DNA from: Octopus sinensis
Taxonomy: Eukaryota
Direction: 5' to 3'
DNA: 64,000 bases
Assembly (NCBI RefSeq): GCF_006345805.1
Contig: NC_043003.1
Coordinates: 107,260,001-107,324,000 of the forward strand
Part shown: positions 1 to 64,000 of the stretch, piece by piece
Position numbering within the stretch: position 1 is the first letter of the stretch
Layout of the letters: the number at the start of each line of letters is the position of its first letter
Made by a program: the position numbers and the translations under genes
Notes under the pieces: model-generated
Seen by the model: the letters and a program-made list of their open reading frames with translations, nothing else
Database searches by the model: none
What the model was told of the DNA's origin: nothing

Positions 1-14024: not shown

Positions 14025-14395
14025 ATTATTACCTCTGCCTTAGCGAAGGCAGAGGTATTGTTTTCAGTCATATTTGTTTGTTTGTTTGTACATGGACAAG
14101 ATATCTCAAGAACCGCTGGATGGATTCAAATGAAACTTTCAGGGATGTTTGGCCCCATGACTAACACGAACTGATTAGATTTTGGGATTAATCTGGCCCC
14201 AGACAAGGATTCTGGATTATTTTTTGGTTTTTTTTTACTAAAATTTTGAGAGAGGTCGTGTTCCTTTTTAGTATCCTCATTTGGGAGAGCAGTCAAGATT
14301 ATTTCAGATATTCTCGTTTTAAAAATCATCTCAGGCTAATCGTTGAGAGGATGTTGGTGTTGCCTTGGCAGAGATTTGCGCTGTGAGTGCTCTTA
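14025..14395 (+). mobile_element. Helentron-associated (HINE/DINE-like) non-autonomous element
   Basis: 5' hairpin tacctctgcct-tagcga-aggcagaggta, an internal (gttt)n tract and 3' ccttggcagag...gcgctgtgagtgc, inserted in an ATT microsatellite. Confidence 0.55.
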
Positions 14396-14628
14396 TTATT
14401 ATTATTATTATTATTTTTATTATAAAGTTGGAAAGCTGGCAGAATCGTTAGCATGCTGGATGAAATGCTTAGCGGTATTTCACTCGTCACTACATTCTGA
14501 GTTCAAATTCTGCCGAGGTCAACTTTACCTTTCATCCTTTCAGGGTTGATAAAATAAGTACCAGTGAAACACAGGGGTCGACTAGTCCCCTCCCCACAAA
14601 TTGGAGGCCTTGTGCCTATAGTAGAAAG

Positions 14629-14670
<42 letters not shown>

Positions 14671-15061
14671 GGTGGCAATCAGGCTGAACTGTTAATGAAC
14701 TGAACTGCATGGCAGCAGTTTCTTGCGACTCTTTATGTTTGAGTTCCAATGTCACCAAGGTCAACTTTGCCTTCCACCCTTTCAAGGTTGATAAAATAAA
14801 GTACCAATAGAGTACCAGGGTCAACAATTGACTATCACCAACACACACACATACACACACACCACTTCCCCCCAGAAAGGCAAGTTAAAGACTTGAAGTA
14901 ACAAAATTGTCAACAAGGAGCAGGAATGGTTAGGGTTGCAATAAAACTTAGTGCTATGGTAGCAGGAGTGAATGAGTAAGGGGAGGAGGAAGAGGGGGAG
15001 GAAGAGAGGGGAAGGGGGAGGAGACAAACTTCACTCACAAATTTTTTCAAACATACAACAG

Positions 15062-15460
15062 CAGGAGTGGCTGTGTGGTAAAGTAGCTTGTTTACTAACC
15101 ACATGGTTCCGGGTTCAGTCCCACTGCGTGGCACCTTGGGCAAGTGTCTTCTACTATAGCCTCAGGCCGACCAAAGCCTTGTGAGTGGATTTGGTAGACA
15201 GAAACTGAAAGAAGCCCGTCATATATATGTATATATATATGCGTGTGTGTGTTTGTGTGTCTATGTTTGTCCCCTAGCATTGCTTGACAACCGATGCTGG
15301 TGTGATTATGTCCCCCGTTACTAAGCGGTTCAGCAAAAGAGACCAATAGAATAAGTACTGGGCTTACAAAAGAATAAGTCCCTGGGTCGAGTTGCTCGAT
15401 TAAAGGCGGTGCTCCAGCATGGCCGCAGTCAAAATGACTGAAACAAGTGAAAGAGTAAAA
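15062..15460 (+). mobile_element. SINE family A
   Basis: Full copy. Confidence 0.9.
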
Positions 15461-15730
15461 GAGAGAGAGAGATATGTGTCTGTGTTTGTATGTCTGTGTG
15501 TCTGGCAAAGACACCATGGCTTAAAGTGGCTAAAGTATTCAGCTCACAGTCATAAGGTCATGTGTTCAATTCCTGGTGGCCCTTGTTCTATTTGAGCTAG
15601 TCACTTTATTTCGTTTTGCCCCAATCATCCAACTGACAAAAATGGGTTGTCATTCAAAGGGGCCAGCCTCGTCACATTCTGCGTCACATTGAATCTCCCT
15701 GAGAACTACCTTAAGGGTATATGCATCTAA

Positions 15731-15962
15731 AGGCGGCGAGCTGGCAGAAACGTTAGCACTCCGGGCGAAATGCGTAGCTGTATTTCGTCTGCCGTTACGT
15801 TCTGAGTTCAAATTCCGCTGAGGTCGACTTTGCCTTTCATCCTTTCGGGGTCAATAAATTAAGTACCAGTTACATACTGGAGTCGATGTAATCGGCTTAA
15901 TCCGTTTGTCTGTCCTTGTTTGTCCTCTCTGTGTTTAGCCCCTTGTGGGTAGTAAAGAAATA
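15731..15962 (+). mobile_element. tRNA-derived SINE family B (Nin/Deu-like core gcctttcatcctttcggggtc..taaa..agtacc)
   Basis: Head ggcggcgagctggcagaa and B box gagttcaaattcc; nested in a family D copy. Other copies at about 11312, 13514, 13750, 14428, 14670, 21798, 24718, 36613 (+) and 35515, 39325, 58595 (-). Confidence 0.85.
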
Positions 15963-17269
15963 GGTATACACATCTGCGGAGTACTCAGCCACTTGCATGT
16001 TAATTTCACAAGCAAGCTGTTTTGCTGGTAAAATTAACTGGAACACTCGTCGTTGTAACTGACAGAGTGTTTGTTATGTATGTATGTGTGACTACAAATA
16101 TTAAGAGATCAAATGAATGCATATGTGTGTGTGTGTGTATGTGTGTGTGTGTGTGTGTGTGAGCATTTGCATATCTTTGACTGTTTTCTGCAATTGCGAT
16201 AAACTGATAAAGCATTGTGTCAAAACAAAAGTAACTTTGTCATGTATTACTCGACCCAAGCTGCATAAATACTCTCTTATCACTCTTGCCATTACAAATG
16301 CTGTGAACCAGCTGCTGCTGTAGTCTTATCAGAAACCAATGACTTGATTGTTCACAAAATGCACAGCAAACAACAGCAACAATAACAATAAGTTGGATTT
16401 GTTTGCTTCCCCTCTTAATCTACACAAACATTCAATTCTACCCAGCTGACTCTGACCCATCTTAATTTAATCTAACTCCATTTGATTCAATTATAATTTA
16501 CTGCATGTCCCTTCTCTCTTCCTTTTGTCACTGTGTAAAACCCACCTAAGTCGCCTATCTCTCTTCATTATTGCTATGACTCTGACATTGTCCTGATAGA
16601 TATCTACCTATTCCATCCTATCTTCTCCATCTCATTAAAGTTTGCTTGTAGCCCGAGCTGTTGCATTCTGTTTTGGAAACCGCCAGCATGGCTTCCATTT
16701 CCCAATGTTTCCGCTTTCATTTCCTGATGTTTCCGTATCCACCGTGTGCCCACCCTTGCCTGCCACCATCATCTATACCAGAAACCTTTCACGGCAACCC
16801 CTTTCTCCCACCTCCATCAGTACTGGCTCCCACCTTGCTGCAACACAAACACTGTAGCTTGTTAGTTTGTACCAAAGAATACAAAACTGAACATGACTAA
16901 GCATGTACTTAGTTTCATTGTTTTGTTAATTAAACAGCCAATTATCCATACATAATGAATTAACTACCCTTATCTTATCTATTTACCTAACTTACCTGTC
17001 CTTGTATTAACATTCCTTTGTACTAATGCTGGTATATGGCACCCGCCACCAACGAAGGTGACAATAATTAATGCATGTATTTACTTGTATCTCTACTAAC
17101 ACTGCTTGTACTAATGCTGGAATAGCACCGACCTCCAGTGGAGGCAGCAGTGTAACATGAATGATGGTGGATTAAATGTGAGGACAACTGCTATGACATG
17201 TCTGTTAACAAACACTCGTTACAACCCACTTTTCAGATGCCAAGAGTCACAGTTCCCCATCCTCATGTT

Positions 17270-19115
17270 ACCACCTGCCTCCTCTTACACTCCATCAGAG
17301 TTGGCACTATCAACGTAGGCACATTGAAAGGTAGGTTTGGTGAGATTGGTGAAATGCTTGAATAGAGACGTGTTGATGTGTGTTGCATCCAAGAAGTGAG
17401 ATGGAGTGGGGCTTCAGCCAGGTTCCTTACTAACAAAAGGCATAGGTATAAATTCTTCTGAAAGGGCAATGGGGTAGGAGCTCTAGCAGAGGAATGGGTA
17501 AATAAAGTAATTGAGGTAGCCAAAGTATGTGCTGGAGTACATAAGCTTAAACTAGTTTTGCAGATTAACACACCCTAACTAGGTCTGTCAGATGAACAAA
17601 AGGACTCCTTTTTGACGCTCTTTTGCAGGCTACCTCAAAGACAAATGATAGTGACCCTATGCTGAATTCAAAGGACATGTTGGACAACACCCAGGGTGTC
17701 TTCCATAAGGTACATGGAGGCCATGGAATCGGTTCCTGAAATGAGAAGGGGAGAAGGTTGCTGGAGTTCTGTGATGCATATGACCAAATGATCTTCAGAA
17801 AGCCAGCCGGTTACCTAATAACCTATAAATCCGATGACCACACCAGCCAGATTGACTATATTCTCACCAGTAAGTGTGATTCATGATCGCTCATAAATGC
17901 AAAGTCCTTCCCTGATGAAGAATGTACCCTACAACATAGATTAGTAATTAGTGATTTCCGACTACAGGCAAGAAGGATTCCAAGAAGCAAACCACTCTGG
18001 AAAAGAAGGATCTATAAGCTTAAGGATCCTTTGAATAGTCAGAGATTTAGAGATGTCTTAACTGAAGCATTTAATGAGAAGGCGAGGGGCCTGGTGCAGA
18101 CTCCTGGCTTCCCAAACCCCAGTCGAACTGTCCGATCCATGCCAGCATGGAAAACAGACACTAAATGGTGGTGGTGTTGGTGGTGGTGAGGGGAGGATGG
18201 GAGGAGGAGGAGGAGTTATAGAAATGTGACATAGAGAATAACTGGAAGTTCCAACGAAACAACTTACTGAGAGCCACTGAACAAATTTTTGGTTGGTGCT
18301 GAGTCCTGGCCAGACCTTGAGTGACATGGTGGCAGAACAGTCTAGTTGACAGGGCCATTAGGGAAAAGAAACAGGCTTTTGGGAGCAATGGAAAGGTGGT
18401 GGTAGCAAGAAACTGTATCGGATAATTAGAATGCAGGTATACTCAGCCATGGAAGAAGCAGAAAGGAAGAAGTTTGCCAATGTTCTGCAACACGAGGACC
18501 AGCAGCTTGAAGTGTTTCAGTTTGCAAGGCAGCGTAGCAAGGAAAATGGTGATGCGGGAGAGAAGTGTGTTCATATAAATGATAGCTCATTTTTTTCTTT
18601 TTTCTTTTACTTGTTTCAGTCATCTGACTGCGGCCATGCTGGAGCACCGCCTTTAGTCGAGCAAATCGACCCCAGGACTTATTCTTTGTAAGCCCAGTAC
18701 TTATTCTATCGGTCTCTTTTTGCTGAACCGCTAAGTGACGGGGACGCAAACACACCAGCAACGGTTGTCAAGCAATGCTAGGGGGACAAACACAGACACA
18801 CACACATACATATATATATATATACATATATACGACAGGCTTCTTTCAGTTTCCGTCTACCAAATTCACTCACAAGGCATTGGTCAGCCCGGGGCTATAG
18901 CAGAAGACACTTGCCCAAGGTGCCACACAGTGGGATTGAACCCGGAACCATGTGGTTGGTTAGCAAGCTACTTACCACACAGCCACTCCTGCGCCTATTT
19001 GCAGTGACTCTGCAAAGAAAGGGGCTTGGAAGTGCCATTACGAAAGGCTGCTAAATGTAGAGGGCTCATGGGAGAAGGAGAGTCTGCTTAAAGTGGATCC
19101 ATCTGAGGGGCCAGC
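17270..19115 (+). mobile_element. RTE-clade LINE fragment (APE endonuclease region), decayed and interrupted by SINEs
   Basis: Translates as RVGTINVGTLKG...RRVDVCCIQEVRWSG...QIDYIL...QHRLVISDF, with stops and frameshifts. Confidence 0.85.
18600..18997 (-). mobile_element. SINE family A nested in the RTE fragment
   Basis: Full copy; RTE sequence resumes on both sides. Confidence 0.9.
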
Positions 19116-19820
19116 AATAAAATAAATATAAACAAAATTAATTTAGGAAAAGAATAAGGAGCAGATGTGGCTGTGTGATTCAGAAACTTGCTTCTCAACC
19201 ATGAGATCTTGGGTTCAGTCCCACTGTGTGGCACACTGGGTAAGCGTCTTCTACTATAGCCCCAAACTGACCAAAGCCTTGTGAAGGGGCCTGGTAGATG
19301 GAAACTGAAAGAAGTCCATCATGTGTGTGCGCACGCGTGCGTGTGTGATTCCACCATCAATTGACAACCAGTGTTGGTTTGTTTATGGTTCCATAACTTA
19401 GCGGTTTGGCAAAATAGATTGATAGAATAAATGTCATACTTGAAAAAGTGGTTATTGGTCAACTAAACCCATAGAGATGGTGCCACAGTCCACAGTCCAA
19501 TAACAAATAAACAATAAAAACAATTATATATAATACATATAAAAGGCATAAATCTATGGCTTACTTGTTTTTCTTGCGAGGTCCCTTCAAAAGTGTCGGG
19601 CATGATGTGACCAAGAATAGCAAATTGATCAACGCAGTCTTTTAATATAGTGACCAAATATATGGACTCCAAGCTTTTGATTTTCACAGTGGAACTAAAA
19701 ACAAAATAACAAAAAGTAAAACAGAGATGTTATCGGAGTAAAGATTATTTGCCAACATAACATGGCAGTCTTGATTTAGAACGAATGTTGCTGTAATTTA
19801 GCCCCAGGAGAAATCATCTC

Positions 19821-20024
19821 CAGGTGGTTATACGACATGATGTGTGTCCTTATATTTTCGAACAAGGGAAGCTAGCACCACCTCTAGCCAAACAAATATT
19901 CTGTGCCGACAAAGGGAAATAACCCGGAAATCATGATACACAGATATTGTTTTGAGCTGAGTTGGGGTGCTAGATTCCCTTGTTCAAAAATATAAGGACA
20001 CAGATCATGTCGTATAGCCAGCTG
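19821..20024. repeat. Imperfect palindrome, about 85 bp arms
   Basis: tatacgacatgat..gtgtccttatatttt..gaacaagggaa..ctagcacc pairs with ggtgctag..ttcccttgttc..aaatataaggacac..atcatgtcgtata. Confidence 0.9.
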
Positions 20025-20134
20025 TAGACAATGTCCCCTGCAAAGACAACCCCAATTTTACTTAACTTGGTGTGTCCTCTCAAGCACAGCAAAGCACCAG
20101 GAGCCTGGATCCCCTATCATCCCCTCTGTGAAGC

Positions 20135-20191
<57 letters not shown>

Positions 20192-21034
20192 TGTATGTAT
20201 ACATATATATACATACATCTACTAAACATGTAGGAAATTCTGTCAGTGGGTGTGTTTGTGGAGTTGTTGGCTGAAAACCTCATGGCATACTCAGATTGTT
20301 GAAAAAAATCGATAATAGGGCCCCTGGAAGGGATCCTTCTCTATAGCTAAGGGAAATAACTCATTCATTTTCCTAAATGATTTGGTAAAAATGAAATTGA
20401 GTATGCTTATTTCTTAGTATTTGAACTATTAGAGTTATTTTCACAATTTATCCAGTACAACCCTTACACAAGTATATAGTATTTTCCTAAACAATAGATC
20501 CCCTTATTTCAGTAAGTGACTTATTCATGAATATACCAACACTAGCGCCCCTGAGGGTAATCTTCTCTGGGAATGCACAAAAGCCCTTTTCAGAGTTATT
20601 TACTTTGAATTGTTATTATCTCATATCTGATCAGCCTGTTATTACGTAGCATGCTTCATGATTTTTGTATGCATACCTTATTAGTATTTCCTCCTAAGTT
20701 CTATATACTCTGAGAATGTATTAAAACCCTTTTCAGGGCTACTTTATTTGAATTCTTACTATCAGGTAACTACTTTCATGTTATTACATAACTGACTTCA
20801 CAATTTGGGTATTCATAACTTATTGAAAATTCCTAAAAGCACGATCCTGTCCAAGATAGTTCGGTATTCTCTGTAAATGCAAAAAAAACTGTTTTAAGGG
20901 CTACATATTTTGTATTGTTATTAGATTAGTGAAACAATTATGAGAATGGAACCAAGGCATCAGCCCCGCTTTCCCAGGAATTACCGGGTACATCAGCTAG
21001 TACATATATATATATATATATATATTTATATACT

Positions 21035-21423
21035 CTTATTCTTTACTCTTTTACTTGTTTAAGTCATTTGACTGCGGCCATGCTGGAGCACTGCCTTTAG
21101 TCGAGCAAATCAACCCCGGGACTTATTCTTTGTAAGCCCAGTACTTATTCTATCGGTCTCTTTTGCCGAACTGCAAAGTGACGGGGCCGTAAACACACCA
21201 GCATCGGTTGTCAAGCAATGCTAGGGGGACAAACACAGACACACACACATATATATATATACATATATATGACAGGCTTCTTTCAGTTTCTGTCTACCAA
21301 ATCCACTCAGAAGGCATTGGTCGGCCCGGGGCTATAGCAGAATACACTTGCCCAAGATGCCACACAGTGGGACTGAACCCGGAAACATGTGGTTGGTTAG
21401 CAAGCTACTTACCACACAGCCAC
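21035..21423 (-). mobile_element. SINE family A
   Basis: Full copy. Confidence 0.9.
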
Positions 21424-21457
<34 letters not shown>

Positions 21458-21707
21458 TATAGATATAGATATCTATCTATCTATATATATATATATAGAC
21501 AGATAGATAGATATATATATATCAAAAGGATGTGTTATAATACTATTCCACGTATACAAAAACAGCCACACTGACAATCCAACATATGTCCATCATCAGC
21601 TGCCTCATGGATATCATTATGGTTTCGCCATCTGGGCAGCACCATTCAATCTGGCGGTGTCAACAGCACTAAAAGAAGTGCTGTTTGGGAACAAAACACA
21701 CACACAC

Positions 21708-21754
<47 letters not shown>

Positions 21755-21797
21755 GTGTGTGTGTGTATATGCATATATAGGCAAGCTGGTAGAAAAA

Positions 21798-22027
21798 GCG
21801 GCGAGCTGGCAGAAACGTTAGCATGCCGGGCGAAATTCATAGCCGTATTTCGTCTGTCGTTACATTCCGAGTTCAAATTCCGCCGAGGTCGACTTTGCTT
21901 TTCATCCTTTCGGGGTCGATAAATTAAGTACCAGTTACACACTGGGGTCGATGTAGTTGACTTAATCCCTCTGTCTGTCCTTGTTTGTCCCCTCTGCGTT
22001 TAGCCCCTTGTGGGTAATAAAGAAATA
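21798..22027 (+). mobile_element. SINE family B
   Basis: Full copy, near-identical to 15731-15962. Confidence 0.88.
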
Positions 22028-24934
22028 TATATATATACATATATATATATGCATATGCATGTATGTCTTTGTGTTTGGGTTTGTCTCTCCACCACTGCTT
22101 TTGATGACTGGTGTTGGTTTGTTTACATCGCTGTAACTTAGCAGCTTGGCTAAAAGAGATTGATAGAATAAGTACCAGGCTTTAAAAAAAAATCTAAGAA
22201 CTGGGGTTGATTTGTTCACCTGAAATTCATCAAGGCAGTGCCCCAGCATGGCTGCAGTCCAATGACTGAAACAAGTAGAAGATAAAAGGACACACAATTT
22301 TGTTGTTTTAAGTAATTCTAACAAAGTGAGAGAGAGAGAGAGAGTTGTGTGGAAGAGTGAAAGACAAAAAAGAAAGAAGCGTTGACCTCATTCTTTAACC
22401 AGTTCTTTATTGTGTAAAGCTAAAAGACAAAACTGATCTCTATGCAGTTCAGAGAACTGAAACCTGTCACAATTACCACAAGGTATTCCATCAGATTCTC
22501 TAAAATATTTCTGCTAATTTACCATTTTCTTATAGGTAAGAACAAACAAAATTAAATACATTATCAAAGTTTTCTTTTCTGAGAATTTTCCAAGTTTTAT
22601 CTAATGAAATTAGATAAAACTTGTTTTCCTGACTAATTATATATATATTTCTTTATCCTGGTTATTTTTGCTTATTATTTTTATTTTCATTTTCTAATTA
22701 GCTTTTTCTAATAATATAATTTCAGCTAATCTTTGAAGTAATTTAACTTAGCAAGTTGCAAGAACTTGCACTGAATCATTGATACAGAATTATTATCCTT
22801 GAACATTTCTAAGTTTGAACTTCTAAGAAATTACGAAAACCGCTGATTGGATTAGTTGCATTTCAGATTTAGAATTCTACTAATCTAGACTCAAAAATTT
22901 GTTGTCATTCATTTTGTGTTTTGTTTCGTTTTGTTTTTTTTTTTTTTCCTTCATTGCTTCATCAGAGGAAGTGAAAAGTCACTGACTTTCTTCTTAGGAT
23001 CTCATGCTTCAGCAAAAAGAAACCCATCTATCAGACATCTATTGGTTCTTCCTTTATCAACCTCTGGACTATGGCCATTCTGGGGCACCTCCTTCGAGAG
23101 TTTAGTCAAACAAATCACACCCCAAAAGGACAAAAGGCAAAGTCGACCTCAGCAAAAATTGAACTCAGAACTTAAGGAACTGGGAGAAATGCTACTAAGT
23201 ATTTTAAAAAACTTGTATACATCTCAATGCATGCTGCCTAAAAATGACATACAATGGAATGTGCCTATCAGCTGAGCCAGAGGCTAAAATTAAAGCATTG
23301 AAAATCAGCAGCCCATAGCTTTCCTTACTCAGCACTGGTTATAGGAAGTTTCACCATAAACATTTTTAACATAGAAAAATTCAGCATAAAAAAAATTAAA
23401 AATAAATTACAAAAAGACTGGCCTCCATGCTGGTGGCACGTAAAAAGCACCATCCGATCGTGGCCGTTTGCCAGTCTCATCTGGCACTTGTGCTGGTGGC
23501 ACGTAAAAAGCACCCACTACACTTACAGAGTGGTCGGCGTTAGGAAGGGCATCCAGCTGTAGAAACTCTGCCAGATCAGACTGGGCCTGGTGCAGCCTTC
23601 TGGCTTCCCAGACCCCAGTTGAACCGTCCAACCCATGCTAGCATGGAAAGTGGATGCTAAACGATGATGATGATGATGATGATAATGATTAACTGCTTTC
23701 TTAAAATGGCAACTTCATCTGCTAAACCTACCAATTACAGAAAATTATCTTTTAAAAATGAGTTTTCTAGTTTACAGTCAGCTGTGTGCTTCCTTTATGT
23801 TGAAATTTCCTCTGACAAATTTTCCAAAGGGAAAAATATTTTAAGGTGAATTTTCTGGACATGGCTTCATGCCATCATATTTACTCTAATTAAATGTTCT
23901 GTTCCCAGCAAACATTAACGAGACGTTTTCCAAGAGAGCCTCTCTTTGTTAATGATTTCTATGGAATATAAAAAAAATAAGTCCCACTTTACAAGCTATT
24001 GATTAATGAGTGTTAATTAGAAATGAGAACTACTTGTCTGCATGAACACCCAAGTACAAACGAGCTGAGAGAAGAACTGGGCAGAAGAGGAATCAGGTGT
24101 AGTGTGTAAGAGAGAGAGAGAGGAGAGAGAGAGAGCTGTGCTGGTCTGAACATGTGGTGTGCATGGAGGATGAGTGCTATATAAGGAAGTATTGAGTACT
24201 GAGAAGACCCCCTTCGGTCACGAATGACCATGGGATTGCACCTAGAAAGTTACCCTCCCAAGCACAAGTCCGGGCAAGTTTGTTTATGGAAGACCAGCAG
24301 TCACCCATGCATACCAGCCTCCCCTCTCCACGCCACCAGTGTTATCCAAGGGAAAAGCAAAGGGGCCAATACAGCTTGGCACCAGTGACGTTGCAACTCA
24401 TTTCTACAGCTGAGTGAACTGAAGCAATGTGAAATAAAGAGTCTTGCTCAAGGACACGACACGCAGCCCGGTCCGGGAATCAAACTCACAACTTCACAAT
24501 CGTAAGCTCAATGCTCTAACCACTGAGCCATGCACCTTCACTGAGTCCTACAAGTAAATGAAACCTGTTGAAAAGGGAGGTCAAAGAAGAGGAGATTGGC
24601 CTGATGGTGGACAAAGAACTGGACTGATTGGCAATATGTCATGCAGCAGAAAACCCAGTGATTTATAGTAAAACATGCCCTGGCACAAGAAGCCATAATA
24701 TATATATATTGTAAGAAAGCAGTGAGCAGGCAGAAACATTAGCGTGCCAGGTGAAATGCTAGGTGGTATTTTGTCTGTCTGAGTTCAAATTCCACCGAGG
24801 TCAACTTTGCCTTTCATCCTTTCGGGGGTCGATAAATTAAGTACCAGTTGCGTACTGGGGTTGATCTAATCGACTGGCCCCCTCCCCCAAAATTTCAGAC
24901 CTTGTGCCTAGAGTAGAAAAGAATACATATATAT

Positions 24935-26890
24935 TGTAAGTTCCAAAATTTGAACAGAAACGCAACAAAGAAACAAACGAAAAATTCACACACAGGACAG
25001 GATGTTGCTAATTCCTCATCAGTTATCATCACCATTCCTCCAGATCTTCCTCTCTCTGAGGCAGATTGCTCCCTCATCAGTAGGGGTCTGCACTTCATCC
25101 CCCTCACTCCATCCAGCAACGAATTTCGGACACGTGCCAATATCCACAGCTTCGTGCACGGTTTTAGGTTGTGTGCGCTTTTCCGCGACACTCCACCTGC
25201 ATCTAATGAGGAGGACTGCTTCACCGACCTAGGCCACCGACCATCCCAGTGGACGCCAGCTCCTGGCCAGTTCCAAGCAGTCGATCTTTTTGCAGGCGCC
25301 TGCCAGCGCACTGGGGACCGGTTTAACTTTTCCAGGCATCACTATCATCTGAACATCTCCCCAGCCAAACTCTCAGCCCCTCAATGTCTCCGATGCCACA
25401 CTGACATCATCATAAAATCGGCTGACAAGGGTGGAGCCATGGTAGTTTGGCGTGTGAACCTCTACAAGGCTGAAGCTATCCGCCAAGGTCAAGACATCTC
25501 CTTCTACTGTCCTCTGCCCTCTGACCCTACGCCCAGCTACCAACAGACTGTGTCCTCCACTGTCCATTGACCTCATCTCCTCCTCCCGTCTCCCACCACC
25601 ACCTCCAACCTCATTGTCAGCACCCCTCGCACCTCCACAATTTACTTCCTCCCCCAAATCCACAAATTTAACAACCCTGGCCGCTCCATCGTCTCAGCCT
25701 GCAACTGCCCCACCGAACTCATCTGCAGATATCTTGACCATATCCTTGATCCCCTAGTGGCTTCCTTCCCCCCTTCACATCCATGACACCAACCACATGC
25801 TTTGTCTGTTCAACTTCTTCTCCTTCCCTCTTGGCCCCTCTAAACTTCTCTTCCATCTTGACATCCAGAGCCTTTACATGGTGATCCCTCACCACAGGGG
25901 GCTGCGTGCACTCCAACATTTCCTTGACCTTCAACCCAACCCCCAACTCAACACATCCACACTCGTTCATCTGGCCAAACTTGTCCTCTCACTCAACTGC
26001 TTCTTGTTCGCAGGTGATTTCTACCAGTAGTTCTCAGGAGTGGCCATGGGAACGAGAATGGGCCCCAACTATGCGAACCTGTTCGTTGGCAATGTTGAGG
26101 CCCAAATATTCTCAAGTTTCACTGGTCCCCCTCTCCCAAACTGTCCAGCTGTTATATTGATGACTGTATCGGTGCAACCTCACTCTCCCACAAACATCTA
26201 GACTCCTTCCTCTCTTTTGTCAAATCTTTCCATCCTGCCCTCCAATTCTCCGGCACTATCTCTGACACCTCTTTCTCCTTTCTTGACATGTCAGTCAGCA
26301 TTCATCACTCCACTCTCACCACCTCCATCCACTACAAACACACAGACTCACACTCATACCTTAACTTCTCCTCTTCCCACCCCAAGCTTTCCATCCCCTA
26401 TTCCCAATTCCTCTGTCTATGCAGGCTCTGTAGTGACGACCATGACTTTGAGACTCAGTCTCAAGTCATGGCTCGCCACTTCATCCTATATGGATATCCC
26501 CTCACCACTATCCACACCGCCCTTGCCAGAGCACGTTCCGTAGACCGTGCATCTGCTCTCTCCCCCCAAAACCGCCCTGCCATCTCCCGCCTCCCGTTTA
26601 CCCTCACCTACCACCCCATCTCTCCAATGCACCATTCTCCAAGCTTTCCGGCAACTCCAGTCCAACCTCTCCACTTTGCACATCTTCCCTAACCGACCCC
26701 TCCCCTCCTTCAAACGAGCCCATTTGGTCCACAGCTTCTTCCCTAACCCAACCTCCCAACCGGGCTCATTTCCCTCCTCCCACCCACGCTGCCAACTTGC
26801 CTTTACATCTCCAACACCACCCTCCTCACTAGCACCCATCATCAACCCTATCACATCACTGACTCCTTCACCTGCACTTCTACCAATGTC
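24935..26890 (+). mobile_element. Penelope-like retroelement RT pseudogene
   Basis: IIIKSADKGGAMVVW, YFLPQIHK..PGRSIVS, DIQSLYM, GVAMGTRMGPNYANLFVG, YIDD, FLDMSV, SIPYSQFL; multiple frameshifts. Confidence 0.9.
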
Positions 26891-26892
26891 AT

Positions 26893-27295
26893 GCAGTGGG
26901 ACTGAACCCAGAACCATGTGGTTGGGAAGCAAGCTACTTACCACACACTCATTCCTGCACCTACAGCCACTCAACGGGCTTCTTTTCAGTTTCCATCTAC
27001 TAAATCCACTCACAAGGCTTTGGTCGGCCCAAGGCTATAACAGAAGACACTTGCCCAAGGTGCCACGCAGTGGGTCTGAACCCTGAACCATGTGGTTGGG
27101 AAGCAAGCTACTTACCACACACTCATTCCTGCACCTACAGCCACTCAACGGGCTTCTTTTCAGTTTCCATCTACTAAATCCACTCACAAGGCTTTGGTCG
27201 GCCCAAGGCTATAACAGAAGACACTTGCCCAAGTGGGAATGAACCCGCAAACATGTGGTTGGGAAGCAAGCTTCTTACCACACAGCCACGCCTAT
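26893..27295 (-). repeat. Head-to-tail tandem of SINE A 5' halves, 174 bp period
   Basis: 26946-27058 is repeated identically at about 27120-27233. Confidence 0.88.
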
Positions 27296-27317
27296 GCCAT
27301 TATATATATATATATGC

Positions 27318-27520
27318 TGTAGACTGCCACAAGGGATCCTTAGGGAAACTTAAGTTGAACATCCTATCAACACATCCCACCGATGCAATGCTGAGACAGG
27401 TCACAGAAGCTGTTTGTATACAAGAATACAAACCTACTCTCAGCCGAAAATCCGAATGGAGTAACATCCAGATCCCATTCAGGAGGACCATTCTATAACC
27501 ACCCCTCTCTCTCTTGTTTA
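27318..27520 (+). mobile_element. Penelope-like GIY-YIG C-terminal fragment
   Basis: LRQVTEAVCIQEYKPTLSRKSE resembles the EA..I....P.LN end of PLE endonucleases. Confidence 0.6.
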
Positions 27521-27539
27521 CATGATGAGAGGGACAAAC

Positions 27540-28685
27540 ACACACCCACACATATATATATATATATGTGTGCGTCTATACAAACATATATGTGTGTATA
27601 TATACAACCTTCAACAAAGTAACAGTCATGTACACAACTTGGACGGACACATACCAGTACACGGACATACGTTCACATGCACATACACACACAGACGCGT
27701 CTGCCCATTCTCCTAGATACTCACATACATACGTAGCACATGAGTACAAACATACATACATACCTACATATTGGCATACACACGTACATATATGCACACA
27801 CATACATAGGCACATGCATACGTGCGCGTATACATACATACGCACAGGCGTACGTACATGCATACACACATACATACATCCATACATACATACATACGTA
27901 CATACATACGTACACACATATATACACACATACATAAGTATATATATTTAACCTGAACTAACTAGATGTAAGGGAGAAAAAAAACAAGCAATAGTAAAAC
28001 AAAAGTTTTGTGATATAGAGATAAATGTCTGATTATAGGTTTTAGAGTTTTGTTTTGGGGGTGAGGGTTGTAAATCACTTCCTAGTTTCGGATGGGAAGG
28101 TTGAAATTTGATATTATTGTGATGAGTGGTCAGTCTACATCTATCCATCACTACTGGTTTATAGCTTTAAGTTTATAGTGTGTATGTGCGTGCATATACA
28201 CACACATACTTACATATATACATACATACACACAGGCGTATGTACATACATACATACATACATGCATGCATGCATACATGCGTGTATACATACACACATA
28301 CATACGTACATATATATGACAACCACGCTGCAATTATTTTCGTTCCAGCACATGATCTCAGATCAAATCACTTGCTATGCAAGTACATCTCCGTAATATA
28401 TATATAAAGTTAATCCAAACAAGAAAACACAAAAAAAACACAACAACGCGAGGACGTGGGACAAATATAGTATTATTGGACACTCAGGAAAGAAGGAAAG
28501 AAGGAGGGTTTAACGTTTCGAGTGGAGCTCTTCGTCTGAAACATAGGAGAAGGAAAGATCCAGAGAAGGGAAGACAGAGGAAAAAAAATCGCCAACGGTA
28601 CACACGAGGTCACATATATATATATATATATAACATACATACATACATACATACATACATAAATACATATATATATATATTATAT

Positions 28686-28750
<65 letters not shown>

Positions 28751-28800
28751 GTGTGTGTATATATATATATATAGAGAGAGAGAGACCTAAGTATATATGT
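27540..28800. repeat. Degenerate (CATA)n/(TA)n microsatellite field
   Basis: Direct reading; interrupted by short repeat fragments. Confidence 0.85.
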
Positions 28801-28807
28801 ATATATA

Positions 28808-30000
28808 CATAGACATGATAGAAGTAAATAGACACCCTTATAATCATTAAAATTAATTTTAATCTGAAATTATATATCTATTAATTATTGTAACGTGAAC
28901 ATTTACTATTTAGTAGACATGCCCTTTGCATTTTCCAATGCAAGGACCCTATTAGGCATGTTATTGATCAGTTGATAAATATTCTCTTGCGGAATTTCTT
29001 TCTAAGTTTCATGCAGTAATCTCAAAAGACCTGGCTTTGAAGATGCTTTCTTGTTCTTTTTATGAAGTATCCTGTCCATTATGTTCCAGAGGCGTGCAAC
29101 AGGGTTTATATCTGGTGACTGGCTTGGCCATGGAAGTTTTTTAATGCCATTCTCATCCAATGAATCTTGGGTCATTTTAGCCATGTGACCAGGAGCCCAT
29201 CTTCCATAAATAAAGAGTTTTCTTTAGTCATTTCACCACTGGAGAAAGTTGGAAAGAGACCTTTCAACAATATGGACACATATTTATCTGAGTTTATGTT
29301 TCCATCACAATCCACCAGCTCTGACTGACCATTGCTCCAAATTGCTCCCCAGACCATCACAGAATAGCTGTCTTGTTTCATTGCTGACAACAATCTTTTC
29401 ATGTCAAATTCTTGATCACAGAGTCTCCAGACCCACATTCGACCACTGTCAGAAAATACAGCAAATCTGGACTCATCAGAGAATATGATAATATCCCAAA
29501 ATGCTAGTGGTCACTCCATCATTTCATTGGCCCAATCTTTTCTGCACTTGATAGTGACTGGCTGAAGAAGTGGCTTCCTTCTTGCTGTTCTGGGACTGAC
29601 ATCAACTTGTTCTGCTATGTCAGAAGCCTTGCAATGACGAATATCTTCCACACTTCACTTAACAAAGCAAAGGGTCTTTCAGAGGGCCCTGATCAACCTG
29701 AACAGTATGATGTGGACTCCTTCTCCTCTCTGGTGAATTGTGCAATCACTCTATTAATTGTAGAAAGCAGGATCCCATGGTTTTCTGTGACTTTACGCTA
29801 AGTCCACCTTCAGATTGACCCACAATGCGGCCTCTGTGAAATTCAAACAGTTCCAAGGCTTCTTTTGTACATGACATGATTAAACAGTCACACATAGAAC
29901 CTGAAACATAAAAATGTCCATTAATAAAAAGATACAAACTTTTAAGTTAAACATAAAACAATGTTTTATGGGGTGTCTATGTACTTCTGTCATGTCAGTG
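28808..30000 (-). mobile_element. Tc1-like DNA transposon, full length but pseudogenised
   Basis: About 35 bp TIRs (catagacatgatagaagtaaatagacaccc / gggtgtctatgtacttctgtcatgtcagtg) flanked by TA. Transposase motifs IFSDESRF, VMVWGAI, FMEDG, WPSQSPDINP are spread over frameshifted ORFs. Confidence 0.92.
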
Positions 30001-31928
30001 TATATCTAAATATACTTTAACTGGCTTCCATGCTGGTGGCACATAAAAAAACACCAACCGATTGTGGTCGTTGCCAGCCCCCTCTGGCCCCTGCATGTAA
30101 AAAGCACCCACTACACTTTCGGAGTGGTTGGCGTTAGGAAGGGCATCCAGCTGTAGAAATACTGCCAGATCAGATTGGAGCAGCCTCCTGGCTTCCCAGA
30201 CTCCAGTCAAACCGTCCAACCCATACCAGCATGGAAAACGGACGTTAAACGACGATGATGACGATGATGATAAAGATGATGATGACGATGATGATGATGA
30301 TCTGTCTGCAGATGTTTGCCTGTGCAACAAGAAGAGTTGGAAATCTTCTGGGGGAAAAAATCATTATTTGGGTCATTCCTCTTTCTCAAACAGAATATCT
30401 ATTTTTAGAAGAAATCAATACAAAGTAGTCATGAAGAGTTCAAATCCCACTGGGGTAGACTATTACTCCTTATCCACCCGGGAATCAATAAAACCAGTTC
30501 CAATCAAAGAGTGACATTTGATTCCATACACTAGATCTCTTAAAAATCAGCACTGTGAACCATTATCTTGTTTTGGGATTGAACTACGACCATGCTGGGG
30601 CATAGACATGAAGGGTTTGGACAATCAAATTGATCCTTGGACTTCTTTTTTTTTAATTTTGGTACTTATTCTGTGGATTTCTCTTCCTGAAATGCAACTG
30701 CTAAGTTATGGGGACATAAATGAACCGACACTGGTTGTCAAGCAGTGGTGGGAGACACAGAAACAAAGAAACGCACCAACAATTTAAATGTGCGTGTGTG
30801 TGTGTGCGTGTAAATGTGACAGGCTTCCACACAGTTTCCAACAAACAGCTTCACTGACCAAAGCATTGGTCAGCCAAGGGCTTTACTAAAAGACACTTCT
30901 CCAAGGTGCTGCCATGCACTGGGATTGAAACCCCAAACCACATGGTTGTAAAGTCAGCTACTTTAGCCACACGGCCATCCTTTCACCTGTGCTAAGTGAA
31001 AAGAATAAAGCGATATCAATCATTGAACTGTGGCCATGCTGGGGCAACACCTTGAAGAGATTTTAGAAGAGATCAAATCAATCCTAAATTATATTTCCGT
31101 ATGGTTCTTATATTTGTTTCGGTCATTTGACTGTGGCCATGCTAGAGCACTGCCTTTTAGTCAAGCAAACCAATCCTACAATTCTTTGTAAGTCTAGTAC
31201 TTATTCTATCAATCTCTTTTGCCGAAACACTAGGCTACAGGGATGTAAACACACCAACATTGGTTGTCAAGCGATAGTTGGGGGACAAACACAGACACAC
31301 AAATGTATACATACATATACATATATATATATATTATATATATATATATATAACAGGAAGCTTTATGAAAATAGACAAAAGACGAAGGCAGGTTTACGGA
31401 AATAAACAAAAGTGAAGGAAGGTGGAATACAAACAAACAATTGTATTAGTATGGCGCTCAGGAAATATAAATAAAACAAGTCTTTAATGTTTCGAGCCTA
31501 CGCTCTTCAACAGAAAGATACACAGAGAAGAAACACAGAAAGAAAGAAAAAAAAATGCGTGCAGAGGCTAGCGAATCAACATGGCGATCTGATCAAACGT
31601 GAGACGCAAGAGCGAAATTAGGGGAGATAATAGGGTTAAATGACCTCGCTCCAACATAAGAGTGTGTGCGTGTGTGTATGAGAAGAGTGTGTGTGTGTGT
31701 ATGAGAGAGTATTAGTGTGTGTATGAGAGAGTATTAGTGCATATGAGAGGTCTGGACGTGTGTATGTATATATGATGTGATGTGTAAAGTCGTATGGTGT
31801 AGTGTAGAGAGAGGAGATGAGGGAAGAGGGGGAGGGGAGAAAGAAAGGGGAGAAGAGGAGGGGGAAGGGGGAGAAGGAAGGAGAGGAGAAGAGGAGGGGA
31901 GAGAAGGAAGGAGAGGAGAAGAGGAGGG

Positions 31929-31959
<31 letters not shown>

Positions 31960-32124
31960 CATTTATTTCATCATCATTATCATTTAACGTCCGCTTTCCA
32001 TGCTAGCATGGGTTGGACGGTTCAACTGGGGTCTGGGGAGCCCGAAAGCTGCACCAGTCCAGTCAGATCTGGCAGTGTTTCTACAGCTGGATGCCCTTCC
32101 TAACGCCAACCACTTATATATATA

Positions 32125-32358
32125 TAAGAGAGACGATTGCGCTGGTATGGTCATGTGGCGAGAATGGATGAAGATAGGTGTGTGAGAAAGTGCCAATCCC
32201 TGGCAGTTGAGGGAACCCGTGGAAGAGGTAGACCCAGGAAAACCTGGGACGAGGTGGTGAAGCACGACCTTCGAACTTTAGGCCTCACTGAGGAAATGAC
32301 CAGAGACCGAGACCTTTGGAAATATTCTGTACGTGAGAAGACCAGGCAGGACAAGTGA
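32125..32358 (+). mobile_element. RTE LINE 3' coding end
   Basis: RLRWYGHVARMDEDRCVRK..EGTRGRGRPRKTW..DRDLW; similar fragments at about 3510-3800 (+), 24030-24180 (+), 45600-45890 (-) and 54430-54620 (-). Confidence 0.85.
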
Positions 32359-32369
32359 GCCCAGCCCAC

Positions 32370-33025
32370 TTATGAATGCCTTTCCTCCCTTGGACACAAA
32401 GACCGGTTGAGGCAAGCGAAGTCGATATAGAACCTCATCCGACGACAGACACCCATGCCAACCCCCCATGCTTGCGAAGACATGTTGGGGCAAGCGAAAT
32501 CGAAATCGAAACCGAATTGAACCAGCCAGGATCCCTGGCCTGGTGGTACGTAAAAAGCACTATCCGACTCGTGGCCGTGGCACGTAAAATACTCCAATGC
32601 GACCGTACGACAGGCACCCATGCCAACCCCCTTTGCTTGTGAAGACATGTTGGGGCAAGCGAAATCGAAATCGAATTGAACCAGCCAGGATCCCTGGTCT
32701 GGTGGTACGTAAAAAGCACTATCCGACTCGTGGCCGATGCCAGCACCGCCTCGACTGGCTTCCGTGCCGGTGGCACATAAAATACACCAATCTGACCGTG
32801 GCCGTTGCCAGCCCCGCCTGGCACCTGTGCAGGTGGCACGTAAAAAGCACCCACTACACTCACGGAGTGGTTGGCGTTAGGAAGGGCATTCAGCTGTAGA
32901 AACATTGCCAGATTAGACTGGAGCCTGGTGCAGCCTTCTGGCTTCCCAGAACCCCGGTCGAACTGTCCAACCCATGCTAGCATGGAGAACGGACGTTAAA
33001 CGACGATGATGATGATGATGATGAT
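32370..33025 (+). mobile_element. Long family C copy directly following an RTE 3' end
   Basis: Internal duplication of about 170 bp (cacccatgccaacccc..gtaaaaagcactatccgactcgtggccg), then the core and (GAT)n tail. Confidence 0.8.
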
Positions 33026-33204
33026 ATATATACATACACACACACATTATTTGTCTTTGACGGATATTTGTCCTCATCCTGTTTGTTGTTAACACAACAT
33101 TTCGGCTGATATACCCTCCAGCCTTCATCAGGTGTCTTGGGGAAATTTCAAACCTGAGTTCTCATTCCTAAGGTATTTTTCGATATTATCATTATTATTA
33201 TTAT

Positions 33205-33435
33205 TCAGGCCTCAAAATAAGAGTAGACGAACATCGCAAAGCTGTGACATGAGGAGATATTGATAAATCGGGTATAGCTGATCATGTATGGAAAAAAATG
33301 GAAATTACCTCCCCCTGTGGGATGAAGTTAAAATAATAGACAGAGAACACCACTGGAAAATACAAAAACTAAAAGAAGCAGCACATATGCTAGGACACAA
33401 CAACCTCCTTAGCAGACTGAGTGCAGATATGAATT
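33205..33435 (+). mobile_element. Penelope-like GIY-YIG fragment
   Basis: LKIRVDEHRKAV..DKSGIADHVWK..PLWDEVKIIDREHHWKIQKLKEAAH. Confidence 0.7.
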
Positions 33436-33439
33436 TGAG

Positions 33440-34255
33440 GCAATAAACCTCTTACCAATGTTTCTTTTGGACTCAAGGTCCTTACAATGAAGCACTAAGC
33501 CTCTTACCTCAAGTGACACCATGTCCTTATGGGCCATATGCCCTTTCAATATGAGGCACTCATCTTCTTACTTTTACAATTTTCCACCCCACCAGCACCT
33601 GACCTGGCACAAAGAGTCACTCAGGCACCCCGATAGTGTCAGATCAGGGTACCTCAATCGGAAGCCGAATACATCCACAGGGCAGTTCAGGTCATGTCTC
33701 CTCCCCTGGCAAGCTTTTTAAAAAGCTTTCCCATTGCCTCTCATTTTCTGGAGAAAACCAAATATTGTTCCTTCATTGGGTTGAGGCTACAAATTCCTCC
33801 GTTGGTGGCACAATTCCCACCAACAGGGCTTCGGAACATGCTGGCAGTGTTTTAACCACCGGCACTGTCCCTTTTTCCTTCTTTTTTCTCCCCTTTACTA
33901 CGGGAGGGAGCGGTTCCTCTGCTTTAACCGGAGGATCTCCCTTCGCACCTGCAGCTTCGGGGTCCTTCAGTGAGCAACCATTGTTGCCCACCTTCCTTTT
34001 TTGTGGGGGAGGGTCCTCACTACCTCCATCTCTCCCTCCAAAGGAAGAGGTAAGGGTTCTTCCATCACTAACTGTTCCAGGACCTTACCTTGGTCCTTGG
34101 GGCAGTTCTTTTTAATATGGCCTGGTTCCAGGCACAGGTGACACTTGGAGGGTCCCTCAAGAATCACCAGATACCTAGCGCCGGCCATTTAAAAAAAATC
34201 TGGAAAGATCAGATTCTTGGCTGATTGGGTCCACAGGGTCAAAACCACTTTTGAC
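33440..34255 (-). mobile_element. L1/Tx1-like LINE ORF1 fragment with CCHC zinc knuckle
   Basis: CHLCLEPGHIKKNCP (Cx2Cx4Hx4C) in ORF 33967-34188, followed by a frameshifted low-complexity tail. Confidence 0.6.
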
Positions 34256-34491
34256 CCCACCACACAGCCACTCCTGCGCCTATTATCTATTCTTATATAT
34301 TGAACTACGAAATCACAATAACATGAAGCAGTGAAGGGCAAACTGCACCTCGTGGGGTCTTTCTGAATGGTACACTAATTAAAATTACGCCATTACTGCT
34401 AAGAAGATGAGCAATGGATTTGAACTCAAAAGCACATGATTGCTGAGTGTACATCTTCATCTGGTAAACCGAACCTAGTTTTCTTTTGAAT

Positions 34492-34882
34492 AGGCGCAGG
34501 AGTGGCTGTGTGGTAAGTAGCTTGCTAACCAACCACATGGTTCCGGGTTCAGTCCCACTGCGTGGCATCTTGGGCAAGTGTCTTCTGCTATAGCCCCGGG
34601 CCGACCAATGCCTTGTGAGTGGATTTTGTAGACGGAAACTGAAAGAAGCCTGTCGTATATATGTATATATATATATGTGTGTGTGTGTTTGTGTTTGTCC
34701 CCCTAGCATTGCTTGACAACCGATGCTGGTGTGTTTACGTCCCTGTCACTTAGCGGTTCGGCAAAAGAGACCGATAGAATAAGTACTGGGCTTACAAAGA
34801 ATAAGTCCCGGGGTCGAGTTGCTCGATTAAAGGCAGTGCTCCAGCATGGCCGCAGTCAAATGACTGAAACAAGTAAAAGAGA
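34492..34882 (+). mobile_element. SINE family A
   Basis: Full copy. Confidence 0.9.
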
Positions 34883-37084
34883 GTATCCATTGTCTGAATT
34901 TTTTTTTTTAATTCAGTTTCCATTTATTGATAAAAATATTCACAATTTATGAAAATGTTTGTTGTGGATGATAGAAAAGAAAAAGCAACAAGTAACAATA
35001 TCTAGAATGGCTCCGTCAGTCCACTTCATGGTCCCGAGGGACAAAATGGAAAAGGGGTTGCCCCAGAGGCAACGGAACAGGCACTCTGACACACGGGGCT
35101 TACATTTGGGGATAGCCACCCCTGCTCCAATAGCGGCAACCAGGGATGTGGTCTGGACACTGTTATATCGTAAATTTCCCTAATTATGATCAATTAATTT
35201 TTAATTTTACATCGCTATTATCAAAATAACATCATATATCAAGATTAAGAACGTTTACTTTTTAGTTCATCCCCTAGATCAGGTCACCATAGGCGTTCCA
35301 ACTGTGACCATCCCAGCGTCCTATTTATTTATTGACGTGGTATTTTCTAAAGTGGGAGAGATTTGGCTGTTATCTTCGGCAAGTCGATCAACCACAGAAT
35401 TTCCCGACTGAGTTTCGTGTATGCTTATATTCATTTTTCTGGCGTTGTTTAGGGTTCGATTCTCAGTTTAAACTATTTCATTTCCTCATAACACCTAATA
35501 TTGGTTTGAAAATTTGACATAAGGCTAACAATTCCGAGGGAGAGGGAAAGTCCATTATCACCCAGAGGGTTCAACTGACATTTATTTTATCGATCTAGAA
35601 ATGATGAAAAGTAAAGTCGATCTTGGCGGAATTTTGAACTCAGGACGAAATTCGCAAAGCATTTTACCCGGCATGCTAAAAATTCTGCCCGCAGCCGCCC
35701 TCATAACACCAAACATTTATATTCCTGTCCCCGTCTGGAAGATCGCCTCGATCGAGAACTAAGAAACGGTGGAGCGGGTCTCTGTTACGTATTTGGATGG
35801 AAGCACTCCGTCGGTTACGACGATGAGGGTTCCGGTTGATCCAATCAGCGGAACAGCCTGCTCGTGAAATTAACGTGTAAGTGGTTGAGCACTCCACAGA
35901 CACGTGTACCCTTAACGTAGTTCTCTGGGATATTCAGCGTAACACAGAGAGTGACAAGGCCGGCCCTTTGAAATACAGGTACAACAGAAACAGGAAGTAA
36001 GAGTGAGAGAAAGTTGTGGTGAAAGAGTACAGCAGGGATCACCACCATCCCCTGCTGGAGCCTCGTGGAGCTTTAGGTGTTTTCGCTCAATAAACACTCA
36101 CAACGCCCGGTCTGGGAATCGAAACCGCGAGTCCGCTGCCTTAACCACTGGGCCATTGCGCCTCCCCTGTCACGTATAAATACACTTAGCAAAAATGTTG
36201 TATTTGGGTGGAGATCTTACGCTAAAAAGTGAACAACGTCCGATAATTTAGATTATACAGGCCAGTAAGAGTTCTCTCCCTTTTTCATTAGGTTGTGAGG
36301 AAAACGTTTCAGAACTTCATCCGACCTGCTAGTAATAGCAGCCGAACGTCCCTCGAATACCATTCTTACCCTTTTTGAAAGATCAAAGATACATTAAAAA
36401 TATTTATTTCTAGATACTCTTTAAAATACAGGATGATGGTGATCATAACTGGGCTTTGCTTTCACCCAAAGGTCGGTTCGTTTTCAATAAACGTAGTCTT
36501 CCGTAAGTTCTGCTTGGTAAGGTCTACTTCACGCTAATCTTTGATCCACCGGAGGATTTGAACCCGTCCCGGTTGGCTAACAAAACACTCTTCAATATTA
36601 TAGTGCAGTAGAGATGAGCTGGCAGAGCTATTAGCATGCTGGACATAGTGCTAAATGGCATTGCATTCGACTTCACATCGAGTTCAAATTCCGCCAAGGT
36701 CGACTTTATCTTTTGTCCTTTCAGGGTTGATAACATAAGTACCAGTTATGTACTGGGGTCAATGTAATCGACTTGGCATATCCCCGAAATTGCTGGCCTT
36801 GTGCCATAATTTGAAACTAATTTATAATGCATTGGTTATTTACGGTGACAAAATTGGTTTAATTTAACCTAAGTCAATCCAGATCGATTAGATAGAAAGC
36901 GTTCCATCCGTGACTATTCCAATATTTTTTTACAATATTGTGTACCTTAACCAACACTGGCCAATGATCCACTTTCCAGAGGTAAGGTATAAATGGATAA
37001 AGAGGTGACAGCTAAGTCTAATGGTGTCTATTCAAAGCTTGGTTAACTTAGCAATTCATATGGGATAGATTGTAGAGGTATGTG

Positions 37085-37361
37085 TAACAGTTTTTGAGAA
37101 GCGGGCCGCATGAGACAGGACTCATCATCAGGTGGGCCGCACTAACAAAATTCAAGCTAGTTTTTCGCCAGGGATGCCATTCAAAAAATCCTACATGCGG
37201 CTCTCAAGCATATTTCTGGCGGCCCCTGACGGTCATCTCTCTATAGATATATTATAAAATTTTCTTTAATTGATTTTGTTTTACTCCTTTGTGGGGGGGG
37301 GGGCCTCAACAAAATCCAGGTTTGGATCGAACCAGGATATCAAAAAGATTAAGAACCACTG
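37085..37361. mobile_element. Decayed hAT-like MITE remnants
   Basis: gggccgca / tgcggc motifs and an end aaaagattaagaaccactg resembling cagtggttct(c)aa hAT termini. Confidence 0.4.
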
Positions 37362-37591
37362 TATTAAACACAAAGTAATTTCAACAGCGCATGCTCAGGA
37401 AAAAATAGTTTTCAATGCATTAAACCTTACAAGAAGCCCATCTTCACGTATGGGAGCCGAGGTGGGTTTTTTTAGATACTTTTTTGGAATAAAGTACGTT
37501 TTATATACCCTTAACTACAGTAAGTGCATTTGTCATATATATATATATATATATTTATATTAAGGGCATTACTACACGTAAATGCCTCACG

Positions 37592-37657
<66 letters not shown>

Positions 37658-37670
37658 ATATAGATATATA

Positions 37671-37724
<54 letters not shown>

Positions 37725-37727
<3 letters not shown>

Positions 37728-38072
37728 AGTGGCTGTGTGGTAAGTAGCTTGCTAACCAACCACATGGTTCTGGGTTCAGTCCCACTGCGTGGCATCTTGG
37801 GCAAGTGTCTTCTGCTATAGCCCCGGGCCGACCAATGCCTTGTGAGTGGATTTGGTAGACGGAAACTGAAAGAAGACTGTCGTATGTATGTATGCATGTA
37901 TGTGTGTGTGTTTGTCCCCCTAGCATTGCTTGACAACCGATGCTGGTGTGTTTACGTTCCCGTCACTTAGCGGTTCGGCAAAAGAGACCGATAGAATAAG
38001 TACTGGGCTTACAAAGAATAAGTCCCGGGGTCGATTTGCTCGACAAATGACTGAAACAAGTAAAAGAGTAAA
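37725..38072 (+). mobile_element. SINE family A with a small 3' deletion
   Basis: Follows the (TA)n tract at 37575-37724. Confidence 0.9.
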
Positions 38073-38134
38073 AGTATACATACATATATAGCTCATTGTA
38101 AAATCTCAATAAGAGATGAGAATAGTAACTATAG

Positions 38135-38531
38135 TAACAAGTAAGGTTAGTCGCCACATCAGTGTGGCTGTTCTATGTTATTTTTAATTTAACCCCAGGC
38201 AGATCTTCCACTAGCTGGTTATCGGTGCAGCACTGCACTCTGTGCATGTATATTGCAAGCAGGGGTGCGGACCCCTTCCATCCACCAGCTGAGGACTCTG
38301 GTCATCTCTCTAGCGAGCAGGTGTTTGCGACTGAGGATGAGCAAACTAGCACGAAACCGAATCGGTCTCGCGATCCTGTCGTCTGCTGGCAGACGATAGC
38401 GATTCGCTCCCCTGCTGGCAATATATATAGGTACAGGGTGCAGTTATAAGTAGCTGCTGGAAGATCTGCCTGGGGTTAAACGGGTAGTAACATGAAACAG
38501 CCACATTGATGTAACAATTAAATTTACTTGT
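38135..38531. repeat. Inverted-repeat element, about 90 bp arms around a 210 bp spacer
   Basis: acatcagtgtggctgtt..tttaaccccaggcagatcttcca / tggaagatctgcctggggttaaa..aacagccacattgatgt. Confidence 0.85.
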
Positions 38532-38551
38532 ATGTGTGTGTGTGTGCGAGA

Positions 38552-38588
<37 letters not shown>

Positions 38589-38653
38589 GTCTAAGATACC
38601 ATAAACCAGGGAGAAGATGCACTCGTATAACTGTCAGCAGAGTGGGTATATAA

Positions 38654-38917
38654 TCCGAATTTTATAGTATTAAGTATCCATCATGGCTGGTCTTACCAAT
38701 CGGTTTCACGTAAAGAATACAATGGAGTGTTAGGTAGCAATCCCATTATATAACTCTGCGCTCATGAGAGATAGCCGTTATGGAAGGGAATATCAGCTGT
38801 CTCTGATGAGCGTAGAGTTATCTAATTGGATTGTTACTCAACATTCCATTGTGTTCTTTATGCGAAACTGATTGGTAAGATCAGCGGTGATGGATGCTTA
38901 ATACAATAAAATTCGGA
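38654..38917. repeat. Imperfect palindrome, about 124 bp arms with a short loop
   Basis: The arms align without gaps from tccgaatttt to aaaattcgga. Confidence 0.95.
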
Positions 38918-39917
38918 GTGTGTGAATAGTGGCTTAGAAGACTGATGGGCGTGTCAGGATGATCACATGTAGGGAAAAGATACGTTGGTGGGGGGGACAC
39001 TGAGCACCAAGGTGTAGACATAAATGCTTTTATGGCTTTGCACACACACACAATGAGGTTTCACCCAGTTTCCATTTACCAAATTTACTTCTAAGGCATT
39101 AGTCGGTAAAACAGAAATGCCATGCAGTGGGACTGAACCCGAAACCCTGTGGTTGCTAGATGAACTTCTAAACCACATAGACGTATGTGTTGTCATTTAA
39201 GTTCTTATATTTCTGTTTTGTATCAACTGCAGACGAAAGATAAAACGACTCTGAATGCCAATGTCGGTGAGTGGAGTTCCATTACAAGACCGGTCTAAGA
39301 ATATAATGGTGCCAACCTAAATATTGGTTTCAAAGTTTGGCACAAGGTCGGCTATTGTGAGTATGGGGAGCTGATTACATCGATTTAATTTATCGAGCCA
39401 GAAAGGATCAAGGACAAAATCGACCTGGCCGTAATTTGAACTCAGTATGTAAAGTCGGAAAAAATATCTCTAAGCATTTTTACCGGCGCGGTAACGATTC
39501 TGCCAGCTCGCCACTTTATTGGAAAACTAAATACTATAAAGATAATCTGTTATCATTTGGTCTCTAATGAATTAATTCTAGATACTTAGAGAAGGTTTAT
39601 TACATAAATTCAGAAATAAAGATTCCTTAGAAATGCAGTTTTCAGAAAGTACGACATTAAATTAATAAATAAATAAATGGAAGTTGTTGCTCTTCATTTA
39701 CTGTCGCAAACAGCAGTAGCATTTTTCAACTAAATACACGACGTTAATTGGCAAACATTACCCAAATACGACAACTTTAACACGAAATTTTGTCAAAATG
39801 TTAAAAGTAAACCGTGTTCAGCGTGAGAAATTACACCAGTATACTAAATTTCAAACTGTTTAGTTAAAAAAATAATTTTTAAATCTGTGAGCGAAACTGA
39901 ACAGATCCAAATAAATA

Positions 39918-40525
39918 AGGCACAAGCGTGGCTGTGTGGTAAGAAGCTTGCTTCCCAACTACATGGTTCCGGGTTCAGTCCCACAGTGTGACATCGTGGG
40001 CAAGTGTCTTCTACTATAGCCTCAAGTTGGCCAAAGCCTTGTGAGGGGATTTGGTAGATGGAAACTGAAAGAAGCCCGTCGTGTGTGTGTGCGTGCGTAC
40101 CCACCACCACCATCGCTTGACAACCGGTCCTGACGTGTTTGCATGCCCGTGACTTAGCTGTTCAGCAAAAGAGACCGATGGAACAAGTATCGGTACTATT
40201 TAAGAAGAGTGATCCCGGTGCGCGCACTCGCGCTTGCTAGTCGTGACTAGTCTGTCCTTATTTTGTGTTTTATTTACTTTGTTTAAAAAAAGTATTTACT
40301 TTGTGTTTTATTTACTTTACTAGGTAGTCGTTTTAGGATCGACTAGTCACGACTAGCAAGCGTGAATGCGCGAGTACGCGAGTGCGCGCACCGGGACCAC
40401 TCTTTTTAAATAGTACCCAAGTATCAGACTTTGAAAAAATTAATTTCTGAGATCGATTCATTCGACTGCAAAGCGGTGCCCCAGTATGGCCGCAGTCTAA
40501 TGACTGAAACAAGCTAAAGATAAAA
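39918..40525 (+). mobile_element. Older SINE family A copy split by the Merlin MITE
   Basis: The SINE body resumes after the TSD. Confidence 0.85.
40192..40417. mobile_element. Merlin-type MITE inserted in a SINE
   Basis: About 40 bp TIR ggtactatttaa..tcccggtgcgcgcactcgcg and a perfect 8 bp TSD caagtatc (40184-91 and 40418-25). A GGNRM terminus plus 8 bp TSD fits Merlin/IS1016. Confidence 0.8.
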
Positions 40526-41551
40526 GTATATAAACCAATGACTTAACTTACAACATTTGTTACAAGTTGTTTTCTCCCCAGCGAAGAAAACAACTAAAGA
40601 AAACAAGGATCAAAGACATTCCGATCTTTCTTTGACGCTTGTTGGCAGAAAAAGATGTATTTAGAAGGCATTCCTATACAATAGAGTCGGAAATAATCCA
40701 CTCTGCCAAAAACATAAATTTTAGGATCTGGATAGTTTAAGAGTCGTAGATAACGATTCTGTAAAAACAAAATGTGGTGAGGGATTATACCCCACCCCGC
40801 CCCGCCCCCAAAAAGCCGTCATGTTGAAATTTTGACCTTTTGCGATATTTTGTTCCTGATCTGGTTTAAACAACTGAAATTATGATTCGTAAAAAAGTTC
40901 AAAATTTTCTTCCCCCTCTTTTGGCCCTTTCCTATCCTTTCCGTAACCTTACAGAGTTTTTTGGGGGTTTTTTTCGATTTTTTTCCCCTTCAAATTTACA
41001 AGTTTAAAACCATTGGAGTTTACGATCAAGTAAAAATACAAGGTATTCTTTCGTTTTATGATCACAAAATGAAGATATTCATGTACTGGATTCAGTAGCA
41101 AGAATGTGTGTGCCGCTGGGGCAGCCCTTGAGTAACCCCACCACCACCAGGTCCCCAAGCTTATATAACCTTGCACAACAGATCCAAAATTGACGCCCCT
41201 ATAAAAGAGTCACCCGGGGTGGACTGCCTTCCTCGCCCATCCCCTTAGTTACGCTGCTGATTGGATTCAGACATATCTACCTGTGATCACTTTCTGGATT
41301 TAAAAAATACAAATGAACCACTGCATTAACACAATTTTACGAATCGACAAAAAAAACAAACAAGGGATTTAGTCTCATTTCTCCATATTGATTTCTTTCA
41401 TTCCATCCAATAACATTAATTTTAGTAAAATGTATTTTATCATCTGAATTAAAACATTTTCTCAAAATAAAATATAAGAAGTCCGATACAAGGTACACAA
41501 GAAACATGCGCATTTTTTTTTTTATATAATCAAACGTTTTCATTTGAAAAC

Positions 41552-42142
41552 TTTTTGAAATTTTGAAAGAAAACCAAAAAAAAAAAAATAAAAATAAATC
41601 TCGGTCTCAAGTGTTTAAAACATATTTCTTTTCTTTTACAGAATCGTAATTCACGATTTTTTAAAATATGATAAAACCAAAATTTGTTTTGGTGTACTTG
41701 GTATTTTCCGACGCTATTCGACAGGAATGCTATTATAATTCATGTTCATAAAAAAATACGTATTCTTTAAAAACAATCAAAGTATTGTCAAGAAGAAATA
41801 AAAACTTAATGTTTTTGCTGGTATTTCACTTTTTTTTCGTTACTGTATTTTTGAAATTTTGAAATTTTTGAAATTTTGAAAGAACCCCCCCCCCCCACAC
41901 ACACACACACACCAAAAAAAAAATGAAAAAAAATCTCGATCTCAAGTGTTTAAAACATATTTCTTACGATTTTTAAAATATGATAAAACCAAAGTTTGTT
42001 TTGGCGTACCAGGTATTTTCCGACGCTATTCGACAGGAATGCTATTATAATTCATGTTCATTAAAAAAAATACGTATTCTTTAAAAACAATCAAGTATTG
42101 TCAAGAAGAAATAAAAACTTAATGTTTTTGCTGGTATTTCAC
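41552..42142. repeat. Direct tandem duplication (about 330 bp period) just upstream of the RPL35A TSS
   Basis: aaatctcg.tctcaagtgtttaaaacatatttctt ... ttttgctggtatttcac occurs at about 41597-41830 and 41931-42142. Confidence 0.92.
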
Positions 42143-42312
42143 CTTTTTTGGCGTTTTAATTTCGTCGAAGGCAGCATTTTCTTATCTCTTTCATTCATCG
42201 CTAATTACGGGCACCTGTTGACATTAATTGTGTTAATTGTGTACAGCGGTTGCTAACGACACTCTTCAGCGAAGAAGGCGCGCTTCAACATTTACCCAGA
42301 AACCAATTTGGT

Positions 42313-42338
42313 TCCTTTTCCGGTTACCATTGAAAGTG
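42313..42338 (+). promoter_or_regulatory. RPL35A: RPL35A TCT/5'TOP initiator and non-coding exon 1
   Basis: tcCttttcc matches the YYC(+1)TTTYY TCT motif of ribosomal protein genes (putative +1 at 42315). It is followed 24 nt later by a consensus donor G|GTGAGT at 42339 and lies 1.7 kb upstream of the first coding exon. Confidence 0.75.
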
Positions 42339-44072
42339 GTGAGTTGTATCTTTTACGTATGTCTCTTATTTTTCTTCATTATTCCCACTTTTAGGTACAT
42401 ATTTTAAATTAATTACAATTGCACATTATTGTATGAACGTTCGACTGTATAATAATTATGATTTAAATCAAGGATGGGATACAACAGTCTTGATTTAAAT
42501 CGATATTTCCTATCATTAACGTATAACACGCTGCCATCACAAATGATCAAATATGAATTTTTCTTCACTTCTTCGCTGATTTCTCGTTTTCCCCTCTTGT
42601 TTTACCAGATGTTTCTTCACAGATGCTTCTTTATTCATTAGTAATTATGTCCTATGCCAATTACTCCCCTATTATTTCAACAAATGCATGGAAATATTCT
42701 TATTTCTCGTCCACTTTGTAACCCCCCCCCTTGATATTTAATTATCCTTTATATTTCATTATTATTATTATTATTATTAATTGCACCTCGTGGTAAACTA
42801 TAATTAAATGTTGCTGTTTATGCAAAGTATTACCAGAGGTAAGGATTCGAAGTGGTTTGTAAATTGGCGAATAATGAGAAATGGTCTTCCTCTCTTCTTT
42901 GCTGTCTCAGAAAATGTATTTCTCTGCCATTCCTCATCTCCACCAGTTTATTAACTTCTTGGGTGGAATGTGTTAGGTTAAGGTTTATATAATGTACCTC
43001 TTCTCTTCACGGTTGATTTCAAGAGTTTATGTTCAGATGTAGGGGATAAATAAAGTACCAGTTTCCTTACTGTATTTCTGTTGAGATGCTCTGTGTTTCT
43101 TTCAGTTGATTTTAAATATAACAAAGAATTTAGTAAAATAACTTAGTTATCATTAAGCTAGTGTTAGGAACATAAATTGTGACTAAGGTTTGGTGGAAGA
43201 TTTTAATTCAAAACTTAGAAAACAAGACATTTATACTAAAGAGCCAGAGGTGGTATCAAAAGGGTTAAATCAATCATTTGTTAACCCTTTTGTTACCATA
43301 TTCTTGTTGAGATTCTCTATTACTTTAAATATAACAAAGAATGTAGTAAAACAACTTTAAATTGTGACTAAGGTTTGGTGGAAGATTTTAATTCAAAGCT
43401 TATGTTTAGCCCCTTGTGGGCAGTAAAGAAATATATGTTCAGATGTAGGGGATGTGTTTCATTGTGGAATAAAAATGGAAATCAATCTCGAACAGGAGAC
43501 GTACATTGAAAACTAACATTCCATAAAAATTAGATTTTTGGATTATGTTCGCCGTCGACTTGTTTATAGAAGCATGTGGAAGCGACATTATAGTTCTTCG
43601 ACTCTCGAAAGACAAACTGTTTTGCCCCTATAAATAAGATACCACGATGTATTCCTGGTACGACGGACGACTCGATAAAAAAGGGGACAAAATAAGAAGC
43701 ATATCCCATTGTTTCGGTCTGTTTGTCACATCAAGTATATAACACGTGCAGTTTTATAGAGTGACTGGAAGGACATAAATCTTCAATGTAGATTCTTTTT
43801 TTTTTAAACGGGATACGGTCAAACATGTATAAATTGGAAGATACTTGGGACGGATTCTAACGTTCCGAGCAAGGGATCTCTTCAGAGAAAGAAATGTCTA
43901 GTAGAACGGCTAACGAAATTATATCTTATATTCAGAATTATTCAGAGACTTTTAATTACCTGCTGATTTCTCTCTGAGAGAAAGCTATCCTATATTTATT
44001 TGTTTTTTTACTTATAATTACTGTTGTAAATAGATTTTGTTTTTAATCCCGTTTCCTTTCTCTCAGATTATC

Positions 44073-44146
44073 ATGTCGGAGGGTGAGGCAAAAGCAGCGC
44101 CAGCGGCCAAATCGAAAAAGAAGACCCCAAAACGAACACCTGGCAG
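44073..44146 (+). CDS. RPL35A: 60S ribosomal protein L35a (eL33), coding exon 1
   Basis: Acceptor tttcctttctctcag|attatcATG. Encodes MSEGEAKAAPAAKSKKKTPKRTPG+AG. Donor gtaat at 44147; phase 2 joins the next exon in frame. Confidence 0.9.
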
Positions 44147-44324
44147 GTAATATTATTTATGCATAGTCCATGTGTTCATCACTATATCAATATTTACAAT
44201 GTTAGGTGCAATTATTTTGTTTTCTGTTTCGATGTATCATTAAAGCGAATGAAAAGTTGCAAGACGAAATTAAACAGTCCAAACGGGATGTATTTAGTTT
44301 CTGTATAGCGATGCGATTGTATAC

Positions 44325-44650
44325 TTTTACTTGTTTCAGTCATTTGACTGTGGCCATGCTGGAGCATCGCCTTTAGTCGTGCAACTCGACTTATTCTTTG
44401 TGAGCCCAGTACTTATTCTATCGATCTCTTTTGTCGAACCGCTAAGTGACGGGGACATAAACACACCAGCATCGGTTGTCAAGTAATGCTAGAAGGACAT
44501 ACACGCATACACATATATACGACGGGCTTCTTTCAGTTTCCGTCTACCAAATCCACTCTCAAGGCTTTGGTCGGCCCGAGGCTATAGCAGAAGACACTTG
44601 CCCAAGATGCCACGCAGTGGGACTGAACCTGGAACCATGTGGTTGGTAAA
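44325..44650 (-). mobile_element. SINE family A in RPL35A intron 2
   Basis: Near-full copy, antisense to the gene. Confidence 0.9.
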
Positions 44651-45130
44651 CTCCTGTATATGTATTATTTCTGGAAATTTTACCTTGTAAGCGAACATGA
44701 ACGGAAGGGTGAGGATTAGGCGGTGCACAGGATTTTTATAATTTTAGTAAATAACAGTTGAACATAGGACAAATAAAGCTGTTTGCATGTTGCTAAAATT
44801 CTTGCATTCTGATCAGATGAAACATTTGCATCATTATTTTAGCTGCTGGTCATTTGTGTTTTGCTGTGGCCAATATTCTTAAAACGAGATCCTTGGAGTC
44901 TTGTTCTGTTATTATTATTCACCCATAACAGAATTTAGGTTTTTTGGCTTAACTCACCAAATTAAAGTTTTGTCAATTAGACTGGGAGTCAGATTTCTAT
45001 GTTCCCATAGCAACAATTTTAAACTAAGCTTTGAAGACTACGTGATGTTAGTATATTCAAGAAAATCATGTATGAAATGATGCACATGGCTGCCCAATAG
45101 CCCTCAGACCACACCTTGCTGTTGTATATA

Positions 45131-45271
45131 GGTACTTGTATCGCAGGCGTAGGCAGTCGATCCTACGAGCTGACTGGCGCGTACACGATATATACTTGTA
45201 TGGCACGTCCCCGATTGGCTAGCACGGACGCGTGTGTGCGCGAACCGGGACCACTCTGCGATACAAGTACT
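45131..45271. mobile_element. Short Merlin-type MITE in RPL35A intron 2
   Basis: TIR ggtacttgtatcgcag / ctgcgatacaagtact; flanks ttgtatata / ttgtatatg; shares the subterminal ccgggaccactct with the 40192 element. Confidence 0.7.
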
Positions 45272-45272
45272 T

Positions 45273-45303
<31 letters not shown>

Positions 45304-46359
45304 CCATCGGGTTGACTATGCTAGGAGGCTGCACCAGACTCCAATCTGATCTGGCAGTGTTTCTAAAGCTGGGTGCTTTTTGCATGCCACTGGCACAGGA
45401 GCAAGTCAGGGTGAGGGGGCAGGCAGCGACCACATTCAGATGGTGCTTATTGCATGCCTCCAGCATGAGGGCCAGTCAGGCGACACTGGCATCTGTCACT
45501 ACAATTTCCGTTTTGATTGTGGATTGATATTATTTTAATGCTGATGTACTTGAGCAAAGCATGTCGCCCAATGATCCAAAGGTACTTTTTTTTAAGTGGG
45601 CTGGTTATGTGACATTGGTGTAGGCTACAATTGATCTCACTTTACTTGCTGGGTCTTCTCAGTCACAGCATATCTCCAGGGTTCTCAGTCTTTCGTCATT
45701 TCTTCTGTGGGGCCCAACATACAAAGGTCATGCTTCACCACCTCATCCCATACCTTAGATCTCTCTCTACCACAGGTTCTTTCCACTGATTGGCAGTGAT
45801 ACGTCTTCACACAGCTCTCTTCATCCATCTGTAGTACATGACCATACCAGTGCAGTTGTTTCTCATGCACATCACATCTGATGCTTCTTATCATCATCAT
45901 CATCGTTTAACGTCCGCTTTCCATGCTAGCATGGGTTGGACGGTTCAACTGGGGTCTGGCAAGCCCGAAGGCTGCACCAGGCCAGTCAGATCTGGCAGTG
46001 TTTCTACAGCTGGATGCCCTTCCTAACGCCAACCACTCCGTGAGTGTAGTGGGTGATTTTATGTGCCACCGACACAGGTGGCAGACGGCCACGCCCGGAT
46101 GGTGTTTTCTTATGTGCCACCGACACAGGTGCCAGACGAGGCTGGCGAACGGCCACAATCGGATGGTGTTTGTTACGTGCCCACAGCACGGAGGCTAGTC
46201 GATGCGGTACTGGCTACGGTCCCGTTCGGATGGTTTTCTTATGTGCCACAAGGATACAAATTCCATTGATGTTCATCTATTTTGGTTTGATTTGATTTTC
46301 AAGATTTCTCTCAGGTCGCTTACACTGTCGTGTGTGCACACTGACATCACACATCATGC

Positions 46360-47643
46360 TAGCTTCATGTCCCAATCCATGCGGTCTTTTCCCGTTATAC
46401 TTTTTATCTGTGTAAACATCGAAGTTTACACGGTATCCTGTCTCCAATTCACAAACTTCCCATTCCTTGATCCCCATTTAGTAGGTTTAGCAGGCATGTA
46501 CTGCTAAAAATGTACTCTGCCCTTATAGCCTATCATGGTTTCATCTACACTGAGATTTTTCCCAGGTAAATAAATAGTTTTATAATTATGTACGAGTAAA
46601 TCAATTACAGGACGTACTTTGTGCAGGGGATCGTAGTTTGGGTCGTTTTTGCTGGGGGCATTGGCATAATCAGTTAAATGCAAATACTGAGATATTTTCA
46701 AATACCTTGTCTGTATGGTTCGATCCCGCACTTAATTCAGTCTCCAATCAAATTCACAAAGGTTTGATTGGTATATTATGAGTGCTACAGCATTATTGAC
46801 TTAATTAAATGCAGCTTTTCTAATAAACGCTGTCAGAATTAAATTCAGACAATTTTCTCATTTTGTGAGGTGGCGTACCTGCTCCAATACTTCATTAGAA
46901 AGTTGTCTGTTGGGCTTCGTGGGGCGGGGTTGGATGCTCGAAATATATGGATCGCCATACCTTACATCGGGTCTCCAATAGTTCCACATTCGAGGAAGCT
47001 GTTTAACTCCAAGCATAATTTTAATTGCGAAAAATGCTCTCATTTCTGCAGTATTAGTTGGCTGCCATAGCGGATCGTTTCTTCCTCGGACAGAAATTAA
47101 GTGTTGCGCATATTTGTTCATTTCCTCTGCAACATTTTCAAAAGAACTTTCAGGCAAAAATAAAAATAGATAGTCCAGTGGTTGAGCAACAGGAGGTAAA
47201 TTATGGCGAGGACCAGTGTTTTCTGTAAAATCAGAAATTGTGACTGGTGTCGTAATTTTCGACCATGTTGCCTTGTTTACAATATTGTTTTCATCAGTTT
47301 CGTTATGGAAATCTTCGTCCGACGAGTAATCACTGATATCAATATCAGGTTCATCTGAAGTCAAAATGCTTTTCTTTTCATTGATATCTTCAAAGTCGGA
47401 ATCGATACTTGCTGACGTCATTTCTTTCACAACAAACATATACACATGTGGTCTAAACAATTTCACAGTATTTATGCTTGAATAAAGGCGGGAAAGGCTC
47501 CATCTTGCATTTTCTCAAAGCTACGAGAATTTAATGTGACTTATTTTTTTTTGTGATTTCATAGAGCTGTCTGATACAGCCGGTTTGAACAAGTAAAGGG
47601 GAATTAATTTTGGCCAGTTACGGCCGGTTTGAACACTAAAGGG
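46360..47643 (-). mobile_element. piggyBac transposon fossil (PGBD4-like transposase) in RPL35A intron 2
   Basis: Terminus ccggtttgaacactaaaggg|tgaa (degenerate TTAA) with a subterminal repeat at 47580. Motifs PLDYLFLF, EMRAFFAI, YLHL, KVRPVID, LSVDETMIGYKGR, YMPAKPTKWGIK. Internal stop, 3' truncated and interrupted at 46711-46933. Confidence 0.93.
46727..46854 (+). ncRNA. Box H/ACA snoRNA-like RNA, copy A (RPL35A intron 2)
   Basis: Hairpin gcactta/tgagtgc plus ccaatcaaa/tttgattgg; H box ACAGCA (46787-92) 15 nt below the upper stem. Second hairpin with gcagc/gctgt; ACA (46849-51) 15 nt below it. 128 nt, sense to an RP host gene. Confidence 0.72.
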
Positions 47644-47808
47644 TGAAACGACAATGATGTCTGCTGTGGAAGCAATTCAGTAAGGACCGGCAGGTAAAAG
47701 GATTATCATAGATGGAACTACCAATGTGAAATGTTTTTTAGGCTTTAATGTTAGTTGTGTCAACATTAATTTAGTCAGAAGTTATATTGTTGTTGTTATC
47801 TATTTCAG

Positions 47809-47961
47809 ACTCTATGTTAAAGCTGTGTTCACAGGCTACAAACGTGGTTTAAGAAACCAGTATGAGCACACTGCACTCTTGAAGATTGATGGTGTTTATA
47901 AAAGAAATGAAACTAGTTTTTACCTTGGCAAAAAATGTGCTTATGTATACAAGGCAAAGAG
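47809..47961 (+). CDS. RPL35A: 60S ribosomal protein L35a, coding exon 2
   Basis: tttcag|A CTC TAT...; (R)[50 protein letters not shown], classic eL33 sequence; donor gtgagc at 47962. Confidence 0.97.
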
Positions 47962-48224
47962 GTGAGCTTTATCTTTTTTTCTTTTAAAAAACGACAGGTG
48001 GGGGTGTTTATGTAACACTGTATTGGCCCCTACATCGTCGTGGAGGCCCCTTACAAAGTGGTGCTTTCTGCTCATGCATGCCGCTCGGCAACTGTACGAG
48101 TCCACCTGATGTTTGTGGAGCTTGTACTTTTGGTATTCTGCATTCCCTACTCTCCACCCTCAAATTAACGCATTTTAAATATGCTCAGAAGAACTCGCTG
48201 TAAGGTCTCTGTATGGTTCGATCC

Positions 48225-48352
48225 CGCACTTAATTCAGTCTCCAATCAAATTCACAGTGTTTTGATTGGTATATTATGAGTGCTACAGCATTATTGGCTT
48301 AATTAAATGCAGCTTTTCTAATAAACGCTGTTAGAATTAAATTCAGACAATT
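48225..48352 (+). ncRNA. Box H/ACA snoRNA-like RNA, copy B (RPL35A intron 3)
   Basis: Near-identical to copy A; H box ACAGCA 48285-90, ACA 48347-49. Differences are in the apical loop, an A-U to G-U stem swap and one pocket base. Confidence 0.78.
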
Positions 48353-50672
48353 TTCTCATTTTGTGAGGTGGTGTACCTGCTTCAATACTTCATTAGAAAG
48401 TTGTTTGCTGGGCTTCGTGGGGTGGGGTTGGCTGCCCCACAATATAGAAGCTTCAGTGACCTTCATCCTAAAGCGTGACTTTAAGATAATTAACATACGA
48501 CAACTGGTGATTTGGTTTCTAAATCTCTGGTGAGAACCATTGGGTGTGGTTGAGTTCTTAAGGACCTGAATTGCTATCATCATCATTTAATGTCTGTTCT
48601 TCCTGGCACGGGTTGGATGGTTTGAAAGGAACTGTACCAGGCTTCATTTGTCTGTTCTGGTGTGAGTTCTACAGCTGGATGCCCTTCCTAATGCCAACCA
48701 CTTTACAGTGTGTGTGTTGGGTGCTTTTTACATGGCACCATTACCAACATCATCATCAAAGCAAAATCTCTCAACTCGGAAGTGGGTGGCTTTGTATCAG
48801 TTGAGAGATTAAGTGTATAGAGGTGTTGGGACGGGTATCTTGCTGTAGGGTGGATGCATTGATAGACCAGTTAGAAGGGAAGGGACTAGTGAGAGAGATG
48901 GTAGATTGGGAGAGGTAACTCAAGAAGCTGCTGGGTGGTGCAGTGTCTATAAATCTCCGGATTTTTGGAGAAGGTTCAGATTTTGATGAAATGCAGTTAA
49001 TTTTACATGCTGTATCATCATCATCATACATTTACTGCATGAGTTTTTGATGTTCTTTAGGAATCTGTTTTGTCGCTTTCACCTGCCCAGGTGTGTTGTT
49101 GAATATCGAAGCTTGTAGGTGTTTTCACTTACATTTTCAGGATCTCAATCTCCGTCTTGGGTTTCTTGCCTGGAAGTTGCACACTTGGCATCAGGAAAAT
49201 CATTCCAAGATATGCCTTCAGTTCCTCCAGGTGTTTTGTATTGTCCAGCATATATGTGCTTTTATCGTTTACTTGTTGCACCCATCAGGTTACGGTCATG
49301 CTGGTGCACTGTGTTATAGAATTTTTGTTGGTCTCTTGTACAAAGCCACTGTGTTACATTCTCTTTCCATCTACCAAATCCACTCACTCGGTGCACTCTG
49401 TGAGTCAGAATGTGGTTGGGAGACGAGCTTCTTGTCTCACACCCATCCCTGCCCCTATTTCTGCAGAAATGTTTGTTTTTTCCCCCCTCTCTATCCTCAT
49501 GGAAGCATCATCATTAACTATATGGATGCTCCACCCCAAGAAGTCCTGGTATCATTCACACTGAAATACCATTCTAAGTGTTTCCTTGAAAACCAAGCTC
49601 TCTTTCTATAAAAGTGACTGGTTTTGTATTTTGGCACAAGGCCGCCAATTTTATGGACGCTGTTCCTTATCTTGTTGACCATGGCGGAATTTGAACTCAG
49701 ATTGGAGACGGTTAGCATGCCACTAAACGTCCTCACCAGCTTCTGAACCAGCCACATGCAAGATTGAAGGGGAATAAAAAAGAAAGATTTTTGGTAAGCG
49801 GTTCCCATGTCAGCCACATGGTTGAAAGATCAATCGCACAGCATGATAGATGGTTATATATCTTCTATTATGGCATTGGGCCAACCAATAGCTTTGAGGT
49901 TGGGTTTTGATGAGAGGAAAGGAAAGAAGGCTCTCACATGTGTGTGTGTGTCTCTGATCCTGTAGCGTAGTGGTTTCTTAAAAGAGGTCAACTGAATATG
50001 AACCCAGGTCAATTTCTTTGACTAAAAGAAAGATGAAGCGTAGATTCTACAAGCTGGGAGTCTTGTAAAGTTTGGCTGGGCTCACCTGGACCGCCCTTTT
50101 CGTACTGCATTGATATGTGGTTCCTTATTGTAGAGGTCTTAGAGGATTAAGTTGCTGGTGGCAATGGCGCCTGCCTGGCCCTCGTCCCGCACTCCTCAAA
50201 GCCCTAAAACTCCTATACCAGGGCCTCACCACCAGGTCCAGTTTCAGGTCTTTCCCAGGACCCTCCATACCTCAACAGCAAATTACAGCTGCAGCGTATG
50301 CACTATCGAATGCAGTTGCTCTCCCAGTGGGGCATTTGTCAAATCTTCAGGATGGATTTTTGGGCCACAAGCTGAAGTATGACTTTGGCTGCTGGAATGG
50401 ACAGGAATTCACCAGTCCCACTCTCCCCTTGTGAGTGCCACTGAAAGTACTGCAAAGGACTATTTTCTGAGGGACACTTCCACAATCGGTTATAAATATG
50501 CCTGAGACAAACAAATAAATGAAGTATTATGCTGCTCCTTATAGTGTTTACCTGTTCGTCAGCTAATTATGAATTAACCAGATTTCGTTGTCTCTCAATT
50601 GATAACTTGTAATCAAGAGTTCAATTCCACTTTTTGTCTTTGTGTGTCTCTTGTACCCCGAAAGGATTACCA

Positions 50673-50803
50673 TGCACTTAATCAGGCCTACAATCAAAGG
50701 GTCACTGTTTTGGTTGATGGAATAATAAGTGCCACAGAAAATTGGAATTTTTCTATAGTGCAATCATCTAAGTGGTGCCTGTCGCATAAAATTCCAGACA
50801 AAT
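50673..50803 (+). ncRNA. Box H/ACA snoRNA-like RNA, copy C (RPL35A intron 3)
   Basis: gcactta/taagtgc plus caatcaaag/ttttggttg; H box ACAGAA 50734-39; second hairpin tggaatttt/aaaattcca; ACA 50798-800; 131 nt. Confidence 0.78.
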
Positions 50804-53233
50804 TTAAGTGTAAATTTTTTTTTTTATCTCCTTCCATGATTGTTGTAGGTGCAAGGTTTGCCTGTGTGGTGAGTGCAATCACCACCGTTTGACATCTGGT
50901 GTTGGTGTATGTATGTAGCTTAGAAGTTCAGAAAGGCCAACTGATGGAATAGGCATCAGGTTCAAAAACCAGTAATTACAGGGTTTGCTTCGTTCCATTA
51001 AAATTCTGTGTTTGTTCTGATAATTAAATATCAAGCGTCGTTTTACTAAAATGTCAAGAGCAAGAACTCTGGAGCTTTGGAGAAGGTTAAGATTTTGGTG
51101 AAATGCAGTTAATTTGGCATGCTGTATCATCATCATCATCATACATTTACTGCATGAGGTTTTGTTGTTCTTTAGGAATTTGCATTGTCAGTTTCACCTG
51201 CCCAGGTGTGCTGTCGAATATCGAAGCTTGTAGGTGTTTTCACTTACATTTTCAGGATCTCAATCTCTGGCTTGGGTTTCTTGTCTGGAAGCTGCACACC
51301 TGGCATCAAGAGAATCATTCCAAGATATGCCTTCAGTTCCTCCAGGTGTTTTGTATTGTCCAGCATATATGTGCATTTATCATTTACTTGTTGCACCCAT
51401 CAGGTTACGGTCATGCTGGTGCACTGTGTTATGGAATATTTTTTGGTCTCCTGTGCAAATCCACTGTGTTACATTCTCTTTCCATCTACCAAATCCACTC
51501 GCATGGTGCACTGTCAGTCAGAATGTGGAACAATGTGGTTGAGAAACGAGCTTCTTGTCTCAAACCCGTCCCTGCCCCTATTTCTACAGAAATGCTTGTT
51601 TTTTTTTCCCCCTCTCTATACTCATGGAAGCATCATCATCAACTGCCTAGATGCTCCGCCCCCGAGAAGTCCTAGTGTCATTTATACTGAATTGCCATTT
51701 TAAATGTTTCCTTCAAAACCATGCTCTCTTTCTATAAAAGTTACTGGTTTCCGATTTTGGCACAAGGCCGGCAATTTTGGGGAGGTTGGTCCTTGTTTTG
51801 TTGACCATGGCAGAATTTGAGCTCAGAACGAAGAGACATTTAAGATGCCACTAAACGTCCACACCAGCTTCTGAACCAGCCACGCGTAAGATTGAAGGGT
51901 AATAAAAAAGAAAGATTCTTGATAAGAGGTTTCCATGTCAGCCACATGGTTGCAAGATCATTCGCACTGCATGACTGATTGGTTAAATACCATTAGAAAG
52001 GGTATCAGGCTGTAGGAGCTTTACCCAATCAGATTGGCGCTTGGTGCAGTCAAACTGTCCAACCTATGCCAGCATGGGAGGTGGACGATGTAACAGTGGC
52101 CCAGTTAACAAGATCATCATTTAGCATCCGCTTTCCATGCTGGCATGGGTTGGATGACTTTTCTGGAGCTGGTAAGCTGGATAGCTGCACTTGGCTCCAG
52201 TCTGAATTTGGCTTGGTTTCTATGGCTGGATGCCATTAGGTGTCACTATCATGGAAGCATCGTTTTCCAGTTATGTGGTCTTGGGTTCAGTCCCACAGCA
52301 GACCACCTTTTGTTGTAGTCCTCTGTTTAGAAAAACTTTGGCAGTGGATTTCGTAGGTGGAAAGTGAAGTGTTTGTGTGTGTGCAGAGCCTGGTCTTGAG
52401 AGGTTTTTGTTGTACATAAGCAATGTTGTTGTTTGTCTGTGGTGTTCCATGTAAAACATTGTCTGGTCCTTAGAAAATATTGCTTCCGTAAATTCCATCT
52501 CACACATGCAGGTACGGAAAAAGTGGACTTTAGATCGGTTGGGGGTTGGGCTTTGTCAGTTTTCTAATTGATGATATATCTTAGTTGTCATTCAGCACAG
52601 GTGGAGAGTTCGTGTTCAGGGTTCCACGTGCATATACGCTGCACTTTAGGTCAATCCAGCAGTTGGGGAACTGGAACTCTGTTGGGTGTTGCTTCTGGGA
52701 ACAATATTGGCTAAGTTGTCCAGCACTCCTCAAAGCCCTAAAACTCCTATACCAGGGCCTCACCACCAGGTCCAGTTTCAGGTCTTTCCCAGGGCACTCC
52801 ATACCTCAACAGCAGATTACAGCTGCAGCGTCTGCACTATCGGATGCAGTTGCTCTCCCAGTTGGGCATTTGTCAAAACTTCAGACCGGGTTTTTGGGCC
52901 ACAAGCTGAAGTATTACTTTGGCTGCTGGAATGGACAGGAATTCATCAGTCGGAACCAGCCCCCACCCTCCCCTTGTGAGTGCCACTGAAAGTACTGCAA
53001 AGTTATTTAGTAGCAAAGGACCGTTTTCTGGGGAACACTTCCACAGTCGGTTATAAATATGCCTGAGACAAACAAATAAATGAAGTATTACGCTGCTCCT
53101 TATGGTGTTTCCCTGTTCGTCAGCTAATTATAAATTAACCAGATTTCGTTGTCTCTCAATTGATAACTTGTAATCAAGAGTTCAATTCTACTTTTTGTCT
53201 TTGTGTGTCTCTTGTACCCTGAAAGGATTACCA

Positions 53234-53362
53234 TGCACTAGTCACATACTCAATCAAAGGGACACTGTTTTGGTTGATGGGGGGGTAGTGCCACAGAAAA
53301 TTGGAATTTTTCTATAATGCAATCATCAAAGTGGTGCCTGTCGCATAAAATTCCAGACAAAT
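53234..53362 (+). ncRNA. Box H/ACA snoRNA-like RNA, copy D (RPL35A intron 3)
   Basis: gcacta/tagtgc plus tcaatcaaag/ttttggttga; H box ACAGAA 53293-98; same 3' hairpin as C; ACA 53357-59; 129 nt. Confidence 0.78.
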
Positions 53363-53762
53363 TTTAAGTGTAAATGAATTTTTTTTTTTTTTTTTTTTAA
53401 CACCCTTCCATGATTGTTGTGGGTGCACTGTTTGCCTGTGTGGTGAGGACAATCACCACCGTTTGACATCTGGTGTTGGTGTATGTATGTAGCTTAGAAG
53501 TTCAGAAAGGCCAACTGATGGAATAGGCATCAGGTTCAAAAACCAGTAATTACAGGGTTTGCTTCCATTCAATTAAAATTCTGTTTGTGCTGATAATTAA
53601 ATATCAAATGTCGTTTTACTAAAGTGTCAAGAGCAGGAACTCTGGAGCTTCCGGGTGAGTGTCTGGTCAATGCAAATGTGATTCGTTGTTCAGAATGTTC
53701 CTTCTGCAAAGTATAATCTACGAATATGTTTTGTTTATTATTTGTAAATATTTTCATTGTAG

Positions 53763-53910
53763 GAAAACAAGAATTCCAGGCACCAAAACTGCAGGTCACA
53801 TTCGTATAATATGGGGCAAAGTCACCCGTCCCCATGGAAATAGTGGTGCTGTACGTGCAAAATTTAAGAAGAATCTACCTGCTACCGCTATTGGAAGACG
53901 CATCCGAGTT
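53763..53910 (+). CDS. RPL35A: 60S ribosomal protein L35a, coding exon 3
   Basis: tgtag|G AAA...; (R)[49 protein letters not shown]; donor gtaagt at 53911. Confidence 0.97.
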
Positions 53911-54041
53911 GTAAGTGAAGAATGTTTTATATGTTGCTATTCTTGGCATTAGTTGATTTGGAGATGCTTGAAAGAGGAGCGGGTTCGGAAATTTTGGTGG
54001 GGGCTGAACAAGATGTGTACAAAGATTATTGAGAGTTAGAT

Positions 54042-54420
54042 AGGCGTAGGAGTGGCTGTGTGGTAAGTAGCTTGCTTACGAACCACATGGTTCCGGGTTC
54101 AGTCCCACTGCGTGGCATCTTGAGCAAGTGTCTTCTGCTATAGCCCCGGGCTGACCAATGCCTTGTGAGTGGATTTGGTAGACGGAAACTGAGAGAAGCC
54201 TGTCGTGTATATATATATGTGCGTGTTTGTACCCCTAGCATTGCTTGACAACCGATACTTTTACGTATGTTTACGTCCCCGTCACTTAGCGGTTTGGCAA
54301 AAGAGACCAATAGAATGAGTACTGGGCTTGCAAAGAATAAGTCCCATGGTCGATTTGCTCGACTAAAGGCGGTGCTCCAGCATGGCCGCAGTCAAATGAC
54401 TGAAGCAAGTGAGAGAGAGA
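54042..54420 (+). mobile_element. SINE family A in RPL35A intron 4
   Basis: Full copy, sense to the gene. Confidence 0.9.
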
Positions 54421-54989
54421 GAGTTCCTGAGTTTAGCATGATGGGTCGGTCCTCAGCCCTGTCCCTTATCAGTCCAACGTGCCATCACAGTGGAGTTAAA
54501 CACTGGATGTGTAAGGGGAACTATATATCAATTGTTTGGGAGTGACACTACTTCACACGTCTCTCCTCATCCATCCGTATTACATGACCATGCCTGTGCG
54601 AACGTCTCTCTAGCACGCCACGTTCTTTATGTCCAGCATTTATTGGATAGGAGATGGCCAGTTTAAATGCTAAGGGTTTACAGGTTTTGTCTGGTTCCTA
54701 GTAACAACCATTCATTAATGCACTCAAATAGAAATTGTAGTACTGGACGATGCTCGTGTCACTTGACTGGCTCCCTGTGCTGGCGACACATAAAAAACAC
54801 CATCCAAACGTGGTTGATACCAGCATGGGAAAAATGGGTGTTAAGCGTTTGTGTGGTCCTAAAAGTTAATAGGGCCCACTTGACATTCTTGTGTTTGATT
54901 TGTCCCCTCTCACAGTCACCATGTAATTATTACCCATAAGTAAAATATTTTCTTTGGGAAGTTTCAATTTGTTCTTTCTTTTCTTTCAG

Positions 54990-55013
54990 ATGTTGTATCC
55001 ATCAAGAATCTAA
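54990..55013 (+). CDS. RPL35A: 60S ribosomal protein L35a, last coding exon
   Basis: ttctttcag|ATG TTG TAT CCA TCA AGA ATC TAA = MLYPSRI*, the conserved eL33 C-terminus. Confidence 0.96.
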   Translation: MLYPSRI

Positions 55014-55025
55014 AGACATGTAAAA

Positions 55026-55031
55026 AATAAA
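55026..55031 (+). terminator. RPL35A polyadenylation signal (second AATAAA at about 55126)
   Basis: AATAAA 12 nt after the stop codon, followed by a T-rich tract; a short 3'UTR is typical of RP mRNAs. Confidence 0.75.
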
Positions 55032-55284
55032 ATGTTTTCCAATCTATCTCTTCTTTTCTTGTTTCTTCTTGGCACTAAAATGCCTGTGATGACGGCAGGT
55101 TTCTGGTTTTCTTTATTTCATCAAAAATAAAATTCTGGTTTGTTTGGAGCTGATAATCACATCTTTTATCCATCTCAGTGCCAGTATTGCTGCCGGTCTC
55201 TCTCTTCCATTTAGTGTCCCTCTTCATTATCATGATAGTTTTCTGTAACAGAACCATTGTTTGGTTTTCTGCAGGTTGATATGA

Positions 55285-56290
55285 AAAGCATAAAGTCCAA
55301 GTTAATGGTTCGCTGTCCGACGTCTCCACTGCGATCAGTGGTGTGCCTCAAGGTTCAGTGCTTGGGCCCTTATTGTTCTTAGACTTCATAAATGTCTTGC
55401 CCGACGACCTCGTGCAACACACACTTCCATTTGCCGATGATGTCAAACTGGTTGCTCCTTGCGGTGATGTGGATGATCTTCATCGATGCCTCAACCAAGT
55501 TTGGAGATGGTTTAACGAATGGGACCTGTGTCTGAACGTGTCAAAGTGTTGTCATCTGCCTTTTGACTCTTCTCTTGCAACTCAACTTGATTTCGAGCCA
55601 GGTCGTCTACTGCTAGAGAGGACCGACCAGGTAAAGGACCTGGGTATCTTGTTGGATTCTTCCTTTTCGCCTTCGGCCCAGTGCGTCCATACTGCCAACA
55701 AAGCATGCGGAGTTATGTTTTTGATTCAACGGTCATTCGGAATGCTCAGAGCAGCCATATTCCTACCGCTCTGTGTCCCACTGGTGAGACCCCATTTTGG
55801 TGTACCGGATTCAAGCCTCTTCTCCTTATCTCCTCAAAGACATACATCATCTCGAAAGAGTCCAGAAGCTGGCTACCTATATAGTTCTTGGTCTCAAGAA
55901 TTTGTCTTACAAAGAAAGGCTGAAGGCACTCGACCTTTATTCTCTAGAAAGACGACAACGCTGTGGTGATCTCATTGTTGCTTACAACATCACAACCGGA
56001 AAGTGTAACCTCTCGAAAGAGCTGTTCTTCACTCATGCTCCAGAGTGTCGGCTGCGGGGTCATTCCGAAAAGCTCTATCTGCGACGATTTCATCTCAATC
56101 GAAGGAGAGGGGCTTTCTCCGTTCGGGTTGCGGATCCGTGGAATAAGCTGCCGGACGAGATAGTGAAGATGCCGACGACCGCTCGGTTCAAAGTCTCTCT
56201 TGACCCGAAATGGCATGAACACCACCCTGTACATAACTCCATGTCACCCTACATGGCCTTGCTTTTTGAGCCAAGATATTAAATTAACTT
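55285..56290 (+). mobile_element. CR1-group LINE, 5'-truncated RT and 3' end
   Basis: KVQVNGS..SGVPQGSVLGPLLFL.FIN..FADDVKL..KDLGI..LERVQKLAT..LRGHSEKL..FSVRVADPWNKLP; frameshifted. Confidence 0.92.
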
Positions 56291-56706
56291 GTGCATGAAA
56301 GATCTGTCATCAAATCTAGGACAAGGGAGTTAACTCGGTTTTCGTGACTACAATATTGGGGCAGATGCAAGTTCTTTGGCATCTTTGAGCATTTCGTTGC
56401 TTTTAGAACCCTGCGCATATTACACTAGGTTATGCAAAGACAGAATGGCAACCCTTAATGTTAGATTGTGGTTTAATATTAGTTTCCGGCATGGATAAAG
56501 TGAATTTTAGGGTAGGTATGAGAAGCAAGGTTTAGCCACTTTGATCAAAACGGTTTTCTCAAAGTTGAAATATTTTGTATTCAGTCACTCCCTTTCAATA
56601 AGAGAATTGTTCATAGAGATAGTTGGAAGTTTTATTTTGGGACATATTTTAAAGTTAGAATTTCTCATCTCGACTGTGTGCTGTTTCAGAGCCTTTTGGG
56701 GATTAA

Positions 56707-57720
56707 CCCTTTCTTTACTAACCCGGCCGAGAGAACCTATTATTTAAATGTAAATTTGAACCCAAATTTCGTTGGTATATTCATTAAGACATGTGATTTC
56801 ACTTTGTAAATAGTTGGGTTATAGTATCCGACATTGCTTGAAGTGATATCTCAACTGAATTTTGGGAGATTTTTTTCAGCATCGATTTTTCTTCAACTTT
56901 AAATGGGATAGGAGCTTCATGTTATCAATAATTGATTCCGAATTTAAAGCTTTTTCAATGGAATAGGATATTTTTTTATCCGAAAGCAGTGATTCCAAAG
57001 AGCCAAGGCAGCGGTGGCAGCAAAGACGATTTTACATTGGAATGAAGTAAAAAGCTTTAAAAATGTTTTTATTAGCAATTTTTCTGAGGAGATCTATAGT
57101 CTTTCGTAGGAAGCGAAACCATTAGACTTTCATTTTATTTCAGTATGCTTGTTTGGAGCGATCACTGTGGAAGCCAAACTATTTCGCAGACTGTAAACAA
57201 ACACAAAATGGGGGATCAAAGTTCGGAAAGTTTGTGAACCAAATACTGGGTACTGCATGGATTTAGTTTTTATACAGGGAAACTAATGTTAGCGTGGTCT
57301 GGAATTTATCACTTCCATACCATAACCAGGGCCGTATATTATTTTTTGACCGATTTCTTTAGTTCGGTCAAACTTGCAGTGGATTTCAGTTTATTCCACC
57401 TTTATGGTACACCTGTTGTGCATTAAATTCAACTGATCTAGTGATGTGCACAATTCTTCTTTATCAAAATTTTGTTGCATACCCATTTGAATATTAGCTG
57501 ATGATTCATTTTCTATGATGTTTAAACAAAATTTTAATATTTTTACCTTTTGCTCAATTTACCTGTAATTAAAGTCAAGTTATGCAATAGAATTGATTAA
57601 GAACCCTTTCTTTAATCATGTTCCAAATATCACATTAAAATGCTGATAAGTAAAAAGGTTACAGTTATTTAATTGAAACTCATGAGGGGTGTATTTTGGT
57701 CAAATATAGTAACGGAAGGG
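56707..57720. mobile_element. Non-autonomous piggyBac-type element (longer relative of MITE family P1)
   Basis: TTAA|ccctttctttactaacccggc ... gtaacggaaggg|TTAA; the left end matches the reverse complement of the 9857 terminus. Confidence 0.75.
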
Positions 57721-58241
57721 TTAAAGAGGTAACCACATCCATTTATAGGAGATATGCCTATTAAATGAAATAGTTGTTTTTCAATACTTTTATTGTATTG
57801 TTTAACCCTTCAGTTACTGTATTATTTTGAGGTGTTCTGTGTTTCTTTCAATTTCAAATATAAAGAATTTAGTAAAGTTATTTCAGCTAGTGCTAGGAAC
57901 ATAAATTGTGACTAAGGTTTGGTGGCAGGTGTTAACGAGTCCTGAATTCTGGCCCACTTTGTATGTACACAAACACTTGTCACAACTCAGACCAGCCAGG
58001 GGTGTTGCCACACGTGGTAGAAGGTCCATGGTGAAAGGATTGTCTGCCATGTCCCGGCTAACAATTATGTAATGAGATGAGACTAACGTACAGACAGGCT
58101 TCATTCAGTTTCCCCAAAACCACTCACTATCATTAGCTTAACCCTTTAGCATTCCGATTATTCTGTCTAATGCTTATCTATTCATTGTTTGGAATTGATT
58201 ATCCATTATGTCATCTTTGAGGTCAGATTCGGTTAGTTTAA

Positions 58242-58451
58242 CCCTTTAGTGTTCGCATTATTCTGCCAAAATTTATGCTTTTTCATCCACATTGTTTGAA
58301 CTAATCCTGCATTATCTTGTAGTGATGAGATTTTGATGAGGTAGCTGTTAATTTCTAAAACGATATTGTAGGGTTGGTGTGAGAGACCAGATCTGGCCAG
58401 TTTGCACATAAAACAGGCAGAATACTCTTGGCCGGTTTAAATACTAAAGGG
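58242..58451. mobile_element. piggyBac-type MITE (family P2) nested in another P2 copy (about 58142-58495)
   Basis: TTAA|ccctttagtgttc ... ggtttaaatactaaaggg|TTAA; related bodies at about 1606-1790, 59960-60100 and 60300-60370. Confidence 0.8.
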
Positions 58452-58888
58452 TTAAAGAATAGAGAGGTATTTGGGCCGGATGAAATGCTAACGGTTGGGG
58501 TAGAAAGTCGAAAATGCAGTGGAACGAAGGCTCATTAGTTTGGAAACGAATTTGTTAATGACACAACCAGGAAAGGATGAAATAATAATCTATAAGCACA
58601 GGGCCTGAAATTTGGGGGAGTGGATAGGATAGTCAATTGCATCGACCCCAGGGTTTCTGTTGACCTTGGCAAAATTTGAACTCTGATGGTAGTAACGAGC
58701 AAAATACCACTGAGCATCTCTGCCAGCTTGCTGTTAACATATTCAAGGTAGTCACCCTAACCACCACAACAAAGGAGCCAAAGATGTTCATGAGGTTACT
58801 CAATGCTAGAAATAGCAGCTTAAAACAAAGAGAAAGGAAAACCTGATCAATTGCAGTTCAATAACATTAAAAACAAGTTCTGAATTTT

Positions 58889-58907
58889 TTTATTTTCTTT
58901 TTTTATT
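58889..58907 (-). terminator. Candidate RRM1 poly(A) signals
   Basis: Two AATAAA on - (tttatt at 58889-58894 and 58902-58907) at the end of about 650 nt of unique sequence after the stop, just before repeats resume. Confidence 0.55.
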
Positions 58908-59560
58908 AAATAATAAATGAAAAGTCAATTAGTTTACAATTAAAATTTTTTTTGTTCTTTTTCCAAGGAACATTTCTTGAAAAAACATTCTTGATTGAAT
59001 GTAACAATATGCTCCATGTAAATGCTTGAATATATGTAGTTATACCTATGTGTATATATATACACACATGCTTATACAGATGTATGGGTGTTAATGTTGT
59101 GTTCGTAGCTCTACGTAAAGTTTCATAAACCAACCTGCTGTATAGCAGTTAATTAACTTCTATACAGAGGAGGTAATTATCAGTTTACGAGCAACAGAGC
59201 AGATGAAAGAATAAGGGTGAAACGGAAGTTTATATTAAAAGGGACATAGTTATTCTTAACTTGGTATAATGGGGTTTCCTGAGGATTCGTTGTTGTTGAG
59301 CATCTGAAATGCATTTGGAACATCCATTGCCGAACTCGAAACTACCATGCAAAGGAACTTGCTTTCAACCTTATCTTTCGTGTGTATAGATAGATGTATG
59401 TATGACACACCCACACATATATCCAACTTGCATATATACATGAGATTTATTGAATGTGAGAAACATGCGTAATTATTCCAACGTGACCCCTTATGTACAT
59501 ACATGCTTACATAGCGACCCAGTCCACAGCTAAGAAAGAGCAGGATCGGCAGTTCTCCCT

Positions 59561-59734
59561 TTAACCGCTGCACATCAAACATTCCTCTCTGTTGTTAATC
59601 GAACAGGCAATGGCGGCTTCGTTTTGTTCCTGGGTTTTCTTGACTGGTGTGGTGAGTTTCGTTTTATCAACAGTGAATTGAATGGCATTCACTGCCGGCT
59701 TGGTCCGTAAGTAGTACATTCCTGTCTTTAAGCC
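59561..59734 (-). CDS. RRM1: Ribonucleoside-diphosphate reductase large subunit, last exon
   Basis: ccag|[24 protein letters not shown]...EECLMCSG*; radical-transfer YY pair and C-terminal CxxC tail. The gene continues beyond the window end. Confidence 0.97.
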
Positions 59735-60416
59735 CTGGTTATTAAGAAATAAAGGTTTATTCATTATGTTATCAGTCTTTTAAAGAATGGTTCGATTATT
59801 CAACATTCTCATTACTTTATCAAATGTATATTTAGGAAGGGCATCCAGCTGTAGAAACACTGCCAGATCAGACTGGGCCTGATGCAGCCTTCTGGCTTCA
59901 CAGACCCCAGTTGAACCGTCCAACCCATGCTAGCATGGAAAGCGGACACTAAATGATGATATTTATTCACATTTTATACATTAAATCTTGTATTATTTGA
60001 TAGCTTTGAGACCTCGAAGCTGTGATCATTCAGTTTTAGTGTGACACTGTAGGGTAGGTGTGATAAGCCAGAGGTGGCCAGTTTAAACTCTAAGTGATTA
60101 ATCTAAAGACTGAACAGTTATAGAATCCGGCAACCATTCCTGCTAATGGTAGCATTTTGAAACCAGGACACTTACGAGTTACAACCTACCTGGACTCTTG
60201 AGTGTCACACCAAAACACCTGTTCAATGGCAGTTGTTCGGAAGGTACCCCTTGCTGTTCTCTCACCCTGTAGCAAGACTCGATGCCAGGAAGTGGACAGA
60301 ATACTCTCAGATATAATGCTTATCCATTCACATTGTTTTAAATTAATCATGCATAGCTTTGAGAATGATGTTTATAAAATTGAATGAAACGAGAAACAGG
60401 AAACAAGAACACTTAC

Positions 60417-60602
60417 CATTTTCCATGCATAGAAGTGCATGCTGGTTAATTTTCCATAGTTTGGTTCCGCAATATGTAAATTCAGGGACTGACTTTGATC
60501 GATATAAATTCCTCGGTCAGCTGCCATTTTGATCACAATTTTCTGGGAGATTTCCCAAACAGTTTTGTAGAGTTTTTTAAGGTCATCAGGAACATCCATG
60601 GA
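60417..60602 (-). CDS. RRM1: Ribonucleoside-diphosphate reductase large subunit, penultimate exon
   Basis: cttag|[62 protein letters not shown]|gtaagt; IDQSQSLN motif of class Ia RNR alpha. Confidence 0.97.
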
Positions 60603-60677
60603 CTAAGACAGAGGAAAATGGTGATTTAGAAATACAATCAGAAATAGAGATATCAATTCTTAAAACAGCTGAGGATT

Positions 60678-60820
60678 TAGTTAGTTAATTTTTTGGCTCA
60701 AAAGCAAAAAGCAAGGCCATGTAGGGGGACATGGAGTTAAGTACAGGGTGGTGTTCATGTAAAGAGTTCAGGCCACTTAAGGTCAAGGGAGACTTTGAAC
60801 AAAGCGGTCGTCGGCATTTA
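60678..60820 (-). mobile_element. Short 3' end of the same CR1 family in an RRM1 intron
   Basis: Reverse complement of about 56168-56290 (aaggccatgtaggg..gacatggagtta..tacagggtggtgttcatg) with a (ctaa)n tail. Confidence 0.8.
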
Positions 60821-61449
60821 TTTCTACTGGGCATTAATCTTGAGCTCAAGAGGATTATATTTATTTGGGGCTTCTTCGGTTATGTGTTCCAGTTGATCTG
60901 ATCAACAGAAGAGCCTGCTTGCAGAAGTGGTCGAGTACTCCACAGACACACACCCTCAACGTAGTTCTCAGAGATTCAGATGGACACAGAAGGTGACAAG
61001 ATGGCTATTTTGAACTACAGGTACAAGCCATTTTTGCCAGGTGACTGGACTGGAGCAATGAGAAATAAAGTGTCTTGCTCAAGGACACAAGGCACTGCTG
61101 GGAATTGAACTCATGACCTTATGATTATGATCCAACTACCCTGACCACTAAGCCATGCTCCTTCAAAGGAGGAGGAGGACAGATTCATATTAACTTCAGT
61201 GTAAGGGTTTGCACTGAGAATGTAACTGAATACACAGCAACCTGTTTGGGCTCTCCCAATACAGGAGACCTTCATAATCAATAAATTCTAATTAATGTCA
61301 CCAATTTGAGGAGGAAGGAAGCAAGTTAATTACATCGCTGCCCACCCCAGTACTTGTCTGTTACTTTCTTTTATTGACCCCCAAAAGGATGAAAGCTAAA
61401 ACCAGGAGAAATGCAGCTAAAGATTCTGCCAGTTGCCATGAGAATTCTT

Positions 61450-61780
61450 TAAACACACCAGCATCGGTTGTCAAGCAATGTTGGGGAGACAAACACATAT
61501 GCATACATATTATAAATATATATATATATATATATATAGTAGAAATATGTTACGAAAAGAAAATATAAAATACACGTGGAAATGTAAGGGTAAAATATGA
61601 AAAATCAACGAAAATGCATATTGCAGATAGAAAAAGGCTATTTATGACAGGTAACGACAAATATATACATTTAGATTGACTGAGGTAGTAATACGAGTCA
61701 TAAAAGTCATTATTATAAGATGATAATAAAATAAGAGGACAAAACGAACCAATAGTTTACGCGAAGGCTATTCATCGTTT

Positions 61781-61823
<43 letters not shown>

Positions 61824-61980
61824 TACGACGGGCTTCTTTCAATTTCCGTCTACCAAATCCGCTCACAAGGCTTTGGTCGGCCAGAGGCTATAGTAGAAGA
61901 CACTAGCCCAAGGTGCCATGCAGTGAGATTGAACCCAGAAGCGTGTGGTTGGTAAGCAAGCTTCTTACCACACAGTCACT
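61450..61980 (-). mobile_element. SINE family A, interrupted, in an RRM1 intron
   Basis: 5' half at 61825-61980 and 3' part at 61450-61500, separated by an AT-rich insert. Confidence 0.75.
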
Positions 61981-63452
61981 CAAGAATGGTTTAAAAACAC
62001 AATGCATCTCTTTCCATCATCCTTTGAAATTCTCAATTCAAATTTTGTCGAGGTGACTTCCCCCCTTTTCTTTGCTTAAACATCCTGCACTTTGTGAACC
62101 AAACTGTGATTGGTTATATGTTTTCAGTGGGACAGTCACTGGTTTGCAATATTTCCTATTTTGTGAGGAACAACGAAGCGTATGGGCAACTCTGGCAGGA
62201 TAAGAAGATATTCTTAAAATGCACCCATTCACTGCTAGGTTTATTGCCATTTACATCTTTCACACACAAGTCTCCAACAATTAACATGAGCAAATGGTGG
62301 CACATAAAAAGCCTCTTCCGAACGTGACCAATGCCAGCGCCACCTTGACTGGCTTCTGTGCCGGTGGCACATGTCCTGCTGCGCTTGAAGAGAGACCTAT
62401 TGAGTCAAGTACATCAACATCAAAATAAATGTCAAATGGAAATTGCAGTACCACATAAAAAGCACCATCCGAACGTGGCCAATGCCAGCACAACCTGACT
62501 GGCTTCTGTGCCAGTGACACGTAAAAATCACCATCCGAACATGGCCGCTACCAGCCTCCCCTGGCACGTAAAAAGCACCCAGTACACTCTTGGAGTGGTT
62601 GGTGTTAGGAAAGGCATCCAGCTGTAGAAACTCTGCCAGATCAAGATTGGAGCCTGGTGCAGCCTACTGGCTTCCCAGATCCCCGGTCGAACCGTCCAAC
62701 CCGTGCTAACACGGAAAACGGACGTTAAACGATGATGATGAAATTTCTTTTACCAAGCACTGAGGAAACCTGATGCTATAAGATACTCAGCCCCATGATA
62801 GGTACCAGACATGTTCTGGAGACAACTACTTCCTTCCCGTCCCATCCATGGCCTTCTATCAGGGAGACAATCCATACAATATGTTGGGGTTTTTTTATCA
62901 AGCGAAGGGAAGTAACTCCAAAGAGAAAAATCAGAGAGGATAAATGGTAAAATGTTGGTGGCCATCAAAATGTGTTATTTGTCGTCAGTGATGGGCAGCA
63001 AGGATAAGCTTGCTCTAGGAACTGCGGCCATACTGGGGCACCACCTTCTATGATTTCAAACAAATCCACTACTTATCCTGTTGGTCTTTTTTAACCAAAC
63101 TAAGTAACAAGGATGTAAACAAACCAACACTGCTAGTCGAGGAGAAAACACAGCTTTGGGCATCGATTCAGGTACATTGACGGTTAAGGGATTAGGTGTA
63201 TGATACTGGGGGAGGAGGGATTAATTAAAGAAAGTTGCAGTTGCTTAATAAAGATGACAAACGAATGATGTTGACAATACTTAACCCCAATGAAGCAGAC
63301 TTTCTTGATCGAAGACGATCCACGCATGACCATCCAGCTGTGTCTTTCTTTAAGATATTAGAGTACAATTTGAAGATGTGGCTGCTGTTTCTAGTGGTCA
63401 AGCAAATACAAAGCAGCAATGACCACCAAACTTAGAAAGATGGTTGACTCAC

Positions 63453-63548
63453 CTGGATGGAACCGTTGTTGGCAATGAGTTCATTCTTCATGTCGCCATT
63501 CCACAGACCAAGTTCTGTGAGGTCTTTCAACAAATGATGATTGACAAC
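63453..63548 (-). CDS. RRM1: Ribonucleoside-diphosphate reductase large subunit, antepenultimate exon
   Basis: Minus strand ttttag|[32 protein letters not shown]|gtgagt; 96 nt, phase 0/0; too short for the ORF track. Confidence 0.95.
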
Positions 63549-64000
63549 CTAAAAGAGAACAAAATTTAACCAATCACATCAAAACAATATAGTTTACCAA
63601 ATTATTTGGATTTAATATAATAACCATTAAAAGAGAACGAAAGGTTGATTTCATTTACTGTATATTCCTCACAATTTAAAGTTGAGAATCATCATCATCG
63701 TTTAACGTCCGTTTTCCATGCTGGCACGGGTTGGACGGTTCGACCGGGGTCTGGGAAGCCAGGATGCTGCACCAGGCTCCAGTCTGATCTGGCAGAGTTT
63801 CTACAGCTGGATGCTCTTTCTAATGCCAACAACTCAGAGAGTGTAGTGGGTGCTTTTTACGTACCACCGGCACAGGTGTCAGGCGAGGCTGGCAATGGCC
63901 ACGATCGGTTGATGCTTTTAAAGTTATTTTACCCTTTTTGAAGACAGCACTAACGAAATGATGCCATTTGAGGAATATCAGGTTGCTATTTCTAGCACTT

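Follow-up and report, generated by a model that had tools for sequence, protein, structure and literature searches.

A probable box H/ACA snoRNA gene duplicated within RPL35A introns of Octopus sinensis, and the predicted 18S target of its first hairpin

Anatomy of the four units and their host gene

The window, a 64,000-nt stretch of Octopus sinensis DNA, contains the ribosomal protein gene RPL35A, two exons of which match Pfam PF01247 and whose exons were joined in one spliced contig of sequencing run X7. The RPL35A introns are rich in repeats. Four units, designated A to D, share the order hairpin–H box–hairpin–ACA and lie in introns of this gene, all on its sense strand.

44068..44147, + strand: first coding exon of RPL35A, with the ATG at 44074 by sequence reading; end of the spliced X7 contig
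46277..47514, - strand: remnant of a piggyBac-like transposase open reading frame, split by the inserted copy containing unit A
46728..46854, + strand: unit A (H box 46787-92, ACA 46849-51), RPL35A intron 2
47811..47961, + strand: RPL35A exon with unit A upstream and unit B downstream (PF01247, E 5e-20)
48226..48352, + strand: unit B (H box 48285-90, ACA 48347-49), intron 3
50674..50803, + strand: unit C (H box 50734-39, ACA 50798-800), intron 3
53235..53362, + strand: unit D (H box 53293-98, ACA 53357-59), intron 3
53765..53911, + strand: RPL35A exon 3' of unit D (PF01247, E 1e-17)

Each unit has two hairpins, an ANANNA hinge box, and an ACA 3 nt before the 3' end; since that end is assumed from the ACA box, lengths are given to ACA+3 (127 nt for A and B, 130 nt for C, and 128 nt for D). 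The original prediction had described a family of four H/ACA-like units lying in the introns of a ribosomal protein gene, on its sense strand. Their positions, strand, anatomy, shared motifs, and pocket strands were all confirmed here, but the four are not independent of one another and form two near-identical pairs. Three of them occupy a single intron.

Folding was more stable than that of shuffled sequences to differing degrees (z-scores of -4.0, -2.0, -2.1, and -1.1 for A to D, respectively); the fold of unit D taken alone was not significant, being equaled by 23 of 200 shuffles. Across five sequences, 95% of the 64 hairpin-1 cells were paired, versus 19-47% when the pairing was slid. Two-sided compensatory changes were found at 0 of 13 hairpin-1 pairs (five sequences) and at 2 of 19 pairs in an RNAalifold consensus of four. 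Units C and D retain both boxes and well-formed stems; in D, one pair of the lower stem is absent from both strands alike, and the helix is thereby preserved. Hairpin 2 of unit C folds at -15.5 kcal/mol. The differences between hairpin-2 pockets noted earlier were read identically here, but hairpin 2 of A and B folds weakly and has hardly any open pocket.

Rfam gave no match at the gathering threshold in the window, and a search of 42000-55100 with E up to 10 returned seven weak, unrelated matches and no H/ACA family. As regards a scaRNA assignment, no site in U1, U2, U4, U5, or U6 scored above chance, and no CAB box was evident in the apical loops when these were compared by eye with the consensus. 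A metagenome pattern scan returned 22 loci (best E of 0.12 with the hairpin-1 model), none convincing by eye, and we attribute them to chance. Neither a report of these RNAs nor an 18S modification map for this lineage was found in the literature searched.

Copy number and duplication history

The scaffold pattern matched five times in the 2.7-Gb genome (reversed control, 0), and DNA searches recovered three and two copies; the count rests on these two methods, which diverged paralogs may escape. Four of the five copies lie sense within one gene, and contigs cover B, C, and D at single-copy depth. The fifth copy, E, is damaged and lies on another chromosome. In this assembly it lacks the 5' stem and retains the 3' pocket strand, and a host gene is not apparent within 10 kb.

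These counts bear on the reading that the units are not snoRNAs but pieces of some small repeat or transposon rich in hairpins. The repeat-rich introns, the position of unit A in a transposase remnant, and the missing Rfam match speak for it. It is at odds with the five copies, four of them sense in one gene, with the depth at B, C, and D, with the canonical box distances, and with the pairing of two lineages to the same 18S uridine (see below), and we regard it as highly improbable. A high-copy dispersed repeat in random orientation, against which the original prediction was to be checked, was not seen in the pattern and DNA searches of the genome, nor was a high-copy snoRNA-derived retroposon.

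The local expansion proposed originally is borne out by paired duplications: A and B form one recent pair, and C and D a second. Unit A sits in a 239-nt copy of B that includes its flanks (46710-46947) and was inserted into the dead piggyBac-like element, where matches to PF13843 positions 2-75 and 81-143 flank it; B is the likely source of A. Units C and D are carried by a larger duplication in intron 3.

48955..53650, + strand: tandem segmental duplication carrying C and D

The two duplicated blocks (48955-51077 and 51067-53650) measure 2-2.5 kb, and their aligned blocks are 87-89% identical, with gaps. Intron flanks extend past the RNA ends in A, C, D, and E, and no A-tail was seen where the homology of E stops, so these copies look like products of DNA-level duplication.

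It might be argued that function is confined to the A/B type, or perhaps even to B, with C, D, and E being snoRNA pseudogenes, unexpressed or in decay, that such duplications carried along. C and D do lie inside the duplicated blocks, and their hairpins 2 differ at 2 of 62 positions, which is not clearly below the 5% divergence of the flanks; E has neither a 5' stem nor a host gene within 10 kb, and A is inside a transposon remnant. The boxes and stems of C and D are nevertheless well formed, as is the C hairpin 2 by its folding energy. Moreover, all along hairpin 2 the C/D/E lineage has diverged from A/B without losing the fold, implying past selection. We consider this explanation unlikely. 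It is compatible with the A/B target described next.

Predicted 18S target of hairpin 1 and the altered pockets of C and D

A and B keep a hairpin-1 pocket that is predicted to guide 18S U383 or its neighbor U384; the scans give either. The pocket pairs on both sides of the target uridine, 14-16 nt from the box, and U383 ranked first of 2,197 uridines for hairpin 1 of A/B and likewise of E, despite their different 3' pocket strands. For A/B, shuffled target sets scored as high or higher in 1 of 60 cases at a box distance of 15 and in 0 of 60 at 14; under a looser pocket geometry neither A/B nor E alone was significant (11/40 and 24/40 shuffles as high, respectively). One 18S (L006, 1667 nt) and one 28S (L010, 3313 nt) sequence were omitted from the scans because they likely come from another organism (45% GC; 75-87% like the others).

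Copy E points to the same site. Its 3' strand alone placed U383 10th and U384 4th among 2,163 uridines, and with the last four 5' letters added the 18S site ranked first. The joint A+E score of 24 was reached in none of 300 shuffles (maximum, 22), in a test designed post hoc, after the site had been seen, and with the four 5' letters shared by A and E through descent. The paired 18S stretch is identical in 10 of 10 additional 18S copies. In the Rfam SSU model the site occupies column 210, the context of which matches the fragment with yeast Ψ211, a position guided by snR49, and in the U383 geometry the predicted position aligns with yeast 18S Ψ211. Since A/B and E both match, through hairpin 1, the same uridine of the genome's own 18S, the earlier suspicion of orphan guides is not supported: not all of the units are orphans. 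The simpler outcome, that all pockets match one known rRNA site, was nearly reached: A/B and E do so, but C and D do not.

50681-50690 and 50717-50725, + strand: hairpin-1 pocket strands of unit C, pairing with the 18S site lost
50942..50951, + strand: exact 10-nt copy of 50715-50724, which spans the C 3' pocket strand; possible local template
53241-53250 and 53277-53284, + strand: hairpin-1 pocket strands of unit D, replaced

At the 18S site, C and D pair just 2 nt on the 3' side. Their pockets differ from each other at 7 of 17 aligned positions, compared to 40 of 764 (5%) in the flanks (Fisher P = 2e-5, which exaggerates the significance if the pocket blocks are single events, because adjacent changes are then not independent). 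The pockets have changed roughly eightfold faster than the flanks, more than plain drift accounts for. The 3' pocket strands of C, D, and E differ from one another at 5/7, 6/8, and 6/8 positions, versus 2-3 of 61 in hairpin 2, so the pockets do differ far more than the scaffold, as originally noted. In D, the 3' strand is a run of G and carries little information; second copies of the kind found for C exist for 14 of 1,068 local 10-mers. On unit C, contigs of runs X17 and X7 carry other pocket forms, nearer to the A/B and E types (among the forms listed, from repeat-swamped contigs of 4 of 24 runs), and the C pocket thus looks recently derived.

The same divergence could mean that C and D were retargeted, with selection fixing new hairpin-1 pockets for uridines in unscanned RNAs (mRNAs and minor snRNAs, among others) while the scaffold was kept. 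The pocket divergence relative to the flanks and hairpin 2, the intact stems and boxes (including the lower-stem pair lost from D on both strands with the helix kept), and the further pocket forms listed among contigs of relatives all accord with this. However, for hairpin 1 of C and D no site in rRNA, U1, U2, U4, U5, or U6 exceeded chance (38/40 and 36/40 shuffles as high, respectively), additional rRNA copies offered nothing convincing, and the genome holds 0 and 0 perfect sites for the two pockets, a count that hardly addresses imperfect or spliced targets. The dependence of adjacent changes and the G run in D further weaken the case. The "retargeting array" of the original prediction is not supported by these scans of the changed pockets, no connection to RNA recoding emerged, and we judge retargeting to be quite unlikely. 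We did not accept a separate hit (score, 28) that placed hairpin 1 of C on U-rich 28S sequence in two additional 28S copies, as it depends largely on G-U pairs.

Clustered mutation is the likelier origin of the C and D pocket blocks. They would most likely reflect a few multi-base events, such as templated copying or G-run slippage, in a redundant and unconstrained pocket. A bolder version, in which the C-type hairpin 1 is a hot spot whose pocket strands are swapped in blocks on a fixed scaffold, so that guides differ among sister copies and among closely related octopuses and selection has favored some of them for new non-rRNA targets, in effect a pseudouridylation guide that reprograms itself naturally within a species complex, strikes us as very doubtful.

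Hairpin 2 of C and D has a weak candidate target at 28S U5865, equaled by 8/60 and 12/40 shuffles (13–30%). The best-fitting offset, which accounted for 20 of the 25 modifications listed (14 for the runner-up), places it at human position 4344, which does not appear in the consulted part of a human modification table; the inferred yeast position is likewise absent from the yeast table. Identity of the candidate with human Ψ4323 was ruled out by the same fit.

Interpretation and comparison with known systems

Taken together, these data probably describe one H/ACA snoRNA gene, cis-duplicated in RPL35A introns, with hairpin 1 predicted for 18S U383/U384 and with that pairing lost in C and D. One odd detail aside, this is likely a duplicated snoRNA family of the ordinary kind, and the best reading of the pockets is that they are decaying or being divided among the copies. 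The units would be released from the RPL35A introns and bound by dyskerin/Cbf5, NOP10, NHP2, and GAR1, and hairpin 1 of A/B would direct pseudouridylation of U383 or U384. Copy E keeps a 3' strand able to pair with the same site, and C and D may retain hairpin-2 function only (28S U5865) or be decaying.

If this reading is true, the locus holds an unannotated H/ACA family, from which one specific Ψ is predicted in a long, divergent 18S, and a compact, recent example of guide duplication followed by pocket loss or division, useful but ordinary. The pockets of C and D, changing about eightfold faster than neighboring intron DNA, are a feature that specialists might pursue; were the change due to selection for new targets, the birth of snoRNA targets could be tested among sister species.

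The units resemble intronic box H/ACA snoRNAs, the guides of dyskerin/Cbf5, in anatomy, in length (~130 nt), and in lying sense in ribosomal protein introns; A and B also share with them the bipartite pocket 14-16 nt above the box and a predicted rRNA target. They differ in matching no Rfam family, in having three copies in one intron, and in the nearly pocketless hairpin 2 of A/B. Human SNORA31 (18S U218) presumably acts in the same 18S helix region as the A/B/E target; we claim no orthology. Yeast snR49 guides 18S Ψ211, the position aligned with that target, but the similarity shown is one of site and not of sequence, and snR49 guides further sites. In the comparison column of the yeast study, the Ψ211 site is without modification.

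Animals usually follow a rule of one snoRNA per intron, as stated in the part of PMC7038934 consulted, and the three copies in RPL35A intron 3 depart from the rule as given there. The consulted parts of PMC2653536, PMC3412847, and PMC5824354 provide precedents, in which cis-duplicated snoRNAs gained or lost a guiding function. In the paralogs of chicken and of the sponge RPL13A introns, as far as these sources describe them, copies occupy neighboring introns of one host, as here, and changes may create or destroy guiding; their guide regions are mostly conserved, whereas here the fastest change falls in the C and D pockets of hairpin 1. The platypus snoRNA-derived retroposons, in the portion of PMC2653536 consulted, placed copies at new locations, as with E, but those are many, whereas the five copies found here look like products of DNA-level duplication.

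Units, host gene and folds

The original prediction placed four H/ACA-like units in sense orientation within RPL35A, and re-reading of the sequence found all four at those positions (A, 46728..46854; B, 48226..48352; C, 50674..50803; D, 53235..53362). Each runs through a 5′ stem, an internal loop, an upper stem, an ANANNA box, a second hairpin and an ACA, with a length of 127-130 nt counted to ACA+3. Exons 47811-47961 and 53765-53911 of the host match PF01247 and are joined by contig ends of sequencing run X7; A lies in the intron preceding exon 47811, and B, C and D all lie within the following one. Upstream, a pyrimidine-rich stretch with a GT donor at its end (42315-42339) is, by eye, likely a noncoding TOP-type first exon. 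Directly downstream of RPL35A are reverse-transcriptase-like reading frames (55280-56279), whose motifs point to a likely LINE remnant.

Folding z-scores for A to D were -4.0, -2.0, -2.1 and -1.1. In hairpin 1, the 5′ hairpin, 95% of 64 cells were paired, compared with 19-47% when slid; two-sided changes were absent. Hairpin 2 folds well in C (-15.5 kcal/mol) and D (-11.9 kcal/mol), and its fold is weak in A (-8.8 kcal/mol) and in B (-8.6 kcal/mol). A crude H/ACA scan of 42000-55100 recovered all the units except B and returned two other matches, one on each strand; the plus-strand one, an H/ACA-shaped match in the first intron (43527-43587), is unrelated in sequence to the units and may be due to chance. 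In an Rfam search, the units matched no family.

A predicted 18S site for hairpin 1

Targets were drawn from the same genome (18S, 28S, 5.8S, U1, U2, U4, U5 and U6), and 2,197 uridines were scanned with a custom pocket scorer, neither snoGPS nor RNAsnoop. A 1667-nt 18S (L006, G000:C1618) and a 3313-nt 28S (L010, G000:C6303) were left out as likely foreign. Both have 45% GC, and the 2.6-kb large-contig 18S, with 64% GC, is far from L006; both probably derive from a different organism, possibly a parasite, whose DNA entered the assembly. Other 18S copies compared are 97-99.8% identical, and the 28S copies L011, L013 and L059 (G000:C18) are 85-96% identical, in blocks. About 20 U6 copies form a tandem array with a spacing of 1.1-2.5 kb (G000:C1:141926002-141953129), and clustering was also seen for U1, U2, U4 and U5.

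Under fixed geometry and at box distance 15, the top site for hairpin 1 of A/B was 18S U383 (3+8 pairs; equaled by 1/60 shuffled sets); at 14 it was U384 (5+7 pairs; 0/60), and no site stood out at 16. Under looser geometry the 18S site remained top, but its score was reached by 11/40 shuffles, so that the A/B evidence taken alone is suggestive. A fifth copy, E, lies on another chromosome:

G000:C1:170900258-170900371 (L003 1501-1626), minus strand: copy E, 89% like C over 113 nt

In E the 5′ stem is gone, as is some of the 5′ pocket strand, and the missing part falls between an apparent pair of short direct repeats. Short intron flanks are present; no host gene was evident within 10 kb. The 3′ pocket strand of E differs from that of A/B, and 9 of its 10 nt pair with the 18S site. 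By itself this strand ranked U383 10th and U384 4th among 2,163 sites; with the last four 5′ letters U383 was first among 169 scored sites, and it was fifth among 178 when the whole 5′ strand across the deletion junction was used. A joint scan of A and E, devised after the site had been seen, gave U383 as best (score 24; shuffled maximum 22, 0/300).

The paired stretch is identical in 10/10 further 18S copies. In the Rfam eukaryotic SSU model, U383 sits at column 210, where the model consensus agrees with the yeast RNase T1 fragment around snR49-guided Ψ211 (PMC5062969, part of supplementary file 2); this mapping to Ψ211 is by local context rather than by alignment of the yeast RNA. If U384 is the true site, it would be a neighbor of the yeast Ψ211 site. 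On both sides of U383 this 18S departs from the model consensus and the guides match the local sequence, as might be expected of a guide that has tracked its target.

Copy number and duplication history

DNA searches found three places with C as query and two with B, and a pocket-independent pattern found five in the 2.7-Gb genome and none in the control, a count resting on these two approaches, by which diverged paralogs could be missed. The units are therefore not a dispersed repeat, one of the outcomes that the original prediction had named as fatal to it. The window yielded no copies beyond A to D. A and B are 94% identical across 239 nt, flanks included, and the copy carrying A interrupts a transposase remnant:

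46277-47514, minus strand: intron 2 remnant of a piggyBac-like transposase, interrupted by the copy carrying A

On one flank of that copy the transposase profile is matched over positions 2-75, and on the opposite flank over 81-143, which suggests that A is the inserted member of the A/B pair. High contig depth shows that the remnant belongs to a repeat family; the Pfam family name is DDE_Tnp_1_7, and piggyBac is a presumed name based on motifs. C and D are contained in tandem duplicated blocks.

Pocket change in C and D

C and D differ at 40/764 flank, 2/62 hairpin 2 and 1/26 upper stem positions, versus 7/17 aligned pocket positions (P = 2e-5). A separate alignment of each pocket strand gives 7/10 and 5/7 differences. 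Five of the pocket changes are adjacent to one another and so may represent one event. The 3′ pocket strand of E differs from that of C, and likewise from that of D, at 6/8 positions. An exact 10-nt copy of the C 3′ strand lies 227 nt downstream (14/1068 local 10-mers have such a copy), the D 3′ strand is a G run, and a search for a local template for the 5′ strands found none (best, 7 nt).

Contigs came from 4 of the 24 listed runs, and all four runs show a further C-type form (50639-50770) absent from the assembly; among the matches listed its 5′ strand, the only one visible, is nearer the A/B and E type. In runs X2 and X3 this form begins about where E homology begins, and it may thus represent an allele of E without the deletion or else a copy missing from the assembly. 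In X17, a more distant run, base 50690 of the C pocket is missing from all contig depth at that place.

Pairing of the 18S site with hairpin 1 of C and D amounts on the 3′ side to only 2 nt, and among scanned rRNA and U snRNA sites none exceeded chance (38/40 and 36/40 shuffles equal). The ancestral 18S pocket probably became redundant and was then overwritten in both copies. True retargeting to new uridines, for example in RNAs beyond the scanned set (mRNAs, minor snRNAs), seems improbable; hairpin 1 of C and D has no perfect genomic sites, which argues weakly against it.

Hairpin 2 of C/D placed 28S U5865 first (3+9 pairs; 8/60 and 12/40 shuffles equal). An offset fit to part of a human modification table (20/25 positions; next best, 14) equates this candidate with human 28S 4344, which is absent from the parts of the PMC6182160 table examined; the inferred yeast position, 2795, is absent from the yeast table. 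A change in the hairpin 2 5′ strand of E disrupts the pairing, and hairpin 2 of A/B gave no site above chance among scanned targets. If U5865 is real, there is a weak case that two pockets have been shared out among the copies. Separately, 48311-48319 and 46813-46821 (A/B hairpin 2, stem into loop) are complementary to the 28S segment of the C/D hairpin 2 5′ strand; this match, made by eye and outside pocket geometry, is likely chance.

Beyond the anatomy, position, copy history and complementarity established here, H/ACA biology suggests that the units would be released from the RPL35A introns and assemble with dyskerin, NOP10, NHP2 and GAR1, the unpaired U beneath the upper stem being isomerized. 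For three copies sharing an intron, either endonucleolytic separation would be required or each lariat would yield one product; one snoRNA per intron is mostly the rule in animals, with some clusters in Drosophila (PMC7038934, in part).

A literature search, with subscription papers and genome annotations outside its scope, found no account of these RNAs, and within it A to E appear to be a previously unreported family of known type. In the portions of the sources consulted, target switches, gains and losses of snoRNAs are described in fungi (PMC5824354), and cis-duplication with guiding gained or lost is described for intronic snoRNAs of chicken (PMC2653536) as well as, in sponge, for H/ACA copies within RPL13A introns (PMC3412847).

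Follow-up and report, generated by a model that had tools for sequence, protein, structure and literature searches.

Two neighbouring introns of the ribosomal-protein gene RPL35A in Octopus sinensis carry nearly the same segment with a predicted H/ACA RNA in it, and one of the two segments lies inside the reading frame of a piggyBac transposase. This raises the question of how a predicted guide RNA came to be copied whole from one intron into the next. We analysed the locus within a stretch of 64,000 nucleotides, here called the window. Alignment of positions 46710-46933 with 48208-48431 showed that 214 of 224 positions are identical without a gap (95.5%; 10 mismatches, offset 1498, BLASTN E 7e-103), and BLASTN found no third copy of the segment in the 64 kb window. 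These results bear out the near-exact copying of 46711-46933 from the next intron that an earlier note on this DNA had described. The inserted segment is 222 nt long, or 224 nt if the single shared base at each end (46710 and 46933) is included.

46711-46932, plus strand: inserted segment, 222 nt, copy of 48209-48430
48208-48431, plus strand: donor segment, in the next RPL35A intron

The exons of the host gene were placed as follows.

42314-42338, plus strand: probable non-coding first exon, with a 5′ TOP-like pyrimidine tract and a splice donor after it
44067-44146, plus strand: first coding exon of RPL35A (ATG at 44073), placed by its splice sites and resembling the N-terminus of Argonauta RPL35A
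47809-47961, plus strand: RPL35A exon between both snoRNA-bearing introns, Pfam Ribosomal_L35Ae E 8e-21
53763-53910, plus strand: RPL35A exon, Pfam Ribosomal_L35Ae E 1e-17
54990-55013, plus strand: last coding exon of RPL35A to the stop codon, placed by its splice sites

The 50-residue RPL35A exon had its best match, among 463 hits, in Argonauta hians (96%). The new copy (copy A) lies in the intron 44147-47808 and the donor copy (copy B) in the intron 47962-53762, both in sense orientation, in keeping with the proposed sense-orientation move into a different intron of the host gene. The copy extends beyond the predicted 129-nt RNA by 16 nt of intron sequence on the upstream side and by 79 nt on the downstream side, the latter agreeing with the earlier estimate of about 80 nt. 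The surroundings show further rearrangement. The copy-B intron contains a tandem segmental duplication of about 2 kb (48955-51077 and 51067-53650, 87-89% identical), indicating that the locus has been duplicated more than once. A LINE reverse transcriptase fragment (55280-56279; RVT_1, E 3.5e-11) lies just 3′ of RPL35A, followed by another piggyBac remnant (56703-57724, plus strand), which is more diverged and has TTAA-CCC ends and short tblastn matches. The whole window (1-64000) holds dense SINE-like repeat families and long simple repeats.

Copies A and B differ at 10 sites, three of which are clustered in one loop, and the other seven are transitions; two of the sites are CpG. This transition-rich pattern argues against an assembly duplicate. 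The two copies can be told apart within the RNA at five diagnostic sites (46759, 46760, 46762, 46799 and 46834). Separately, A-to-I editing of an antisense template was considered for the five differences with C in copy A and T in copy B, and it was rejected, since the contexts lend it no support by the sequence preferences of ADAR and two of the five are CpG sites.

To describe the copied RNA, the two predicted H/ACA copies were delimited as follows.

46726-46854, plus strand: predicted H/ACA RNA copy A (new), with hairpin 1, H box 46787-46792, hairpin 2 and ACA 46849-46851
48224-48352, plus strand: predicted H/ACA RNA copy B (donor), with H box 48285-48290 and ACA 48347-48349

Both copies folded into the hairpin-hinge-hairpin-tail arrangement with each hairpin unbranched, the H box (ANANNA) in the hinge and the ACA 3 nt from the predicted 3′ end, and both pockets lie 15 nt from their box in copies A and B (expected range 14-16 nt). 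A geometry scan of 42300-55100 on both strands, using standard rules written after the RNA had been seen, returned four hits. Copies A and B were the most stable of these, and on the plus strand no other hit had both of its pockets at 15 nt. Only 1 of 1000 shuffles passed the H/ACA geometry and none of 1000 was as stable, while the z-scores of whole-RNA folding ranged from -1.2 to -3.3, one boundary choice giving an alternative fold. The H/ACA anatomy proposed earlier for copy A within the segment is thus borne out by folding and by the geometry scan. The two weaker scan hits, at 48331-48462 (minus strand) and 53647-53770 (plus strand), are probably due to chance, and one of them overlaps an exon. 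In the predicted folds, the upstream flank 46711-46715 can pair with 46786-46790 over the H box, likewise in copy B, and this pairing could matter for precursor processing.

Rfam searches gave no hits at the gathering thresholds over the whole window, and only chance-level hits at E up to 10 over 43-57 kb. When 161-nt windows were searched, copy B matched SNORA14, SNORA19 and ceN126 and copy A matched SNORA19 and ceN126, all at E >0.1; in both cases the highest-ranking families are of the H/ACA type and cover the same 129 nt. For SNORA19 (RF00413), copy A scored 21.2 bits (E 0.14) and copy B 18.5 bits, below the gathering score of 80 bits. The CAB box motif UGAG, by which scaRNAs are recognised, was absent from both terminal loops. 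We regard it as very probable that the sequence represents a real H/ACA RNA family.

The landing site of copy A is a piggyBac element on the opposite strand.

46933-47421, minus strand: piggyBac transposase, N-terminal part (ATG at 47421 to ...YGDPYISSI), Pfam DDE_Tnp_1_7 E 1.1e-10 and tblastn
46361-46710, minus strand: continuation of the transposase (TRYLKISQYLH...), with a stop at 46504-46506 and a frameshift near 46474
47622-47647, minus strand: terminal inverted repeat of the piggyBac element, with its start at 47643 and with TTCA in front of it where TTAA would be expected

Membership in the piggyBac group is indicated by the DDE_Tnp_1_7 transposase; one terminal inverted repeat is present, beside TTCA, and the other end of the element is missing. 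The transposase homology stops near 46361, and the remainder, comprising the 3′ half and the second terminal repeat, is gone. The remaining terminal repeat, at 47643, is shared with a MITE at 58238-58455 that has TTAA on both sides. Relatives of the transposase are mostly labelled Octopus sinensis or O. bimaculoides. The intronic copy resembles the Octopus PGBD4-like piggyBacs in its DDE_Tnp_1_7 domain, in its identity of up to 88% in the conserved part and in the CCC-start terminal repeat shared with the TTAA-flanked MITE; unlike them, it is interrupted, carries a stop and a frameshift and lacks the 3′ half. The transposase reading frame is identical on both sides of the insert, and the stop and the frameshift come after the insert.

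The empty site was read from the protein sequences of 13 fetched relatives out of 14 transposase homologues (P0015 being left out); a pattern search matched 10 of the 14, and P0003 and P0006 were read by eye. Exactly three residues separate the ISSI-like from the TRY-like motif in 12 of the 13 relatives, the thirteenth starting at that Met, and the residues are M-S/L-K in all eight Octopus-labelled relatives. The three-residue empty site implies that 222 bp were gained and three codons lost, and we infer this 9-bp loss from the transposon on the basis of the protein relatives. The use of other family members to define the empty site, as had been suggested, was thus successful at the protein level. 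The proposed split of the transposase at ISSI | QTRY needs correction: the frame does continue on both sides, but the Q is encoded by the insert, and the relatives read M-S/L-K.

The junctions of the insert were then compared with the flanks of the donor.

46933-46947, plus strand: right-hand transposon flank, which agrees with the donor flank 48431-48446 at 11 of 15 bases with one gap
48403-48440, plus strand: G-rich tract and short hairpin at the right breakpoint of the donor (G4Hunter 1.76, window 48407-48431)

Neither a flanking duplication of 4-20 nt, as a target-site duplication (TSD) would leave, nor an A-rich tail was found at the insert, in agreement with the earlier observation. The right-junction match, scored over a length of 15 nt that was picked after the match had been seen, was equalled by only 2 of 7984 sites within 2 kb and by 14 of 25457 in the gene. 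At lengths of 12, 18, 20 and 25 nt, 18-37 of the 7984 sites were as good (rank 0.2-0.5%), and at 8-10 nt the match was only among the top 4-5% of sites. These results constitute good but not overwhelming support for homology at the right junction. The transposon letters, not those of the donor, are retained across this imperfectly matched stretch, which we propose is because the right end of the transposon primed the synthesis. The left flank showed no match to the donor flank of the right-junction kind. Neither the match on the right nor the 16 nt of upstream flank had been mentioned in the earlier note. The earlier note had named tctgtatgg as a possible microhomology; this is donor sequence and is rejected by the M-S/L-K empty site, which leaves 1 nt of shared bases, or 3 nt should the lost codon for Lys have been AAG, the form taken by 3 of the 15 Lys codons in this piggyBac element. 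The junction homology, scored on the present-day and not the ancestral transposon DNA, thus amounts to 11 of 15 on the right and 1-3 nt on the left. The right breakpoint of the donor falls in the loop of the short hairpin and coincides with the end of a G4Hunter cluster; the gene has four such clusters, and copies A and B account for two of them. The tract and hairpin were spotted after the fact.

A local template, a target deletion (from the protein relatives) and the lack of a TSD were all found at this insert. Together with the lack of a tail and the short, imperfect homology, they point to a templated insertion in break repair and not to a snoRNA retroposon (snoRT), of which the classical form is spoken against by the missing TSD and A-rich tail. 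A one-step local templated insertion, with DNA and RNA templates taken together, appears quite likely to us. Our main reading, to which we assign a probability of about 0.55, is that the 222-bp copy is a templated insertion made while a germline DNA break was being repaired, that its template was most likely the sense DNA strand of the donor at a distance of 1.5 kb, and that it replaced 9 bp. Of the earlier proposal of a DNA-level or pre-mRNA-templated insertion from 1.5 kb away, the local templated insertion without retroposon hallmarks is supported, and on the evidence of this one sequence DNA is a likelier template than precursor RNA. In the main reading, the right-hand broken end, a minus-strand 3′ overhang, would have annealed imperfectly just 3′ of the G-rich tract of the donor, would have been extended leftwards across the snoRNA on the sense template, and would finally have been joined to the left end via 1-3 nt of microhomology. 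Such a course would belong to the class of aborted SDSA, theta-type end joining or MMBIR. The G-rich non-template strand of a highly transcribed gene may plausibly have been exposed as the DNA template.

The same break repair could also have used RNA in cis as its template, either RPL35A pre-mRNA still being made or an intron intermediate already trimmed in part, reverse-transcribed from the minus-strand end; the intermediate would have had an almost mature 5′ end and a 3′ end stalled just past the G-rich tract and hairpin. On a sense template, priming would indeed fall to the end whose match is longer, and the copy begins only 16 nt upstream of the predicted mature 5′ end and stops at a strong G-rich structure. 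The tight bracketing of the RNA favours this template somewhat, since a random 224-nt template within 2 kb would contain the whole predicted RNA only 2.4% of the time, and the window offers a LINE reverse transcriptase fragment. The short 5′ flank and longer 3′ flank recall the Type-2 snoRTs described in excerpts of PMC1687206, but snoRTs begin at the mature 5′ end according to the same source, and tail and TSD are both absent here. Moreover, the intermediate is a hypothetical one, and local DNA template switching is, in our judgement of relative frequency, the commoner route (PMC7407515 and PMC8654963, in part). An RNA template therefore appears possible but unlikely. A still bolder version, rather more doubtful, would have an intermediate of snoRNA processing, which had stayed at its own gene and whose end was set by the G-rich structure, reverse-transcribed in cis into a break 1.5 kb away, with copy A now the better-conserved guide with one pocket for 28S and one for U2. 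If true, a route that is templated by RNA and leaves neither tail nor TSD would explain why snoRNAs often reappear whole in neighbouring introns.

A product exactly like the observed one, with its direct orientation and 1.5 kb spacing, would also result if microhomology had first led to a tandem duplication of 46933-48431, the 153-nt exon included, and a second step had then deleted all of the first unit but the snoRNA segment. The right-junction match would then be the duplication junction, the duplicated exon would be selected against, and the 2 kb tandem duplication in the next intron provides a local parallel. Tandem duplications with a median of about 1 kb arise from failed SDSA in C. elegans, as excerpts of PMC8654963 report. 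The deletion, however, would have to start within 9 bp of the left edge of the duplication and spare the whole snoRNA, and two events would be required, with an intermediate stage that would probably harm a ribosomal-protein gene, which makes this course decidedly improbable. The earlier note had named other family members carrying the segment as the finding that would speak for transposon cargo, that is, for a piggyBac copy that acquired the segment earlier and then hopped into the intron. DNA transposons can carry host fragments, but insert-derived residues were present in 0 of 14 transposase homologues, a junction-region search gave no candidate among proteins of 102-328 aa, and all three hits among 1.84 billion representatives matched the transposase part only. 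This protein-based test is weak, because interrupted copies are rarely annotated as proteins. A chance landing 570 bp from the donor would be very unlikely, and this proximity makes cargo highly improbable. Equally slight is the chance of an assembly artefact or of classical LINE-driven snoRNA retroposition. Octopus genomes are repeat-rich, which speaks for an artefact, but the 10 differences in 224 positions described above and the clean junctions with a 9-bp loss speak against it, and a tail, a TSD and a mature 5′ end are all lacking.

We next considered the state of copy A and the timing of the insertion. None of the differences falls in the boxes, in pocket 1 or in the stems of hairpin 1, and at 46799 and 46834 copy A has Watson-Crick, SNORA19-like pairs where copy B has G-U pairs. 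The copies differ at 5 of 129 positions in the RNA versus 5 of 95 in the flanks (p 0.75), and outside the loops at 2 of 114 versus 5 of 95 (p 0.25), and neither comparison gave a significant sign of purifying selection on the RNA. Six of the seven polarisable single changes fall tentatively on copy B, an asymmetry of rate that is not significant (p 0.125) and whose polarity is partly assumed. The new copy looks intact and is a predicted guide. As to the order of events, the transposon differs from the majority of the eight Octopus relatives at 18 of 158 residues, which corresponds in simulation to a divergence of about 5% in bases, an upper bound that includes subfamily differences. Copies A and B differ by 4.5% summed over both lineages, or roughly 2-3% per copy since the duplication. 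The larger divergence of the transposon is consistent with the transposon being older, and we strongly infer that it was inserted first and that the duplication came later. The earlier statement that the insertion must postdate the transposon agrees with this order, but the "must" is too strong for evidence of this kind, which falls short of proof.

The candidate targets of the two pockets were compared by eye with chicken 28S, human U2 and fly U2 only, none of which is an octopus sequence.

46735-46778, plus strand: pocket 1 of copy A, with arms at 46735-46743 and 46772-46778 and no difference from copy B, candidate guide for U2 or 28S
46801-46840, plus strand: pocket 2 of copy A (arms 46801-46810 and 46834-46840), candidate 28S guide

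The 5′ arm of pocket 2 contains an exact 9-nt complement (9/9) of a site that occurs once in the chicken rRNA file (PMC2653536), and this 28S site is used by the 3′ pocket of GGgACA17, the chicken counterpart of ACA19/SNORA19. The 3′ arm makes only three pairs adjoining the 28S site, with three extra unpaired bases; the three pairs are all Watson-Crick in copy A and include one G-U in copy B. The minimum-energy fold pairs the 28S-complementary arm into the lower stem, which counts against 28S targeting. Pocket 1 has two candidate targets, a position adjoining the Sm site in U2 snRNA and the 28S site served by the 5′ pocket of SNORA19. Its 3′ arm agrees in 6 of 6 letters with a human U2 antisense primer, right beside a UU that we take to correspond to U91, and in fly U2, 6 of 7 positions immediately following the corresponding UU pair with its 5′ arm. 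In each of the two species the opposite arm does less well, with 4 of 6 positions paired, and on the 28S site of the SNORA19 5′ pocket the fit is 9 of 12. The arm motifs of pocket 1 had no exact match in the chicken rRNA file, where line breaks could hide one, and the predicted U2 target motif was contained in none of the paper texts, where no U2 or rRNA of a mollusc turned up either. The 28S and U2 targets are therefore to be taken as leads. Were it processed out of its intron in the usual manner of intronic H/ACA RNAs, copy A would supply a further dose of a guide for pseudouridylation. The likeliest target of such a guide would be the 28S site of the SNORA19 3′ pocket, with U2 snRNA as an additional possibility.

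Two known guides invite comparison. SNORA19/ACA19 (RF00413; chicken GGgACA17) ranks first or second among the Rfam matches, over all 129 nt, its 3′ hairpin stems are similar, the 5′ arm of pocket 2 complements the same 28S site, and the 3′ arm starts alike in copy A. Against this likeness stand the 18-21 bits where the gathering score is 80, the host gene, which is RPL35A here and EIF3A for SNORA19, a different pocket 1 that fits U2 about as well as 28S, and the mere three pairs of the pocket-2 3′ arm. In human U2, Psi89 and Psi91 are made by SCARNA1, as stated in excerpts of PMC8763049, and pocket 1 of the octopus RNA could address the equivalent U2 position. Unlike in SCARNA1, this would involve the 5′ and not the 3′ hairpin, the canonical UGAG CAB box is lacking, and SCARNA1 is absent from the Rfam matches.

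Cis-duplication of snoRNAs into neighbouring introns has been reported for chicken (PMC2653536) and sponges (PMC3412847), with nematodes and platypus cited there as further cases. The octopus case shares with these the sense paralogue in an adjacent intron of the same host gene, the ribosomal-protein host and the degree of similarity, about 95% identity here and 94% in the sponge RPL13A pair (PMC3412847, in part). It differs in having landed in a transposon fossil with relatives that show what the empty site looked like, which makes the 9-bp loss and both junctions legible. The snoRTs of types 1-3, as characterised in excerpts of PMC1687206, have an A-rich tail, a TSD of 7-19 bp and a mature 5′ end. 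The octopus copy resembles Type 2 in joining a snoRNA copy with part of the downstream intron, and snoRTs in general in its insertion into another mobile element. Unlike snoRTs, it has no A-rich tail and no 7-19 bp TSD, it is accompanied by a target deletion, its donor is 1.5 kb away, and 16 nt of upstream intron precede the predicted 5′ end. A likeness in form is also offered by the templated insertions of break repair (SD-MMEJ/TMEJ, aborted SDSA, MMBIR), as treated in parts of PMC7407515 and PMC8654963. Like these, the octopus insert copies nearby sequence, with a small target deletion, short or imperfect junction homology and a G-rich tract at the breakpoint. Unlike them, it is a whole RNA gene, and 222 nt is long for typical polymerase-theta insertions.

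In literature listings outside subscription journals, neither this RNA nor any snoRNA in an octopus RPL35A gene was on record, and the same held for cis-duplicated snoRNAs with junctions resolved within a DNA transposon, although supplements of papers could hold such a case. The locus is a well-supported example of a process already known, with an unusually legible insertion scar and with an RNA for which no Rfam family reaches threshold. Duplication into neighbouring introns has been described as the main route by which snoRNA families grow, while the embedding of snoRNAs in introns was called "still enigmatic" in the chicken paper (PMC2653536, in part). The duplication itself is known; what is new is a base-level record of the mechanism. 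Usually cis-duplicates are too old, or their landing sites too anonymous, for the mechanism to show, whereas here the relatives of the transposon supply the empty site, so the junctions become readable. The scar, with its small deletion, neither TSD nor tail, and imperfect homology at one end, points to break repair and not to retroposition or unequal crossing-over. A general method is suggested by this locus, namely to seek snoRNA copies inside repeats of known consensus. Although it is a single case, in which copy A is a guide by prediction, it provides an unusually legible record of how guide RNAs likely multiply.

What the first reader, a model, noticed from the sequence alone, without database searches (positions are those of the whole stretch)
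50673..53362. Guide pocket rewritten between tandem duplicates C and D while flanks and stems are nearly identical
Seen: the about 45 nt upstream differ at one base, the upper stem-loop differs at one loop base, and hairpin 2 differs at only a few bases. Yet both strands of pocket 1 are largely replaced (atcaggccta vs gtcacatact; aataa vs ggggg). The lower stem has lost one pair on both sides in concert (gcactta/taagtgc vs gcacta/tagtgc). Inference: divergence concentrated in the two specificity strands, with a compensated stem, suggests selection for a new target or a local templated replacement rather than neutral decay.
Basis: partly seen in the sequence, partly recalled or inferred. Interest (0 to 1): 0.75.

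Follow-up and report, generated by a model that had tools for sequence, protein, structure and literature searches.

The report
Fast-changing pocket in duplicated snoRNAs
Two tandem copies of a predicted RNA-modifying guide RNA in a ribosomal-protein intron differ far more in their target-reading pocket than anywhere else, likely because sister copies kept the original ribosomal target and freed this pocket to change.

Summary
C (50674-50803) and D (53235-53362) are predicted box H/ACA snoRNAs in an RPL35a intron, paralogous to A and B upstream. Pocket 1 differs at 13 of 21 columns against 51 of 876 in the rest of that duplicated segment; contigs of one public run reproduce both copies, G-run included.

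The pocket has changed more than once. A stray D-like fragment on another contig carries a third 3' strand, and one other sample has three more changes in D's 5' strand. A and B, equally diverged, have identical pockets that pair 8+3 with 18S U367, a site likely equivalent to yeast/frog 18S pseudouridine 211. C and D keep only remnants of that pairing.

No new target beat shuffled controls in rRNA or five snRNAs, and D's pocket is predicted half closed. Even-rate neutral decay is rejected, but retargeting is not shown and templated replacement has one weak hint. Best reading: a redundant, orphaned pocket turning over by multi-base mutations inside stems kept for RNP assembly (0.5); retargeting under selection 0.25. 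Pocket divergence after cis-duplication is known in vertebrates; the speed and recurrence here are the interesting part. Expression is untested.

The parts
50674..50803 (+). Copy C, predicted box H/ACA snoRNA, 130 nt; H box 50734-50739, ACA 50798-50800
   Evidence: fold and boxes; alignment
50681..50690 (+). C pocket 1, 5' strand; keeps an out-of-register remnant of the 18S pairing (5 of 8 pairs at best)
50717..50726 (+). C pocket 1, 3' strand
53235..53362 (+). Copy D, predicted box H/ACA snoRNA, 128 nt; H box 53293-53298, ACA 53357-53359
53241..53250 (+). D pocket 1, 5' strand; three other letters at 53241, 53245, 53248 in run X5
53277..53286 (+). D pocket 1, 3' strand with a run of seven G; predicted to pair partly with the 5' strand
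46728..46854 (+). Paralogue A, predicted H/ACA snoRNA; pocket 1 pairs 8+3 with 18S U367 at 15 nt from the H box
48226..48352 (+). Paralogue B; pocket 1 identical to A
48955..51077 (+). First unit of the tandem duplication (segments 48955-49860 and 50184-51077)
   Evidence: self-BLAST
51067..53650 (+). Second unit (segments 51067-51989, 87% to unit 1, and 52718-53650, 89%)
47809..47961 (+). Host gene RPL35a coding exon upstream of B, C, D
   Evidence: Pfam Ribosomal_L35Ae E 8e-21
53763..53910 (+). Host gene RPL35a coding exon downstream of D
   Evidence: Pfam Ribosomal_L35Ae E 1e-17

Best explanation
C and D are tandem copies of a predicted H/ACA guide RNA whose first pocket has likely lost an ancestral 18S rRNA target that sister copies A and B are predicted to keep, and the freed pocket has been rewritten more than once, likely by a few multi-base mutations, while stems and boxes stayed. 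Steps: (1, shown) an older duplication split A/B from C/D and two later ones, each about 6% diverged, gave A-B and C-D. (2, predicted) A/B pocket 1 guides pseudouridine at 18S U367. (3, inferred) with that job covered, pocket 1 of C/D was released, but its stems and H box were kept because a two-hairpin RNA is needed for RNP assembly and for whatever hairpin 2 does. (4, shown) at least three 3' strands and three C/D-type 5' strands exist. (5, inferred) slippage, small indels and other multi-base events, with any change tolerated that leaves the hairpin stable, give the excess; D's G-run half closes the pocket. The excess over the flanks is only partly explained by this, and weak selection or flank conversion may add to it.
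For: A/B pocket 1: 0 of 16 differences at 14 of 239 overall; C/D: 13 of 21 at 5.8%. A/B pair 8+3 with 18S U367 at 15 nt from the H box, 0 of 30 shuffled target sets as good in the folded register; the U sits at Rfam SSU model position 210, where yeast has pseudouridine 211 (PMC5699541), also detected in two frogs and zebrafish (PMC6984369 supplement); the equivalence is inferred from position. C and D keep 5 of 8 pairs at best and no duplex of 8 bp or more, below the 8-bp minimum (PMC6049503). No new target above controls. Stray fragment G000:C1:170900251-371 differs from D by 5 substitutions plus a 2-nt indel in the 3' strand and by 5 letters in the remaining ~114 columns. Run X5 differs from D at 3 letters of the 5' strand against 16 of 1626 in six other X5 contigs. 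D pocket predicted partly paired. Two stable hairpins are required (PMC6049503).
Against: A released pocket should change at the flank rate, not five to ten times faster; three comparisons show the excess. The A/B target is not significant in looser scans (10 of 20 shuffled sets as good; 22 and 37 of 40), though it stays the top hit. mRNAs, tRNAs, 5S, U3, U11, U4atac, U6atac and mitochondrial rRNA were not scanned. Orphan pockets once thought neutral proved to be real taxon-specific guides in Xenopus (PMC6984369). Pocket 2 of C/D also lacks a significant target (7 of 30). Expression is not shown.
Confidence: 0.5

Rival explanations
1. Retargeting under positive or diversifying selection: C and D pockets were driven to new substrates outside the RNAs scanned (mRNA, repeat transcripts, rRNA variants).
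For: Pocket divergence exceeds flanks in C-D, D-fragment and D-X5 comparisons; both strands changed while stems held; duplicated H/ACA RNAs with new targets exist in Xenopus and chicken (PMC6984369; PMC2653536). C has a 7+4 match with one mismatch to 28S U210 (4 of 30 shuffled sets as good).
Confidence: 0.25
2. C and D are older than their flanks suggest: gene conversion homogenised the flanks while selection kept distinct, old pockets (islands of divergence), with further paralogues in other individuals.
For: Segment 2 is 5.8% diverged, segment 1 about 11%; identical runs of 115 and 71 nt; X5 depth and several contigs differing at 50690 hint at extra copies.
Against: The 26 nt between the two strands, loop included, differ at 1 base, too short for frequent conversion; the stray fragment on another contig shows the same pattern with no neighbour to convert with.
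Confidence: 0.12
3. Local templated replacement (polymerase template switch) rewrote the strands.
For: C's 3' strand shares 10 nt with a site about 226 nt downstream; D's 3' end is the reverse complement of 6 nt in C's upstream flank; such events are described for RNA hairpins (PMC8794818, PMC5453318; search listing only).
Against: 3.3% of intron 14-mers have such a 10-nt neighbour and four strands were tested; other matches are 4-8 nt, at background; strands did not become Watson-Crick complements of each other.
Confidence: 0.1
4. C and D are unexpressed pseudogenes and the cluster is chance.
For: No Rfam match; whole-RNA folding z only -1.6 and -1.2; three copies share one intron; D has G-to-A at the base of upper stem 2.
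Against: Boxes, spacing and hairpin-1 stems are kept across all four copies although A/B and C/D are otherwise far apart; cluster p values.
Confidence: 0.03

Closest known systems
Intronic box H/ACA snoRNAs of ribosomal-protein genes, multiplied by cis-duplication (chicken PMC2653536; sponges PMC3412847)
   Same: Hairpin-H-hairpin-ACA layout, about 130 nt, RP-gene intron, tandem paralogues.
   Different: There paralogues usually keep the guide strands and vary elsewhere; C/D do the reverse. No Rfam family matches.
Xenopus SNORA16-like pug18S-137 and SNORA58-like pug18S-324 (PMC6984369)
   Same: Duplicated H/ACA RNA in the same host gene with a diverged pocket.
   Different: Those have assigned new rRNA targets; C and D have none found, and change is seen at only about 6% flank divergence and between samples.
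Guides for 18S pseudouridine 211: yeast snR49, Xenopus pugxt18S-211
   Same: A and B are predicted to address the equivalent U.
   Different: Functional likeness only; no sequence homology shown. C and D no longer pair with the site.
SNORD115/116 tandem arrays (PMC4063771)
   Same: Tandem snoRNA copies with fast turnover and reported selection and conversion.
   Different: C/D-box class, dozens of copies; the averages given there stay below the flank rate, whereas this pocket exceeds it.

Membership tests
box H/ACA snoRNA | Hairpin-hinge-hairpin-tail fold of about 130 nt | tested here: met
   C and D fold so in MFE; hairpin 1 z -2.6; A and B misfold as whole RNAs but fold by hairpin
box H/ACA snoRNA | H box ANANNA in the hinge and ACA near the 3' end | tested here: met
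   all four copies; the true 3' end is not mapped
box H/ACA snoRNA | Internal-loop pocket about 15 nt from the box | tested here: met
   A/B 15; C 13-17 by register; D 15-16; D pocket partly self-paired
box H/ACA snoRNA | Sense-strand location in a host intron | tested here: met
   between RPL35a exons; three copies in one intron
box H/ACA snoRNA | Accumulates as a small RNA bound to dyskerin, NOP10, NHP2, GAR1 | not testable with these tools
   no run on record as RNA was listed
rRNA/snRNA pseudouridylation guide (pocket 1 of C, D) | At least 8 bp around a U in rRNA or snRNA, better than chance | tested here: not met
   several RNA classes not scanned
rRNA pseudouridylation guide (pocket 1 of A, B) | At least 8 bp around a U at a known modified site | tested here: inconclusive
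   8+3 bp, 0 of 30 controls in the folded register but 22 and 37 of 40 in the loose scan; site modified in yeast, frogs, zebrafish
any Rfam snoRNA family | Covariance-model match | tested here: not met
   0 at gathering score; 8 chance-level matches to E 10, none an H/ACA family

The most novel reading that the evidence does not exclude
Pocket 1 of the C/D lineage is a hypervariable guide cassette: a fixed H/ACA scaffold whose two specificity strands are repeatedly replaced, within and between closely related animals, under diversifying selection to pseudouridylate fast-changing targets such as repeat-derived RNAs, mRNAs or variant rRNA segments.
Probability: 0.15. Interest if true: 0.8.

Novelty: new member of a known kind. 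Interest (0 to 1): 0.42.

Why it matters
Whether the fast-varying orphan pockets of H/ACA RNAs are neutral or newly targeted is an open question (PMC6984369, Discussion). This locus offers an internal control: two equally old duplicate pairs on one scaffold, one with a frozen pocket and a predicted target, one with a pocket changing several times faster than its introns. It makes the question testable by pseudouridine mapping, guide assays and population sequencing. It also adds an unannotated four-member snoRNA family in a cephalopod (organism inferred, see report).

Tried and rejected
Assembly error: rejected by X1 contigs. Rfam family: none. Further paralogues: none beyond A-D in the window by covariance model (2 further matches at E above 0.7); genome DNA searches found only the one stray fragment; a stem-loop pattern gave 49 strand hits against 13 control, not followed up beyond the known copies. 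Homologues in metagenome contigs: 0. No RNA holder listed. L004 rRNA was left out of the target set as a likely contaminant (AT-rich, unlike L005; no 5.8S or 18S in L004 or the 10 kb upstream). Hairpin 2 of C/D: best matches 28S 3' part U736 (9+3 bp, 7 of 30) and 18S U469 (17 nt spacing), neither significant; the latter lies, by my recalled numbering, two bases from the conserved vertebrate site 296. A-to-I editing copied back to DNA: considered because four of five 3'-strand changes are A/G, dropped because the fragment's strand and the 5' changes do not fit. The 115-nt identical run at 50876-50990 as a second RNA: overlaps a dispersed repeat. Cryptic exon or transposase at 49100-49320: no Pfam support, splice scan inconclusive. 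Genome-wide search for the proposed D target was not run. Earlier findings of the scan: none.

Full report
Setting. The window is G000:C7:107260001-107324000 of a 2.72-Gb genome. From its repeats, size and very long GC-rich rRNA I take it for an octopus; that is recalled and no call names it. The finding lies in the intron 47962-53762 of RPL35a (flanking exons match Pfam Ribosomal_L35Ae). Self-comparison shows a tandem duplication in two segments, 48955-49860 with 51067-51989 (87%) and 50184-51077 with 52718-53650 (89%), and a separate pair 46710-46947 with 48208-48446 (94%).

What C and D are. Each has hairpin, H box, hairpin, ACA, 128-130 nt. The upstream pair holds two more copies, A and B, which align over their whole length and share hairpin-1 stems and both boxes. 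No Rfam family matches. A model built from the four finds no fifth in the window. One fragment lies on contig C1; it lacks the 5' arm and is followed by repeat-like sequence. Expression could not be tested.

The observation. All stated counts check out: 1 of 45 upstream, 1 of 26 in the upper stem-loop, 3 of 65 in hairpin 2, 7 of 10 and 5 of 10 in the pocket strands. The pocket has 13 of 21 differing columns against 51 of 876. The two densest short windows in 1798 columns are the two strands (p 0.002 and 0.057 at 6 nt). Counting indels and the G-run as single events leaves 5-7 events, p 0.006-0.0001 at 5.8% and 0.07-0.006 at 11%. Run X1 reproduces C (0 differences over 191 nt) and D (1 letter, no gap over 189 nt); these are contigs and X1 may be the source sample, but they exclude a consensus error. 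I laid 4 of the 24 listed runs, and the difference table hid 161 rows.

The pocket changed repeatedly. The C1 fragment shares several D-specific letters, differs from D at 5 of about 114 columns outside the pocket, and has a third 3' strand (5 substitutions and a 2-nt indel) with the full lower-stem arm. Run X5 has other letters at 53241, 53245 and 53248 in the only contig laid there, against 16 of 1626 in six other X5 contigs (p 1e-4; 0.006 at 4%; I left out X5's two other listed contigs, which look like paralogue cross-mappings). That contig could be a further paralogue. X1, X3 and X8 show none of those three letters. By contrast A and B differ at 14 of 239 columns and at 0 of 16 in pocket 1. 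The concerted loss of a stem pair is alignment-dependent and needs no special cause.

Targets. I took the genome's own 18S, 5.8S, 28S (two parts around an insertion), U1, U2, U4, U5, U6 and U12, one copy each, 8,514 nt with 1,614 U. In the folded register A/B pocket 1 pairs 8+3 with 18S U367 at 15 nt from the H box, and 0 of 30 shuffled sets do as well; 14 registers were tested in that call. In looser scans it stays on top but is matched by 10 of 20 and by 22 and 37 of 40. Outside support: the U is at Rfam SSU model position 210, and the pairing follows letters where this genome departs from the consensus; yeast 18S pseudouridine 211 is guided by snR49 (PMC5699541, passages) and was detected in two frogs and zebrafish (PMC6984369, supplement row). 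The equivalence is inferred. A's pocket 2 has as top loose-scan hit a 28S site that I recall as the SNORA6 site, not significant (29 of 40). C and D keep at best 5 of 8 pairs of the 5' strand and 2-3 of the 3' strand with U367, under the 8-bp minimum (PMC6049503, passages). Their best new matches are not above controls: C 4 of 30 then 34 of 40; D 12 of 30 then 40 of 40. D's pocket is predicted partly paired, and D's hairpin is slightly more stable than C's (-19.9 versus -17.6 kcal/mol).

Templates. Longest matches of the four strands elsewhere in 12.5 kb are 7-9 nt, the background mode being 8-9. C's 3' strand with its flank has a 10-nt direct repeat about 226 nt downstream, seen for 3.3% of 1158 intron 14-mers. 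Reverse-complement matches nearby are 4-6 nt.

Mechanism. Most likely the ancestral pocket read 18S U367; A and B kept it; the C/D pocket became redundant and decayed separately in each copy by a few multi-base events, while stems and boxes were held because both hairpins are needed (0.5). The rate excess is the weak point: release alone predicts the flank rate. Retargeting under selection (0.25), old paralogues with converted flanks (0.12) and templated replacement (0.10) stay open.

Known context. Cis-duplication with gain or loss of guide function is described in chicken (PMC2653536, passages, table rows and section 13) and sponges (PMC3412847, two passages). Xenopus has duplicated H/ACA RNAs with new targets, and its authors state that variable orphan pockets may be neutral or taxon-specific guides (PMC6984369, passages, first part of the Discussion, supplement rows). 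SNORD115/116 arrays evolve fast, with averages below flank rates (PMC4063771, passages). PMC13736004: abstract only. Template-switch papers: listing only. Searches for this locus or a like case (listings only, 20 of 58 and 20 of 25 rows seen in 31 and 33) showed none; the library lacks most subscription papers.

Verdict. A real and statistically solid pattern in a new, unannotated family of a known RNA class. The cause is undecided, with the orphan reading ahead. Interest 0.42.

Noticed in passing
window 46728-46854 and 48226-48352: Paralogues A and B are predicted guides for 18S U367 (pocket 1) and, more weakly, a conserved 28S site (pocket 2, 17-nt spacing).
   Followed up: partly
L011 3252-3374, minus strand (G000:C1): Stray D-like snoRNA fragment without the 5' arm, with a third 3' pocket strand, followed by repeat-like sequence; a short stretch upstream resembles the C/D upstream flank, suggesting an internal deletion.
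   Followed up: partly
window 46731-46771 versus 9400-9660: Hairpin 1 of A aligns weakly with the window's SINE-like repeat (0 of 200 shuffles for one copy, 1-9 of 200 for three others; C and D do not). Chance or a repeat origin of the hairpin; test was post hoc.
   Followed up: partly
window 47962-53762: Three predicted snoRNAs share one intron; maturation would need hidden exons or cutting, or would give a long RNA capped by B and D.
   Followed up: partly
window 49100-49320 and 51215-51435: Better conserved than the rest of segment 1 (11 of 221 versus 88 of 680), with acceptor-like and donor-like sites; possible cryptic exon, conversion tract or transposon remnant; no Pfam match.
   Followed up: partly
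window 50830-50953 and 53404-53527: Box C-like and box D-like motifs with a short terminal inverted repeat downstream of each copy; overlaps a dispersed repeat; possible C/D-box RNA, untested.
   Followed up: partly
L005 3040-4813: The 28S copy carries an insertion of about 1.8 kb at what I recall as the R2 retrotransposon site; not tested.
   Followed up: no
L004 1501-4813 (G000:C6303): A second, AT-rich and very different eukaryotic 28S on an unplaced contig with no 18S or 5.8S upstream; likely from a parasite or contaminant.
   Followed up: partly
window 50650-51450, run X5: Depths and multiple contigs hint at more than two copies of the unit in that sample; contig depth is not a copy number.
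   Followed up: no
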